Shown: one piece after another, positions 1 through 64,000 of the stretch
How the letters are laid out: each line of letters starts with the position of its first letter
Position numbering within the stretch: position 1 is the stretch's first letter
Source of the DNA: a virus
Reading direction: 5' to 3' (one strand)
Length of the DNA: 64,000 bases
Virus record (IMG/VR): IMGVR_UViG_3300032163_000004
Location: 38,211-102,210 of that record
The notes under the pieces: model-generated
Databases searched by the model: none
What the model was told of the DNA's origin: nothing
What the model saw: the letters and a program-made list of their open reading frames with translations, nothing else
Position numbers and translations under genes: made by a program

Positions 1-3
1 AAT

Positions 4-23
4 TGGTTGTTCGACTTTCGACC
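4..23 (+). ncRNA. 3' arm of a truncated structured-RNA repeat unit (unit 0; 5' arm lies before the window)
   Basis: TGGTTGTTCGACTTTCGACC matches the 3' arm consensus GGTTAYYCGACTT of units 1-3. Confidence 0.6.
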
Positions 24-48
24 ATATTTATTAAAAATGGAGAAGGAA

Positions 49-213
49 ATGAGAAACCCTAAAATAGGAGATCGTTTCTATTCTGAAGTATATGATCTTA
101 ACGGAACTATTAAAGCAGTAAAAAATAGTTGGATTAGAATCCAATATGACGATTGGTCTCATGGTGATTTTTCTACTAACGAATTCTATAAACTTCATAT
201 ATCACTTGATTAG
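49..213 (+). CDS. small hypothetical protein lying between RNA repeat units
   Basis: ORF 7..213; likely start ATG 49 (or 37) after GGAGAAGGA. Confidence 0.55.
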   Translation: MRNPKIGDRFYSEVYDLNGTIKAVKNSWIRIQYDDWSHGDFSTNEFYKLHISLD

Positions 214-217
214 ATAA

Positions 218-286
218 GCCAGTCACTGAATAATCATACATGCTTCTATCCTAAAGGAAACAATAATGGTTATTCGACTTACTGGC
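218..286 (+). ncRNA. structured RNA repeat unit 1 (Y-RNA-like scaffold, small hairpin cargo)
   Basis: GCCAGT-CACT-GAATAATCA-TACATGC ... TGGTTATTC-GACTT-ACTGGC; arms are complementary. Confidence 0.7.
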
Positions 287-295
287 ATAAAATAA

Positions 296-370
296 TAGTC
301 AGTCACTGAGTAATCTTACATGCCTTTTAGGTAGGCTCCAAAACCGAAAGGTTACTCGACTTACTGACTA
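296..370 (+). ncRNA. structured RNA repeat unit 2 (cargo: GCCT/AGGC microhelix + TCCA)
   Basis: TAGTCAGT-CACT-GAGTAATC-TTACATGC ... GGTTACTC-GACTT-ACTGACTA; compensatory changes versus unit 1. Confidence 0.7.
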
Positions 371-377
371 AAAAAAT

Positions 378-507
378 TGGGTTAGTCACTGGATAATCAT
401 ACATGCTTTTTAGCTCAATTGGTTGAGCGTTAGTACTTAGAACTAAGGGTTGATGGTTCAACTCCATCAAAAGCAGCCAAAAATTGGTTATCCGACTTAC
501 TAACTCA
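378..507 (+). ncRNA. structured RNA repeat unit 3 (cargo: complete tRNA-like molecule)
   Basis: TGGGTTAGT-CACT-GGATAATCA-TACATGC ... TGGTTATCC-GACTT-ACTAACTCA. Confidence 0.72.
404..479 (+). tRNA. tRNA-like gene, nominal anticodon TTA (ochre-suppressor-like, non-canonical A32/C33), nested in unit 3
   Basis: Acceptor TGCTTTT/AAAAGCA, D arm GCTC/GAGC, anticodon stem TTAGT/ACTAA with loop ACTTAGA, T arm GATGG-TTCAACT-CCATC, G73 + CCA. Confidence 0.75.
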
Positions 508-604
508 TTTTTATTTTAGGATTCTGCATCCGTATAAACTCACGACTCCATTTGTGACCTTCTGCCTAATCAACGCTCAACGAGCATAAGCACCTCCATG
601 AGCT

Positions 605-653
605 AATAAAGGAACTAGATAACTCATAATTATTTAGTTCCTTTATTTTTTTG
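605..653 (+). terminator. intrinsic terminator closing the RNA array (possibly bidirectional)
   Basis: AATAAAGGAACTAGATAA / TTATTTAGTTCCTTTATT hairpin followed by T-run. Confidence 0.75.
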
Positions 654-669
654 TTGAACTAGCCCTTAT

Positions 670-682
670 TACATATATTAAT
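670..682 (+). promoter_or_regulatory. putative phage early promoter motif TACATATATTAAT (island 1)
   Basis: Exact 13-mer recurs at 11332, 14036 and 18812, always heading a plus-strand gene island. Confidence 0.7.
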
Positions 683-703
683 TAATAGAAAGGAGATGAA
701 ACT

Positions 704-1003
704 TTGATAAACAGAAAACGAATTGATTTCTTCAAAAAGAATTGGAAATTAGGAATTCACCTTATCTTGTATACTAGGAGATTTGGAGTAAATAACGAAT
801 GGTGGAACTATTTTTCATCAACAGTTTGGGGAAATCCTATCCATAAAATCTTGTGGGACATTATACGTATTTATCCTTTAGTTCGCAATTATAAAAGTAT
901 GAGATTTCGTGCAGGAGCCCTTCATTTCATGACAGATGAACAATATGAATTAGCATTTGGAAAGACTAAAGAATCAAGATTTAAACAGAGGAGGTTAATA
1001 TGA
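704..1003 (+). CDS. hypothetical protein
   Basis: ORF after AAAGGAG RBS. Confidence 0.6.
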   Translation: MINRKRIDFFKKNWKLGIHLILYTRRFGVNNEWWNYFSSTVWGNPIHKILWDIIRIYPLVRNYKSMRFRAGALHFMTDEQYELAFGKTKESRFKQRRLI

Positions 1004-1287
1004 ACGAAGCCGATAAGATCAGAAAGAAATATGCTGAAGTCGGAAAACTTTGTAGCGAAGACTTAGATGGGGAACTGGCAGAACTAAGGAGTAGTTGTGG
1101 CCACAACGAATCAATAAGTTATAGAGAAGCCTCGAGATACTGGGGAGGAGAGTTATATTTTACAGAAGAAGAAGTTGCAAATATTATAGAACCAAAAGAT
1201 ATACATACTGGAAAAAAGTATGAAGATTTACTACCAGTAAGAATATGTAAACGATGTGACAAGTTATTGTGGCCAAGTATGAACTAA
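1000..1287 (+). CDS. hypothetical protein
   Basis: GGAGG RBS, ATGA overlap with upstream gene. Confidence 0.65.
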   Translation: MNEADKIRKKYAEVGKLCSEDLDGELAELRSSCGHNESISYREASRYWGGELYFTEEEVANIIEPKDIHTGKKYEDLLPVRICKRCDKLLWPSMN

Positions 1288-1303
1288 GGAAGGAGAAGAA
1301 AAT

Positions 1304-1810
1304 ATGAAAACTGAAATGAGAAACAGATTAGCAGAAGTTCTTAAAGAACACAAAGAGATGGATGATTTTGCATCTAATCACTGGAGCAAGGTAGCCAATC
1401 TAGAAACAGAAAGACGACAGCTTTTATCACAGATAATAAAGGAAGAAAAGTTACTTAGTGAAGCTACCTTTTCTTTTAGAATAGATGTCTACATACATAA
1501 TAGAACTTGTGCCTTGGATGGACCAGTGTTGAGGGAAATGAAAGGATTGCAACAACTTTTAAAGGGTACACCTGAAGACAATAGTGATTATCTTAGTCTT
1601 GATTTAGGCGAGGGGCATTTAAGTGTTAATGACGGAGAAGTTCATATTTCTATCAATAAGCTAGAGGATTCTCAAAAGATCATTGATGATTGGGGCTTAA
1701 AGGTTGAATATAAAAACCTTGCGAAGCATAAAGAAAAGTTAGAAGAAGATTTAAAGGTAATAAACACTTTTATTAGAAAAATCACAAAGGAAGGAGGTTT
1801 TATAAAATGA
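1304..1810 (+). CDS. hypothetical protein
   Basis: 168 aa ORF with AAGGAG RBS. Confidence 0.7.
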   Translation: MKTEMRNRLAEVLKEHKEMDDFASNHWSKVANLETERRQLLSQIIKEEKLLSEATFSFRIDVYIHNRTCALDGPVLREMKGLQQLLKGTPEDNSDYLSLDLGEGHLSVNDGEVHISINKLEDSQKIIDDWGLKVEYKNLAKHKEKLEEDLKVINTFIRKITKEGGFIK

Positions 1811-2474
1811 AGTGTAATATTTGTGGTGAAGAAGCAGAAGACTATATTGACTCTAATGAATGTCTCCGTATAGATATTGGAGAGTTTGTTTGTAAAAAGT
1901 GTTGTGACGACTGTCCATTTGCTTACGGAATTTGTGACCACCACCTTCGTGTAATTAAAAAGAAATGGACTGGTCCTATGTCAAACTAATCCTTGAAAGA
2001 AAGGAGGTTAAAAATGCAACAAGGTAAAGTTATTATGTCTCTTAAAGAAGCTAACAAAATAGTATCTGAAGAATATCGGATTGGCAAGAGAAATGAGAAT
2101 GATCTTTACCCAGTATATAAAAGAGATACTTCTTCTCATATGATTGCTCTTATTAGGGGGGCTCATTGTGAAGAACGAATTGCATTTGCCAAAACATTAG
2201 AACAAGCTGTAGATATTACTAAAGGGATTGTAGAACAAGATCCATCTCAAAGAAAGGAGGTATGACAAAAGTGAAGCCAAAAATAAACAGATTAGAAAAT
2301 GATTTTGGAGGAGGATATTCTATTGATTCTATCACAATTGGAAAGAAAACATTTGAAATTTGGGAGTCAGTAGTTGGATGGGAGAATAGTATGAAAAATA
2401 TAGAGAGAGCGATAACAAAAGCCTATAACGAAGGATTCAAAGATGGTCAAAAACCTGAAAGAGAAAAGCGATAA
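1807..2474 (+). other. three small hypothetical ORFs (1807-1989 Cys-rich, 1993-2265, 2262-2474)
   Basis: Consecutive ORFs each with GGAGG RBS. Confidence 0.6.
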
Positions 2475-2507
2475 ATAAAACGCCATTTGCATTTGATGGA
2501 TAATATT

Positions 2508-2532
2508 GGAGGTCTTTGGACCTCTTTTTTTG
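2508..2532 (+). terminator. intrinsic terminator ending island 1
   Basis: GAGGTC-TTTG-GACCTC + T7. Confidence 0.75.
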
Positions 2533-2534
2533 TT

Positions 2535-2813
2535 TCAATTTCTATGATTTTTAGCCCATTCTTTAACTTTCCTAGATGCTCTATATGTATGCTTTCCTGG
2601 GTGTTTCTTTTTCCATTCAATATAAATTTTCATTTTATCAGAATTCATTAACCGTATAAAAGACATCTTAGCAAGTTCTTTATTAGTGAATAACATATGA
2701 ACTTGGTTTCCACAATCTGTACAACAATCGATTATCTCAACACCACCAAGACTTCTTGGAATTTTATGGTGTTTCATAGTTGCTTTATCAGTTAGACAAA
2801 ATCTACATTTCAT
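2535..2813 (-). CDS. small HNH endonuclease
   Basis: CxxC...HHKIPRSLGG...CxxC...H pattern. Confidence 0.75.
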   Translation of the reverse strand: MKCRFCLTDKATMKHHKIPRSLGGVEIIDCCTDCGNQVHMLFTNKELAKMSFIRLMNSDKMKIYIEWKKKHPGKHTYRASRKVKEWAKNHRN

Positions 2814-2830
2814 TTTTTTTGTCTCAACAT

Positions 2831-4003
2831 CTATAAATTTATCATCACTCCAGAATCTTCTTTAGAAATATCAAGAAGAAAATTACAAAGTTCATTTGTA
2901 TATAGAAATACTTTACAAGAAGATTCATTTTCCACACCTAAATGAACACATCCATTTCTACAATGGTCCGTTGGCTTATGAAGGAGTATATGACCACACC
3001 CTTTCATTTCACATTTATCATATCTTTCACATATTACCGTCATTCGCTTTTATCCTCTTTAAATTCTTTTACTTCCACTGTTACTATAAACGCAGGTTTA
3101 AAATCGATCATTGTAAGATTTATTGTCAACTCAGGCATTGAATCTTCTGGTCTATTCTTAAGTTTTGCTAAATCTTCCTCTTTAATTAAAGTTTGATTAA
3201 TAGGTCCTTGTTCTCTACATCTCCAACAATAATAGTATTTAAAACCTTTATCAAAAGGAACACCTTTCGAATCTATAATTAGTTTTGAAAGGTCAGCTGG
3301 AAATATTGGTTTATAACACATTGGACATAAATAATCAACTTCTCCAAAACAAGATAGACATATAGTCACTGCAGTATCCTCCTCTTTTCTCTATTTGAAC
3401 TACCTAAATCAAACTCAAAGCGAAATATTTTTCCTTTGGTTTCTGTTTTCTTTTTCCTGCGTTCATCTAATTTATCTTCTATAAGACATATTAAAATAGA
3501 TAATATAATAGGTGCTAGAACTATTGCACAAACAATTTCCCACTTTATTATCATCATTGATATTCTCCTATTTTATTCTATGATAAAAATCCTTTGACTT
3601 CGCTTCCTTTAATAGTTCTCTTTCCTTTGGATTTAAAAAACGTTCAATAATCTCTCCTGGTTTTGTCCTCTGTCTATAGTTCAATATTGTTATCCACAAA
3701 AGTTTATCAATAACGTCTGAGATTCTCATATATTACTTCCTTATTTTACCACTCACTCCAAAAGTAACACATCCAAAAAACAAAGAGTATAAAAAGGATA
3801 ATTTGAGTTCCTCCTAAAAACCAAAAACCCAATCCATAAATAGCAAACTTTTGCCAGAAACCTTCTGGATTCACAAGATACTTAAACAAGAAAAATATCA
3901 AACTGGGAATAATCATAATAACAAAAGATGTCAAACTAACTAAAATCCACATTATCAAATCTTTAAAAATTCTAGGTTGTATTTCCTTCGTAGTTAATTT
4001 CAT
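2831..4003 (-). other. run of small hypothetical ORFs (2831-3043, 3040-3369 Cys-rich, 3366-3557 and 3746-4003 membrane)
   Basis: Adjacent or overlapping co-oriented ORFs. Confidence 0.55.
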
Positions 4004-4009
4004 ATTCTT

Positions 4010-4993
4010 CTATTCTCCATTAGCATCAAATCCTATTTTATTACTATCGTACTCTACACTAGATCTCTTTATAGTTGTTATTTCTTTTAATCTAATTATT
4101 GATTCTTCAAAATTATTACCCAAACATTTAACTGATATAACTAGTTCACATAAAGAAGCAAAAGAGAATCCTTTTGTACGTTCCACCCACTTATCTAAAT
4201 CTTCTCCGTTCACTCCTAATTTATTCTTAAAATATACCATTCTTATCTTTTCATTAGGCATATCAATTTTTATCACTCTATCAAATCTTCTTGGTCTAGC
4301 TACAATCCTTTTATCTAGTCTCTCAGGATAATTAGTCGTAGCTATATTAATAACTTTGTCAACTTGGTTCTCTCCATCTAAAAGCATAAGAACATCAGAC
4401 TCACCCCAATTAGAAACGATAGCATCTATATCTTCAAAAACACAAACAATTCCTCTATCTGGTTCTACTTCTCTAAATATCTTTAAACCATCAGAAGCAA
4501 TTCTTGGACTACCTGAGCAAATAAAAACAATACCCTTTCTATTAATAACATTCTTTATAATTCGTTGAACTAAACAACTCTTTCCAGAACCTGCTGGACC
4601 ATAAAGAAGATATCCTCTTCTATGAAGAAATCCATATTTTTTAAATGGTTCTCCCATATTCCAAAATATGTCTACTTCTTTTTCTATATTGTCAGAAACA
4701 CTATCTGGAAAACTTATCAATTCATCAGTGTTTAGTGGATTTTCACAAATTAAAATCCCTATTGAACTATCTCTAAAAGTATAAACTCCAGACCTTAAAG
4801 TCTTAATTGTAAGAGAACTAGCTAAATATTTTCCAGAACTAACTATTGACCATTGATTTCTCTTTAGTTTATTCTCTTCTCTATATTCCTCTTTTGGTTG
4901 ACATTCTTCAATTCTTTCTTCACGCCCAGCTTTTCCTGTAACGGGTTTACCTTCACCACCTACACAAGTTCCAAATTCTTCTAACGCGTTCAT
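4010..4993 (-). CDS. AAA+ ATPase
   Basis: Walker A GPAGSGKS, Walker B VFEDID, ATTNYPERLD, RPRRFD; start reset to ATG 4993 with GGAG RBS. Confidence 0.9.
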   Translation of the reverse strand: MNALEEFGTCVGGEGKPVTGKAGREERIEECQPKEEYREENKLKRNQWSIVSSGKYLASSLTIKTLRSGVYTFRDSSIGILICENPLNTDELISFPDSVSDNIEKEVDIFWNMGEPFKKYGFLHRRGYLLYGPAGSGKSCLVQRIIKNVINRKGIVFICSGSPRIASDGLKIFREVEPDRGIVCVFEDIDAIVSNWGESDVLMLLDGENQVDKVINIATTNYPERLDKRIVARPRRFDRVIKIDMPNEKIRMVYFKNKLGVNGEDLDKWVERTKGFSFASLCELVISVKCLGNNFEESIIRLKEITTIKRSSVEYDSNKIGFDANGE

Positions 4994-5012
4994 ATTCCTC
5001 TCTCCTTTAAAT

Positions 5013-6747
5013 TTATTCTTTATAGTGAGGATTCGGTTCTCCACACCTTGGACAAAACTTATGAGGTCTCCATACATAATAATCCCCTTTTATAGGAATC
5101 ATAGGATAAAGTCGATGATGCGTATCAAACTGCTCACCCGTAGAGAATTTTCCCATAAACTTATGTCCCCATACAAAACAGATAAACCACTTAATCATTT
5201 CTCACTTCTCCTTTCTTTCTCTCCGGAACCACTTCAATATCTTCTCAATAAAATTCATAAGACTCATAAGACCACCTATTCCTGAACCAACTTTTAATCC
5301 TATACCAGCATAGTCAGGTTTAGATGAAACTTGAACTGCAGGAGGTTGTGTAGGTCGAATATCAGAAGGCTTTTTAGATTCTTCTTTCTTTTCTTTAAAC
5401 GATTTGGGTTGTTTATCTAAATATTCATATAGATGAGGTGATATCAATGTTGGTTGTTTTACCGCTTGTTTTACAGCTACATGTTCCACTTGGTATTTTA
5501 CAATCAAACCAAATAAACATAGTATAAAAACAGGTAACCAAAATTTAGTAGTTCTCCATTTCTTCATATCTTCTCCCATTCTTTACTTAAAATTTCTGCA
5601 AGATCTGGCAAGTTCCAATGGTGACAAACAATATCATCAACTCCACATCCAAATGGATTATCATCAATAATTTGCCAACTATCTATTATATTATCTCTCT
5701 CACCAAGCCATCCTATAAGACCTCCCTTTTCTTTAGGACTTACAGAATGAATAGATGTAAAACGTTTTTGACAAGCTTCAGCATGAGACTCAAAATAAGG
5801 TATCAAATGAACTTTATATACATTAGATTTTTCATCTGCACTTACTCTTAAAATAAGAGTTTTAATATACTTACCCTTCGTGAATGTAATTTTAGCATAA
5901 GGTTTAAACTTCTTTATTATGCTTGGAATAAGTACTTGATTAAACACTACTATTGCTCTTTCAATCAGGCAAGCAGCATAATGAAATCGATCTGATTCTC
6001 TATGACAATTACGAGACCGAAATTTTATAACAAGTTCCGAATGTCCAAAAGTGAAAGGAACACGAAACAAAAAAAGTCGAACATCTATTCCGATAAGATT
6101 TTTCAACCTAAACCAAGTTCTAGCTTCTAAACTATCAAACATTTTAGAATTCTCCATTCTTACTTACCAATCAGGGTCAACTTCATTTCCCCAAACTATA
6201 TAGTCTCCTTCTTTTCTATACCTATAAGGTATATTTAGTAACTTACAAATACTTTCAGTACTCTTTATATAATCAGGATCTTGACCTGTCATAACCCAAA
6301 TCATACCTCTTATCTGGTTCCCAATAGCTTCAATACGAAAAGAGTTAGTAGACTGACTCATTGCTTTAATTCTTTCCATTACAATAATACACTGTTCCCT
6401 ATTCCACTTGTCCATATGATAACCTCTTCTTTTCAGCAATGATAGTTCTTCTAGTTAAATTTTTTTTGTATCATTCAACTCCTTAATTACTTAACTATAA
6501 TATGAAGTGGATTCTTACAATTAGCCTTATGAACTATAGCTTTTCCCGCCCCAGTTACTATATACTCACAATCATCAATAACTATAACATGAGTAGAATA
6601 ACAAGTCCGAGGAGTCATATCCTTTGGTCTATAGTCCATTGACTTATATCCTTCAATATCTCCTTTCGTTTCAGACTCTTTGCATCCTCCTAAACATAAA
6701 AGTAACAGTACTAAAAACAACACTACGATTAAAACTTTCGCTTTCAT
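5013..6747 (-). other. hypothetical ORFs 5013-5198, 5202-5579 (membrane-anchored), 5564-6157, 6164-6439, 6487-6747 (lipoprotein-like, LGGC)
   Basis: Co-oriented ORFs with RBS; hydrophobic N-termini in two. Confidence 0.55.
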
Positions 6748-7036
6748 AAAAGTCTCCTTTCAGAATTCAAATGGAGGGGGCTGGGTTCTTCATCCCCTTA
6801 AGGCACGCCCCCAATGCCATTTATTATGACAACGCAACTGCTTTTCTTCCACATTTTCTTGTACCAGCCTTATCCAATCATTTATAAGATGAACAGTTCG
6901 TTAACAAGTTATCTCATTCATCATCTTTAGATTTACCTTTATAGTTTATTCTATTTGACAGTGATTACTTCTAGGAAAAGATAACGGTGGGAGAAACCCC
7001 ATACCAACATCTTACGATATCAGTATGGAGTCTTCC

Positions 7037-7435
7037 TTAAATTTTCTTAATTAGCTTCTCTATCTCAATTAGTCTATTAACCCATATAGCTATTTCTTGA
7101 TTTATTTTCTTCTTACATTTATCATCTTTACATTTAGTTCTAGCACTTCCTAGTCTTCTCATGCACTGTTTAATACCATCTTTTTTACAGTTATAATAAC
7201 AAAGATTATATTGCTTTTCTCCTCTCAATGATTCACATCGTCTCTTGCACTTTTCTCTAAACAAATTAAACAAAGAACGAACCCCTGCAATAAGTGCAGG
7301 AATACCAGCGCCAATACCAGCAACAACGCCTCCAACCATAATTCCAGTTTTTGCTTCTGGTGGTAAACTAGACCATAAATCCCCAATTTTTGATTCTATA
7401 ATCATATCAAGTTGCTTACTTAATTTATCATCCAC
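7037..7435 (-). CDS. hydrophobic-segment plus Cys-rich protein, paralog of 52597-53139
   Basis: Gly/Ala-rich hydrophobic helix then KCxxxC...CxxxCK...KC...KC...W pattern. Confidence 0.65.
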   Translation of the reverse strand: MDDKLSKQLDMIIESKIGDLWSSLPPEAKTGIMVGGVVAGIGAGIPALIAGVRSLFNLFREKCKRRCESLRGEKQYNLCYYNCKKDGIKQCMRRLGSARTKCKDDKCKKKINQEIAIWVNRLIEIEKLIKKI

Positions 7436-7514
7436 TTCAGCCTCCCTTAATATTTAACATACTAATCTTTTAATCTATTTTAAATTTGTTCTCTTTCAAC
7501 TAAATTTTTATTAT

Positions 7515-9629
7515 TTATCCTCCATAACCGAGAATAGCTTCCTCTTCACTAACTTCACCCCTTGCTAATTTAATAAATCCCTCTTCTGCCCATCTATAAG
7601 CCTTCCGAGCTTCTTCAGATAATTCAGGATTATCCCCAAACATTCTAGCACTAAAAGCCAAACCATAAGCTTCTCCTTTAATCATCCATACCTTTAAAAC
7701 TCTCATTTACCTTCCCTTTCAATCTAATATTAATTTCTCCATAATACCCAGACTCTTCCGAGTAACACCAATTTCCTAATTCAATAACAACAACTTTCCT
7801 ACCTAAACCTTTTAACTTAAGGAACTTCTTCTCACACACATCATAAAACTTAATCTTCATTTCCGTTACCTCCTTTCCTTCACAATAAACACTCATTATA
7901 AGCACTTATTACTTCATTAACTTCACAGTCACTCATCCCTATATAGTCACAAATAGATTCAATATCTATTCCAACAGAGTACATAAACATGATAGCATTA
8001 ATATATTCTGGGTCTAAACAAGTAGTTGCATTCATATTACTTTCCACAACAAAACAAATGTAACACTTTATCATAAATTCTCACAGCTCGTTCACGTACA
8101 GATTTATCCTTACTCTTCATTGCTTTCACCTTCATTGTTTTTATTGCATCAAACATTTGTAGTTTTGTCATTGGCCTTCTCCCTTCTGTATAATAATAGT
8201 TGTTAATATCTTTAATAGTATCTTCCACCCGATGTACACATCCAGTTTCATAACCCATTGATTCACCTTTTATTCCTTTCCGACTTCTCAATAATTAAAA
8301 CTCTTTGTCAATTTGAAATTTTATTATATATTCATGGACGAATTAAAGAGGTCTATTATCTTCGAATTTTGGATACAAATTAAGATTCGGGGTAGGTTGA
8401 ATATTATAACTCAACATGTTACCACCATTGACCTATTCCTATGGATATAGGTTCAGCTTCAATAATAATCCTTATTGCTTCTATGAACTCTGGAGGAGTT
8501 ACTTTCTCCCACCATGTTGGTCCATCTTCATTAAATTCAAGTTTTTCTGTATATCCACAATATTTACAGAATCTTTCATTCCGTCCAACATTTACATCAT
8601 ATGTATATAGAAAGCTTCCATTTTTGTCTATATGATTGCAATTAGGATTCATTATTTATACCTTTCTAGGTATTAGGTACTCCACCCACAATTTCTACAT
8701 CTGTAACATCCGAGTCTTTCATCCCAATATAGATACTTATCATCACACTCACATTTTTGCATTTCAAACTCCTTGTTCTATTGGTTCGGGTATGACTAGT
8801 AGAAATATACTCTCAACTATACTCTCAACTTGTTTTAGCTGTGCCTCGGTTATATACTCCATATCCCACTTATCTCGAAATTTCATAAACTTCTTTCTCT
8901 TATCAGTAAAGAAACGTATTTCCTTAATAGTATATGGATAAGTTCCATTGTACACTTCTATCCTTCCTCCCACATACTTCTGGTATTGAGGATTCATTAT
9001 ACATTCTTCTATAAAGGAAATATAAACTTTTTTCATGCTGCCTTCCAAACCTTCGACTAGTAGAAATATAAAAAACTTTGTCAAATTACAAAAAATTATT
9101 TATGTGTGTTCCGAGGTTAGTCCAAAAACAGATCACGGTGCTAAGATGTAATATTCGTTCTGGCGGTGTAAACCAGTAAGTAAAGGTTAGAGTGAACGCC
9201 TAACAGTCAGAGAGACTATCCTCTATACAAGGTATATAGATATACGCTCCAAGCAACCGCGAAGACTGCACACAAGTAGCCCAACCAGATAATCTTCCAC
9301 TTAAGAAAGGAGAATAGCGACAATACGATGAATCCTACATCTATCAAACAGAAGACAATAACAATAATAAGAAGCAAGAGTGCTAAACCACTCCAGTCAG
9401 AATGTCCTCTTTGGTTATTTAGAATATTCATAAGTCCTGCTTCATAACATGGATTCAACTCTCTTGTAGATTGACTTAACCCTGGAACAACCATGTCTAT
9501 TACCGTTTCATATTTAGGAATACGATGCATTTTTAAAACTTCTTCTTTAGTTTGGCCTTCTCTACGTAAAATTAGGCAACCACACTTAGGGCATAGAACT
9601 CTTTCAACAACTTTACTCAATTGATCCAT
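7515..9629 (-). other. run of small hypothetical ORFs (7515-7706, 7678-7905, 7880-8074 HTH-like, 8037-8291, 8419-8652, 8764-9084, 9216-9629)
   Basis: Dense co-oriented ORFs. Confidence 0.5.
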
Positions 9630-9635
9630 GTCACT

Positions 9636-10049
9636 CTATCCTTCCAAACCTCTAGTAGGCAAGAATCCATGCCTTAGGCCACATCCAACACACAGAGTCT
9701 TAAGCTGTCCATCTTTGTGAAATAACTCACCATTACCACCACATACCTCACATACATTCCTCGACTCTAACTGTGCTTCTTCTATTGCTTGTTTTATATT
9801 ACCAGTCATAATATTGGCATTGAAGGAAAGTGCTCCAAACCTCTCTCTAACTTGGATTGCTCTGAGCTCAGGTTCTTTTTCACTTCTTATTAATGCAGTG
9901 AGCTTTACCGACATCTTCCTAATGATTTCAAACCACCCGTCACCGCATGCAAACCCAAACATCGTAAGACTTTGATCTGTCATAGAATCTCTATCTAAAT
10001 ATAACTGAGGATTCTCTTCTAATAGAACGATTGTGTGTTCTTTATTCAC
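9636..10049 (-). CDS. conserved phage hypothetical protein (GDGW...QVxExFG...CExCG family)
   Basis: FGFACGDGW, QVRERFGAL, SRNVCEVCG motifs. Confidence 0.7.
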   Translation of the reverse strand: MNKEHTIVLLEENPQLYLDRDSMTDQSLTMFGFACGDGWFEIIRKMSVKLTALIRSEKEPELRAIQVRERFGALSFNANIMTGNIKQAIEEAQLESRNVCEVCGGNGELFHKDGQLKTLCVGCGLRHGFLPTRGLEG

Positions 10050-10273
10050 TTTTGACTCCTAACTAGTTATTTTATAAAAGCTGGAACCATATACTTGAAC
10101 CCGACTCACACAGGCATATCTGCAGATAAGGTGAAAGTTCCAGCTTTCAATGAAACCAAGGCGGAAATGGAATAGAAATTGCTCGAATTATAAAAATGGT
10201 AACACGAAATCATTGAGGAAAAGAGGTTTCGAACAGTTCTATACATAAACTGCCTTATCTGGAATGAATTTAT

Positions 10274-10780
10274 TTATGGTTTGTTCATCTCTATTGATTT
10301 AACATCAGAATAATCAAAATGCTTTACTAATGTCTTTAAAATCTCTTCATCAATCTCTTTTCTTATCTGTTCAGCAATTGAAGATGTTACCTGATTCATA
10401 AATGATCCTGCTCGCAGCAGTGGCATAGGTATGCTAACCCAATCTTTTCCGTCCCACTCCTTATCATAGAATAGATACATTAAAACAAGCAATATGAGGA
10501 TATCTTTACTAAGACCGTCCTGAGTATAATTAAGCGCAAATTCAATTTGTGCTCTACTAAACAAATTATCCTTCAAACTAAGCAAACTATCTGCTAAAGG
10601 ACCACCAAGGCAATAGAAACTCACTGGATTTTTTAATTTGGCAAACAATGGAGCGTTAAAATCAATCCTTTGGTATGCGAATGATGTACTAGCAAGATCT
10701 ACTTTATCTGGGAATCCAAGCAGCTTCGACTTGTAATACATTTGAAAACATTCATGATTTCTTTTTTCTTCATTATTCAT
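10274..10780 (-). CDS. hypothetical protein
   Basis: 168 aa ORF. Confidence 0.6.
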   Translation of the reverse strand: MNNEEKRNHECFQMYYKSKLLGFPDKVDLASTSFAYQRIDFNAPLFAKLKNPVSFYCLGGPLADSLLSLKDNLFSRAQIEFALNYTQDGLSKDILILLVLMYLFYDKEWDGKDWVSIPMPLLRAGSFMNQVTSSIAEQIRKEIDEEILKTLVKHFDYSDVKSIEMNKP

Positions 10781-11331
10781 TTTAACCTAACTTTGAGCTG
10801 GAGATTATTGACAAAGTCTGTGAACGCTTCCGAATTACACTTGCTATCGTTTCCGCTGATATTTCCAACTACAGAAGCTATTTCTATCCACTCACATGAT
10901 ATCTTAGGAACGAATGAAACAACTCTCCACACTTCCACTTCAATTTCAAGCATTTAGAAACCTCTCCGAACCCGTAAAAGCTATCACTCCCACCATGAAT
11001 CCTACAATCATTTCATACAACTATTCTAATTTGAAAAGTCCCAGAAAATACTGTCCATTAGTTTTTCTTATACTTACTATATATCTTTAATACTGTCTAG
11101 TCTTTCTTCTTCCCATTCATCATACCACCTAACAAACAATACACCAAATCCAAAGAATCCTCCAAGAAATAAAACAATTCCTAATACACTTAAAAATATA
11201 TCCATTACCTTTTATATCCTCCTTTTGAATGCTCTTACTTTACTATCTCATATTAATCTATTCTTCTTTCTCTTTTCTTTGGACTCAACTTTCTTTTGAA
11301 TATGTTCATACTAGTATAAGACTCATCTAAC

Positions 11332-11344
11332 TACATATATTAAT
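11332..11344 (+). promoter_or_regulatory. TACATATATTAAT promoter motif (island 2), back-to-back with a minus-strand AACA element at 11303-11306
   Basis: Exact repeat of the motif at 670. Confidence 0.7.
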
Positions 11345-11383
11345 TCTTGATAGGAATAAAATTCTAGTTGAAAGGAGATAATC

Positions 11384-11707
11384 ATGAGTTGGACAACTGT
11401 TATTCTAGGCACAGTATTTGGTATCGTTTTATCTTGTCTTATACTTATGCCTATCAGAATTAATCGAGTTCATGAACATCATATACAACTTATCAATATT
11501 ATATCCGAAATGAATATGGAAGAAATTAGACGAGGTGCTCCTTATAATGGGTGGAGATACAATGAATTTAAAACAGTACCATACTATAAGCAATTACTAA
11601 TGTTTTGGAAATCATATGATTCTTTTTATACAGACAAAAGATTTTTTGAAGAAATACAACTAAGATTCATTGCCAAGTCAGAACCTGATACGAAATGGGT
11701 GAGTTAA
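11384..11707 (+). CDS. membrane-anchored hypothetical protein, paralog of 17341-17679
   Basis: N-terminal TM, shared WR..EF...Y.K.L.MFW motif. Confidence 0.65.
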   Translation: MSWTTVILGTVFGIVLSCLILMPIRINRVHEHHIQLINIISEMNMEEIRRGAPYNGWRYNEFKTVPYYKQLLMFWKSYDSFYTDKRFFEEIQLRFIAKSEPDTKWVS

Positions 11708-11862
11708 GGAGGAGAAACTATTTATGAGAGTCATTCGTAAACATTGGTATGTCTTTCATTTATGTACTTTTTGTGGACGAATAATTTGGGGTAATGGATT
11801 TTATCGGCATATTAAAGCACACGAAGATAGAAATCCTTTAATTAAGAAAAGGAGGTAACGAT

Positions 11863-12415
11863 ATGAAATTTAAACCAGGAGATAAAGTAATTTGTGTAAA
11901 ACCTACTAAAAGTGATACTAAAAGGTTTTGCTTAGAACGCGGAGAAATTTATACAGTTTCAGAATTCGAAGAGCTTCCTAATGGAAACAATATGGTCATG
12001 CTTCTTGAGAAAGGAGCGGATTATGGTAATTCATTCTTTGCTTCAAGGTTTAAACTTTTTAAGGAGGTGAACTCAAATGAAAGTTAACAAAACAATGAAG
12101 AAGCGTAAATGGATATATGTCATGAAACCATCAAGCTATGAAATATCTTGTGATAAGTGTGGTGGTAATAATATAACATGGAGTGAATTTGAGGGGCTTA
12201 TTTGGTGCCACGATTGTGAAATTGACACTAAAGGAACAGAAGGAATATTTGGAGGACCTATACCACTTGGAGTATCGAAGATATTAGGTATTAGCTTTGA
12301 TCGATTTTACTTAAAAGACTATAGCATAAGAAGAATGAATCTAGTTGGAAACAAAATGATTTGGAAGGAGGTGAAATCAAATGAACAGAGTACAAACAAA
12401 TACACCAAGAAATAA
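11863..12415 (+). other. two hypothetical ORFs (11863-12087; 12077-12415 Zn-ribbon CDKC..CHDC)
   Basis: GGAGG RBS before each. Confidence 0.6.
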
Positions 12416-12611
12416 GAAAGGTAAATCTCATTACTTATATACTATCAGTGATAAGGACATTGCAAAAACAGCTGGGGTTAGTGTAGGAGCAGTTGTAGCA
12501 GCGAGGTTTAGGAAACAACTTACTGACCTTCGATCTATTATCTTATGGGTCAATTTACATAAACTGGTAAGAGAAATGAAAGAGAGAGATATAACGTGTT
12601 TAAAATGGTAA
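12381..12611 (+). CDS. helix-turn-helix DNA-binding protein (putative)
   Basis: SDKDIAKTAGVSVGAV. Confidence 0.5.
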   Translation: MNRVQTNTPRNKKGKSHYLYTISDKDIAKTAGVSVGAVVAARFRKQLTDLRSIILWVNLHKLVREMKERDITCLKW

Positions 12612-12638
12612 GAATAACTAAAGAATTACTTACTCCTT

Positions 12639-12685
12639 AAATTGGGAACTGACTTAACTACTACGTCTCTTCCCAATTTTTTTGT
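12639..12685 (+). terminator. terminator ending island 2
   Basis: AATTGGGAA...TTCCCAATT + T-run. Confidence 0.65.
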
Positions 12686-12700
12686 ATCTTTAAGATACTG

Positions 12701-13297
12701 TCAAAAACACAAAAGCCCATTTAAAACTATTCTTCTTTCTTGTTTTTCATGTTTATTAAACCCTTCTTTTTTCCATTCCCAAACTGCTCTTAAATTTTCA
12801 ATAGCAATAGCATTAATTTCACACTTTGGAACTACCATATAAGCATTATCTGACTTCCTCCATTTAAGCTTATTTCTTTCTTCTAACATAACTGCAGCTC
12901 CAAAAACATCTTGCATATTCCATATCTGAATCATTTTACATATAGGATATAAAGGATCAGGATCTCCAACAAAATAAACTAGATACTCAGGAAAAACATT
13001 CTTCTTTCCCTTAAGTTTTTCTTGTATATTCACTTTCATTTTCCAGAATTCAAGTTGTCTAATTGATACATCATCGTAATGAAATTCTCTACCTCTAACA
13101 GCTACTGTAACAATATCTCCATCTCTTTTAATAAGATAGTCAATATCATATTTTCTATCTAACTCTGTTTCTTCTACACATCTAAATGATTCAACTCTCC
13201 ATTCATTATTTAAGATAGGAAAAACTGCTTTTTGAAATACTAATCTCCATTTCCTCATGTTTTCTTTAGCATCAACAATTATATCTTTCTCATTCAC
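12701..13297 (-). CDS. putative PD-(D/E)XK-like nuclease-fold protein
   Basis: ELDRKYDIDYLI...VAVRGR pattern. Confidence 0.45.
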   Translation of the reverse strand: MNEKDIIVDAKENMRKWRLVFQKAVFPILNNEWRVESFRCVEETELDRKYDIDYLIKRDGDIVTVAVRGREFHYDDVSIRQLEFWKMKVNIQEKLKGKKNVFPEYLVYFVGDPDPLYPICKMIQIWNMQDVFGAAVMLEERNKLKWRKSDNAYMVVPKCEINAIAIENLRAVWEWKKEGFNKHEKQERRIVLNGLLCF

Positions 13298-13301
13298 TAC
13301 A

Positions 13302-13769
13302 TTAATCTCCTTTCGCTTTTCTTTGATTTGTTCTACTAATAATCGATACTGCTCTTTCTATATCATCCTTAGTTAAACCATTATCATAGTTGGTTTGGAC
13401 AAGACGATCCATAAATGGTTTCATATCATCTTCATCATCAATGATAACAAAAGAATCAATATCCTTCTCAGTTTTCTTTAACCATTTATCAATCTCTTCT
13501 CCACGAGAGGTTACTCGAGGTTCACCTAAAAGGTCTGGAGTTGCTCCAATAATACATCTTGGATACTTTAATCCTGCATTAATAAGTATTTGTCTCAAGT
13601 CTACCATTGGATAAAGAGTTCTCCACTGACTAGTAATCACAATCTTAGATCCTGAACGTTCTACTAATGAATTCAAATTCTCTACACATTCTTTTGAAAG
13701 ATATAAGAGTGATTCAGGATCAGTAAACTTGTTTAATACTCCATCGAAGTCAAGAAAAATTACCTTCAT
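13302..13769 (-). CDS. HAD-family phosphatase, Swiss Army Knife RNA-repair-like (HAD_SAK_2)
   Basis: KVIFLDFDGVLN, ITSQWR, RGEEI..WL, FVIIDD motifs. Confidence 0.85.
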   Translation of the reverse strand: MKVIFLDFDGVLNKFTDPESLLYLSKECVENLNSLVERSGSKIVITSQWRTLYPMVDLRQILINAGLKYPRCIIGATPDLLGEPRVTSRGEEIDKWLKKTEKDIDSFVIIDDEDDMKPFMDRLVQTNYDNGLTKDDIERAVSIISRTNQRKAKGD

Positions 13770-14035
13770 TTGGTTTCTCTTCTCCCTCTTTTCTTTGGTT
13801 CCTTTCTAACTACAGGTTCAGAAACCTCTTCTGTTTCCTTACTATATTTTTTTTCAATAACTTCAATTAAAACTAGTGTGGTCTTTCTAATACGACCTAG
13901 ATTATAATCTTCTTGTAATTGACTTTTTAATTCCTCCCACATTTTTTTATACTGTATCATTTTTTATTCTCCTTTTCTTTGGTTTAAACTTTGCTTTACT
14001 AGTATTTTGTTCACAACTAATATAAGACTATCTAC

Positions 14036-14048
14036 TACATATATTAAT
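14036..14048 (+). promoter_or_regulatory. TACATATATTAAT promoter motif (island 3); minus-strand AACA-N6-TA at 14008-14011
   Basis: Exact repeat of motif. Confidence 0.7.
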
Positions 14049-14085
14049 ACTTGATAGGAAAGATCAATTACTTTTTTAAAGGGAG

Positions 14086-15993
14086 GTGAATAAAGTGAAA
14101 AAGAAAATCGCTGAAATAGTAGAATTGTTGATGAAGGCTAAGGAAGCCTATTACAATGATGTACCAATTATGTCTGATGAAGAGTTTGATAGAATGGAAG
14201 ATGAGTTACGAGATCTTGATCCGGAAAATTCTTACTTCTCCATTGTTGGAACTCAAGTTACTAGTAGAGTAAAAGTTCGCCATGAAATTCCTATGTTATC
14301 TTGTGACAAAGCCAAAAATATTGAGGGCGCTTTGCAATGGCTCCAGAAGCTAGGTTTGGAAGACGAATCTATAGTAATAGAACCAAAGATAGATGGTCTA
14401 TCCTGTTCTCTCCTTTATGAGAAGGGGAAGTTAGTTAGGATAGCCACAAGGGGAGATGGATACATAGGTCAGAACATTACTCACATAGTCAATTTTGTTA
14501 AAAGTATTCCCAAAAAAATAACCTATCAGGAACTTGGCACTAAGGAAGTTCGTGGAGAACTTTATCTTCCAAAGAAAACTAATCTATCGAATCCTGATGA
14601 AAAACCTTTGAGGAGTTTGGCTGTCGGTCTTATTAATCGAAAAGACTCTAACTTAGAAGATTTAGGATTTCTTCATTTTGTAAGCTATCAGCTTTTGGGG
14701 ACCGATTTCCAATATGAAGATGAAAAGCTGGATGTTCTTTATTCTAACAAATTTGAAGTTATTGATTTTGTAGTTATACCTACTAAAAATACTTTGGAAG
14801 AATATTATAATAAGTATCTTAATGAACTTCGGGAAAAATGGAGTTATGAAACTGATGGGTTAGTCCTTGTTGTTAGAGATACCAAAAAGTGGAGTGATCT
14901 TGATTCAAAGTATGTAGTTCGTCATCATCATTTCTATAATATAGCTTTTAAAGCTCCTTCTCTAAGTAAAGAAACCATTCTTGAAAATATAGAATGGAAT
15001 GTAAGTAGATTTGGAAATGTCATCCCGGTTGCTATTGTGAAAGCCGTTATTATTGGAGGAACTTCTATCACCAGAAGCTCTTTAAATAATGTGGAATATG
15101 TAGAAGAATTAGGTTTGAGGGTTGGGGACAGAGTAGTAATTGAAAGAGCTAATGATGTGATTCCATATTTTAAAGAGAATCTAAGTAAGACTGAAAGAAG
15201 TAGAAGTAAAGGTTCTTTAAAATGGGAAAATGAAGAAGAGCTGTTGTCTTTCTTAGGTCCAGATAATTTTTTAATTCCGGAAAAATGTCCTTCATGTAAG
15301 GGGGTTTTAGAAAAAGTAGGTGTTCATTTAGTTTGCCTATCTAAAGAATGTCCGGAGAAGTTGATAAGACAAATTCTTCATTGGGTTCAAAAGTGTGAGA
15401 TGGATGGATTATCAGAATCCTTTGTAAGAAAGCTGGTTGAATCAAAAAGGATTTCTTCTATCAAAGACCTCTATCTATTGAGAGAAAAGGATTTTGAAGG
15501 GATAGATGGGTTTGGCCTAAAGAAGACAAAGAATGCCCTTGAGCAGATAGAGACATCTACTAAAATGTCTTTACGTCAGTTTGTTGTTAGACTTGGCATT
15601 CCAATGGTAGGTGAGAGGGCAATGGAGAAATTGGGCATAAATAACATCTATGAACTTTTCTCCTATAAGAGTAATGACTATGTAATAAGTCATGCCTTGG
15701 AAGACTTTATAAGATGTAATAAAGTCATGATCGAAGACCTTTTGGAGGTAATTGACGTATCGCCTGAAACTCCTAAGAAGCAAGGGGTGTTAAGAATTTG
15801 TATGACCGGTACGGGACCTAAGTCAAGGAAAGAACTGATAGCTAAAATTGAAAGGGCGGGTAATACTTTCGTAGATCATGTCAGTAAAGAAACAGACATC
15901 TTGGTGTGTGAAGATGTAAACGGATCTTCAAGCAAGTTATCAAAGGCTGCGAAACTCGGTGTGAAACTTGTAAACTATCAAGACTTCTTTTAG
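14086..15993 (+). CDS. ligA: NAD-dependent DNA ligase
   Basis: AYY...MSDEEFD, EPKIDGLS adenylation motif, TRGDG, EVRGE, TDGLV, OB fold, Zn finger CPSC, HhH, C-terminal BRCT. Confidence 0.96.
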   Translation: MNKVKKKIAEIVELLMKAKEAYYNDVPIMSDEEFDRMEDELRDLDPENSYFSIVGTQVTSRVKVRHEIPMLSCDKAKNIEGALQWLQKLGLEDESIVIEPKIDGLSCSLLYEKGKLVRIATRGDGYIGQNITHIVNFVKSIPKKITYQELGTKEVRGELYLPKKTNLSNPDEKPLRSLAVGLINRKDSNLEDLGFLHFVSYQLLGTDFQYEDEKLDVLYSNKFEVIDFVVIPTKNTLEEYYNKYLNELREKWSYETDGLVLVVRDTKKWSDLDSKYVVRHHHFYNIAFKAPSLSKETILENIEWNVSRFGNVIPVAIVKAVIIGGTSITRSSLNNVEYVEELGLRVGDRVVIERANDVIPYFKENLSKTERSRSKGSLKWENEEELLSFLGPDNFLIPEKCPSCKGVLEKVGVHLVCLSKECPEKLIRQILHWVQKCEMDGLSESFVRKLVESKRISSIKDLYLLREKDFEGIDGFGLKKTKNALEQIETSTKMSLRQFVVRLGIPMVGERAMEKLGINNIYELFSYKSNDYVISHALEDFIRCNKVMIEDLLEVIDVSPETPKKQGVLRICMTGTGPKSRKELIAKIERAGNTFVDHVSKETDILVCEDVNGSSSKLSKAAKLGVKLVNYQDFF

Positions 15994-16017
15994 AAAGGAG
16001 AAGGAGGTAAAATCAAA

Positions 16018-17323
16018 ATGTCAAAGTTAAAATACTTACGGATATCTAGAACAATGAGTGAAATAAATGAAGAAGTAGAAAAGATTAATCTTCAAGTTGA
16101 GGGTATTAATGTTGCTGATATGATAGCAGCTACTACTGTAATGACATTTTGTGACTGGCTTTGTGGATTATCAGACATGACTATGTCAAGTCTTTTAGCC
16201 TTAGCAAAGTGTGGTGAAAATGCGTTAAAGAAAGGAGTTCCACCTCAGGATGTTAATTCATTTGTTCTCGATAAAATAAATAAAATGTATTTAAAGAGTG
16301 AAATCAAAGAGTAGTTATATTTTAGTATCAAATAGTAAATAATCCAAAATCCAACTCTGCGAAAGGAGAGAAAAAATGTTCACAAAAATAATTGAATTGT
16401 TTACAAATTTGACAATGCTTGCTCTGATTGTACTATCCCTACTATTAGTTTGGAAGGTAGGACTTCAGTTCGGCACTTGGTAAGAATGGAGGAGACAAGA
16501 TGGAGAAACTATACTATGCTGAAACTGGTTTAGGATGTTGTATTCGTGAAGCAGAAACACTTAATCTTGCCAGATCACTTGTGTTGAGGGAGGCTGGAAC
16601 TTGTTCTGGCATTTCTCTTATTCGTAAGGCTACTGAAAAGGATGTTGAATGGGTACGTGCAATGGGAGGTTATGTACCTGAAGTCAAGAAAAAGGAGATG
16701 AAACTATGAACTGTAAAAAGTGTGGTGAAGATATTACTTTTTATGTATTTGGTATGCCAGATGATATATGCTACGGTTGTTTAACTTCAAAAGAAAAGGG
16801 TGAAGTAGTAGGAATAAATGTTGGAATTACAAGAGAACGAATACAAGAAGATGAACTTGAAGGAGGAGAACTCAAATGTTAAAGATTAAAGAGATGTTTG
16901 CATTTGTAGCAAAAGAGAGAAAAGGTGAAGGAGTTATGGCGTCCGAAATGGTTATTGATGGAAGACTTATGTTTGTTCCGCTAGTCGGAGCAGATATTGC
17001 AAGAGTTGATTCTCTTCGACGGAAAGCAGATGAAATTTCTAGGATAACAGGAAAGCCATATAAGATTCTCCATTTTAAACTTGTAGGAGAAATTCCAAGG
17101 AGGTGAAATTATGGACGAAAGAGTTATAGTTACAAAACCTATTGTTGGAATATGTCATATGCAAGTATGTGTTGTTGAAGATGCTTCTGATGAAGAAATC
17201 ATTGATACATGTAATAAAGAAAATCCAAGTGGAACAACTGGAGGTTGGAAGCAAGTTGAAAGATATGATGTAGTTTCTTGTGATAAGTATCCAGGAAGAA
17301 ATCATATGTGTGTTGTTTGTTGA
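16018..17323 (+). other. small hypothetical ORFs (16018-16314, 16500-16709, 16876-17106, 17111-17323)
   Basis: Each preceded by GGAG(G). Confidence 0.6.
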
Positions 17324-17340
17324 TATTTTAAAAGGAAGGA

Positions 17341-17679
17341 GTGATTATGTATTACTTTGATACAAAAGCATATCAGTTAAAACTGCCAGATATTTCCCAG
17401 TATATGCCTATTATAAGTATACTTTGTGTTGTTTTAGCACTTGTTTGTCTGGTACTTTTAATTGTTTCATCAATGATCTATCGTAGAAACGATAAAGTAT
17501 ATTCCTTTAGACTTTCTCTTGTGAATACTATCTTTGAGAAATCTAAAGTAGATGAATTCAAAGATTATGAGTGGAGATTAAAAGAATTTGATAGTATCTC
17601 CTACAGAAAAATGCTCTATATGTTTTGGAGGCGTTTAAAACCAGAAAACTTTTATAAGAACCTTGACTTTTTAGCTTAG
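17341..17679 (+). CDS. membrane-anchored hypothetical protein, paralog of 11384-11707
   Basis: TM segment plus WR..EF...Y.K.L.MFW. Confidence 0.65.
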   Translation: MIMYYFDTKAYQLKLPDISQYMPIISILCVVLALVCLVLLIVSSMIYRRNDKVYSFRLSLVNTIFEKSKVDEFKDYEWRLKEFDSISYRKMLYMFWRRLKPENFYKNLDFLA

Positions 17680-17907
17680 GGAATAAGGTTTGCTAATATT
17701 TCAGTTGTAAGAAAGGAGAGGGTTGATTGTGTCTCTAAAAGATTTAAAAGATTTTTGGTGGGAATCACCTCTAAAAGAAGAACCACCTCTAGTTAATAAC
17801 GAGGAAGGTAATAAAGCGTTCTGTATTGCATTTATCATTGCTTTAATTCTTGTAGTCATCTTCATTGTAATAGAAAAAATCTTTCTAAAATAAGGAGGGG
17901 TAACTTA

Positions 17908-18342
17908 ATGGAAAAAGTCAAAGAAAAGAACAATATGTTTTGGAACCAAACCTTCGTTTTCATCATCACTGAAATATTTGGAGAGCAGGTATTAAAAGAC
18001 TATCTCAAAGATGCTAAATTAGATTCTATTAAAAATGGAGAAACAGTAATTGATAATGTTTCTTTAGATGAGTATGAAAAGAACCTCTATAAATATATAG
18101 ATGCAGTATATTCGTATCTGGAGAAGAATAAGAGGAGAATTCCCTCTGGTGAGTTAGAAGCAAAGGGAAGGGCTGTTAGTGGTCTAAGTGATATTTGGTG
18201 GGCTCTCGTGAAACTAAGTCATTCAGACCTGCAAGATTATGAATCTATTGGTGTACGAGAAGACTTTAAAGTGATATATAGAGATAGACGTCCAGGACCT
18301 TTGGACATGTTAAATTCAATTCTTAGAGGAAATACTGATTAA
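17908..18342 (+). CDS. hypothetical protein
   Basis: 144 aa, AAGGAGG RBS. Confidence 0.7.
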   Translation: MEKVKEKNNMFWNQTFVFIITEIFGEQVLKDYLKDAKLDSIKNGETVIDNVSLDEYEKNLYKYIDAVYSYLEKNKRRIPSGELEAKGRAVSGLSDIWWALVKLSHSDLQDYESIGVREDFKVIYRDRRPGPLDMLNSILRGNTD

Positions 18343-18354
18343 ATAGTCTTCTCT

Positions 18355-18387
18355 TAGGGGATATCAATTTGTCCCCTATTTTTTTTG
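18355..18387 (+). terminator. terminator ending island 3
   Basis: TAGGGGATA...TGTCCCCTA + T-run. Confidence 0.75.
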
Positions 18388-18409
18388 TCTGCTTAGGTAC
18401 ACTTCTTCT

Positions 18410-18751
18410 TTATAAACTTGTTACCTTTCCATGTTTTATAGGTCTTTTTTTATTCTTATTTACTTTCTTTGAGACTTCTCTATCAATATCTATTCCACAT
18501 GATCTAGCTATATCAAGTAACCTAATGATAGTATCTGCTAGTTCTTCTTTAAAGTTACCAAAATCGTTATGTCTAACTGCTTCTGCTGCTTCACTTAGTT
18601 CTGTTACAACTAACATAAGCTTTCCTAACATTAAATCTCCCTTACTTGCAGATCTATTAGAATCAGCTTCAACATCTGGACTTATTCCATCTGGAGTATA
18701 AAATCCTTTCTTAATTCTCCATTCTTTAATTCTATCACCGATGTCATTCAT
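18410..18751 (-). CDS. MazG-like nucleotide pyrophosphohydrolase
   Basis: ELSEAAEA...EELADTIIRLLD. Confidence 0.85.
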   Translation of the reverse strand: MNDIGDRIKEWRIKKGFYTPDGISPDVEADSNRSASKGDLMLGKLMLVVTELSEAAEAVRHNDFGNFKEELADTIIRLLDIARSCGIDIDREVSKKVNKNKKRPIKHGKVTSL

Positions 18752-18811
18752 CTTATCCTCCTTTCTCTTTTTCTTTTAAAGTATGTTCACATTAGTATAT
18801 AACTATTCCAT

Positions 18812-18824
18812 TACATATATTAAT
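18812..18824 (+). promoter_or_regulatory. TACATATATTAAT promoter motif (island 4); minus-strand AACA at 18784-18787
   Basis: Exact repeat of motif. Confidence 0.7.
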
Positions 18825-19167
18825 TACTGAAGGGATAAAATTTTGGTTGAAAGGAGACAATTAAATGATTCCATACAATTGGTCAAGTGAAGAAGAGATT
18901 TGTGTGAATAAAATTCTTCAATTAATTAGTGCTCTTAATATCAAATTATATGTAACTCCCACTACTCCAAATGAAAAAGACACGGTAACATTGAAATCTG
19001 CTTTCTCGAAAATGACGTCATCAGTAATTGAAAGAAAAATAAAGGAATTGGTAATTTCCATAGGGATCAAGGAATAAAATATTTCTTTAAAGATCTATAT
19101 CTAACTTTTAGAAACAATCATCCGTGGTCTTATAGAAGGCTTATGAAACGAAAGGAGATAATAAATC

Positions 19168-19572
19168 ATGATAAGAGACATCATTGTAACTACACCTAAA
19201 ACTCAAATGAAAATTGCTGAACAGGAAGCCCTTGAATGTCTTGAAGCAATTCAAAATGGTGAAGGGGCAGCATATTTTAGAACATTCTCAAGGAAACCGA
19301 AAGATTTAGATATCGGTAGTCGTATCTTTTATGTTGAAGATGGTTTCATTCGAGGTTTTAATACAGTCGAAAAAATTGGTAAAGGAAATATGCAATGTAG
19401 TACAACAGGTAAAAATTGGAAAGGTGAGTGTTACGTTATAATGCCAGCTCAAAATTGGAAATGGATCAAACCAATTGTAATGAAAGGTTTTCAAGGATAT
19501 CATTATTTTCAAGCAACAAAAGATATGAAAATCGTAGGAGACTGGTTAGATCCTAAACCTAAAACTTTCTAG
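19168..19572 (+). CDS. ASCH/PUA-like domain protein (putative)
   Basis: GSRIFYVEDGFIRG...KPIVMKGFQG. Confidence 0.45.
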   Translation: MIRDIIVTTPKTQMKIAEQEALECLEAIQNGEGAAYFRTFSRKPKDLDIGSRIFYVEDGFIRGFNTVEKIGKGNMQCSTTGKNWKGECYVIMPAQNWKWIKPIVMKGFQGYHYFQATKDMKIVGDWLDPKPKTF

Positions 19573-19578
19573 AAGCAA

Positions 19579-20326
19579 ATGAAAAAGTTAGTCCAACTAG
19601 AACTAGACGAGGAGGGGAAGAAGATGAGAAGACTAACGTTGATTCAAGCCAACGAAATCGAAGATGAAATACGAAGGCTGGAAGCAGATCCGACAGTAGA
19701 CAAACATGAGATACGTTTGTTTATGCAAACACCAATGCCTTGCGGTCATGCAGCGGGAAATCTTCTAACCTGCGATGATCCACCTTACGGATGCGTAATC
19801 TGTGGAGAACCTAAAGAAGAAAAGAGGGAAGACTAATGACATCATCTACAGAACTTCAAAGACTATTTAAGAAGTACGATATCACATCTAGAAAACATGA
19901 GGGGATAAGAGGAGATGAAATATATAACTGGGGAGTCTTTCATAAAGGACAACCAGTAGTATCATGTTTAACTAAACAACAAGTTGTTTACTACAAAAAA
20001 CATGTTCTAGAGAAACTTATGAGAAAGGAGAAATTAAAATGATAACAAAATCTCAACGAGATGAAGATGCGAATTTTGAACTATTAAAACATTTCTTCTG
20101 GCGCTATCTCAGGTGGGATCAGCGTATCATTATTCTTGTTCGAGCTGCAGTAATAGGAGCTACGAAAAATCGACTTCCACAAACGATTGAACACAATGCT
20201 TTATTGCGAGCGAAAGAAGCTGGGAAGCTTGTGTCAGTTTGGGATGATATTATGTTTTTTATCCCTCAGGAAAAGAGGATGCCAAATCCATTTGAAAAGG
20301 AGGTAACTAAAAATGGCCTTAAGTAA
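19579..20326 (+). other. hypothetical ORFs 19579-19836, 19836-20042 (paralog of 22553-22750), 20039-20326
   Basis: Overlapping start/stop codons. Confidence 0.6.
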
Positions 20327-21074
20327 TTGGGATACACTAACAATAGATCTTGATGGTAATGCAATTGATGGTGTTTTTACTAGTCCAAAGAGTAGGGTCC
20401 AAGTAGAGATTTATAAGAACTGGATTCACATTCAAGATCCGAAAGGGTGGCATGGTGGTGGAAGTTTTGCATCATATGTAGTTGCTCAAATTCAACACGG
20501 CAGTTTAGTATATCACGATGTGAACATTGAAGCAATTCGAGGTCCTCAAAATGGTATTTATATCGTTTGTTGGACAGTAGAATGGATAAAAATACCACCC
20601 TCAGTGCAGACTAGAATGAACTTTCCTAAAGAAGAAGGGAAAACAGAACCGAACTACCATGGAATGATTGGTTGTGGTGTCTATGGATTCGAAGGAGGAG
20701 AATGGGTTGGAGTAAAAAAAGAGAGCCTTGAGTTTTTAAAGAACTGGGTTTCCAAGAAAGAACCAATATGGGATGAAGAAGATCTTGAATGGACAGTAGA
20801 AAGTTTTAAAGAAGCTATCCAAGATAGAAGTAAAATGCCAGAGAGTGATATTCGAGATATGACTCCAGAACAGTACAAAGAATACTTAAAGTCGAAAACT
20901 CAATATGTTTTTGAAGAAAGAATTGCAACAGTAGATTTTTCTAAAGCTGTTCGCTTCTGTCAAGGTGATGAATATTTTGAAGGTAAATTAGGAGTAGATA
21001 AAAACGCTACTGCAGTAGGGCAAGCTGAAGAACCAATCTTTTTAAAGATGTTAGGAAAGGAGGAGGAGAAATGA
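20313..21074 (+). CDS. hypothetical protein
   Basis: 253 aa, AAGGAGG RBS. Confidence 0.75.
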   Translation: MALSNWDTLTIDLDGNAIDGVFTSPKSRVQVEIYKNWIHIQDPKGWHGGGSFASYVVAQIQHGSLVYHDVNIEAIRGPQNGIYIVCWTVEWIKIPPSVQTRMNFPKEEGKTEPNYHGMIGCGVYGFEGGEWVGVKKESLEFLKNWVSKKEPIWDEEDLEWTVESFKEAIQDRSKMPESDIRDMTPEQYKEYLKSKTQYVFEERIATVDFSKAVRFCQGDEYFEGKLGVDKNATAVGQAEEPIFLKMLGKEEEK

Positions 21075-21212
21075 ATAAAGATATGGATATTTATTTTGGG
21101 ACAGATGAGCATTATGAATATAAAGATGTCCCTGAAGTGGTAAGAGATAGAGTTGACGATCTTTTAGAGCCATATAGAATTAAAATAGAAGAGGAGAAAG
21201 GAGATTAGAATC

Positions 21213-23004
21213 GTGGGTCTTATAAAGGATGAGAATGATGCAGAATGGACTACTTTAACACACAGTGATCGACATCACGTTTGGGATTACTGTAAGCCAG
21301 GTAGGATGGCTGAGACTTGCAGGTATCTACTTATGGGACCTAAAGGATGGGAGTGTGGTAAGACTGATCCTTCTATGAAAATACTTATTGATAGCAGGGT
21401 CGAAAGTATGAATGCTCAAGGAGATAACTGCGAGGGTAAGTAGTTTGTCAAAAAAAGGAGGATGAACTAAATGACAATACAACATAAAAAAGAATTTGGT
21501 ATTTACCATTGGGATACTTTCGACAATGAAACGATCCTTATAGATGAAGCAGACACAATAAAACAAGCAGTCAAAAAAGTAGAAAAGCGCTACGGAGACA
21601 GAATCAGAAGTGATGGAGCAGATCAAGTTGATATAGTTGATTCTAAAGGAAACATTAAAAAGAAATTTAACGTTGGGTAAGAGAGAAAGAAAGGTAGGTC
21701 GGGACTTATTAGAGGAGTCTAAGGACAGCTAAACCCCCACAGCTAAACCTAACCGACCTACTCCAATTTAAGGAGGCAATAAAAATGAAAAAGATACCCG
21801 TTCTACTTCAACTTTTATCTTTACTTCTCAATGGTACGTTTTGGATATTTTTATCTGGGATTTCTTGTCTAATCGCTTTTGGAACTGTTAGTATAACATA
21901 TTGTTATGGTAAACCATACACTATTGGAATGGCGTTTTACTACACACCTTATTGGGCTTGGATTCTTTTCGCAATAGGATTTATCTTATCTATTTATATT
22001 TTCTTTACTGAATGAAGAATGAGAAGAAAGGAGAACAGATGAAATGCCCAGATTGTGGAGGAGAACTAAAGACTGATCAAAAATTTGGTCAAGGTGTTTG
22101 GAGATGTACTAAATGTGGTTGGTCTTGGTTCATCTTAAAATTGAGAAAGAAAGGAGAAATTCAACCATGGAAAAAGCACTAGATGTCCTTACTTTAAAGA
22201 ATTTACTAAATGAAGCTGTATATTATTTAAAAGTTCGTTGTGATGTTCCAGAAGACCTAATAAGGAGAATAGATAAAGAAATTAAAAAGGAAGTTCAAGA
22301 ACTATATCTTTGGACAAAAGAGTGGCCAAACGAACCAGGAGAATATTGGTTTTATGGTCGTAGGTTCAAACCTCTAGACGAATCAGATAGGAAATTAGAG
22401 TTAAGCTTTGTGGAAGTAAGAAATACTGCTGTTAAAGGTGTCTTAATGTATGTAGCTCGAGGACACTTTCTTTATAAGGAAGAGGGTGCAGATGGTTGGT
22501 GGTTAAAAGCTAATATTCCAGTTCTCCCATCAGAATAGGAAAGGAGAAGTTAATGACGTCACTTACAGAACTTCAAAAATTATTTAAGAAGTATAGTATT
22601 ACTGCGAAGAAGCATGAGGGAGACGATTCATATAGTTGGGCTATCTTTCATAAAGGACAACCAGTAGTATCAGGTTTAAGTAGGCCAGAAGTTGCTTATT
22701 ACAAAAATCAAGTTCTACAATCTTTAAAAAGAAAGGAGGAAAGAAAATGAAGAAGATTGTATTGTTAGTTACTTTATTGTTTATGCTCTTAACAACATCT
22801 ACCTGTTGCGATTATGAAAGAAAAGAAGTTCTTGGAGACCCAAGATTCACTAAAGTTGAAGAATTTCTTTTCTGCCAACCAGGAAAGTATGACAAGATAT
22901 ACGGGACAATATATGAAGACAAAACAACGGGAGTTAAGTATCTCTATATCTGGGCAGGAAGCGGTAGTGGAGGTCCTGCACTAACTAGGTATTGGGATAA
23001 GTAA
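21213..23004 (+). other. small hypothetical ORFs (21213-21443, 21471-21680, 21785-22015 membrane, 22113-22538, 22553-22750, 22747-23004 lipoprotein-like)
   Basis: Co-oriented ORFs with RBS. Confidence 0.6.
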
Positions 23005-23019
23005 CGTCGAAAAAACATT

Positions 23020-23065
23020 ATTGGGAAAGAACTTTAGTATATAGCTCCTTCCCAATTTTTTTTGT
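23020..23065 (+). terminator. terminator ending island 4
   Basis: ATTGGGAA...TTCCCAAT + T-run; same stem as 12639. Confidence 0.7.
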
Positions 23066-23069
23066 CTTT

Positions 23070-24527
23070 TTAGATTATTTTTATCCGCACTATTTCTGCA
23101 TTATAATATGACACAAATCTAAAGAAGTTTTGACCAATCCATTTCTTAACTATTGGAGCACCATCAATAATCTTAGTTCCATTTTTGCCTGCAGTTTTAA
23201 CCCAAACTGTAAATATAGGACATGATATCCACCATTCTCTAAACTCACTTTCGTTTTCCATTTTTGCTTTCTTTATTAACCTGTTTGCTAAGGATATCTA
23301 TAAATGCCCAGTTAATCAATAGCTCTTCTTTTTCTTTTCTAGTCATATTCTTATTAGCATATTCTACAAAAAAGCGGACGGCAAGGTTACTCATTTCTAT
23401 ATCTAACTTAGCATATTTTTCTACAGATTCCTTTAGTATCTTTATGTTAAAATCTTCTTTCTTATTTGTCATTTTCTTTCTCCTTAAACTATAGTTGCTT
23501 AACACCTAGACTTTTCATACATTCAATAAATACTTTGTTATCCTCTTCATGAGTATATAAATCTTTCTTCTTTATTTCTATTGGTGTACTACTAATTAAA
23601 ATATCAAACGCGATCGGAGTCGCTTTTTCTTTTTCAACTTTTAATTCTTTCTTCCAATCTCTATAAAATTCTTTCGACTTCATACTATTATTCACTTCTA
23701 AACTTTTAACTCTTTTCACCTTCAACCTCTATTTTTTGTTCTTTAGCTAGTCGTTCTAGAAAACTTATAGAAGATTTCAGAAGATTAATTGTCCATGTGA
23801 GCTCATTACTTCCAGGTAAACCAGTTGGACCTCTACCTGGAGAGAATTGTTTATTAAATAGTTGCAAACATTCACTCTCTACTCCTACAATTTTAGGATA
23901 AATACTATCTCTAACTGCTATCACAAATTCATGGTTCGACAACATTAGTCTCTCCTCCTTTAAACTGTAGTTTTCCTTCTTTATACTCGTTATTTAATAC
24001 TGTTGTTAACCAAGTTCTACTATTGAATATTTCTCTATGAGGTTCACATCTTGGTGAACAGCCAGTAAAATTAGTAGGATCCTTCTCATCTATGTCTACC
24101 ACGCAACCACAACTAAGTTCTTTTTGCACTTGCTCAACCATCTTTTTTTCCTCCAATCTCTTTATACATTACAATTCTCCTCTTCACTAAACCATGTAAT
24201 AAATTTAGCTAAGTACTTATCTTTTAGTTTAGTAACTTGTTTTATCTTTTTATGAAATTTTAAATGATCTAACTGTTCTTTTTGAATTAGTATTTCGCAA
24301 ATCTTTAGTGTAGTATCTATTGCATTAACAGTTGAACTTTCTGGATCTTCTAAAGTATGCTTTAAACAATCTAAATGGAAAAAATAAGTAGATTCAGTAT
24401 TTCGATAGTGATCATATTGAACTGCATATAAAATGTGTATATCATTGCCTCTTTGCTCCCCACATAACATACAGTTTGGATATGGTGGATTCGAAGCTTT
24501 TCTTAAAGAAATATCATCTAATCTCAC
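23070..24527 (-). other. six small hypothetical ORFs (23070-23261, 23245-23505, 23489-23725, 23706-23945, 23929-24156, 24162-24527)
   Basis: Overlapping co-oriented ORFs. Confidence 0.55.
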
Positions 24528-25240
24528 GTTCGTTCTACCTCCTGCTTTATATCTTCAGAACACGTTGGAGTTTTTCCTAACCTGACGTCAGCTAATTTCC
24601 AAGAGTAATCATATAAGTGCAATCCTTTTGAAGCAACAACCATTTCTCCATCTTCTACTCCTATAGATTGCGACATATATTCTTTCATAAGTTGAATAGC
24701 AGCTAAATTAGAAGGGAATCCAGCCCAAAGATCCCAGCTACGAAAATAAACGAAGAAATGTAGTCCGCCATCTTGAATTCTAGTATCGATACTTCGCAAA
24801 CATGGAGGATCTTTCATAAATAAATGGTCTCTATAATCACCTACAATTATATGCTCTTGATTAGTTCTATAACCACCAGTATTTTGATATACATCTTTAT
24901 ATCTTTCTATTATCTTTTCCATTTGAGGTTTAATATAAATTCCATACGTATAATCTTCATTCGGTTTCTTAATATCTTCCATTAAATAAGGGAGATATTC
25001 TCTTTCTACGTAGTTCATATCTGTAGGGTTTGGGATTCCATAATGAGGAGGTATATCAGGAATTAGTGGTCTATCCCCCGGATAACTAATATGAATAGTA
25101 ACATAATCTAGTTCTTTTCGTCTTTGCCCAGCGTAACTTCCATAGTTTATCTTAAATTCTTCACCATATTCAACTACTGAGTAAACAGCCTGAAACCAAG
25201 CATCACTTAAACTAGTAGCTTCTATAGTAACGATTTTCAT
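24524..25240 (-). CDS. thyA: thymidylate synthase family protein (archaeal/deltaproteobacterial-type ThyA)
   Basis: YTYG, DPPCL catalytic Cys, FRSWDLWAGFPSN, LHLY motifs. Confidence 0.88.
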   Translation of the reverse strand: MKIVTIEATSLSDAWFQAVYSVVEYGEEFKINYGSYAGQRRKELDYVTIHISYPGDRPLIPDIPPHYGIPNPTDMNYVEREYLPYLMEDIKKPNEDYTYGIYIKPQMEKIIERYKDVYQNTGGYRTNQEHIIVGDYRDHLFMKDPPCLRSIDTRIQDGGLHFFVYFRSWDLWAGFPSNLAAIQLMKEYMSQSIGVEDGEMVVASKGLHLYDYSWKLADVRLGKTPTCSEDIKQEVERT

Positions 25241-25259
25241 TACTTGTCCTTTCCTTTCA

Positions 25260-26047
25260 CTATTCTAAAAATCTAAGAACGCTTAAACTTAACTCACTTG
25301 ACATAACAATTACTTTTGAATCACTTTCCAAAGCTCTTTTAAATTTTTCTATCAATTGTGAAGCTTCTCCACCTTTAAGAAAACCTCTAGGAACATGTAT
25401 AACTAAAATATCTTTATCATGTATTTCTAAATTTAGTTCTTTTGTTTCTTGTTCTTGTCCGTTTTCAATTCTTAGTGTTACTTGCATTTCATTTCTCCTC
25501 TATTCTAACTACTCGTACTTTTCTTTATACTTAGCTCACCCTACTAAGTCTTTCTTATGAGTTCTCATCAGTTTGTGCCATACTCTTGTACCTGCTTGAC
25601 TAACTTCTCTTAAAGCATCGGTTAGTTTATCTTGTTGATTAAACATCGCCCACTCATCAACATTATCAACTAGTGTCTTACATTTTAGTTTTAAATCTTT
25701 AACAAGTTCTTCCATTAATCTCCTCCTCCACAACTACCAGAATCAGAACTATCTGAACTACTTAAATCAGGGCTGCTATCTTCAGTTGGACTATCGAAGG
25801 AACTAGAAGAGCCTGCTCCTCCAAAATCTCCACCTCCTGGATTAAGTTCTTGGGAAGGTTCAGAAACTATTGGGTCATCTTGAACTGGAGAGTTTAGTAA
25901 CTCAGATACTATAGCAACTCCAACTACTACATCAACAAGATCAACTCCACTATCTACTTTATTACAACCACAACCTTGCTTTTCTTTCTTATTTTTAGAT
26001 TCTTCTTTCAATTCTTTCGACTTGTCCTTTTTCTTGAATATCCACAT
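25260..26047 (-). other. hypothetical ORFs 25260-25487, 25536-25733, 25715-26047 (Gly/Ser/Asp-rich tail)
   Basis: ORFs with RBS; GGGDFGGAGSS tail. Confidence 0.6.
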
Positions 26048-26246
26048 TGTAATTCTCCTTTCTTATTTCTATTGATTCACTTTCTACAATAATATTCATT
26101 GCTTCAATAAGTACTTTCCTACAGTTTTCGAAATCACTATAAGCGTAACCAGTGTAACCAGTTACTCCACTATAACCGGTAAGACCAATGTAACCAGTTG
26201 GTCCAGAACTACTAAAACTCACACCTATCCAAGAACTACTGTCCAT
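25995..26246 (-). CDS. small protein with mini collagen-like G-X-Y run
   Basis: GPTGYIGLTGYSGVTGYTGY; start ATG 26246 after GAGG. Confidence 0.55.
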   Translation of the reverse strand: MDSSSWIGVSFSSSGPTGYIGLTGYSGVTGYTGYAYSDFENCRKVLIEAMNIIVESESIEIRKENYNVDIQEKGQVERIERRI

Positions 26247-27297
26247 TACTATGTATTTCCTCTTGTATATATTTTCTCCATTGTCGTTTAGACGACGCAC
26301 TATTCATACTTAACAAGTACTTATTTACTTTAGATAGTATCGGGTAATGGACTGCAGTAGACATTTTTGAAACTATATCATCAACACCGTTTGCATCTGC
26401 TTTAGAAAAAGAAGAAGTCCACCTAACTTCTTTTGAGACAACTATTGGAATATTACAATTAACCATATCAGCTGCAATAACACTATAAGTTTCACTAAAG
26501 CTTACTTGCATTCCTACATCTATTTTTTTTAGAACATGTAAAAATCTCTGCTGAGGCATCCAAGGATGTTCTACAAGGTCATGTTCTACATTTGCAAATA
26601 AAGCTCTAATATTCGAAAGAACTGAATTCCCACCACTCTCTACTCTATTATAGTTAATATGAAATCTCAAATGTTTATCACTCATATCCGCAAACTTTAT
26701 TGCTGCTACTGCCTGAATCAATTGATTTTTAAATGGTCTTATTGCTCCAAAACAACCTACGTCTAATATTTGAGGATGTTTATCTTTCTTTTCTTTATAG
26801 TTTAAGTTAACAGGATAATAGTTTGGGAGTACTGAAACTTTTTGCCACATAAATCTTCCATCATAATGATCAAACCCCAATCCATTCAACAATCTTCTTA
26901 GATCAGCTCCTATCCTCGAACTGTTAGTTGCTATACTAATATCTTTCTCTCTGTACTTAAATAACCAATCTATAGCTATCCCTTCATTTGATAAGAAAGG
27001 AAACTCACTGTGAAGTCTAACAGTCCACTTTACACTTGGGTGTAACTCTTTTAGAATATCAAACTTTTCTGGTACTATCCATATTGCTTCAATAAAAACA
27101 TGAGTGGGTTTATAGTTATAAACTTCTCGATCAATACTATTGTTATCAATAACTTGAACTACTTTTGATTCAACACCTAAATCATTCAACATATCAGAAA
27201 CAAATATCGCTGAGTTTAGTAATCCTGATGGAGCATTTTCATCTCCCCATTCAGAGTAATTGAGTTGTCTTCTTTTACATATAAACAAAATTTTCAT
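26236..27297 (-). CDS. glycosyltransferase, GT-B fold (GT4-like)
   Basis: GCFGAIRPFKNQ, SFSETYSVIAAD, PIVVS. Confidence 0.8.
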   Translation of the reverse strand: MKILFICKRRQLNYSEWGDENAPSGLLNSAIFVSDMLNDLGVESKVVQVIDNNSIDREVYNYKPTHVFIEAIWIVPEKFDILKELHPSVKWTVRLHSEFPFLSNEGIAIDWLFKYREKDISIATNSSRIGADLRRLLNGLGFDHYDGRFMWQKVSVLPNYYPVNLNYKEKKDKHPQILDVGCFGAIRPFKNQLIQAVAAIKFADMSDKHLRFHINYNRVESGGNSVLSNIRALFANVEHDLVEHPWMPQQRFLHVLKKIDVGMQVSFSETYSVIAADMVNCNIPIVVSKEVRWTSSFSKADANGVDDIVSKMSTAVHYPILSKVNKYLLSMNSASSKRQWRKYIQEEIHSNGQ

Positions 27298-27475
27298 GTA
27301 ATTTTCCTCCTAATTATTTGTTACCTACTAGTCACCATCCTTCCTACATATTTCATATGAATTATTACAATCACCACAGTGAACATAAACTCCATAAATA
27401 GTACAATTTTGACTTCCACATTTTTTACAAGTTATTTCGAAGTATCCATCTAAATCCGGATTTTCTAGTCTCATT

Positions 27476-27871
27476 CTAGTCACCATCCTTCCTACATAAT
27501 TCTACACTTCCATCAATATTATTTGGATCTACCCACCCTAAGTCTTCTATAGTAGTATGTTTAAGTTCGTATTTTTCCATCACTCCTCTGAATGTCTTTG
27601 GTTCTAAATAAACTATATGTAATGGTTTCTCTGCCATAAATACCATTCCGAAATCAAAGCAAGTTCCAAAAGACCTTTGATCCCAAATGACATCAATTCT
27701 ATCTGACCATTTAATCATATCTCTATTGTATTCACATACTCCTAATTCATCTAACTGAGGGTGGTCATCAAATGCCGGAATCTTAACTTCATGTCCTTCT
27801 TTTTCTAATTCTTCTTTGTGCCTTAAAAATTTTTCTTTGTACTGTGTTGATCCTATTATAGAAACTTTCAT
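27476..27871 (-). CDS. nucleoside 2-deoxyribosyltransferase-like / Rossmannoid protein
   Basis: MKVSIIGS...IKWSD...SFGTCFDFG. Confidence 0.55.
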   Translation of the reverse strand: MKVSIIGSTQYKEKFLRHKEELEKEGHEVKIPAFDDHPQLDELGVCEYNRDMIKWSDRIDVIWDQRSFGTCFDFGMVFMAEKPLHIVYLEPKTFRGVMEKYELKHTTIEDLGWVDPNNIDGSVELCRKDGD

Positions 27872-27975
27872 TGGTTTTCTCCTTTCAATTATTTAATGTG
27901 GCTTATTCGCCCCCTGTATTCAGCCACAAGGATGCTCAAGGTCAGCCTTGACTATTAAGGGAGCCATCCTCTATG

Positions 27976-28052
27976 TGGGGTGGCCGGGCGAACTCGAATC
28001 GCCTAAGATGCGGGCCACAACCGCATGCCTCGACCACTTCGGCATCGGCCAC
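27976..28052 (-). tRNA. tRNA-His(GTG)
   Basis: Cloverleaf, loop TTGTGGC, C73 + CCA; no encoded G-1. Confidence 0.88.
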
Positions 28053-28055
28053 ACT

Positions 28056-28131
28056 TGGCTGCCAGAGAGGGATTCGAACCCCCAATCTTTCGGATTAACA
28101 ATCCGCCATTTTACCGTTAAACTATCTGGCA
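28056..28131 (-). tRNA. tRNA-Asn(GTT)
   Basis: Loop TTGTTAA, TTCGAAT, GCCA. Confidence 0.92.
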
Positions 28132-28137
28132 ATAAAT

Positions 28138-28212
28138 TGGTCGGGGAGAGAGGATTCGAACCTCCGGCCTCGTGGTCCCAGGCCACGTCGTCTACCGCTG
28201 GCTTACTCCCCG
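28138..28212 (-). tRNA. tRNA-Pro(TGG), C33
   Basis: Stem CGTGG/CCACG, loop CCTGGGA, ACCA. Confidence 0.9.
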
Positions 28213-28222
28213 TTATCTTATC

Positions 28223-28299
28223 TGGAGCCTACGGACGGATTCGAACCGCCATCTTCCTGTTTACGAAACAGGGACTTTACCAATTAAGCCTACGTAGGC
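28223..28299 (-). tRNA. tRNA-Thr(CGT)
   Basis: Loop TTCGTAA, TCCA. Confidence 0.92.
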
Positions 28300-28306
28300 A
28301 TAAATT

Positions 28307-28382
28307 TGGAGCCCTCGGTAGGAATCGAACCCACGACTTGCTGATTACAGGTCAGCTGCTCTTCCGTCTGAGCTACGAGGGC
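28307..28382 (-). tRNA. tRNA-Thr(TGT), C33
   Basis: Stem GCTGA/TCAGC, loop CCTGTAA. Confidence 0.92.
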
Positions 28383-28388
28383 ATATAT

Positions 28389-28465
28389 TGGTGCTCCCAG
28401 CGAGGCACGATCTCGCAATTTTTGGCTTGAAAGGCCAGTGTCCTAACCAATTAGACGATGGGAGC
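28389..28465 (-). tRNA. tRNA-Glu(TTC)
   Basis: Loop CTTTCAA; atypical T loop ATCGTGC. Confidence 0.88.
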
Positions 28466-28471
28466 AAATTT

Positions 28472-28557
28472 TGGTAGGGGAAGTAGGACTCGAACCTACA
28501 CGCTTTTTGAGCATCAGGGTCTAAGCCTGACAAGGCTACCAGTTACATCATTCCCCC
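28472..28557 (-). tRNA. tRNA-Leu(TAG)
   Basis: Loop CTTAGAC, long variable arm, ACCA. Confidence 0.92.
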
Positions 28558-28562
28558 AAACT

Positions 28563-28636
28563 TGGAGCGGGTAGAGAGAATCGAACTCTCATCGTAGGTG
28601 TGGAAGACCTCAACTCTACCACTAAGCTATACCCGC
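28563..28636 (-). tRNA. tRNA-Gly(TCC)
   Basis: GCGGGTA acceptor, loop CTTCCAC, TCCA. Confidence 0.92.
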
Positions 28637-29236
28637 ACTATTTACTACCTCTTGAATATCTTCTTTTACCTGTTCTTTTGATGGAAACTTCTGAAATATA
28701 GTATATCTTAAGAACCTCCATCCTTGTTCTTCTATTTCTTGTTGTCTTTTATTATGATAATCAATATTATGTTGACAATCAAAATGATAGTAACCATCAA
28801 ATTCTATAGCTATTTTGTGATCTACAATAGCAATATCTACACAATAATTTAAGATTTTATATGTGTCTCTAGAAGTTGGAAATAATTCTTCAACTATTTT
28901 TCTAAGTTTAAGTTCTTCTTCTGATGGACTTTTAATAAATTTCTGAGCGTGTGCAGCTCCTCCATTTATCATTCTTAACCTCTGCTTATTTTTAAAAGAG
29001 TCAGTATGATGTTTTCCATAGAAAGGACTATTTTCACCAGTAAATTTTCCTCTTAAAGTTTCTCTGATTTTCTCTCTTATCTCAATTCTATACATCGCAT
29101 TTACACATCTACCTTTTAAAGATTCGCTATTTTTCTTAGCTACTCCTGGACAACAAACATAGTACTTAATACAACACCACTTCCCATTCTTAAATTGGTG
29201 CTTTGCTTCTTGACCACAACCATATTCACATATCAT
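28622..29236 (-). CDS. homing-endonuclease-like protein (CxYGCG Zn module + NUMOD3-like + Vsr/DUF559-like nuclease)
   Basis: MICEYGCGQEA..QFKNGKWCC; FYGKHHT; VDIA...IAIEFDGYYH...GWRFLR. Confidence 0.8.
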   Translation of the reverse strand: MICEYGCGQEAKHQFKNGKWCCIKYYVCCPGVAKKNSESLKGRCVNAMYRIEIREKIRETLRGKFTGENSPFYGKHHTDSFKNKQRLRMINGGAAHAQKFIKSPSEEELKLRKIVEELFPTSRDTYKILNYCVDIAIVDHKIAIEFDGYYHFDCQHNIDYHNKRQQEIEEQGWRFLRYTIFQKFPSKEQVKEDIQEVVNSAGIA

Positions 29237-29258
29237 ATTAAATCCTTATTATTAAAAT

Positions 29259-29335
29259 TGGTGGGCTAGATCAGATTCGAACTGATACTTTGCGGATTTT
29301 AAGTCCGCTGACTCTACCTGTTGGCCTACTAGCCC
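29259..29335 (-). tRNA. tRNA-Leu(TAA), short variable loop
   Basis: Loop CTTAAAA, ACCA. Confidence 0.9.
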
Positions 29336-29411
29336 TGGTAGGAAGGATAGGAATCGAACCTATGACATTTGGCTTGTAGGGCCAACGCTCTCCCAATTGA
29401 GCTACCCTCCC
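29336..29411 (-). tRNA. tRNA-Val(TAC), C33
   Basis: Stem TTGGC/GCCAA, loop CCTACAA; abuts tRNA-Leu with no spacer. Confidence 0.92.
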
Positions 29412-29579
29412 CTAATCAAAGAATCTATCCTCTGGTTTTCTCAAAAAGTTTTCTACATCTTGTTTAAAATAATCTACATCTCCATCTTTATAAATACCTA
29501 CTGTTTGTCCTTCCATAAATCTATAAAATTCTTGCAGTCTATTAATTCCAATAATCTTAATTACTTTTTGGATTCTCAC
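29412..29579 (-). CDS. small hypothetical protein between tRNAs
   Basis: GTG start after AAGGAG; 3' part of track ORF 29412..29717. Confidence 0.55.
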   Translation of the reverse strand: MRIQKVIKIIGINRLQEFYRFMEGQTVGIYKDGDVDYFKQDVENFLRKPEDRFFD

Positions 29580-29598
29580 TATCTTCTCCTTCAATATT

Positions 29599-29674
29599 TG
29601 GTAGCGGGAGAGAGATTCGAACTCTCGAATGACCGACTTATGAGGACGGCGCCTTGCCTCTTGGCTATCCCGCG
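29599..29674 (-). tRNA. tRNA-Met(CAT), initiator-like C1:U72 mismatch
   Basis: Loop CTCATAA; CGCGGGA/TCCCGCT; lacks the three G-C pairs of canonical fMet. Confidence 0.85.
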
Positions 29675-29857
29675 TTCTTATATGTCTTGTGTGGAGGCAA
29701 TTTATAACCAAACTCACCTCCTACCTGTTCTCTTGGTAAGAGTCTACGATTACAAGTTGGACACCTTACTATTTTCCTTTTATCTAAATTAGGACACCAA
29801 CTTTGATCAGGACACCATCTATAAATTCTTTTCTTTTTCATATCTTCACCCTATATT

Positions 29858-29933
29858 TGGAGTCCCTGGCGAGACTCAAACTCGCGTCGAAAGGATTAGA
29901 AGTCCTTTGCCTGATTCTCTAGGCTACAGGGAC
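29858..29933 (-). tRNA. tRNA-Arg(TCT)
   Basis: Loop CTTCTAA, TCCA. Confidence 0.9.
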
Positions 29934-29942
29934 AATTTTATC

Positions 29943-30017
29943 TGGTAGCAGGCAAGGGATTTGAACCCCTAAAGAGCGATTATAAGTCGCCTATTTTACC
30001 AATTAAATTAGCCCGCC
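29943..30017 (-). tRNA. tRNA-Ile(TAT)
   Basis: Stem GGCGA/TCGCT, loop CTTATAA, ACCA. Confidence 0.88.
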
Positions 30018-30020
30018 AAA

Positions 30021-30106
30021 TGGTGGGGAAGGGAGGAATCGAACCTCCACAGTCGAAGACACGGAGTTTACAGCCCCATAAGCTTACCACACTGCTCAAC
30101 TTCCCC
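30021..30106 (-). tRNA. tRNA-Tyr(GTA)
   Basis: Loop CTGTAAA, long variable arm, ACCA. Confidence 0.92.
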
Positions 30107-30108
30107 AA

Positions 30109-30240
30109 AGCTAACTATGAAGGGAATCCCGATTCTCCACCCTCTCAAACCTTCTGTGAGTCCAACATCTCACGTTATGGATAAGCTACCGGTTGGTTCG
30201 TGCAATTTATTGATCGTCTTCATACACCACATAGTTAGCT
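30109..30240 (-). ncRNA. candidate structured ncRNA at the head of the tRNA cluster
   Basis: Perfect 11-bp terminal inverted repeat AGCTAACTATG/CATAGTTAGCT, internal GTGAG/CTCAC hairpin, no ORF. Confidence 0.45.
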
Positions 30241-30241
30241 C

Positions 30242-31230
30242 TTAAACTTTTATCGCATCCTTATATCTACCACATCCTCTATATTCTCCAAGCCACAATA
30301 TTGCGCACTCCCCTTCTACTCCACAATCTCCTTTATTTTCATCAAGATCAATAGAAGGAATACAAAGAGGGCAAACATCTAAATCACATTCTTCAAAAGA
30401 TTTTTCACGAACATCTTGGACAGGATTTTTATGTTCATGTTCTAACATCAATTCATTATCTACATTCTTTTCTACAAATTTTCTCCAGCAATCTTGGTGA
30501 ACATAATACTGTTCTATTTGATTATGGTTCTCTTCAATTATTATAGTAAATTCTTTCCTATAACCCAGTTGACTAACGTAAAACATCTGGCTTTTACACA
30601 ACATACATTTAACTGATCTTACATCTGTCATTTCTCTCTCCTCAAACATCTGCCCAATATCTCTGGTTCGGATATCTAACAATATATCTCCATTCAATAT
30701 CTTCAACACCTTCGTTTATCTTTTTACACCGAGGACATACTCCTAACTTACAACCATTTTCACAAGATATAAAAGTTTCTTCACATCTTAAACATACTTT
30801 TTCTACTTTAGGACCTTTACATTGACTTGCAATATTCGCCATATTACTCTCCTTGTGAAGCTAAAGCAGAATAACTAAGTTCAATTGCTTCTAGAGTTGA
30901 ATCAACTAAACCAGCAATATTTACTGGTTCATCTTCGCAAAGATCAATATCTGCTCCTGCAGCCATAGAATCTTCATCATCTAGTAAGTCAAAAGCAACT
31001 GACCGAACTTTCCTTGTAAAAGAATCTGAATTTGCAACTATAAAAATTTTTGTCTGTTCATCAATAACAAATATCTTTACGAAACAATCTAAAGTGTTTT
31101 GACTTACTATAGTTCCTACAATAGTAGCCATATATTCTCCATGGTCTACTCCATAAGAAGCTGCAGTAATCACCGTACCATATTCTTTAGAAGTACAAAA
31201 GACAATTGAGTTTCTAGGACCCTTCTTCAT
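30242..31230 (-). other. hypothetical ORFs 30242-30709, 30642-30842 (Cys-rich), 30844-31230
   Basis: Co-oriented ORFs. Confidence 0.55.
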
Positions 31231-31273
31231 ACTATTATTTTGTTCAGATGACGAAAGACTTTATCTGGAGAGA

Positions 31274-31546
31274 TTAGTGGGAGAACTTTAGAGTAAAAAT
31301 AATTAGAGCTCCTTGTATGATAATCAGTATAATATCAGTAAACCAAATTGCAAACCTTTTATAATAGAAACCATAAGCCATCCAAAAAACACCTACAGTT
31401 AAACTTAATACAAGATAAGACAAAGACAAATCGTTCGCACTTTTAGTTGATAATACTTTTCCAAGTTGGAGAGCAATACCAAGACACAAACTAAGACCTG
31501 CTACTGTTCCAAGCGCTTCAAAAAATTTATCTAGTTTCTTCTTCAT
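31274..31546 (-). CDS. SemiSWEET / PQ-loop (MtN3) family membrane transporter
   Basis: Three TM helices, Q..K...TKSANDLS, FW.AYG. Confidence 0.75.
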   Translation of the reverse strand: MKKKLDKFFEALGTVAGLSLCLGIALQLGKVLSTKSANDLSLSYLVLSLTVGVFWMAYGFYYKRFAIWFTDIILIIIQGALIIFTLKFSH

Positions 31547-31837
31547 GTTAGTTTAAAACTACTCTCCATTAGAATTTCTCAGTTCTTTTTCTAAATAATT
31601 TTAAATACTTATAAAGCGTAAATTCTACCTAAACCTACTTTCAATGTATAATCGTTGAAACTACAAAAACTACCATCTAACATGTAAAAAACATCCTGCA
31701 ATTTTTACAAACAGGTTTGGTAATACCTTTTATATGCGTAACTACTTGAACATCTCTTCCTTTACCGGGACAGTAACTGCATTTAATTTTTTCTCTACTT
31801 CGATATTCTTTTGTTTCTTTAAAGTGTCTGACTCCAC

Positions 31838-32530
31838 TCATTTATTTTTTCTCCTTTCTCTAGATTCTTTTATTGCTTTCATTCTTTTTTCTACAATTTG
31901 AGGTGACTGTTTCTTTCCCCTCAAAGCATCTCCTATTTTCTCTTTACATTCTTTAGATTTAGGTCCCTTTAACTTCCGGTTATGTTCTTCAGAATGATGT
32001 TTTCCCTCCTTCGCTTCTCTCATTTTACGTAAAGTCTCTTCTGAATAAACGTCTCTTTTCCCTTTGTTCCAAGGAAGTCTCCCTTTTATTGCTTCACTAA
32101 TTTTCTTGTCTCTTACTAGTTTCTTACCTGGAGCATATTTTAGAGGTTTTCCAGTTTTAGATTTAATCATCTTCTCTACAGATTCTTTAGCAGGATGTTT
32201 CCCTTTTCTTGCTTCACTCATCTTTTTTCTACTCTCTTCAGAAGGATTAATAACTCCATCTCCACCATCTGTCAAATTATAACCATTTGGAGCTTTACAA
32301 TTATAAAACTTAATCCAATACTTCTCTTTTTCATCAAGTTCTTCTTTAGTTTCTGCAGTGTCAATAATCGAAATATCAAATACTTCGATCCCATATTTTT
32401 TAAGAGCTTTATTGAAATAAGTATTTCCATCGTATCTCAAATGTTCTAAAATTCTATACTGAACGTTAAATTTAGTTTGCCCAATATAAATCTTTTCGTT
32501 TATTTTATTCTGAGCTTTGTAAATAATCAT
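31838..32530 (-). CDS. GIY-YIG homing endonuclease with NUMOD3 repeats
   Basis: IIYKAQNKINEKIYIGQT...GYNLTDGGDG, HSEE repeats. Confidence 0.9.
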   Translation of the reverse strand: MIIYKAQNKINEKIYIGQTKFNVQYRILEHLRYDGNTYFNKALKKYGIEVFDISIIDTAETKEELDEKEKYWIKFYNCKAPNGYNLTDGGDGVINPSEESRKKMSEARKGKHPAKESVEKMIKSKTGKPLKYAPGKKLVRDKKISEAIKGRLPWNKGKRDVYSEETLRKMREAKEGKHHSEEHNRKLKGPKSKECKEKIGDALRGKKQSPQIVEKRMKAIKESRERRKNK

Positions 32531-32550
32531 CTCATTTTTTTATCTCCTTT

Positions 32551-33382
32551 CTATACTTTCTCCAATTGTTCTTCAAGAACACATGCTCCACCAATAAGAT
32601 AACTATAAGTAATAGAATCAATGTTTACTTCTTCAATATCTTCTATTACTCCAATAGATCCAACTAGCTTTTGATAAACATCTTTGCTAAGAACTTTAAC
32701 TACTCTAACTTTCTCTCCAATTGAAAACTTAGGTTTAACTTTCTCTAGTTGTTCTTCATCACTACATTCATGGTCACAAAACACCATATCTCCTAGACAT
32801 TCACAATCTGGATTACCGCATTCATCATGATCTCCTTCGTAAACACCTTCTCCACAAACTGAACATTTTTCCTCATCAGACATTTCTTCCCCCGCTTTTT
32901 CAACATGACCACAATCTCTTGCATAACAAATTATATCACCATTATAATGATTCTTTTCTGCAGTCATTCGTTTACATTTAGAACATAGTTCCATGAGTCT
33001 ACCTTACTTTTCATGATCTTCCGGTTTATGTTCACCTATTGGAAAATCTCCTCCTCCATCACACTCTTCACATATGTATTGTTCACACCCATGACAGTAA
33101 TCTCCTTTGTCTACTTCACCGCCACATAAGTAGCATTCAGACATTTTGACCTCCTTCCAGAATTAATCCGTTATCATTAACAACCACTGATATAGAATCT
33201 CTAAAGTCTACTGAATCTGGAATCAAAAACTCTATTTTACCACTACTAGTTAAGAAACGAACAATTTTACTAACGCCCTCCCGTGATAAATTTAGAGTTA
33301 GTTCAAGAGTGACACCATCTGATACAACATTCTCCTCTCTAACAATATCCACTTTAGAGATATACGCAGTAACTTTATTCAC
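32551..33382 (-). other. hypothetical ORFs 32551-32994 (Cys-rich) and 33137-33382
   Basis: Co-oriented ORFs. Confidence 0.55.
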
Positions 33383-34389
33383 TATTCTCCTTTCAAAGTT
33401 TCTAACAACTCAATTAATCTTTTCATATTAGTTGTTCTATCACCTAAAGAAAGTATCCTCTCTCTACCCTTTTCTCCTAAACGTTTTCTCTTCTCTGGAT
33501 CTTTAACTAACTTTTCTACTTCCATTATAAAAGACTCAAGATTATTCTCAGAAACTATTCCAGTTTCATTATGGGTAATATAATCTTGCGTCCCACTCAT
33601 TTCTGCACTTGTCGTAACTGGAACTGCTCCTGTTAACATAGCTTCTGCTGGAGGGATGTGAAGTCCCTCTAATTCAGATGGGACTAACCAAATATCTGTG
33701 GTATTATAAACATAATTCTTTTGAGGTATTGTTGGATTACTATAGAAAACAAATTCTTGGATAGAAGGAAATCCTTCGTTTCCATACATTACTAATGATA
33801 ACTTTTGACCAAATTTATCTTTCAAACGTTTGTAACATTCGAAAATCCATTGAGTACGTTTAGTTTTTCTTTTTCCTCCTTCATTATAAAGACCACCTAA
33901 AACTACTTGTTTAGGAATTCTAATATTTATAGGGAAGTAATCATCAAAATCATATCCAGGTCTTATAACATAAGGATCTATTCCAAATTGTTTCAACTTA
34001 TTTTGTAAGCAAATACTGTTCACAATTTTAATCGTTGGAGATTCTTTTAAAATCTTAACTATTTTCTTTTCTGGGCGGTTCCATATTTCCCAACCCCGAA
34101 TCCAATGCAATTTTAATTTTGCATCAAACATGTTTGTAGAAGCAACAGATTTAATTCCTGTAGCAATTACTACGTCTGCGCTTGGAAAAGGACCACCTGA
34201 AGATGTTGGAATAACATGAGGAACCTTTAGTTTTTCCCAAGTATTATAGTTACTACCTGAGCTAACTATCTTAACATCATGCCCTAACTCAGATAACGTA
34301 TTAGCTGATTTTATAATTGAAAGTGATCCCCCATTATCCCCTAACCCAGTATAAAGTAAGTTAAACAGGATTTGCATCTGGTTTAACAT
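33382..34389 (-). CDS. glycosyltransferase family 4 (GT-B)
   Basis: GG...ANTL...GHDV, PSELEGLHIPPAEAMLTG. Confidence 0.9.
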   Translation of the reverse strand: MLNQMQILFNLLYTGLGDNGGSLSIIKSANTLSELGHDVKIVSSGSNYNTWEKLKVPHVIPTSSGGPFPSADVVIATGIKSVASTNMFDAKLKLHWIRGWEIWNRPEKKIVKILKESPTIKIVNSICLQNKLKQFGIDPYVIRPGYDFDDYFPINIRIPKQVVLGGLYNEGGKRKTKRTQWIFECYKRLKDKFGQKLSLVMYGNEGFPSIQEFVFYSNPTIPQKNYVYNTTDIWLVPSELEGLHIPPAEAMLTGAVPVTTSAEMSGTQDYITHNETGIVSENNLESFIMEVEKLVKDPEKRKRLGEKGRERILSLGDRTTNMKRLIELLETLKGE

Positions 34390-34615
34390 TCTCTAAAGAT
34401 TCTGATGATTTGATCTTCTCTTTTAATTCTCTATTCTGTTTCTCCAACTTTTCTATTTCATTCGTAAGTCCTTTAATCATAGTCATAGTAGTAAACGCAT
34501 CAAATGACCCTCGCTCATGACTTTTGAATCTATACTCTTCTAATTCATAAAGAACTTTATTAATTTTACCATGATTCATATTTAACCACAAGTTTTCATA
34601 TTTTTTCTTTTCCAT
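34361..34615 (-). CDS. hypothetical coiled-coil protein
   Basis: Overlaps flanking genes in operon. Confidence 0.55.
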   Translation of the reverse strand: MEKKKYENLWLNMNHGKINKVLYELEEYRFKSHERGSFDAFTTMTMIKGLTNEIEKLEKQNRELKEKIKSSESLENVKPDANPV

Positions 34616-35525
34616 GTTTCTTCTCCTTCACTTTTAGAATTTTTATCATATTTTCCGCAATTTCTCTTGGTGGAATTTTGTAGTCCAAATCTTCAATAAA
34701 TGTAACGGGAGTTTTTCTGACGTTGTATCTAACAACATGTAAGCTTTTTTGGTGACCCCATTCAAGGACTTCAGTTCCTAGTAATAAAGAAATATTTGGC
34801 AGACCAGATTGTGATCCAACAGTTAAAACAGATCGTCTAATTAATTCAATTGCTAACCCAATTGTTGAAGAGTTTTCTCCAAGTTTAATTTTGTTAATAT
34901 CATAAAATCTATCTTGTTTATCTGGAACACAATTAGGATTTTTACCACATATTACAAATGAAAAAGTTCTCATCAAATACTTATTAGAAAAAACAGTGTC
35001 ATAAAACTCCTGCCAGTACTTCCAGTTTCTTCCAATCTTATCTCTAAATCTTGCTGCAACTGTTACTATTAGTTTATCTGTCTTTAAGTATTCATCTAAC
35101 AATAATTTATTTTCAGACCTTGGAATAAACTCATATAGTTTTTGATCTCTTGCAAATTGATGCTTATTTACAAATTGTTTATGAGATAAACTAGGATATA
35201 TATAATCTAAAATATTATAACCTGTTTCATAATATACTCGAAAGTTTCTTATTATCTCTTCATACTCCTCATTTGGAAAATTAGCTAACCTAAAACAATC
35301 CTGTTTATATGTTGTTTCATCTCCTTCTATTTCCAAGGTTGATAGAATACTAGCATGTTTACCATAAATATCGAATCTGTCTGGTCTAGTTAAACATATT
35401 AGAATAACATCTTCATATTTCTTTTGGAGTTCTTTCTTTTTCCAAAATACATGAGGAGCAAACCTTTCGAATTCCCACCAAAGTTCCCCTAAGCATGGAC
35501 CAGCGAGTATGGCATTTTCTTTCAT
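34596..35525 (-). CDS. putative glycosyltransferase (GT-B, GT9-like)
   Basis: GPCLGE N-terminus, RNW..W, VGSQSGLPNISLLLGT. Confidence 0.6.
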   Translation of the reverse strand: MKENAILAGPCLGELWWEFERFAPHVFWKKKELQKKYEDVILICLTRPDRFDIYGKHASILSTLEIEGDETTYKQDCFRLANFPNEEYEEIIRNFRVYYETGYNILDYIYPSLSHKQFVNKHQFARDQKLYEFIPRSENKLLLDEYLKTDKLIVTVAARFRDKIGRNWKYWQEFYDTVFSNKYLMRTFSFVICGKNPNCVPDKQDRFYDINKIKLGENSSTIGLAIELIRRSVLTVGSQSGLPNISLLLGTEVLEWGHQKSLHVVRYNVRKTPVTFIEDLDYKIPPREIAENMIKILKVKEKKHGKEKI

Positions 35526-36244
35526 TTTACTAACTTTTGAATATCTCCTTCAACTTGTTCTTTGCTTGGAAACTCTCGGAAAATATTATAGCGTATAAAT
35601 CTCCATCCTTGATTTTCTATTTCTTCTTGTCTCTTGTTATGGTAATCAGTACTCTCTAGACAATTAAAGTGATAATAACCATCGTACTCTATTGCTATTT
35701 TATATTTTAAAAGAGCTATATCTACAGAATAGTTTAGAATTTTACATTGAGGTATAGATTCCGGATAGAGTTCTAAAACTACTTCTCTGAGTTTAAGTTC
35801 TCCTTTAGAAGGATTTTTTATAAATGAATTCATATAAGAAGCTTGACCATTTTTCATTCTAATCTTATGCTTCTCACGCCTCTCTTCATTCCATTTTTTA
35901 GACATTTTCTCTCTAGTTTTATCAGAACAATGATGCTTATTTTTATTAGATTCACTTATTTTTCTTCGATGTTCTTCACTCCTAACTTTCCCCTTATTAA
36001 AGTTCCTTATCTGCTCTATAACTTGGTTAGAATAAACCCCTTCTTTCCCTTTGTTCCAAGGCACTTGTCCGCTGTGAGAGACAATCATTTTTTCTCTAAA
36101 TTCTCTATTTTCCCACAATCTTTTTGTTAAACTAGTTAATTTTTTCTTAAATATTAAGCATTTATATACAGTCTTACTACAACACCATTTGCCATTCTTA
36201 AACTGATATACTGCTTCTTGACCACAACCATAATCACATAACAT
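35522..36244 (-). CDS. homing-endonuclease-like protein (CxYGCG + NUMOD3 + Vsr/DUF559-like)
   Basis: Paralog of 28622-29236; PWNKG, IAIEYDGYYH. Confidence 0.8.
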   Translation of the reverse strand: MLCDYGCGQEAVYQFKNGKWCCSKTVYKCLIFKKKLTSLTKRLWENREFREKMIVSHSGQVPWNKGKEGVYSNQVIEQIRNFNKGKVRSEEHRRKISESNKNKHHCSDKTREKMSKKWNEERREKHKIRMKNGQASYMNSFIKNPSKGELKLREVVLELYPESIPQCKILNYSVDIALLKYKIAIEYDGYYHFNCLESTDYHNKRQEEIENQGWRFIRYNIFREFPSKEQVEGDIQKLVK

Positions 36245-36264
36245 TTTAAACCTCTAATTCTTCT

Positions 36265-36492
36265 CTATCTTTTCTTTCTAGATCTTTTAGATTTTTTCAA
36301 AGGATCCATCATTTCTTCTTTAGTTGCTTCTTTTCGAATGTGTGTAGCCATAGGACAATTACTACTTCTCCATTTCGCTTTTGGAGATAAATACACTTTA
36401 CAAATTAATTTAGTAGGATCTTCTTGTGTAGGAATAACTTTTAAACATCCTGCACATCGATCTATAATTGGATCATATTGTTCCTCTAACAT
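36265..36492 (-). CDS. PxxKW family cysteine-rich protein
   Basis: PII..CxGC...C...PKAKW...CPMATH...PLKKSKR. Confidence 0.75.
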   Translation of the reverse strand: MLEEQYDPIIDRCAGCLKVIPTQEDPTKLICKVYLSPKAKWRSSNCPMATHIRKEATKEEMMDPLKKSKRSRKKR

Positions 36493-36501
36493 TTTTCTCC
36501 T

Positions 36502-37329
36502 CTACCACTCTTTAGTAAGTTTTTCATCATTTATAATAGCCTCGTAAAACTCAGAGAAACTTATTCCTTCAAGGTATTTGTCTGTATCGTTTTCTACTTT
36601 TTTAAGATCGACTTCTACACCTTTATTTTTAGTAAGAAGATTACAAGGACTATAACTTAAAGATCCACAGTGAACTCCAAGTTTATGTTCTAACCCTAAA
36701 ATATAAGGTCTTCCACCAGTTACTCTTTCTAATTTACCCCAATATAATTGATCATGTCTCTTGTTGACACCAACTAATCTTTTAAGATCTAACAAACCAA
36801 CTTTACTAAAAAAATCATTTTTAAAACTCCATAATCCTGACCCGCCATTTTTTCCAATACTTGCTTTAACTCCAGCTATTATTTGTTTGACTTCTTTTCT
36901 TTCGTTAATACCGCCAGGAATATGACTTATAACTAAAACATCCTTAAGCGCATTCTTTGAAACATCTAACCAAGCTTGTTTAAGCACTGAATCCCAACCA
37001 GGTGTAACTATAACGTCAGAATCTAAACATACCAAAAAATTATACTTATCTTTTTTTAAATCTTGTTCATGTTGCAAACCAAAAAAGTTAAATGTTGCAG
37101 CTTTTGAAAAGCAATCAAAAGTAGAATTCTTTGTAGTAAAAGTTACCTGATCTACCAAACCTTTTTCGTATAACTTATAACACAGTGCAAAGTGTTGTTC
37201 AACTTTACAATCTGTTAAGTTATCATAGATATACAAATGTGGTAATTCGTCTGAATGTTTTAACAGAGCTTCTATACAAAACTTAGATATTAAAAGACGA
37301 TTTCGAACACTTAAGAATACTTTATACAT
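36502..37329 (-). CDS. glycosyltransferase family 2 (GT-A)
   Basis: IYDN, VCLDSD (DxD), GW. Confidence 0.8.
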   Translation of the reverse strand: MYKVFLSVRNRLLISKFCIEALLKHSDELPHLYIYDNLTDCKVEQHFALCYKLYEKGLVDQVTFTTKNSTFDCFSKAATFNFFGLQHEQDLKKDKYNFLVCLDSDVIVTPGWDSVLKQAWLDVSKNALKDVLVISHIPGGINERKEVKQIIAGVKASIGKNGGSGLWSFKNDFFSKVGLLDLKRLVGVNKRHDQLYWGKLERVTGGRPYILGLEHKLGVHCGSLSYSPCNLLTKNKGVEVDLKKVENDTDKYLEGISFSEFYEAIINDEKLTKEW

Positions 37330-38053
37330 TTTGAAACTCCAAAATTTTTCGTTTTAGACTATTTAAATCTTGAAGTTCTTCTTCCCAAATAATTAATGTT
37401 CGATAACCTTGTTCTTTAAAATGTTGTAGTCTACTAAATTCATCCTCTTCTTTATGCCAGAATCTTCCAAAAAATTCTATTAATTTTTTTTCTTCTCCAT
37501 TTATGAAATCTGGATTTTTTCCAGCAATCCAGACTTGACCATCACCAACATAGTTATATTTGTTTGTAACTACTTCATCTAAAAAATTCGTTAGAAATAC
37601 TTCAGGTTTAGTAGGTTTTTGTAGTAGTAAACATTTTTTTCTAAAACTAGAATCATTCCATTTTTCTTTCATCTTTCTAGACATTATATCTCTTTGATTT
37701 TTAGAGACTTGTTTTCCTTTACGCCCTTTACCAATTTTCTCTTTAGTTTCATTTGTATGATGTTTTCCATAAAATGGATTTTTCTCTCCTGTAATATCTG
37801 CATGATTTTCTTTTATCTTTTTTCTAGTTTCTTCTGACCTTCTTATACCTGTTAATTTTTCACTTATCTTTTTCTTATGTTCTTCTGAGAAAGATCTCTT
37901 CAGCTTTCTCTTATGCTCACTAGAAAAATGTCTACCCAGTTGCCCAAACTTTTTCCTATTCTCAGAGCATTGGGAAGAAAATTTATTACAACACCACTTC
38001 CCATTTTTAAATTGGTATTTTGCTTCTTGATCACAACCATAAGCACATAACAT
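37322..38053 (-). CDS. homing-endonuclease-like protein (CxYGC + NUMOD3 + Vsr-like)
   Basis: MLCAYGCDQEA; NPDF...IEFFGRFWH...GYRTLIIWE. Confidence 0.8.
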   Translation of the reverse strand: MLCAYGCDQEAKYQFKNGKWCCNKFSSQCSENRKKFGQLGRHFSSEHKRKLKRSFSEEHKKKISEKLTGIRRSEETRKKIKENHADITGEKNPFYGKHHTNETKEKIGKGRKGKQVSKNQRDIMSRKMKEKWNDSSFRKKCLLLQKPTKPEVFLTNFLDEVVTNKYNYVGDGQVWIAGKNPDFINGEEKKLIEFFGRFWHKEEDEFSRLQHFKEQGYRTLIIWEEELQDLNSLKRKILEFQNV

Positions 38054-38059
38054 TAAAAA

Positions 38060-39352
38060 TTACCTCTGCAGTAGTTCTTCAAATTTTGTAATAATTTCTA
38101 CAGTATTCAATTCATCATAACATTTACTATGCCCTCCAAAATCTGACTCTGGGCAAGGAATATGACCATGTCTAAAACAAGGAGCACACCTCTTCTTAGA
38201 ATCTATCCAATCACATAAATCTTTTGAATACGTTTCAAGTCTAACATATCCAGGAAAAGGACCAAATATCCCTAATGTTTTAACTCCTAAAGATATTGCT
38301 ATATGATTTAAAGCAGTATCAGTTGCTAGTGTTATTTTTGATAAAGAACATAAAGCTATCGTATCATCTATTCCTTTAGAATACTTACAAAAATTATAAA
38401 CTGAATCTTTATTATCTAGAATAGAAATGAAATTTCGTATCATCTCTTCTTGCTTTGGAGAATCTGTAATAACTACTTTATGTCCTTTAGATGTTAACTT
38501 ATCAATAATAGATTTCCAAAACTTTGGACTAGGTGTTCTAATTGGACTAGAAGCTCTAACTTGTATCAAGACAAAAGACTTTTCATCCAAACCCCATTCT
38601 TTTAAAACACTTTTACAGTAAGCTATTTTTTCTTCTTTCGGACTTTGTTTTGGAACTAAGTCTTTATCTTCAATTTGTAGATTCAACCACTTCCTAAACA
38701 ACTTATAACAATTTGTAGTTTCAGCTTCTGCACAACGTTCAATAACTCCTTCAAAAACTGCATGGTAATCAGCTTTCCACAGATAACTTAGATTAAATGG
38801 AAGATCTATTAAATTATCAATTACTCGTTCGTTGTCATCAACAATATCATCTTGCCATGTTTCAACCATCGGTTGATATTGCGGACCACAAGCAAATACA
38901 ATTTTACATGGACTAAAATTTTCTTTTATATGAACTAAAATGGGTTTGATAAAGAGAAGATCTCCGATGCCGCCGGTCCGCCAAAATAAGATAGTTTTTC
39001 CTTGTAGGTTTTCTCCTTTATATGGTTTATAAACATTTTTAAATTTGATTCCAGATGGTCTAAGGATTCGTTCATTCGTAACAGGATTATAATGTAATTG
39101 GTGGTAAACTGTTACACTAGAAACATACTTAGATCTTTTATAGATATTTTGTTTCTTAAAATTATTCTGAATAAAACTAGTATCTTTAACACATTCTGAT
39201 ATAATTATATTTGGAGGGTCTAGTGCTAGTTCTTCTAAGGTCTTAACTTTTTTAACTCCTTCTTCTATTCCAAGTTGTTGATATTCAAATTTCGTTACTG
39301 GTTTAAAGTTATCCCTTTTCACATTTACAAGTTTTATTCTCTCTTCATCCAT
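38060..39352 (-). CDS. glycosyltransferase family 9 (heptosyltransferase-like)
   Basis: RTGGIGDLL, ATDTALNHIA, GIFGP, CAPC. Confidence 0.88.
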   Translation of the reverse strand: MDEERIKLVNVKRDNFKPVTKFEYQQLGIEEGVKKVKTLEELALDPPNIIISECVKDTSFIQNNFKKQNIYKRSKYVSSVTVYHQLHYNPVTNERILRPSGIKFKNVYKPYKGENLQGKTILFWRTGGIGDLLFIKPILVHIKENFSPCKIVFACGPQYQPMVETWQDDIVDDNERVIDNLIDLPFNLSYLWKADYHAVFEGVIERCAEAETTNCYKLFRKWLNLQIEDKDLVPKQSPKEEKIAYCKSVLKEWGLDEKSFVLIQVRASSPIRTPSPKFWKSIIDKLTSKGHKVVITDSPKQEEMIRNFISILDNKDSVYNFCKYSKGIDDTIALCSLSKITLATDTALNHIAISLGVKTLGIFGPFPGYVRLETYSKDLCDWIDSKKRCAPCFRHGHIPCPESDFGGHSKCYDELNTVEIITKFEELLQR

Positions 39353-39378
39353 TCTATTTTCCCTTCCTATTTAAGAAT

Positions 39379-39879
39379 TCATTCTTCATTTATCTTTGTA
39401 ATAGCTAGTTCAATTGTGTCTCTTAATTCTCTTGGGTTAACAAATAGTTCTGACTGTCCCATTGTAGATATCCATTGATAGTCACTATGTTCTTTAGAGA
39501 GTTTAATTTCTTGTTCTGGTGGATCTAAGGAGCATAAAAAATTGTATTGAGTACTCTTTCTTTTTCCTTCATCTGCAATGTAAGTGAACTTATCTAAATA
39601 AGAAAGAATTTTAATATTTACTCCTACCTCTTCTCTTACTTCTCTTTTTAAACAGTCAGTAATTTTTTCTCTTGGACCTTTATCACATTTCCCACGAGGG
39701 ACTTCCCATTGGTTAGGCCACTTATCATTTTCAGATCTTTTGATTAGTAAAAATACTATTTCTCCATCTTCATTCTTTTTAAATATAATAGCTCCACTAA
39801 CATTCATTTCTTTCTCTACATCTTCATCATAACCAAGAAGAGTTTCCAAAAAGTGTTTTAGTTCATATTTTTCGTACAT
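39379..39879 (-). CDS. Nudix hydrolase
   Basis: WEVPRG...LKREVREEVG Nudix box, LSKEH. Confidence 0.92.
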   Translation of the reverse strand: MYEKYELKHFLETLLGYDEDVEKEMNVSGAIIFKKNEDGEIVFLLIKRSENDKWPNQWEVPRGKCDKGPREKITDCLKREVREEVGVNIKILSYLDKFTYIADEGKRKSTQYNFLCSLDPPEQEIKLSKEHSDYQWISTMGQSELFVNPRELRDTIELAITKINEE

Positions 39880-39881
39880 TT

Positions 39882-41147
39882 TTAGCTTCCTGTAGAATAC
39901 ACTAACAATTGTAGTATTTGATCTTTTTCTAAAGCTACTTCAGGTTTCTTTATAAATAAATTCAATCCATCATCACTAATATAATAATGATCTCTATATT
40001 TTAAATAACCATTTGAAGATAGTATTAGAAGAGCATCGTTGTCTGTAATTTGATATCGTAAGACAATCATTATATCCGAGGTAGAATCTGCTTGTTCTTG
40101 CGTAACTTGATGGGCGTACACATCATTAAGAACATAATCTTCTCTTTTAGTTACATTAGCATGATCTGATTTTATAACTTGAAAGTAATCTTCAGATGTT
40201 GAATCTACAGACACATCCCAATAAAAGTTAATAAGAGATCTATCTGAAATAATGTCTTGTTGACTATAATAAGGAGAGTAATTTAAAGTATGTCTAACAT
40301 CTAACTTAATATTTTGGACTAAGTGATCAGTAAGTACCATTATCATTGATGGCATTTCAAGTTGGTATTCTATTGTAAAAGATAGTCTCCAATCTGCTAG
40401 TCTATCTGTACCTCCATATTTTGTAGAAGCATCTGTAAGAGATTTTAATTCAAATCTAGGTCTCATTCTACATGGCACAACTATTTCATTTTTATTAGTC
40501 GTTTTTATAAGTACTTCACTAGCTTGTGATTTATCCCAATCTAAAGTATGTCGAACCCCTGTATATGGATTATTATATTCATACAAATAAACCTCTGATG
40601 GTAAAATTAAAAAAGAGTTAAACCATTGGGGATAAATAGGTCTTCCTATATCTCCAAACTGTTGAATAAGTAAAATTCTCAAATCAAAATATTCATAGAA
40701 AGATGGAAGGAGAGTTATCATTTCAAACTCCCCTTTTAATCGAGAAAATCCAACACAAACTCTAACATCATTATCTTCGTATATTGGATCATACAATCTT
40801 GATATTAATCCTGGAGCTAAGTTAGGAAATCGCCAGCCTATTTGTCTTGCACCCGATGCTGTTTCATCAAGACCAAATTCTCCAGTTGGATTTAAAATTA
40901 AAGCCGGCAGATTTGGTTTGTCAGGATTTCTACCAAGTTCAATTTGTTTATTTATGTATTCTACACCTTTATCATACGTGCCGATAATTTTCCATTGAAA
41001 TCTAGGATATAATTCACCAAACCAATCTAGAGAAGCTTTTACAAAATCAGCAAATACATTGTGAATATATTGATAATTGTAGCGCTCATCAATCATATCC
41101 TTATCTGATACGTTTTGATCTGGAACGAAAACAGATTGATCTGTCAT
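39882..41147 (-). CDS. putative virion structural protein (possibly tail completion, gp15-like)
   Basis: 421 aa; weak resemblance only (LPALIL). Confidence 0.35.
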   Translation of the reverse strand: MTDQSVFVPDQNVSDKDMIDERYNYQYIHNVFADFVKASLDWFGELYPRFQWKIIGTYDKGVEYINKQIELGRNPDKPNLPALILNPTGEFGLDETASGARQIGWRFPNLAPGLISRLYDPIYEDNDVRVCVGFSRLKGEFEMITLLPSFYEYFDLRILLIQQFGDIGRPIYPQWFNSFLILPSEVYLYEYNNPYTGVRHTLDWDKSQASEVLIKTTNKNEIVVPCRMRPRFELKSLTDASTKYGGTDRLADWRLSFTIEYQLEMPSMIMVLTDHLVQNIKLDVRHTLNYSPYYSQQDIISDRSLINFYWDVSVDSTSEDYFQVIKSDHANVTKREDYVLNDVYAHQVTQEQADSTSDIMIVLRYQITDNDALLILSSNGYLKYRDHYYISDDGLNLFIKKPEVALEKDQILQLLVYSTGS

Positions 41148-41159
41148 TTTATATTTTCC

Positions 41160-41768
41160 TTAGTTATCAGTAGTTAAGTTTATAGTTCCTTCAGTATGTA
41201 CTATTTCCATGCCCTCTTTTCCCATTTTAGAATCATTATAAAATTCATCTAATAAATTAAGAGCAGGGGTAGTAGATATTTGTAATCCTGTAGTTCTAAC
41301 GACTTTCTTGGAGAGCTTTTTTATAATATTTTGTCTTTCTGCAATTATAAAAATAAAGTCATTTGAAAAAGAAGTTAAAGTAAAACCATATAAAGTTAGA
41401 TTATCATAAAACACTTTCTCTTCATATTCTACTTTAGCAAGGTTAAGAGTTTCATTAAAAATAAAATTTATATCAGAATCATATTGTCTTTTTACAGAAT
41501 GAAATTGATTAAGGATATCTAATGTATTCTTTCTAAAGTTATGAAGGTTCAAAAACGTTTCACAAAACCTACTAGCTTCAATACTCTTAAACATATTTAT
41601 CTTAGCAGCATGTTCAAGATTTCTATCATTTTTAAAATCTCGTTCTATCCCAAATAATACAAATGGTGATCTTTTACTAAAAAATACAGAAATGTTATAA
41701 AATCCATCTAGAAAAGGAAGTCTAAGATTATAGCTTCTTTCAAAAGTTTTCCCTAGTTCAAGTGGCAT
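41160..41768 (-). CDS. hypothetical protein
   Basis: 202 aa, GGAG RBS. Confidence 0.7.
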   Translation of the reverse strand: MPLELGKTFERSYNLRLPFLDGFYNISVFFSKRSPFVLFGIERDFKNDRNLEHAAKINMFKSIEASRFCETFLNLHNFRKNTLDILNQFHSVKRQYDSDINFIFNETLNLAKVEYEEKVFYDNLTLYGFTLTSFSNDFIFIIAERQNIIKKLSKKVVRTTGLQISTTPALNLLDEFYNDSKMGKEGMEIVHTEGTINLTTDN

Positions 41769-41787
41769 AACAGTTTCTCCAGCACTC

Positions 41788-42102
41788 TTATTTCGAAAGA
41801 AATTTTGTTAATGAAGATTGTATCATGCATACTAAATCTTTATTAAGATCAAGAACAAACCATTTATCTGGTCCCACATCTATAACATATATCTTAGAGA
41901 GATACTTTTCTGAAACATATTTTACATAGTCTTGTTGCATTACAAAAATGGTATCTGCCCATTCGAAAAGCATTTCTAAAGTTTCTTTAGAATTCCTATT
42001 CCAACCACAACATAAAGCATCTATATGGTAGTAACTCTTTAGGATATAAGCGCAAGTAACACTTCTAGAATTAGCATCTTGACATAAGCAAACTGCCTTC
42101 AT
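41788..42102 (-). CDS. low-molecular-weight protein tyrosine phosphatase-like protein
   Basis: N-terminal CX5RS (CQDANSRS), WAD.IFVM. Confidence 0.75.
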   Translation of the reverse strand: MKAVCLCQDANSRSVTCAYILKSYYHIDALCCGWNRNSKETLEMLFEWADTIFVMQQDYVKYVSEKYLSKIYVIDVGPDKWFVLDLNKDLVCMIQSSLTKFLSK

Positions 42103-42114
42103 TAATTCTCCATT

Positions 42115-44091
42115 CTATCTAGTTAAACTCGACCAATCAACTGTCTTTCCATTCGTAACTGGGTTCTTTACTTTATTAAGTATAAGATCTTTCGATAACA
42201 TACACTCTTCAGCTTTTGTATAGAATTCGCTAAGAGGATCTTTCTTACTACTTTCATTCCATTCATATAGTGATCGGATGATATGTTCACCTAGTTCTTC
42301 TGACACAAAATCTTTATTGTTAAAATCAAAATCTGAACTTGAATCACCAATTTCTGATATGTGAGAAATAAATAATTCTTTAATTTTTTCAGGTATTTCA
42401 CTCTCATATCTCTTTATGTATTTAAGGAGACCAGTCTCCTTTTTCTTTAATTGCTTTTTTGACTTTCCATTTGGGGAAAATAGTTGAAGAATGTCTTTAG
42501 ATACATAATCTAAATCAACATACTTAATTAATTCTTCTACTTTTGTTAAATCTGTTCCAGTTTTTTCAGCTACTTCTAATCGAACAATCTCATTTGTAAT
42601 TTGTTCAATACTAAAGTTATTGTTAGAAGGAAGTTTAACAGTTCCTTCAGAATACATACCATGGTGAAGATCAGATACAAGCATTTTATCAGGAAGTTTT
42701 TTAAATGCTGCGGATATAAAATCTAGAATTTCTCTTTCATCTACTTGAGTACAGTTATATTTTTCTAATAAGTGTTCGTACTCTTTGAAGAATCCAATAT
42801 CTTTATAACTTTTAAAATTTCTAGATAATATACTTTTAACTACATCCTCTCCATTAGGCTCAAGAAAACTGAAAATTAACACGTCAGTAAAACATCTTAA
42901 AGCAAAATACGTAAGGGATTTATTAGCATTTGCATCATTTATTTTATCTTGTAACCTTCCTCTTAAACATTTTATATATGATAGAATCAATAAGAAATCT
43001 AACGAAAGTTCTATATTAAGTTCTTGAGTTTTTAATCCATCTGGTTTGTAAGTAATCATTGGAATAGCCATCGGGAATGAAGACCCATTTAATGTATAAC
43101 CCATAAGTGCTTCTGAAAACCAGAGCTTTGATAAATATAACGTTGACTTCATTTCATCTTCTGATATTCCCGGTAAAAATTCAAGTTGTTCATTTATTTC
43201 AAGAGAATTCTTAATAGAATCAATAATTGTCAATATTGGAGTATTCATTATATAAGACGAATGAAGTAACGCTTCAATATTTGATATATCATTCTTCAAA
43301 ACTTTAGTGATAAACACACTCTTAACTTCTAAAGTCTTTTTAGTTTGATCTAATATTTGAGACTTCTCAGAATTGTCAATTTCTGGAACTTTTATATTCG
43401 AAAAATCACTTCCTAAAAATTTATCAAGCTCTTCATATTTTTGATCTAAAAACTGTTCTCCTTCTATTGGAATCACTTCTTTTGATAAAACAGAATGTGT
43501 ATTATTAACGTTTGTTAACGAACCCATAAAAGAAGGTAGAGATTCTATTTTTCTAGTGTTTTCTTCAATTTTATCTATCAAAACTGATGTAAGAAAACTC
43601 TGCTTTAAATTTAAAACCAATGTAAAACTTAATCTATATAAATATGATAATACATCAAAAAATGATGATGCTAAATCAAAGTCTAAAATAACTCTACCAA
43701 AATCTGATTGGTTAAATACTATAGACATTAACACACACTTCAAGTCTGAATCAATTTTAGAATGTCTAAAGAAAATCTGCAGTTCTCTATTTCCAAACTT
43801 TTTAATTATTTGATAATTTTCTTCTCCACTGTAAACGTCATCAACTGATTTAATAACTTTGTCGAACTCTAATATTAATGAACGAACATTCTGGATAGAA
43901 AGCATACAACTTCTTCTTCTCTTATCATTTAAGTTAGTAATTGAAATGCTAAAATAAGGAAGAGAGAAATTTTTAGAATCTTGAGTTGATGTAGTTAAGG
44001 TAAGATCTAATGTAGAGTTGGTATTAAATTGTGAGTCTTTATAAAAGAAATATTGCTGGTTCAACCATATAGTATTCTCACTATCGTACAT
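42115..44091 (-). CDS. large hypothetical protein (658 aa)
   Basis: Long ORF, AAGGAG RBS, no motif recognised. Confidence 0.8.
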   Translation of the reverse strand: MYDSENTIWLNQQYFFYKDSQFNTNSTLDLTLTTSTQDSKNFSLPYFSISITNLNDKRRRSCMLSIQNVRSLILEFDKVIKSVDDVYSGEENYQIIKKFGNRELQIFFRHSKIDSDLKCVLMSIVFNQSDFGRVILDFDLASSFFDVLSYLYRLSFTLVLNLKQSFLTSVLIDKIEENTRKIESLPSFMGSLTNVNNTHSVLSKEVIPIEGEQFLDQKYEELDKFLGSDFSNIKVPEIDNSEKSQILDQTKKTLEVKSVFITKVLKNDISNIEALLHSSYIMNTPILTIIDSIKNSLEINEQLEFLPGISEDEMKSTLYLSKLWFSEALMGYTLNGSSFPMAIPMITYKPDGLKTQELNIELSLDFLLILSYIKCLRGRLQDKINDANANKSLTYFALRCFTDVLIFSFLEPNGEDVVKSILSRNFKSYKDIGFFKEYEHLLEKYNCTQVDEREILDFISAAFKKLPDKMLVSDLHHGMYSEGTVKLPSNNNFSIEQITNEIVRLEVAEKTGTDLTKVEELIKYVDLDYVSKDILQLFSPNGKSKKQLKKKETGLLKYIKRYESEIPEKIKELFISHISEIGDSSSDFDFNNKDFVSEELGEHIIRSLYEWNESSKKDPLSEFYTKAEECMLSKDLILNKVKNPVTNGKTVDWSSLTR

Positions 44092-44582
44092 AAAAATCTC
44101 CTTTCACTTAAAAAAAGTCCTCTATTTGTTGTTTGTTCTATTGGTAGGAAATTTAATCTTAGGATAGAAGTTGGTAGGAGGCGACATCGTCACCGGACGA
44201 GGTGGGTGTTTCACCCATCGAGGAGGAAAGATGTCGAAAGAGATGTAAAGTAATATAAACGGTGATTCTTTTTTGAGACTTAACTTACACCCCCCAAATA
44301 AATATAATAATAGATAATTTAATAACTCTGTCGGGGTGTCCCGCTAACAGAACTCCGTTCAGGCACCACAAGAATGTCCCAAACTAAAGTAGCGGAGTCC
44401 GGTGAGCATAAACCACTAATAGACTTCTCGATTTCGAAGACTTATCTTAAAATGTTATCTTATTCTTTTATTATTTATTCTTCATTATTTTATTCAATAT
44501 TCTCAGTTAAATTCTTGATTCAAATATAGATTCAAATATTTGTTATGAGAACAATCTATAAATTATAGAAAGGAAGAGAAAA

Positions 44583-45113
44583 ATGAATGGATGGGATAAG
44601 TATTTCTTAGATGTATGTAATGCTGTTGCGAAAAATTCTAAATGTTTATCTAGACATGTTGGTTGTGTTTTAGTAAGAGATAAATCTATAATATCTCAAG
44701 GTTATAATGGACCTCCAAGAGGAGTACCTCACTGTGGAGATAGATACTTCATTGATAGTCTTATTATAAAAGAATTAGTAATGCATGAAATTAGTGTTGG
44801 AAGAGTTGACCTAAAAAGATGTCCAAGATATACTTTAGGATATAAATCAGGAGAAGGTCTTCATTTATGTAATGCAGGTCATGCTGAAAGAAATGTTTTG
44901 ATTTCTGCAGCTAGATTTGGAATTTCAACTAAAGATGCAAAACTTTATTGCGATTGTGGAACTCCTTGTGGAGATTGTTTAATAGAAATTATTAATGCTG
45001 GAATAGAAGAAATTATAGTTACTCATTTAGATTTATATGATGAGAAGTCTAAGTTTCTACTTTCTAGCAGTGGTATAAAAATAAGAACTTATCAACTACA
45101 GGAGGAAAAATAA
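44583..45113 (+). CDS. dCMP deaminase
   Basis: SKC..RHVG, GYNG, HAERN, PCxxC Zn motifs. Confidence 0.93.
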   Translation: MNGWDKYFLDVCNAVAKNSKCLSRHVGCVLVRDKSIISQGYNGPPRGVPHCGDRYFIDSLIIKELVMHEISVGRVDLKRCPRYTLGYKSGEGLHLCNAGHAERNVLISAARFGISTKDAKLYCDCGTPCGDCLIEIINAGIEEIIVTHLDLYDEKSKFLLSSSGIKIRTYQLQEEK

Positions 45114-45838
45114 TGGTTGCACAACTTGAACCATCAGTAGGAAAATGTCCTGAATGTGGTTATCATCATCCACCAATAGCTGTTGGACAAAAGTGTCCAA
45201 TGTCTAAACCAAAAGATTCTGAAGGAAAAGAAATTCAGACTAATGAATTTGTTTCTCAGATAAAAAATATAGTAGTTAGTCAAATACAAAAGAAACATAT
45301 TAAAGATACTAAAAAATTGTTTTCTTATGTTTTACTTCAGTTGAGTAAATATTTAGAAGGATATAAAGAATAAAAAAGAAAGGATAATGTTGTGATAGAA
45401 CAAACTTTAAAAGCAAAAACTAGGGATAAGATGACAAAGATTACAGATAATTTAATTCAACTTATTAAAGACAAACTTAAAGGTACGATGTTTGAAATTA
45501 ATCGTACTACTAAAGACGAAAAGAATACAGTTTTATATTCTGATCTTGCGATAATTAGGATATCTAAAGAGAAAGCCATTACAATTTCATTTCATGCTAT
45601 TATTAGAAGTGATGTAGCATATGTTATATTTTTAAAACTCAAAGAGATCAAGTCTATTAGGAAAGTTGATATTGTTCCAGCTTTTTTTTATGATGAGAAA
45701 GGACCAAAAGTTTACTATGGTAACGATGCAGAAGAAAGGTTAGTAAATGAACTTAGGAGAAATTTTATAAATGACTTTGTTAATGAACAAACTCAGATAA
45801 TGATCTTGAGGAATTTTAGATCCCCATATGTATGTTAA
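45113..45838 (+). other. hypothetical ORFs 45113-45373 (CPECG..H..C) and 45392-45838
   Basis: Operonic ORFs. Confidence 0.65.
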
Positions 45839-45852
45839 TGAAGGAGTAGTGA

Positions 45853-46833
45853 ATGAATATTGAGAATACACTCTGGGTTGAGAAATATCGTCCAAGGAAG
45901 CTGGAAGATATGGTTTTACAAGAGGAATATAAGATTGACTTCCAAAAATGGATAGAAAATAAGGAAGTTCCGAATTGTTTGTTCTCAGGACCTCCTGGTA
46001 GTGGAAAGACTACTTTCGCTAAAATTCTAACTTCTAAATTTGGAATACTACAACACCCTGCAGATAATCTTCTAGTAATTAACGGGTCGGCTAAAGAAAC
46101 GCGCGGAATAAGTTACGTTCAAGATTGTATTGAACCATTCTTGAAAATTCCTCCTGTAGGAGATAACTATAGAATAGTTTTTATAGATGAAGGTGATTTC
46201 TTAACAGATGCAGCGTTTAGTTCACTTCGAAATATAATTGAAAGGTATTCACAGAATGGTAGATTTATTGTAACATGTAATTATATGTCGAAGTTTCCAG
46301 AAGCTATAATTAGTAGATTTCGGGTTTACTCTTTTAAGCAATATCCAACTGAACTTGTTTATGAATACTGTAGAAAGATATTAGATTCCGAAAAGATTGA
46401 ATATGAAAAAGAAAGCATTCAATTTGTTATTGGAGGACTATACCCAGATGTAAGGAGAATTGTTGACACTTTACAAAAGTTTTCTTCTTCTGGTAAATTA
46501 AAAGTTAATAAAGATCTAGTTCAAACAAATGAGAAATTATTAACTGCTTCTGTCCTTGAGATTATATCATATATAAATAAAAATGAGATGAGTAAAATTG
46601 GAAGAGCTATGAATACTATAGTTAATTTATTAAATGAACAAGACCTTGATTTTAGAAATATATATTCATCACTGTTTTTTAATTCGTTAGTTCCTGCAAA
46701 TACTAAAATTATAATTAATAAATATTCAAATAGTCATTCGGACTGTTTAATTCCTAGTATGCATTTTTGCGGAATGTTGTTTGAAGTAATTCAAGTTCTG
46801 AAAGAATACAAGGAGTTAGTAGAGAAAAAATGA
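45853..46833 (+). CDS. clamp loader ATPase subunit (T4 gp44 / RFC small-like)
   Basis: LWVEKYRP, GPPGSGKTT, FIDEGD, TCNY, SRF, YPDVRR. Confidence 0.93.
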   Translation: MNIENTLWVEKYRPRKLEDMVLQEEYKIDFQKWIENKEVPNCLFSGPPGSGKTTFAKILTSKFGILQHPADNLLVINGSAKETRGISYVQDCIEPFLKIPPVGDNYRIVFIDEGDFLTDAAFSSLRNIIERYSQNGRFIVTCNYMSKFPEAIISRFRVYSFKQYPTELVYEYCRKILDSEKIEYEKESIQFVIGGLYPDVRRIVDTLQKFSSSGKLKVNKDLVQTNEKLLTASVLEIISYINKNEMSKIGRAMNTIVNLLNEQDLDFRNIYSSLFFNSLVPANTKIIINKYSNSHSDCLIPSMHFCGMLFEVIQVLKEYKELVEKK

Positions 46834-47345
46834 AATTTATTAGTATATACAATAAAGAAATTAACTTTTCAGCAGGGGTTCCAACACGATACGTAGTCAG
46901 AAAATCTAACATTGCTTCTGCTAAACTTATTCTATTTCTTATAGCTAGAAGAAAGTATACATATTTATATGGTGATGAAGTTTTTGAAACTTGTAAAGTG
47001 TGTAATGGAATTGGATGCAAAACTCTTGCTACACCAGATTCTCCTGAAGCTTATTTGATTCCTATTTGTGAAGAGTGTAATGGTTTTGGAGGAAAGTTTG
47101 TTTTAGGTGAATTAATTTTTAAATGTGATTTTTGTAATAGTGAAGTACGAGATCCTAAAAGAGTTTGTCCCAAGTGTCAAGGAACTGGTTATGTAGATTT
47201 TTTAGAAAACGTTTTATTTACTTTAGATGGTCATTATAATTGGAGAAAAAACTTTCCATACGATTGGGAAATAGATAGATCAATGACGCAATTTATGAGA
47301 GAAGTAGAATCGGAGAATGGTTATGTATATCCTTCAACATACTGA
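46830..47345 (+). CDS. DnaJ-type CxxCxGxG zinc-finger protein
   Basis: CKVCNGIG, CEECNGFG, CPKCQGTG. Confidence 0.7.
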   Translation: MKFISIYNKEINFSAGVPTRYVVRKSNIASAKLILFLIARRKYTYLYGDEVFETCKVCNGIGCKTLATPDSPEAYLIPICEECNGFGGKFVLGELIFKCDFCNSEVRDPKRVCPKCQGTGYVDFLENVLFTLDGHYNWRKNFPYDWEIDRSMTQFMREVESENGYVYPSTY

Positions 47346-47721
47346 AGTAGAGAAGAGGATTAGATTTGATTTAGCTAGAGTAAAGTATACTATAATATAT
47401 GGAGACTCGATTTTTGTTAAGTGTAAAACATGTAATGGAACTGGTTTAGGTGGTATAACTAAATTTGAAAATTCTATAGGTTGGGATTGTAATTCTTACT
47501 GCTCAGTTTGTGAAGGATTTGGAGGAATGTTTATTTTAGGTGAAACAATTTTTAAATGTGATAAATGTGATGGGGATATTAAATGTGGTAAATGTGCAGG
47601 AACTGGTTATGTTGATTTTCTAGAAAACATATTGTTTCATCCAAACAGTACTTCTTATGATTGGAAATCTAGAATTCCTTCTCGTGAGAGAAGAGATGTA
47701 TTTTCGGAGTGGGGATGGTAG
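47317..47721 (+). CDS. DnaJ-type zinc-finger protein, tandem paralog
   Basis: CKTCNGTG, CSVCEGFG, CGKCAGTG; GYVDFLEN shared. Confidence 0.7.
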   Translation: MVMYILQHTEVEKRIRFDLARVKYTIIYGDSIFVKCKTCNGTGLGGITKFENSIGWDCNSYCSVCEGFGGMFILGETIFKCDKCDGDIKCGKCAGTGYVDFLENILFHPNSTSYDWKSRIPSRERRDVFSEWGW

Positions 47722-48731
47722 GAATATATAGAGACGATTTTCTACATTATTTGAAAGATAATTTAGGATATGCTAAAATAAGTTCTAAAAACATCGTGAC
47801 AAAATGTCCATGGTGTGAACATAATAAAGAGAAAAAACACTATCATTTATATATAGCTCTTGACGCTCCTATCTTTCATTGCTGGCAGGCAAAATGTAAT
47901 AAATCAGGAACAATTTCTAAACTAACAAATTTTATAGACGGAGTGGACCATTTTGAGCAATTTGTTGATAAATCACTGATTACTAAAACAGAAGAAAAGA
48001 GATTAATTAATCCTCTCAAAGAAAAGAAACCTTTAGAGATTCCAGAGTTGGATGTTGATAAATTTAAATTGAAGTCTTTATATATTAAACATAGGTTAGC
48101 ATTTGATATAGATGTTAATAATATTAATAAGTTAGTATTTGATATCGAAGAGTTTGTTAGAATTAATAGTATTAAATTAGATGATAAGTCTCAAAGGATG
48201 ATGGACTTTCTACAAAGTAATTTTATAGGATTTTTGACAGAGCATGATAGTCTATTAATTTTGAGAAATATTGATCCCAACGCGACATTTAGATATTTTA
48301 AGATTAATCTTTGTGAGAGTGAATTTTTAGATTATTATAAGATTCCGGGTGGTTGTTTTAATTCAGAAAAAGTTGTTTTATCGGAAGGAATATTCGATAT
48401 TTATGCTGAACAAAAAAATGACTCGCTAAACATTAAAGATTCTGTTAAGTTATATGTTGCAACATTATCTGGATCTTTTGAATCAGTATTAAAGAGCTTG
48501 GTTTTTTATGAACAAATTTATCGTCTCGATACTATTATTTTGTCCCATAAAGATGTTGATATGAATACATATGGAAAATTAAAAAAGTTTAACCAACATA
48601 TATTAAATACATTAACTATTTACTATAATAAGACTGGAAAAGACTTTGCAACATTTCCAGTTATACCAGAGAAAATAACAGTTCAGGAGGACTCTGAAAA
48701 ATCATGTTGGAGGCAGAAAAGAAAAAATTAA
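47709..48731 (+). CDS. DNA primase (T4 gp61-like, Zn finger + TOPRIM)
   Basis: CPWC...FHCW..KC, EGIFD, KDF. Confidence 0.8.
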   Translation: MGMVGIYRDDFLHYLKDNLGYAKISSKNIVTKCPWCEHNKEKKHYHLYIALDAPIFHCWQAKCNKSGTISKLTNFIDGVDHFEQFVDKSLITKTEEKRLINPLKEKKPLEIPELDVDKFKLKSLYIKHRLAFDIDVNNINKLVFDIEEFVRINSIKLDDKSQRMMDFLQSNFIGFLTEHDSLLILRNIDPNATFRYFKINLCESEFLDYYKIPGGCFNSEKVVLSEGIFDIYAEQKNDSLNIKDSVKLYVATLSGSFESVLKSLVFYEQIYRLDTIILSHKDVDMNTYGKLKKFNQHILNTLTIYYNKTGKDFATFPVIPEKITVQEDSEKSCWRQKRKN

Positions 48732-49084
48732 AAGAAGCATTTGATGAAGTTATAGCTTCAGACTTAACTTATAATAAACCAATTTCAGATATAGATTATA
48801 CTGTGTTAACTAAAGCAATGAGTGTTGATAAAGTACAAAAAGTTTTAGGATGTAATGTTTGTTTGTTTAACTATAGTTTTGAAAATTGTCCATCAGTTTT
48901 AATTGTATTTTGTTACTACCCAAAAGAAGATAGTGGTTCGAAACATATTTCAGAAAAGACTATTGATATTATTAGTTTACTTCAGGATACATTTATTACA
49001 TTGGATTATGTAGATATTATAACTGTGAAGAGTGAACCATTTGTATATATCACTGCTGTGAAAAAGAATTTGAAAAAAAATTGA
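48704..49084 (+). CDS. hypothetical protein
   Basis: AGGAGG upstream, operonic. Confidence 0.6.
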   Translation: MLEAEKKKLKEAFDEVIASDLTYNKPISDIDYTVLTKAMSVDKVQKVLGCNVCLFNYSFENCPSVLIVFCYYPKEDSGSKHISEKTIDIISLLQDTFITLDYVDIITVKSEPFVYITAVKKNLKKN

Positions 49085-49096
49085 AAGGAGAATTTT

Positions 49097-49837
49097 ATGG
49101 TTGAAGTAAGTCTTGATGCAGAAAAATTTGGTAGTTTTTTAAGAACGTTATCACTTTTTAGAGATATTTGTAATGATGTAGAAATTAGATCTGGAATGGT
49201 AAGACAAAGAACTAATGATAAAGCCAATATATTTGAGATGGATCTTTCTTCTTTAATTTTAGACTCTGATATTCTTATTTCTAACTTGAAACAAAAACTA
49301 GATTTATTAAAATGTTTTCTTGGACAGGAAGTAAAAATTGTCAGTAATAATAATGAAGTTTCTTTTTCAGATCAATATTCTATAATTAAATTTAAGAATC
49401 CAAGAGTAGATTTTATAGATAATAAATTTATGTCAAGTGAAGAATTCTCTAGTATCTTTAGTTTGAATGAAGAAGACCTTCTTATGGATTATGAGATTGC
49501 AAAGACTATTTCTGAAAGGATGAAAGTTATAGCACAGGGTTTTAATATTGTTTCTTTTCAAGTATTTTTTGAAGGAGATAATGCATCAATAACAGCTTCG
49601 ACTTCATCTAAAGATCAACACGCAAAGATAGTGTCTGATATTCCAATTAATCAAACTACTAATAATACTTTTTCAAATCTAGTTGTTACTCCTTTTGTAA
49701 TAGATCATGATGGTTCAGCAGTTTTAAAAATGTATAATATAAGCGAAAATATGTGTGTTAATAAGTTTGTAACTGCGATAGGAGATGTTAATATTAATAT
49801 TTTCGCGAGGTCTCAGTTGATGGAAGTAACAGAATAA
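49097..49837 (+). CDS. sliding clamp (gp45/PCNA-like)
   Basis: 246 aa acidic alpha/beta protein in a replication operon with clamp loader. Confidence 0.7.
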   Translation: MVEVSLDAEKFGSFLRTLSLFRDICNDVEIRSGMVRQRTNDKANIFEMDLSSLILDSDILISNLKQKLDLLKCFLGQEVKIVSNNNEVSFSDQYSIIKFKNPRVDFIDNKFMSSEEFSSIFSLNEEDLLMDYEIAKTISERMKVIAQGFNIVSFQVFFEGDNASITASTSSKDQHAKIVSDIPINQTTNNTFSNLVVTPFVIDHDGSAVLKMYNISENMCVNKFVTAIGDVNINIFARSQLMEVTE

Positions 49838-50727
49838 TGATAAATTTAACGTGCAAGATTTGTAAAAGAGAGTTCAAGAATTATGTAAGTTTAGTTCCAC
49901 ATTTTTCACAAACACATAAAATAAGAAGTAAAGATTACTATGATAAATTTCTAAAGAAAAATGGAGAAGAAAAGTGTAATAATCCTAACTGTAATAATAA
50001 TACAAGTTTTCTTGATATTCGTAGGGGATATTCTGAATACTGTTCACTAAAATGTGTTTATTTAGATCCTCTAACACAGTTTAAAATAAAACAAACATGC
50101 TTGAAAAAATATAATGTTGATAATCCATCTAAATATGAAAAAGTTAAAGAGAAAAAAGAAGACACGTCTCTTAAAAATTATGGAGTTAGATGCTCATTTG
50201 AAGCAGAAGAAGTTAAAGAAAAAAAGATAGTTAGTTATCTAAAAAATTTTGGTGTTGATAATCCATCTAAATCTGAAAAGATTAAAGAAAAGAAAGCAAA
50301 AACTTGTTTAAAAAACTATAATGTTGATAGTCCTTTTAAATCTGAACAAATTAGAGAGAAATCTGAGAAAACGATGATAGAAAAGTATGGTGTTAAGTAT
50401 GCGACACAATTAGTTCGAAGACCATCTATTCCACAAATTGTAATATTTCGTAATGTTAAAGAATTATGTTTAGACACTGAACTAGAGTATCCGTTTTTAA
50501 ATTATACTTTAGATATAGCTATTCTAAGTTTAAAAATAGATATAGAATATGATGGTTTTCGTTATCACCAAGGAAGAGAACTACATGATAAAAAGAGAGA
50601 TGAAGAACTAAAGAAACGTGGATGGAGAATTATTAGATATAAAGGAATTGAAGGTAAAGATATTGTTCCAACTAAAGATCAAATATTGAAAGATATTCAA
50701 AATTTAATACAGGGGGGTATAGTCTAA
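49837..50727 (+). CDS. homing-endonuclease-like protein (C2H2 finger + KYGVDNPSK repeats + DUF559-like nuclease)
   Basis: CKIC..H...H; repeated T.LK.YxVDNPSK; IDIEYDG..YH, GWRIIR. Confidence 0.78.
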   Translation: MINLTCKICKREFKNYVSLVPHFSQTHKIRSKDYYDKFLKKNGEEKCNNPNCNNNTSFLDIRRGYSEYCSLKCVYLDPLTQFKIKQTCLKKYNVDNPSKYEKVKEKKEDTSLKNYGVRCSFEAEEVKEKKIVSYLKNFGVDNPSKSEKIKEKKAKTCLKNYNVDSPFKSEQIREKSEKTMIEKYGVKYATQLVRRPSIPQIVIFRNVKELCLDTELEYPFLNYTLDIAILSLKIDIEYDGFRYHQGRELHDKKRDEELKKRGWRIIRYKGIEGKDIVPTKDQILKDIQNLIQGGIV

Positions 50728-51863
50728 CGCATCCCAGTTCGCTCCTCAGTTATTATCCCGATTATTCAATCCTTGACACAGTTCTATCTAGAGGACTATA
50801 TGATACGTTGAATTTATTTATTGATTTAAAGAACGTATTTCAATCTTTGTACATGGAACACTCTATCATTAATCTTGTTGAATCTACAATAAAAAGCGGA
50901 TATACGGATAGTTCGATGTTTGCAGCATTGGTTTCGTTTATATCTTTTCATAAAATTTATGCAGCTCGTAGAAATATAAAAATTAATTTCTATGTATTTT
51001 TTGAGAGCGGTGAATCTTTTTACCACTTGAACATTTATAAGAAGTATAAAATTTCACGGAAGGTAGATAATTTATATGGTTTAGATTCAGATAAAAGAGA
51101 TCTATTCTTTAGTATTCTCCATAAGAACTACCAGCTTATGGAACGAGCATTTAATCTAGTTCCAAGAGTTAAGATTCTTCGACTTCAAAATCTAGAGGCA
51201 GATTTTATCCCTTATTATCTTATCACCCGTCAGTTAGTTTCTACAGATTCAAAAGTTGGTCATATTGTATATAGTAATGATCATGATATGTTTCAGTGCG
51301 TTTCTGATAATTGTTATGTCTTCTCAAAATCGTCTAAAGGTAAAAAACTTATTAAGAAGGGCGAAGTGATGAAGGAATATTTAAAAACAGAAACTAACTT
51401 AGAAGATAGTTATCTTCCTATCGCGATGTCAATTATAGGAGATATGGGAGATGATGTAGATGGGATTAGACAGATTGGAGGAAAAAGGATTCAAGAGTTT
51501 CTAAAAGATCTAGTTGATTTAGGTGGTGGGGTTGAACAAGTGTATTCGAATGTAGTATCAGATAAAGAATTATTTCAAACAAAATCCTTGGAAAGTATGA
51601 ACAAATATATACTTAAAGTTATAGCGGAAGAAAGTGAAAAGAAGATTGTTTCTAGGAATTTGAAACTGGTTTCTTTTGAAGTTCTATCAAGGTTCTTTGA
51701 TTCTCCTAACAGCACTGAAATGTTAGAAAAAAAGAAGAAGTTAATAGAAACATTGAATGATAATGAAACTGTTTCTTCTGATGTTTTAAGAGAAAGTTTA
51801 GAAAAGAGTAGGATTTACTTCGATTACGAAGAGTTCTCTAACCTTTACTATGGAGCAGGATAA
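50727..51863 (+). CDS. 5'-3' exonuclease / T4 RNase H (FEN-like); probable ACG start at 50727 (track start TTG 50808)
   Basis: FIDLK, YKxxR, LEADF, SNDHDMFQ, GDMGDDVDGI H3TH motif. Confidence 0.82.
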   Translation, partial: THPSSLLSYYPDYSILDTVLSRGLYDTLNLFIDLKNVFQSLYMEHSIINLVESTIKSGYTDSSMFAALVSFISFHKIYAARRNIKINFYVFFESGESFYHLNIYKKYKISRKVDNLYGLDSDKRDLFFSILHKNYQLMERAFNLVPRVKILRLQNLEADFIPYYLITRQLVSTDSKVGHIVYSNDHDMFQCVSDNCYVFSKSSKGKKLIKKGEVMKEYLKTETNLEDSYLPIAMSIIGDMGDDVDGIRQIGGKRIQEFLKDLVDLGGGVEQVYSNVVSDKELFQTKSLESMNKYILKVIAEESEKKIVSRNLKLVSFEVLSRFFDSPNSTEMLEKKKKLIETLNDNETVSSDVLRESLEKSRIYFDYEEFSNLYYGAG

Positions 51864-52579
51864 TGTTAAATGAGGGCAGGGTTTTAAATTATGTTAAAAC
51901 TAATCTAGGCTTCCCATTTATGGTGTTGGAAAAAAATGATGATGAAATAATCGAATATATTCAAGAATTTACACTCCGGGAATTCTCTTTATACCAACCA
52001 GAAAAAGGGAAAAAGATAGTTTTAAACACGCAATCAGCAGCTACCAAAGTTCATGGAATTCAGAATGAATATATTCTAAACGAGCCAGATGGTTTAGAAA
52101 TTTTAAATGTAGTTGATGTCTATAGCCCAACAGGAGACCTATTAATTCATGGCCACCCACCGATCGGCCCTCTTACACATTTTCAACTTCGAGAATGGGC
52201 ATTGGACGTGAGTATGGCAATGGAGTTGAAGCAGTTTTCATCTTGGGATAAAACATTTGAGTTTAGGCATCCAAATATTATAAGAATAAGTCCAGTAATT
52301 TCAACCGAACAGTATCTTACAATTGAGTATGAAAGAATGCAACCCCCAGATTTTTCAGGGATTCCTAATGAATTAGAGGGGATCTTTATGGAGTTTGCTC
52401 TTGCAGATATTATGGTAGTTCTTGGAAGGATAAGAAAAAGATATGCAGATATGAAAACACCTTTTGGAGATATTCCGATTTCTGCAGATATTGGTGATGA
52501 GGGAAGAGATAAAAAGAAAGAGTTAATAGATAAATTATCAGTTGGAAGTCTCCCTAATGTAATTATAGATTTTGCATAA
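51863..52579 (+). CDS. neck protein (T4 gp13-like head-tail connector)
   Basis: YVKTNLGFP..VLE N-terminus, LGRIRKRY. Confidence 0.65.
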   Translation: MLNEGRVLNYVKTNLGFPFMVLEKNDDEIIEYIQEFTLREFSLYQPEKGKKIVLNTQSAATKVHGIQNEYILNEPDGLEILNVVDVYSPTGDLLIHGHPPIGPLTHFQLREWALDVSMAMELKQFSSWDKTFEFRHPNIIRISPVISTEQYLTIEYERMQPPDFSGIPNELEGIFMEFALADIMVVLGRIRKRYADMKTPFGDIPISADIGDEGRDKKKELIDKLSVGSLPNVIIDFA

Positions 52580-52596
52580 AATTAGGAGAAATTATA

Positions 52597-53139
52597 ATGA
52601 AGTTTACAAGTAAAGAAATTACTTGGGCATGTAGAATGGTTTTACTAGACGATCTAAAATCTAGTGAAACTTTAAGAGAATCTTTGTCTTGTGATGAAGA
52701 AGATGAGTTTAAAAACTTTATCAAAAATCTAAAAGTAGATGCTATTTTAAAAATATTAAAAGAAGATCGTAAACCTTCTCCTTTTGATTATGATGTAGAT
52801 TCTTCGTTGAGTATGAAAGAACTTGAAAGAGGACTAAAAGATGCTCTAGGAATGAAGTATGGAATAGACAAAAAAATTATTGTTAGTGTTGGATTATCTG
52901 TTCTTCTTGCAATTATTGGATATTTACTTTATAGAAGGTATAAAGATAAGTGTAGACAAATTTGTTCGAAATCAATCGCCAAAGCTGGTTGTATGAAGAA
53001 ATGCAAGATGGTTAATATAAGGGCTGTTATAACAACATTAAACTCTGAGAAATCAAAGTGTGGTAGAGATAAGAAGTGTAATATAAAATTTGATAAGCAA
53101 ATAAAGAAGTGGCAGGAAAAATTAGGAAGTGTTAGGTAA
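52597..53139 (+). CDS. hydrophobic-segment plus Cys-rich protein, paralog of 7037-7435
   Basis: TM-like helix then YKDKCRQIC...CMKKCK...KC...KC...KW. Confidence 0.7.
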   Translation: MKFTSKEITWACRMVLLDDLKSSETLRESLSCDEEDEFKNFIKNLKVDAILKILKEDRKPSPFDYDVDSSLSMKELERGLKDALGMKYGIDKKIIVSVGLSVLLAIIGYLLYRRYKDKCRQICSKSIAKAGCMKKCKMVNIRAVITTLNSEKSKCGRDKKCNIKFDKQIKKWQEKLGSVR

Positions 53140-53281
53140 AAGGTTATGGATGAATATACTGCTTATAGATGTCCAAAATGTAAAATTTCGTTTGCTTGTC
53201 AAAGAAGAAAAGGGATGAGATGTTTTGTTTGTAAAGTAAAAGTATTAGAAATTAGAAGTAAGGATTTAAGGGGAGAATAAA

Positions 53282-54214
53282 ATGGCAAACGGAAATTGGG
53301 TAACATTTACATGTTCGGGAACACTATTTGCTACAACTCTTGCAGATAATGCCGTAGCAAATGGATGGACAAGATCTGAGGCAGGGTATGATTGGCTTAA
53401 ACCAGTTAATTCAAACAATGTCTGCATAGGGAGAATATCTTATCTTGGAGCTATCAGAATCTATACTGAGATAGGTATTACTGGTCAGTTGTATACTATT
53501 TGTGAACCTACTGTTAGGGAATCGTATGACTCTGGAATGCATACAGGAATAGGTCTGGGTTGGAGTGGCTGGGGCAACCCTATTTATTGGGCTATGAGAG
53601 GTGAGAACGACCTTGCCAGAGATTTTACGTTTGAAGGGTGGATGGACGTTAATTGTATTTTTGGTAACGTCAAGCCAGACCCATCGATTTTAGGGGCTAC
53701 TACTTTTCCAATTTTCTTCTGTGTAACTAAAGGATTTGATGGAGTCAACCGTTTGGTTGGGTTGGATACACTGCCGACTGGTGCTGCTTATCGTTGCAAT
53801 GCAAGACTTATTTATGCTACAGATGCTTTGGCTTACTGGAAAGGTTTACAGTCAGGTGGACTTGGAGTTTGGGGATTTGATAACAAAGCAAGATTATCAA
53901 GGTTGTACCTATTCCGTGGCGGTATTGCAGTTGCAGATGTAGTAAATCCTGCAGCTATTATTGGAAGCTTTGAAGATCCAGTAACTGGGATACCTTATGT
54001 TCTTTGTAGTAAGAGTCAGGGTATTGAGGTTTGTAATGATGAATGTATACTAACGATCGGAGGAATAGATTATTACTATAGATGTATGTATCCTACTTTG
54101 ACACCACTACATAACGTTATGTTGTGTAATAAATCTTCTAATTTTAATGCCATTGTAATTCCTTCATCGAAAGGTGTAGACGAGATACTAACTTACTGGG
54201 TAAGGAGATTATAA
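53282..54214 (+). CDS. putative virion/tail-associated protein
   Basis: 310 aa Gly/aromatic-rich, among structural genes. Confidence 0.5.
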   Translation: MANGNWVTFTCSGTLFATTLADNAVANGWTRSEAGYDWLKPVNSNNVCIGRISYLGAIRIYTEIGITGQLYTICEPTVRESYDSGMHTGIGLGWSGWGNPIYWAMRGENDLARDFTFEGWMDVNCIFGNVKPDPSILGATTFPIFFCVTKGFDGVNRLVGLDTLPTGAAYRCNARLIYATDALAYWKGLQSGGLGVWGFDNKARLSRLYLFRGGIAVADVVNPAAIIGSFEDPVTGIPYVLCSKSQGIEVCNDECILTIGGIDYYYRCMYPTLTPLHNVMLCNKSSNFNAIVIPSSKGVDEILTYWVRRL

Positions 54215-54371
54215 ATGGAAAAGGATTGTAGCAAGTGCGGAAAGGAACTCACAGTTCAGGAGAACATTTATTATGATATCCCCGCTGGTTCAAGGAAGGG
54301 TTTTTGCCAAAAGTGTTATGATGATTATATGATTGCAATGGCTGAAACGGGAATGAAACTGGAGTAATGGA

Positions 54372-55808
54372 ATGAGTTGGTTGACTGGTTGGGGATTTCG
54401 GAAAGATCATTTTATTAATCCTGCTTCTGGTGCAGATCAGAATTACCAGAAGAGAATAGTGGTCCATTTTGGATTTGGGTCTGATGACGATGAGAATGTT
54501 TACCTTAACGGAAATTGTCAGGCTGATTTTGGAGACGTGAGATTTACAAGCAACACAGGGGTTGCGCTGCTCGATTATTGGATCGACAAGAAAGTTGATA
54601 GCAGCTACGCTATTTGTTGGGTTGAAATTGCTGAAGATTTAAGTGTATACGATAAAAAAATACAAGTTTATTACGGTAAACCGGGATCAACCTCAATAGC
54701 TAATGGGGGCAATACTTTTATTTTCTTTGATGATTTTGAGATAGATTTAAGCAATTGGGTAGTTAACCCTGCCCTTTCTGCTGTTCTTTCTACTGACTTT
54801 GTTTATTCTGGAACCAAAAGCGTGAAGTTACCTTTAACATCCCCAACAGGGATAACCCTTGGTCATTGGCAAAGTCCGAATGGAAATATAGCAGTTCATA
54901 TTCATTTTTATGATGAAATGTTACCATTAAGAGAATCTACCATGTGTAGTATTGATGCTGGGGAATCCGAACAATCGTGGATTGGTATTAAGAATGATAT
55001 AGGACAATACGAATATCAACTTCAAGGCACTACTTATAACAGTGGTGTTGATAGGGTAATTGGTTGGCATGAGTTCATAACAAGATGCACGAATAACTTG
55101 AAGCAATTTATTATAGACGGAAATATTATGCCTGTCACAGGCACAGGAAATTGGTGTCCAAGAACTTGGATTATAAATTCAAGCCCAACTTTCTCGGATA
55201 GTCCGTCTTATTGGGATACCGTTTTCGTAAGAAAATTTGTTAATCCCGAACCTGCTCACGGAGTATGGGGTAATGAAGAGAATGAGGCGGGATATCTACC
55301 CACAACGTTTGTAGCAGAAGATGTTGAAAATTCTATTTCTGGAACTCCATTGATTTTAGAAGATATGATTTATCCTTTGGATCAAAAGCCTTTGGATACT
55401 GAGGAGGATTTATTATCTCTACTCGGTTCCCCTCATATTCTAACTTCATCTGAGGATTTACTTGTTGCTCTGATTGGAGCCCCTCATATTCCAACTTTAT
55501 CTGAGGATTTACTTGTAGTCTTAACAAAGTTGAAGTTTTTGTCTGTAGAAGATTCTGTATTTACTTTATTTGGTTCTCTACACGTTCCAATTTCATCTGA
55601 GGACTTGCTCGTAGCTTTAGCAAGGGAACTCCGGTCCGTGGAAGATTTGATTCCTGATCTATCCGGTTCTTTCCACGTTCCAACTTCTTCTGATGAAGTA
55701 ACTATGTCTTTGTTAGCAAAGAGACTCCGTAGAGTTCTTATGGATCTTTCTATGATAGGAGCATTTCCAATTATAGGTGGAAGTCATGTTATTCAGAGTG
55801 AATCATAA
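54372..55808 (+). CDS. DUF2341-domain virion protein with C-terminal about 17-aa SEDLL repeats
   Basis: WLTGWGFRK, DFGDVRFT, LDYW, YYG, TFIFFDDF. Confidence 0.8.
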   Translation: MSWLTGWGFRKDHFINPASGADQNYQKRIVVHFGFGSDDDENVYLNGNCQADFGDVRFTSNTGVALLDYWIDKKVDSSYAICWVEIAEDLSVYDKKIQVYYGKPGSTSIANGGNTFIFFDDFEIDLSNWVVNPALSAVLSTDFVYSGTKSVKLPLTSPTGITLGHWQSPNGNIAVHIHFYDEMLPLRESTMCSIDAGESEQSWIGIKNDIGQYEYQLQGTTYNSGVDRVIGWHEFITRCTNNLKQFIIDGNIMPVTGTGNWCPRTWIINSSPTFSDSPSYWDTVFVRKFVNPEPAHGVWGNEENEAGYLPTTFVAEDVENSISGTPLILEDMIYPLDQKPLDTEEDLLSLLGSPHILTSSEDLLVALIGAPHIPTLSEDLLVVLTKLKFLSVEDSVFTLFGSLHVPISSEDLLVALARELRSVEDLIPDLSGSFHVPTSSDEVTMSLLAKRLRRVLMDLSMIGAFPIIGGSHVIQSES

Positions 55809-57184
55809 TGAGTAATCTTGGAGATATAATTACATTTGATTTTACAACGCACAATCCTTCGACTGGAATGGTATCGGATGCAGATGCACTACCTACTTGT
55901 GAAGTTTTTGAAGACGATAATGATACGGAGATATTGAGCCCTGTTGTTTCTAAACGAACTGGAAAAACAGGAAATTATAGAGTATCCATAGAGACATCTA
56001 CAGCTAATGGATTTGAGGTTGGCAAGAGCTACAATGTTATAGTAGCTACAACTGTAAATCTCGTTTCGGCAAAAGCAAGGGTAGCTGTATTTGTTTTGGA
56101 TTCAAAACGCAATGCTGATTTGAATGATTTATCGACGTCACAGGTTCGTAGTGAAGTCGATTTGGAATTTACGGAGAGAGGCTATTCAGCAGATCGTGCT
56201 GTCTTATTGGACAATCTTGATGTTGAAATTTCCACACGAGCTTTAGAAACTAGTGGAAAGATTGACAATATAAAAGTCAAAACGGACCAATTAACTTTTA
56301 CCGTTCCTAATAAAGTTGACGCTACATTTGATACTACTGCAGAAGTTGAACTTTCGCAAGAAGATCATGATCTAATAGTGTTAATACCAGATATTAAAGA
56401 TAAAACAGATCAGATGGTATTTACTCTGTATGGTGGAATAAGCGCAACAGTAGATGATTTTACCGAAACAGCTTTGGATCAGATTCGTGAAGAATTAGAT
56501 CCGATAAAAATTAAAACTGACCAGTTAACATTTACAGTCTCTAACAAAGTTGATGCTACATTTGATGCTACTGCAGAAGTTGTACTTTCACAAGAAGAAC
56601 ATGATCAACTGATGTTAATTGACGATATTAAAACTAAAACAGATGAGATGACATTTGTTCCGGGTGGTGGAATAAGCGTAACAGTAGATGATTTTACCGA
56701 AACAGCTTTGGATCACATTCGGGGAGAATTGGATCCAATAAAGATTAAAACTGATCAATTAACTTTTACAGTTCCTAACAAAGTTGATGTTACAACTGAT
56801 TCTACTGCGGAACTTCAACTTTCACAAGAAGAACATGATAATATAATGTTAATACCTGATATTAAATCTAAAACAGATCAATTAACATTTACAGTTCTTA
56901 ACAAAGTTGATGCAACTGCGGAAGCAGTTTTAAGTCCAGAAGTAGAAGAAGCAATTACAACGATTGGAACTGATTTAAAAAGAGCACTAGGATTATTACA
57001 TGAAAATATCTATATTGATCTACCAGATTATGATGAAAATAATAATTTAGTTTCCGCTAGAGTTCGTATTTATTCAAGTCCAGTTAGTGTTGGTACAGAT
57101 TCTGATATTATAGGGACTTATCAAATAATATCTGAAACTAGTGGACTTGGAAAATTTACTTCGTGGAAGCAGGTATCTGTATAA
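55808..57184 (+). CDS. putative virion fibre/structural protein with 78-aa internal repeats
   Basis: IKxKTDQLTFTVxNKVDAT repeats. Confidence 0.7.
   Translation: MSNLGDIITFDFTTHNPSTGMVSDADALPTCEVFEDDNDTEILSPVVSKRTGKTGNYRVSIETSTANGFEVGKSYNVIVATTVNLVSAKARVAVFVLDSKRNADLNDLSTSQVRSEVDLEFTERGYSADRAVLLDNLDVEISTRALETSGKIDNIKVKTDQLTFTVPNKVDATFDTTAEVELSQEDHDLIVLIPDIKDKTDQMVFTLYGGISATVDDFTETALDQIREELDPIKIKTDQLTFTVSNKVDATFDATAEVVLSQEEHDQLMLIDDIKTKTDEMTFVPGGGISVTVDDFTETALDHIRGELDPIKIKTDQLTFTVPNKVDVTTDSTAELQLSQEEHDNIMLIPDIKSKTDQLTFTVLNKVDATAEAVLSPEVEEAITTIGTDLKRALGLLHENIYIDLPDYDENNNLVSARVRIYSSPVSVGTDSDIIGTYQIISETSGLGKFTSWKQVSV
56270..56925 (+). repeat. 234-bp (78-aa) coding tandem repeat, about 2.8 copies
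   Basis: TACCGAAACAGCTTTGGATCA at 56461 and 56695. Confidence 0.85.
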
Positions 57185-57402
57185 TGAGTGTAAATATCGC
57201 CACAATGGGAATGTTTGGAGGAATGGGTTATGGTGGAGGTGGGGGTCCGGCTATTGCTGGATCAGGTATTCCGTCTGAGATATCTAGAAAAGAATATGCA
57301 GAACTTAATAAGCCTTCTGTTTTAGTTGGAAGAGTTGAATTTGGTGATAAAATTGATCAAGAACAGTTACGAGGAACTATAATAGTAAAATCTGTTAAGT
57401 AG
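57184..57402 (+). CDS. small hypothetical (likely structural) protein
   Basis: TAATG overlap, MSVNIATMGMFGG. Confidence 0.6.
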   Translation: MSVNIATMGMFGGMGYGGGGGPAIAGSGIPSEISRKEYAELNKPSVLVGRVEFGDKIDQEQLRGTIIVKSVK

Positions 57403-57412
57403 GAGACTAAGC

Positions 57413-58105
57413 ATGTTAGAACTAAATGTTAATCAAAATAGATCACTTAACTTTGAAATTCAGTTATCTGGAATAGCTCATACACAACTAGAAGGTTTCT
57501 TAAGAATTATTATAGATGGAATTGAATATGGTTTTAAAGCAGAAGTTAACGAAGGAGATATTATAGTTGATGTTCCAGTTCTAAAAAATATTATTCCAAG
57601 AGAAGTTAAAGAAGGTGAAAAGTTTGATGCTAAACTAGAAGTTGTAGGAAATGGATATTATCTTAATCCTTGGACTGGATCGTTTATTGTTAAGAATCCT
57701 GTTATACTAGAAGCTAAGATAAAAGAAGACGTTGCAGATAGTGGAGCTCCAAAGATAGGTATTACTAAAGTTAAAACTGGAGGTTCAAGTAAAGTAGAAA
57801 CCAAATTGAAAGAAATGAAAGAGACTATTAAGAAACCAGTTGAAAGAAAAGAAACTAAAAAAATTGTAGTAGAGAATAAAACTAATTTACCAAAAATAGT
57901 TTTGACTGAAGATCATGTTATTCAGTATATGGTTAAACAAGGTACAAAAAGTAAAAGAGTCCAAGAGTTTATACTTGAACAAGCAAAACTAAATTCTAAA
58001 ACTGACTCTCCAGAAGATATGTTAAGAGCAGTGATAAAGTTTTATAAGAATCAAGGTAAAGAGAAAGATGATTCTATTGCTAAAAAACTAGGAGAGAAAC
58101 TTTAG
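57413..58105 (+). CDS. hypothetical protein (probable virion protein)
   Basis: 230 aa, AGGAG RBS. Confidence 0.65.
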   Translation: MLELNVNQNRSLNFEIQLSGIAHTQLEGFLRIIIDGIEYGFKAEVNEGDIIVDVPVLKNIIPREVKEGEKFDAKLEVVGNGYYLNPWTGSFIVKNPVILEAKIKEDVADSGAPKIGITKVKTGGSSKVETKLKEMKETIKKPVERKETKKIVVENKTNLPKIVLTEDHVIQYMVKQGTKSKRVQEFILEQAKLNSKTDSPEDMLRAVIKFYKNQGKEKDDSIAKKLGEKL

Positions 58106-58209
58106 TATTCTATATTTAATTTTAAAAATGATATAAAGATCCTCCGGTTAGAATGAAGTAGAATGAGAACAAAATAATGCAGAGAACTTTTAGAGTGAGT
58201 GGAGGTAAA

Positions 58210-59913
58210 ATGAACTTAAATTTTAGCATAGTTTTAATCGTGAAAAATGAAGAAAAGACTTTACCTAAAATGTTGGATTCTTTAAAGGAGTTTAGAGAAC
58301 GTGGTGGAGAGATAGTTATATGCGATACAGGTTCTAAAGACAATACTGTTAAAATCGCTAGAGACTACGGTTGTGTTACAGAAGAAGTTAGAGAAAAGTT
58401 TATCAAAATTATTACGAAAGAATTAGCCCAGAAAATCAATAGAAAGTTTAGTGTTAATGAAGGAGACATTGTTAAATTTGGTGATAAGTTATTTGACTTT
58501 GCTTCGGCTAGAAACTATGCTGCTTCTTTAGCTTCTAACGATTTAATAAGTAATCAAGATGCAGATGAAGAATATACTAAGTTAGATATAGATAAGGTTT
58601 GTGATTTTATTAATCAAGGTTATGACCAATTTGAATACAACTTTGTCTTTTCACATGACCAATTTGGTAACGAAGCAATTAAGTTCGTTCAGAGCAAATT
58701 TTATAATAGGAGAAAAATGCAATGGGAAGGTATTGTCCATGAAGTACTTCAACCACTAGTTTCTGGAGAAATCAAAAGGTTGTTTCTTGATGAGTCAATA
58801 ATTAAACTTGAACACTGGCAGAATCCAACAACTAGTCGTGGAGCTTATCTCAAAGGACTGGCAGTGGATTGTTTTCAAAATCCCAATAAAGATAGACAAT
58901 CACACTATTTTGCTAGAGAGTTGTTATGGTGTGGAAAACCAAAGTCTGCCATTAAGGAGTTCGAGCATCATATTGCAATGAATAGATGGAAAGCAGAAAT
59001 GGCGCAATCAATGATTTTTATAGGAGATGCTAATGGTCAGTTAAATCAAGGAGATAAACAAATAGAATGGTATCATAAGGCTTTTGTTTTAGACTCTAGT
59101 AGGAGAGAATCTTTAATTAGATTAGCACATTTTTTTAGAGCCCGCAATGAACCCCAAAAAGTTGCTTGTTATATAGCAGCAGCAATGGAGATACCATGGG
59201 TTCCTTTTTATGCTAACTACAGAAATCACTATACTAATGAACCACATGAACTAATGTATTGGGCCCGTGGATGGCTTGGTGACATTGAAGGAGCAAAATA
59301 CCATATTTTAAAAGCCCTTGAATATCAACCTTATAATAGGATTTATCTAGAACATACAAAATATTATTTTGAGTATCCTGATAATTTAATAGAAGGTTGG
59401 ATGCGTTTTCCAGAACTACTTTGGTTATATGAAACAGCTAAAAAGATGAACACGATTGCAGAAGCTGGAAGCTGGAAAGGCAAGAGCACTCATGCACTAT
59501 GCTCAGGTTGCAAGAGCGGAACAGTTACTGCAATAGATCATTTTCTTGGTTCAGAAGAAGAGAAAGAATTTCAACATAAAGAAGCTGTAGGTGATATAGT
59601 TTATAATCAATTTATGGAAAATATGAAAAGATTTAATAACTTAAGAGTTAATCGAAAAGATATTGTTGAAGCTGCTAAAGATTATCCAGACAAATATTTT
59701 GATATGACGTTCCTCGACGGTGGGCATACGTACGAACAAGTGAAAGCAGATATCCTTGCTTGGTTACCAAAAACAAAGAAATTAATTTGTGGACACGATT
59801 ATACTCCTAATCTTTGGAATGGTGTTGTTAAAGCTGTAGATGAGGTAATAGGAAAAGTTCAAGTAGTAGATTCAATATGGTTTAAATTTTTAGAAGAGGA
59901 GAGAGATGTTTAA
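58210..59913 (+). CDS. GT2 glycosyltransferase - TPR - class I SAM methyltransferase fusion
   Basis: IVKNEE, CDTGSKD, DFASARN, QDADE, VHE; TPR-like helices; EAGSWKGKS, FLDGGHTYE, CGHDY; ATG 58210 after GGAGG. Confidence 0.9.
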   Translation: MNLNFSIVLIVKNEEKTLPKMLDSLKEFRERGGEIVICDTGSKDNTVKIARDYGCVTEEVREKFIKIITKELAQKINRKFSVNEGDIVKFGDKLFDFASARNYAASLASNDLISNQDADEEYTKLDIDKVCDFINQGYDQFEYNFVFSHDQFGNEAIKFVQSKFYNRRKMQWEGIVHEVLQPLVSGEIKRLFLDESIIKLEHWQNPTTSRGAYLKGLAVDCFQNPNKDRQSHYFARELLWCGKPKSAIKEFEHHIAMNRWKAEMAQSMIFIGDANGQLNQGDKQIEWYHKAFVLDSSRRESLIRLAHFFRARNEPQKVACYIAAAMEIPWVPFYANYRNHYTNEPHELMYWARGWLGDIEGAKYHILKALEYQPYNRIYLEHTKYYFEYPDNLIEGWMRFPELLWLYETAKKMNTIAEAGSWKGKSTHALCSGCKSGTVTAIDHFLGSEEEKEFQHKEAVGDIVYNQFMENMKRFNNLRVNRKDIVEAAKDYPDKYFDMTFLDGGHTYEQVKADILAWLPKTKKLICGHDYTPNLWNGVVKAVDEVIGKVQVVDSIWFKFLEEERDV

Positions 59914-60340
59914 AAAAGGAAGTATTCCTTGGAATAAAGGACTTACAAAAGAAACGGATGAGAGAGTTGAAAAATATAGTAATAAAGGAAAACCATCTGG
60001 AGCTTTAGGAAAACATTGGAAAAGACTTGATCAAATAGGAGAAAATAATCCAGCGAAAAGACTAGATGTTAGAAAGAAGATAAGTGAATCTAAATTAGCA
60101 GAAAATAATCCTTTATGGAAAGGTGGTTTATATAGTCATTTTCATGAAGAAGCTAAGAAGTTTTTTGGAAAACCAGTTTGTGAGGACTGTGGAATAAGTT
60201 TAGAAGAGTATCGTTTAGTTCATAAAAAAGGATTTCATATGCATTGTTTAACTAGAGATTATACTATATTACAACAATTCAATTGGAAATGTGTTTGTAG
60301 TAGGTGCCATAGTCGTATTCACTTAGAGGAGAATAAATGA
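59906..60340 (+). CDS. NUMOD/HNH-like homing endonuclease
   Basis: PWNKGLTKET, WKGG, CEDCG...CSRCH..H. Confidence 0.72.
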   Translation: MFKKGSIPWNKGLTKETDERVEKYSNKGKPSGALGKHWKRLDQIGENNPAKRLDVRKKISESKLAENNPLWKGGLYSHFHEEAKKFFGKPVCEDCGISLEEYRLVHKKGFHMHCLTRDYTILQQFNWKCVCSRCHSRIHLEENK

Positions 60341-61302
60341 AGAATTCGTTTACGGCGGCGAATGAGTTTCCTTATAAGATATTTCGAGATTTAGGATTAC
60401 TAGTATCAATTTTTGATGGTGAGAAAATTCTTCCTCGTCATGTTCAATTATCTCCAACTAATAAATGTAATTTGAAGTGTAGTTTTTGTAGCTGTCAATC
60501 TAGAGATCAAAAGCAAGAATGGACTTTTGATGATGTTCAAAAAATAACAAAAATTCTAAAAGAAGTTTGGACAAAAGGAGTTACAATTACAGGGGGAGGA
60601 GAACCCTTTCTTTTTAAACATATTGATGAATTAATAATTTCTCTTCGAAATATAGGAGTATCTGTTGGAATTGTAAGTAATGGAACTATTCCATGCAATG
60701 AACTTATTATACCTTTGATAACGTGGATCCGCTTTTCCTTTTCAGATGATAGAGTTATAGATAATAAATTTTTAGATAATATTCGGAAATGGATAGGAAA
60801 AGGAGTAGACTTAGCGTTTAGTTATGTAGTAACAGCTGACGTTAATTTTTCGAATATAAAACAAATTGTTGAGTTTGCAAATAATAACAAGTTTACACAT
60901 ATTCGATTAGTTTCAGATATATTAGATCCTCAAACTTCAAAGAATATTCTTAACGTTAAAGATTTTCTTAGAAGAGATTGTGATATTGATGATAGTTTAG
61001 TTATTTATCAACCAAGAGGGAGTTATACTAAAGGAATTCAGAGGTGTTTAATTTCATTATTAAAACCAATGATATACAGCGATGGTCATATTTATCCTTG
61101 CTGTGGGGTTCAATATGCTTTAATTGATGATACGAAAAGAATGCCTGAAAGAATGAGAATGGGTTACTATACAAAGCTTCCACAAATAATTGAGAAACAA
61201 AAATGTTTTGATGGTAGTATTTGCAATGTGTGTTATTACGAAAAATACAATGTTGTACTTGATAGTTTACTAGAAAAGATGAAACACTTAGATTTTATTT
61301 AG
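60337..61302 (+). CDS. radical SAM protein with C-terminal Cys-rich (SPASM/twitch-like) domain
   Basis: CNLKCSFC, TGGGEP, SNG, C...GHIYPCC...C..C. Confidence 0.9.
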   Translation: MKNSFTAANEFPYKIFRDLGLLVSIFDGEKILPRHVQLSPTNKCNLKCSFCSCQSRDQKQEWTFDDVQKITKILKEVWTKGVTITGGGEPFLFKHIDELIISLRNIGVSVGIVSNGTIPCNELIIPLITWIRFSFSDDRVIDNKFLDNIRKWIGKGVDLAFSYVVTADVNFSNIKQIVEFANNNKFTHIRLVSDILDPQTSKNILNVKDFLRRDCDIDDSLVIYQPRGSYTKGIQRCLISLLKPMIYSDGHIYPCCGVQYALIDDTKRMPERMRMGYYTKLPQIIEKQKCFDGSICNVCYYEKYNVVLDSLLEKMKHLDFI

Positions 61303-61313
61303 GAGAGAAACAA

Positions 61314-62126
61314 GTGAAAAAAATTAGTGTAACAATGGCTTACTATAATAGACCTGACTATTTAAGACGAACTCTAGTTGCGTATTATAATATTCACAGA
61401 GGAGATCCTGGTTGCGAATTTATTATTGTAGATGATGGCAGCAGAGATGATTTGAGAGCTGCATTAGTAGCTAAAGAATTTGAATATAAACTTGATATAA
61501 AAGTATTTTACAGAGAAAATAAAGATGATATCAATCCAGCAGTGGCTATTAATAGTTCTGTGAAATTAGCTTCGGAAGAAATTGTAATAATTACTAATCC
61601 AGAGACGATCCCAGTAACTCCTATAATTTATCAATTGAATTCGGACCAATTTCAAGATAACGAATATATTATTGTTCCTTGTTATTCTATTCCTTTACAG
61701 TCGCAAAATGCAATTAATCAAATAGATGTTAATAATGAAGACTATGTCAAAGAAGTTTTGAATTTTATTAACTTTAATTCAAGAGGACCTGAGTTTGAAG
61801 GGGATGATGCTTGGTACTCCCATTCTATTTATAGATATGTCCTTTTTTATTTTACTGCAGTAATAAGAAAGAAATATTTCTTTGATATAGGGGGAATTGA
61901 TGAAGAATTCAGATATGGTTGGGGGTATGAAGATACAGATTTTGTAGAGAGACTTCAGATTAATCAACCTAAAATTTCATTCTTAACAGATGCAGTTTGT
62001 CTTCATCAATTTCATTATAATAATTCAGAAGTCACAAGAGATGATAGAACTAGATATGAAGGTGTCAGAAGAAATAGAGAATTATATTTGCTAAAGAAAG
62101 AGAGTAGAGAGAGTTGGAAAAAATGA
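61314..62126 (+). CDS. glycosyltransferase family 2
   Basis: SVTMAYYNR, IIVDDGS, GGIDEEF..GWGYEDTDF, HQFH. Confidence 0.9.
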   Translation: MKKISVTMAYYNRPDYLRRTLVAYYNIHRGDPGCEFIIVDDGSRDDLRAALVAKEFEYKLDIKVFYRENKDDINPAVAINSSVKLASEEIVIITNPETIPVTPIIYQLNSDQFQDNEYIIVPCYSIPLQSQNAINQIDVNNEDYVKEVLNFINFNSRGPEFEGDDAWYSHSIYRYVLFYFTAVIRKKYFFDIGGIDEEFRYGWGYEDTDFVERLQINQPKISFLTDAVCLHQFHYNNSEVTRDDRTRYEGVRRNRELYLLKKESRESWKK

Positions 62127-62836
62127 TTATATACAAAGTTTTAAACAAAGTAAATGGAAAGATATATATTGGGCAAGACACTAAAAATAATCCAAGATAT
62201 TTAGGATCTGGTATATTATTGCGAAAAGCAATTAAAAAGTACAGTAGGGAAAACTTTAACAAAGAAGTTATAGAATGGTGTGATACTAAAAATAAACTTG
62301 ATTTTTTAGAGAAGTTCTATATTCGATTTTTTAATTCTAAGGCTCCAAATGGTTATAATCTAACAGATGGTGGAGATGGATCTATTGGATATATTTGGAA
62401 TGAAGAACAGAAAAAGAGACTTAGTTTAATTCGAACAGGAGTGAAAAGATCAGAAATTACTAGAGAGAAAATAAGAGAATCGAAATTGGGAGAAAGGAAT
62501 CCGATGTTTGGAAAACATCAGACTGAAGAGTCGAATGCTAAAAGGAGAGAACATCAGAAGATAGTTCAGAACCAACCAGGAGTTAAGAAGAAGTTAAGTG
62601 AAGCTTTTAAAGGTGATAATAACCCCATGAAGAAGCTGGAGAATCGAGAAAAGGTAAGCAATTCTCTTAAAGGAAAATGTCTTTCTGAAGGTCACAAGAA
62701 AAAAATAAGTGAAGCAAGAAAAGGAAAAAGTTATGAAGAATTTTATGGAGAAGAGAAAGCAAAAGAAATCAAAGAAAATCATAGTAAAAGTATTAAATTG
62801 TGGTGGAAAAATAGAAAGGAAAAATTGATAAGATAA
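62114..62836 (+). CDS. GIY-YIG homing endonuclease with NUMOD3 repeats
   Basis: IIYKVLNKVNGKIYIGQ, YLGSG, GYNLTDGGDG. Confidence 0.9.
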   Translation: MEKMIIYKVLNKVNGKIYIGQDTKNNPRYLGSGILLRKAIKKYSRENFNKEVIEWCDTKNKLDFLEKFYIRFFNSKAPNGYNLTDGGDGSIGYIWNEEQKKRLSLIRTGVKRSEITREKIRESKLGERNPMFGKHQTEESNAKRREHQKIVQNQPGVKKKLSEAFKGDNNPMKKLENREKVSNSLKGKCLSEGHKKKISEARKGKSYEEFYGEEKAKEIKENHSKSIKLWWKNRKEKLIR

Positions 62837-62837
62837 A

Positions 62838-63551
62838 ATGTCATTATCGAGGGTCGAAATACACTTAACTTATAAATGTGATTTAAATTGTCCATATTGT
62901 AATAGAGGATGTTTTTCACATATAGAATTTGCTCCAGATATGACTTTAGATTGTATGAATAAATTTCTGGAAGAAGTTCAAACTTTAAACTTTCCTCTGA
63001 AGGAAATAGTGATTATAGGAGGAGAACCTCTTTTAAATCCTAACTGTATTGAGTTAATTAAACTAGCTAGAGAGTTTACTCCAAATGTAATACTATTTAG
63101 TAATAACTATTCTGAAAGAGCTCATTCCATTATAGAATATGTAAAATTTAATAATCTTTGTATAGTGTATGAACCTACTTTCAAAACTAAAAAAGTAAAT
63201 CATGCTGAAAGTCCTGATGATTTTTGTGTATTTATATCACCTACTGATATTGGTAAGAAACGTATAGATCCGTGTGGTTGTTATACTTATTGTGGTTTTA
63301 GTATGGACTCGTTAGGTTATACAAGTTGCTCACTTGGTGGTATGATATCAAGTTTGTTATGTCCAGAAGCGAGAACTCAGAACTTGAAAGATTTGATGGA
63401 CGAAGAATTTATTAAATGGCAAATGGTAAAATTATGTAAACACTGTGGTGCACTTTTATGTAAGAGAAGTGATGTACCACCAGATATGTTATATGAATTT
63501 TGTGGAACTAAAATGACAAAGACTTGGTATGATGCTTTTAAAAAATGCTGA
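62838..63551 (+). CDS. radical SAM protein
   Basis: CDLNCPYC, IGGEPLL, FSN, C-terminal Cys cluster. Confidence 0.9.
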   Translation: MSLSRVEIHLTYKCDLNCPYCNRGCFSHIEFAPDMTLDCMNKFLEEVQTLNFPLKEIVIIGGEPLLNPNCIELIKLAREFTPNVILFSNNYSERAHSIIEYVKFNNLCIVYEPTFKTKKVNHAESPDDFCVFISPTDIGKKRIDPCGCYTYCGFSMDSLGYTSCSLGGMISSLLCPEARTQNLKDLMDEEFIKWQMVKLCKHCGALLCKRSDVPPDMLYEFCGTKMTKTWYDAFKKC

Positions 63552-63638
63552 AAAGAAGTAGTTATTTTTTTGTTGTCTTTTCTACTCATAAATGGACTCA
63601 CGTTTTTTATTCTACATTTATAAAAAGACTTCTTACTG

Positions 63639-63650
63639 AACAAATAAATA
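63639..63650 (+). promoter_or_regulatory. putative late promoter AACA-N6-TA
   Basis: AACA AATAAA TA; AACA-N6-TR also at 58168(+), 14008(-), 27319(-), 31241(-), 44541(-). Confidence 0.5.
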
Positions 63651-63682
63651 AGAAGTTACATCTAAAATTATGAGGGGTAAGA

Positions 63683-64000
63683 ATGGCTTTAGGTTATTTG
63701 GTTAGGTCTGGAATTACTGGTCCAACTGGTCCTGGAGGTGAATCTGGAGGACCAACAGGTCCTACCGGATATACTGGCGCTGCAAGCACCGTAACAGGTC
63801 CAACCGGTCCTACCGGATATACTGGCGCTGACTCTAGCGTAACAGGTCCAACCGGTCCTACCGGATATACTGGCGCTGCAAGCACCGTAACAGGTCCAAC
63901 CGGTCCTACCGGATATACTGGCGCTGCAAGCACCGTAACAGGTCCAACCGGTCCTACCGGATATACTGGCGCTGACTCTAGCGTAACAGGTCCAACCGGT
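63683..64000 (+). CDS. collagen-like G-X-T repeat protein (fibre), truncated by window end; absent from ORF track
   Basis: ATG 63683 after GAGGGG; [41 protein letters not shown]... Confidence 0.85.
63751..64000 (+). repeat. 48-bp coding tandem repeat ([16 protein letters not shown] or -DSSV)
   Basis: Units begin at 63794, 63842, 63890, 63938, 63986. Confidence 0.95.

What the first reader, a model, noticed from the sequence alone, without database searches (positions are those of the whole stretch)
404..479. Complete tRNA with UUA (ochre-reading) anticodon nested inside a repeat unit
Seen: a full 76-nt cloverleaf with encoded CCA lies between the arms of unit 3, and its 5' end is the TGC of the conserved TACATGC. 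The anticodon loop is ACTTAGA (anticodon TTA, with A32 and C33 instead of Y32/U33). Established: in YrlA the Ro stem takes the place of the anticodon arm, whereas here the tRNA is tethered through its acceptor ends and keeps an anticodon. Inference: either a caged stop-codon suppressor released by processing, or a non-decoding decoy. The degenerate loop and the many TAA-terminated genes argue against efficient suppression.
Basis: partly seen in the sequence, partly recalled or inferred. Interest (0 to 1): 0.82.

Follow-up and report, generated by a model that had tools for sequence, protein, structure and literature searches.

The report
tRNA-shaped cargo of phage Y RNA
The "ochre suppressor tRNA" is a real tRNA fold, but it is most likely the non-decoding, tRNA-shaped body of a small RNA that partners a phage Ro60-like protein, so its UUA triplet should not be read as evidence of stop-codon suppression.

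Summary
Window 404-479 is a full 76-nt cloverleaf (ARAGORN; Rfam tRNA 57.8 bits) with a 7-bp acceptor stem, G73, an encoded CCA and the loop ACUUAGA. It sits between two covarying stems.

Context changes the reading. The unit is the last of five "handle" RNAs that follow a 494-aa gene. The AlphaFold model of that protein matches Ro60 over its full length. A terminator ends the island.

In 68 related phage loci the same handle lies next to the same gene and on the same strand. The handle is an outer stem, a YACU/GACUU internal loop, an inner stem and UACAUG. It carries hairpins, YrlA-type permuted tRNA mimics (Rfam RF02553, below its gathering score) or whole tRNAs.

I found 64 whole-tRNA cargos in 54 loci. 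They keep the loop scaffold (U33, R37, A38) and a covarying anticodon stem, but hold 23 different triplets. Non-ACG A34 occurs in 12/58 against 2/182 stand-alone tRNAs, and some loops have 6 or 8 nt. Phages with 79-88% identical Ro60 carry UGA, UUA or GAA in the orthologous unit.

The genome shows no TAA recoding, and TAA is its commonest stop codon.

Verdict: a non-decoding Y-RNA cargo, a new variant of a known kind. This scan has noted such arrays before on other DNA.

The parts
1..24 (+). 3' arm (inner stem', CGACUU, outer stem') of the array's second unit (unit B). Its body lies upstream of the window (L001:8090-8235) and is a permuted tRNA mimic that keeps an anticodon arm.
37..213 (+). 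Small ORF (58 aa from ATG 37, or 54 aa from ATG 49, which has an SD) lying between unit B and unit 1. No family match.
215..289 (+). Unit 1: handle with a short hairpin cargo.
   Evidence: R1 63.3 bits; covariation
295..371 (+). Unit 2: handle whose cargo is a 4-bp microhelix followed by UCCA (322-340).
   Evidence: R1 58.4 bits; sequence
378..403 (+). 5' half of the unit 3 handle: outer stem 378-386, internal-loop strand CACU 387-390, inner stem 391-399, and U400 plus ACA 401-403 of the conserved UACAUG(C).
404..479 (+). tRNA-shaped cargo of unit 3. The triplet UUA is at 437-439, the loop ACUUAGA at 435-441, G73 at 476 and CCA at 477-479.
480..507 (+). 3' half of the unit 3 handle: A-rich linker 480-484, inner stem' 485-493, internal-loop strand GACUU 494-498, outer stem' 499-507.
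605..655 (+). Intrinsic terminator (18-bp stem plus T run) that closes the Ro60-plus-RNA-array island.

Best explanation
Window 404-479 is the cargo of the fifth and last unit of a phage Y-RNA-like array. It is not a decoding tRNA.

Shown: the array is encoded on the same strand directly after a divergent Ro60 (ring plus vWA) gene, and a terminator ends it.

Shown: each unit has a covarying two-helix handle around an invariant internal loop (5'-YACU / GACUU-3') and a UACAUG junction.

Inferred: the handle is the Ro60-binding site, by analogy with the bulged stem of Y RNAs. The tRNA fold is the displayed effector module, in the sense used for YrlA and Yrn1. It presents a complete L-shape, acceptor end and anticodon-loop scaffold to some host or phage tRNA-binding factor.

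Shown by comparison: the triplet UUA is one state of a position that drifts freely in this RNA family.

Inferred from M. smegmatis YrlA: with a 7-bp acceptor stem and GCCA, the unit is probably nicked by RNase P at 403/404. The handle duplex and bound Ro60 would keep the pieces together.

The biological role is most likely in phage-host conflict over RNA or tRNA. A published hint is that the Ro60-like gp130 of phage Bas63 counters the Ppl defence system.
For: Protein:
- The upstream 494-aa ORF has weak vWA hits only.
- Its AF2 model (pLDDT 83.7) aligns over its full length to Xenopus and human Ro60, D. radiodurans Rsr and Thermus phage Ro60 (E 1e-8 to 3e-10, TM 0.56-0.68 normalised by query length).
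- Residues fitting a MIDAS motif (D311, S313, S315, T373, D397) are invariant.

Handle:
- 12 short units are 86.7% paired against 30-49% in slid controls, and 14/15 pairs covary.
- 103 of 103 R1 hits are on the Ro60 strand, and all but the window's own lie within 3 kb upstream of the Ro60 gene.
- The rest of the 64-kb window has only one weak minus-strand hit (12 bits, E 0.35).

Whole-tRNA cargo class:
- 20 units are 94.2% paired, and the anticodon stem is 98% paired with 5/5 pairs covarying.
- There are 64 full-length R2 hits in 54 of 68 loci.
- Loops: U33 51/58, R37 56/58, A38 52/58, but 23 different triplets.
- Non-ACG A34 occurs in 12/58 against 2/182 stand-alone tRNAs (Fisher 9e-7).
- Six loops have 6 or 8 nt.
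- Orthologous units in phages whose Ro60 is 79-88% identical carry UGA, UUA or GAA.
- The nearest relatives of the cargo are other embedded cargos (76%, 75%, 71%), not the phage's own tRNAs (64% or less).

Sister units in related arrays match Rfam YrlA over the whole model (37-57 bits, E 2e-10 to 1e-4).

No recoding: standard-code ORFs cover 89% of the genome. TAA ends 76 of 154 long ORFs. Nine of the ten same-frame ORF pairs split by a TAA show an SD plus start codon within 10 codons for the downstream ORF.

Literature.
Against: - No experiment shows that Ro60 binds the handle.
- The handle lacks the GNCGAA/CGAA motif of described bacterial and phage Y RNAs.
- Unit 3 does not match Rfam YrlA.
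- The cargo is a near-perfect tRNA with a 7-bp acceptor stem, G73 and CCA. NCCA sits at the same place in 15 of 64 cargos, which suggests a used acceptor end.
- By my hand count from the list, 3 of the 14 seven-nt loops in that CCA-bearing subset read stop codons (UUA, UCA, UCA). My hand binomial gives about 0.025, uncorrected for relatedness.
- Only about 40% of the phage genome is in hand.
Confidence: 0.78

Rival explanations
1. It is a true ochre (UAA/UAG) suppressor tRNA. The handle cages it until RNase P and 3' trimming release it. It is then charged and reads stop codons.
For: - Complete cloverleaf, 7-bp acceptor stem, G73 and encoded CCA, with a tRNA score like the phage's other tRNAs.
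- A second embedded UUA cargo with a canonical loop (AUUUAAA) exists in L068, and three embedded UCA cargos exist.
- A stand-alone tRNA(UUA) sits in the tRNA cluster of L015.
Against: - C33 replaces the near-universal U33.
- TAA is the most used stop codon, and no interrupted genes appear in 102 kb.
- Stop-reading triplets are not enriched overall (5/58, P = 0.14).
- Orthologous units of close relatives carry sense triplets or unusable A34 triplets.
- Its nearest relatives carry UCA, an 8-nt loop, AUC and CAU.
- Both tRNA flanks are locked in a 9 + 9 bp duplex.
Confidence: 0.05
2. The handle is a processing or storage cage. RNase P plus 3' cleavage frees a chargeable but non-decoding tRNA-like RNA. 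That RNA acts away from Ro60, for example as a sponge or decoy for tRNA-targeting defence nucleases or toxins. A split handle duplex is left behind.
For: - NCCA lies exactly after a 7-bp acceptor stem in 15/64 cargos, followed by A-rich single-stranded linkers.
- M. smegmatis YrlA, which has a 7-bp acceptor stem, is cut by RNase P and gains CCA in vivo.
- The anticodon-loop scaffold is conserved while the triplet varies.
- The Ro60 genes sit inside phage tRNA clusters.
Against: - By a loose motif count, about 26 of 64 cargos carry a GNRA-like hairpin after the acceptor 3' strand instead of CCA. Several of these also have a short acceptor stem, so they cannot be released as tRNAs.
- A34 triplets and 6- or 8-nt loops do not mimic any host tRNA that a specific anticodon nuclease would target.
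- An encoded CCA is generally an anti-determinant for RNase Z (established knowledge, not tested here).
Confidence: 0.14
3. It is a decaying tRNA gene, or a passenger copied along with a repeat. It has no function of its own.
For: Non-canonical A32 and C33, and a variable triplet across homologs.
Against: - All helices are intact, and the D and T arms are nearly invariant across 64 cargos.
- The anticodon stem is maintained by compensatory changes.
- This cargo class is present in 54 of 68 loci.
Confidence: 0.03

Closest known systems
YrlA-type bacterial and phage Y RNAs (Rfam RF02553; Chen et al. 2014, PMC4201824; Wang et al. 2018, bioRxiv 10.1101/312249)
   Same: They are encoded beside a Ro60 ortholog. 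The 5' and 3' ends pair into a protein-binding stem, and the body mimics tRNA D and T arms. Sister units in related arrays match RF02553 over the whole model.
   Different: YrlA is circularly permuted (T arm, closed acceptor hairpin, D arm). It has no anticodon loop and no free CCA. Unit 3 has normal tRNA order, an open 7-bp acceptor stem with GCCA and a 7-nt anticodon loop. It does not match RF02553. The handle motif is YACU/CGACUU, not GNCGAA.
Deinococcus radiodurans Yrn1 (as modelled by Chen et al. 2014)
   Same: Yrn1 is modelled with the Ro-binding stem at the acceptor position and an anticodon-like arm between D-like and T arms. That is the same topology as unit 3.
   Different: Yrn1 has a 6-nt loop, no variable loop and only partial D-loop features. 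Unit 3 is a complete canonical tRNA. Sequence homology was not tested.
Mycobacterium smegmatis YrlA processing (Chen et al. 2014)
   Same: A 7-bp acceptor stem makes it an RNase P substrate. The cleaved halves gain CCA and stay bound to Rsr. This is the precedent for a nicked but tethered unit 3.
   Different: There the cut opens a closed acceptor loop. Here it would separate the 5' handle strand from the tRNA. Not tested.
Thermus phage phiLo Ro60 with Yrl1 and Yrl2 (PMC12135203; PDB 9KOP, 9L5Y)
   Same: A phage Ro60 with phage-encoded partner RNAs next to the gene. The protein is a structural match to ours. It forms complexes with host PNPase in vitro.
   Different: Yrl1 and Yrl2 are stem-bulge-stem RNAs with a CGAA motif. 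The passages read do not describe a tRNA-like body.
Bas63 gp130, a Ro60-like protein that counters the Ppl defence system (PhageMaP preprint, PMC11482910)
   Same: A Ro60-fold phage protein next to genes annotated as tRNAs. The authors suggest that some of those 'tRNAs' are Y RNAs.
   Different: No RNA analysis was published. Homology of gp130 to this protein family was not tested here.
Suppressor tRNAs of stop-codon-recoded phages (own knowledge of the literature, not re-read here)
   Same: A phage-encoded tRNA with a stop-reading triplet.
   Different: Those phages show in-frame recoded stops (TAG or TGA), and their tRNAs stand alone. Here there is no recoding, TAA is the main stop codon, and the RNA is embedded in a handle.

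Membership tests
Functional ochre suppressor tRNA | Cloverleaf with conserved tertiary nucleotides, a 7-bp acceptor stem, discriminator base and CCA | tested here: met
   Rfam tRNA 57.8 bits over the full model; U8, G18 G19, T54 T55 C56 and A58 present; G73 followed by CCA
Functional ochre suppressor tRNA | Canonical anticodon loop (Y32, U33, R37) | tested here: not met
   The loop is A32 C33 UUA G37 A38. Only R37 is canonical.
Functional ochre suppressor tRNA | Anticodon conserved in orthologs | tested here: not met
   23 different triplets in 58 loops. Orthologous units of close relatives carry UGA, UUA or GAA. Relatives with more than 60% Ro60 identity could not be fetched.
Functional ochre suppressor tRNA | The genome contains TAA codons that need reading (recoding or programmed read-through) | tested here: not met
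   on the 102 kb available (about 40% of the genome)
Functional ochre suppressor tRNA | Released with free ends and aminoacylated | not testable with these tools
   Needs end mapping and acid gels.
Y RNA (Ro60-associated ncRNA) | Encoded adjacent to a Ro60 ortholog on the same strand | tested here: met
   Ro60 fold. Array 316 nt downstream on the same strand. Linkage seen in at least 62 of 68 loci, by my count.
Y RNA (Ro60-associated ncRNA) | 5' and 3' ends form a long stem with a conserved bulge or internal loop | tested here: met
   two covarying helices around an invariant YACU/GACUU loop
Y RNA (Ro60-associated ncRNA) | Known Ro60-binding sequence motif (GNCGAA / CGAA) | tested here: not met
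   The handle has CGACUU on the 3' strand and YACUG on the 5' strand.
Y RNA (Ro60-associated ncRNA) | Physically bound by Ro60 | not testable with these tools
   Needs RIP or EMSA.
YrlA (Rfam RF02553) | Match to the covariance model; permuted T arm, closed acceptor, D arm order; no anticodon loop | tested here: not met
   Unit 3 has no RF02553 hit at E of 10 or below and has normal tRNA order. Sister units in other arrays hit at 37-57 bits, below the gathering score of 69.
Ro60 / TROVE protein (the neighbouring gene) | HEAT-repeat ring plus vWA domain with a MIDAS motif | tested here: met
   Full-length Foldseek matches to 1yvp, 2nvo, 9kop and 9l5y. D311, S313, S315, T373 and D397 are invariant.
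Ro60 / TROVE protein (the neighbouring gene) | Sequence match to Pfam TROVE | tested here: not met
   Only weak vWA hits. None of the 120 listed homologs carries a TROVE Pfam.

The most novel reading that the evidence does not exclude
The CCA-bearing whole-tRNA cargos, this one included, are real acceptor-active RNAs. The Ro60 handle holds them until RNase P and 3' trimming expose the CCA. The fast-changing anticodon arm is then a diversified library that either decoys host tRNA-targeting defences or, for the UUA and UCA members, acts as a conditional stop suppressor. That would make a Ro60 particle a regulated tRNA release device.
Probability: 0.1. Interest if true: 0.9.

Novelty: new variant of a known kind. 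Interest (0 to 1): 0.6.

Why it matters
- Annotation. tRNA finders label these cargos tRNA-Stop, tRNA-SeC, or tRNAs with A34 anticodons. Next to Ro60-like genes, such calls are Y-RNA bodies. They should not be counted as suppressor tRNAs or used to infer stop-codon recoding in phages.

- Biology. What the tRNA-like module of bacterial Y RNAs does is still an open question. This phage family offers a natural series on one handle: hairpin, CCA microhelix, permuted mimic, and whole tRNA with or without CCA. That series makes the question testable by showing which part of the tRNA shape is needed and which host factor it engages.

- Scope. The protein family is large (336 homologs at E of 0.001 or below in one search), is missed by Pfam TROVE, and sits inside phage tRNA clusters. 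Together with the published Bas63 gp130 anti-Ppl phenotype, this points to a widespread phage RNP acting in host-phage conflict.

Tried and rejected
- DNA similarity to INPHARED phages. The near mode found nothing. The distant mode found one 61-nt hit to an uncultured 595-kb phage. tblastn with the Ro60-like protein found only that phage (29% identity) and one weak hit, so no cultured relative is known.
- TAA, TAG or TGA recoding: no support.
- Kissing-loop partners for the three anticodon-like loops within the island: only chance-level 6-mers.
- RtcB in the genome: none, but the record is only about 40% complete.
The metagenome scan returned one 2.2-kb contig without an array. An IMG/VR pattern scan gave three chance matches with no units.
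- Model R1 with filters off does not span units with long inserts. I replaced it with model R2, built on whole-tRNA units. Unit 3 was in the R2 training set, so its 107 bits hold by construction. Many units outside the training set score 58-109 bits.
- Listeria phage P100. A P100-like phage has published highly transcribed regions upstream of an Rsr-like gene. P100 itself has no match to this protein profile or to the handle model, so it is a different lineage if related at all.
- My first strict script for flagging embedded tRNAs found only 5, so I dropped it in favour of the covariance model.

Full report
**1. The observation**

ARAGORN finds 15 tRNAs in the window. One is a 76-nt "tRNA-Stop" at 404-479 (+) with anticodon tta. 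Rfam's tRNA model matches 404-476 end to end at 57.8 bits, in the range of the phage's other tRNAs. From the sequence the fold is:
- acceptor stem UGCUUUU/AAAAGCA (7 bp)
- D arm GCUC/GAGC
- anticodon stem UUAGU/ACUAA with the loop A32 C33 U34 U35 A36 G37 A38
- a 5-nt variable loop
- T arm GAUGG-UUCAACU-CCAUC
- G73 followed by CCA at 477-479.

Base 404 is the T of the conserved TACATGC. Two complementary arm pairs flank the tRNA: 378-386/499-507 and 391-399/485-493. They repeat in register in two shorter units at 215-289 and 295-371. The 135-nt unit folds as handle plus cloverleaf (-40.8 kcal/mol, z = -4.6).

**2. Surroundings**

The window is bases 38211-102210 of a 102-kb IMG/VR virus record. 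It has 32.5% G+C and 24 ARAGORN tRNA calls, two of which are the embedded cargos described here. CheckV rates it about 40% complete. Just upstream of the window (locus L001) lie:
- a 494-aa ORF
- an overlapping 107-aa ORF
- two more units of the same design.

Unit A holds a tRNA-like body with a 5-bp acceptor stem, ACCA and the loop CUAUCAA (Rfam tRNA 48 bits). Unit B holds, in order, a T arm, a closed acceptor hairpin, a D arm and an anticodon arm. Unit 3 is therefore the fifth and last unit of one island. The only strong + strand terminator in the scanned region (L001 5600-9100) lies 97 nt after it, at window 605-647.

**3. The protein**

Pfam sees only weak vWA signals, and PHROGs gives "RNA-binding protein" over the vWA part. 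The family is large, with 336 homologs at E of 0.001 or below, and none of the 120 listed carries a TROVE Pfam. An AlphaFold model built on 40 homologs (pLDDT 83.7) matches Ro60 over its whole length. The matches include the Thermus phage phiLo TROVE/Ro60 entries 9kop (3e-10) and 9l5y, Xenopus Ro60 (1e-9, TM 0.67), human Ro60 and D. radiodurans Rsr. Residues that fit a MIDAS motif (D311, S313, S315, T373, D397) are invariant. The neighbour is a divergent Ro60.

**4. The handle is a conserved, covarying RNA element tied to this gene**

I fetched 79 IMG/VR loci that encode the protein. The common design, seen by eye and by script, is:
- outer stem (5-10 bp)
- YACU
- G plus inner stem (6-9 bp)
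- (U)UACAYG
- cargo
- inner stem' plus C
- GACU(U/C)
- outer stem'.

On 12 short units, 86.7% of cells pair against 30-49% in slid controls. Fourteen of 15 pairs show compensatory changes, and no shuffle reaches the observed values on four of the five measures. A covariance model built from them (R1) finds 103 hits in 68 non-redundant loci. All are on the Ro60 strand, and all but the window's own lie within 3 kb upstream of the gene. Elsewhere in the 64-kb window there is only one weak minus-strand hit (12 bits, E 0.35). By my count, at least 62 of 68 loci carry a unit.

**5. Cargo classes**

The cargos fall into four groups:
- short hairpins (about 38 units)
- permuted T arm, hairpin, D arm bodies (about 25)
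- whole tRNAs in normal order
- unclassified.

The permuted bodies are YrlA-like by test. Rfam RF02553 matches them over the whole model at 37-57 bits (E 2e-10 to 1e-4), below its gathering score of 69. This links the arrays to described Y RNAs. Unit 3 itself does not match RF02553.

**6. The whole-tRNA class and its "anticodons"**

Twenty such units align well. A structure of handle plus cloverleaf is 94.2% paired against 32-44% in slid controls. The anticodon stem is 98% paired and all five of its pairs covary. Model R2 finds 64 full-length members (58 bits or more) in 54 of 68 loci, many of them outside the training set.

I parsed the loops:
- 58 loops have 7 nt and six have 6 or 8 nt.
- The scaffold is kept: U33 in 51/58, purine 37 in 56/58, A38 in 52/58.
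- The triplet is not kept. There are 23 kinds: UGA 9, CUU 6, AAU 4, CAU 4, UUG 4, UCA 3, UUA 2 and others.
- A34 other than ACG occurs in 12/58, against 2/182 stand-alone tRNAs of the same loci (Fisher 9e-7).
- The nine UGA triplets sit on class I bodies without the long variable arm that I recall seryl-tRNA synthetase needing.
- Stop-reading triplets are 5/58 (binomial P = 0.14).

Three phages whose Ro60 proteins are 79-88% identical carry the orthologous unit with near-identical handles. Their triplets are UGA, UUA and GAA, and their acceptor formats also differ: a GNRA hairpin, AUCC and GACCA. The nearest relatives of our cargo are other embedded cargos, not the phage's own tRNAs, which are 64% identical or less:
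- L018, UCA, 76%
- L008, 8-nt loop, 75%
- unit A, AUC, 71%.

**7. No need for a suppressor**

Under the standard code, ORFs of 80 aa or more cover 89% of the genome. TAA ends 76 of 154 long ORFs. Nine of the ten same-frame ORF pairs split by a TAA show an SD plus start codon within 10 codons for the downstream ORF, as ordinary gene boundaries do. Loci that hold the other UUA and UCA cargos show no in-frame stops in their Ro60 genes.

**8. What remains open**

Fifteen of 64 cargos, ours included, have a full acceptor stem followed by NCCA and an A-rich linker. By a loose motif count, about 26 have a GNRA-like hairpin there instead. Conservation of CCA suggests that the acceptor end is used.

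The best precedent is M. smegmatis YrlA. Its 7-bp acceptor stem makes it an RNase P substrate, and the cleaved halves gain CCA and stay bound to Rsr. I therefore expect a nick at 403/404, with the handle holding the pieces together. This is inference.

By my hand count from the list, 3 of the 14 seven-nt loops in the CCA-bearing subset read stop codons. My hand binomial gives about 0.025, uncorrected for relatedness. I keep a small probability for a release or suppressor reading.

**9. Comparison with what is known**

- YrlA has a closed acceptor and no anticodon loop, so unit 3 is not a YrlA.
- The nearest described topology is D. radiodurans Yrn1. It is modelled with the Ro stem at the acceptor position and a 5-bp, 6-nt "anticodon arm".
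- Phage Ro60 with partner RNAs is known from phiLo.
- A preprint notes that the Ro60-like gp130 of Bas63 counters the Ppl defence. It suggests that some neighbouring "tRNAs" may be Y RNAs.
- Highly transcribed regions upstream of an Rsr-like gene are reported in a P100-like Listeria phage. P100 itself does not match my protein or handle models.
- I found no paper that describes this handle or whole tRNAs as Y-RNA cargo.

Notes from this scan show that similar arrays were seen before on other DNA. Those notes are not independent evidence.

**10. Verdict**

The fold is real. The suppressor reading is not supported. The RNA is best read as a non-decoding, tRNA-shaped cargo of a phage Ro60 partner RNA, a new variant of a known kind.

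Noticed in passing
window 572-581 and 599-609: Two segments downstream of unit 3 are complementary to the two halves of the cargo's D-arm region. Segment 572-581 pairs with 422-431 (10/10 nt) and 599-609 pairs with 407-417 (10/11 nt). The second segment overlaps the 5' arm of the terminator. This could be an inverted D-arm remnant or an alternative pairing that competes with tRNA folding or with termination.
   Followed up: no
L001:8090-8235 (its 3' arm is window 1-24): Unit B is a permuted tRNA mimic that, unlike YrlA, keeps an anticodon arm (loop CUUGAAA). The handle joins where a variable arm would be. The same layout occurs at L016:2337-2481 and L058:2724-2846.
   Followed up: partly
window 322-340: The cargo of unit 2 can form a 4-bp microhelix (GCCU/AGGC) followed by UCCA, like an acceptor-end minihelix. 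An alternative CCU/AGG hairpin overlaps it.
   Followed up: partly
L001:7609-7932 and window 37-213: Two small ORFs lie inside the island and match no family. One is 107 aa and overlaps the end of the Ro60 gene. The other is 58 aa and lies between units B and 1.
   Followed up: no
L002-L080: The Ro60-like gene usually sits inside or beside a phage tRNA cluster, with up to about 20 stand-alone tRNAs within 3 kb. The handle RNAs lie between the cluster and the gene.
   Followed up: partly
L015:6449-6534: A stand-alone 86-nt tRNA with anticodon UUA lies in a normal tRNA cluster downstream of that phage's Ro60 gene. It is not embedded in a handle and could be a genuine suppressor or a miscalled long-arm tRNA.
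   Followed up: no
L032:1680-1810 versus L061:1844-1972: The two cargos have identical anticodon stems (ATTCC/GGAAT), but their loops are CTTCAAA and CTTCAA. A one-base deletion gives a 6-nt loop, which shows how little the loop is constrained.
   Followed up: no
window 27976-30106 and G000:32428-33287: There are two stand-alone tRNA clusters (14 and 8 genes). They include tRNA-Ile with a UAU anticodon (window 29943-30017). The ORF listing reports a 204-aa minus-strand ORF at 28622-29236, in the gap of the first cluster. No tRNA-Gln or tRNA-Trp is present in the 102 kb available.
   Followed up: no
L001:5115-5684: A DUF4268 protein (Pfam E 4.5e-14) is encoded about 470 nt upstream of the Ro60-like gene on the same strand.
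   Followed up: no
LR756511.1, about 285.7-291.1 kb: An uncultured 595-kb phage encodes a 29%-identical Ro60-like protein. About 3.8 kb upstream of it, a 61-nt stretch resembles unit 1 (77% identity). The system therefore reaches huge phages.
   Followed up: no
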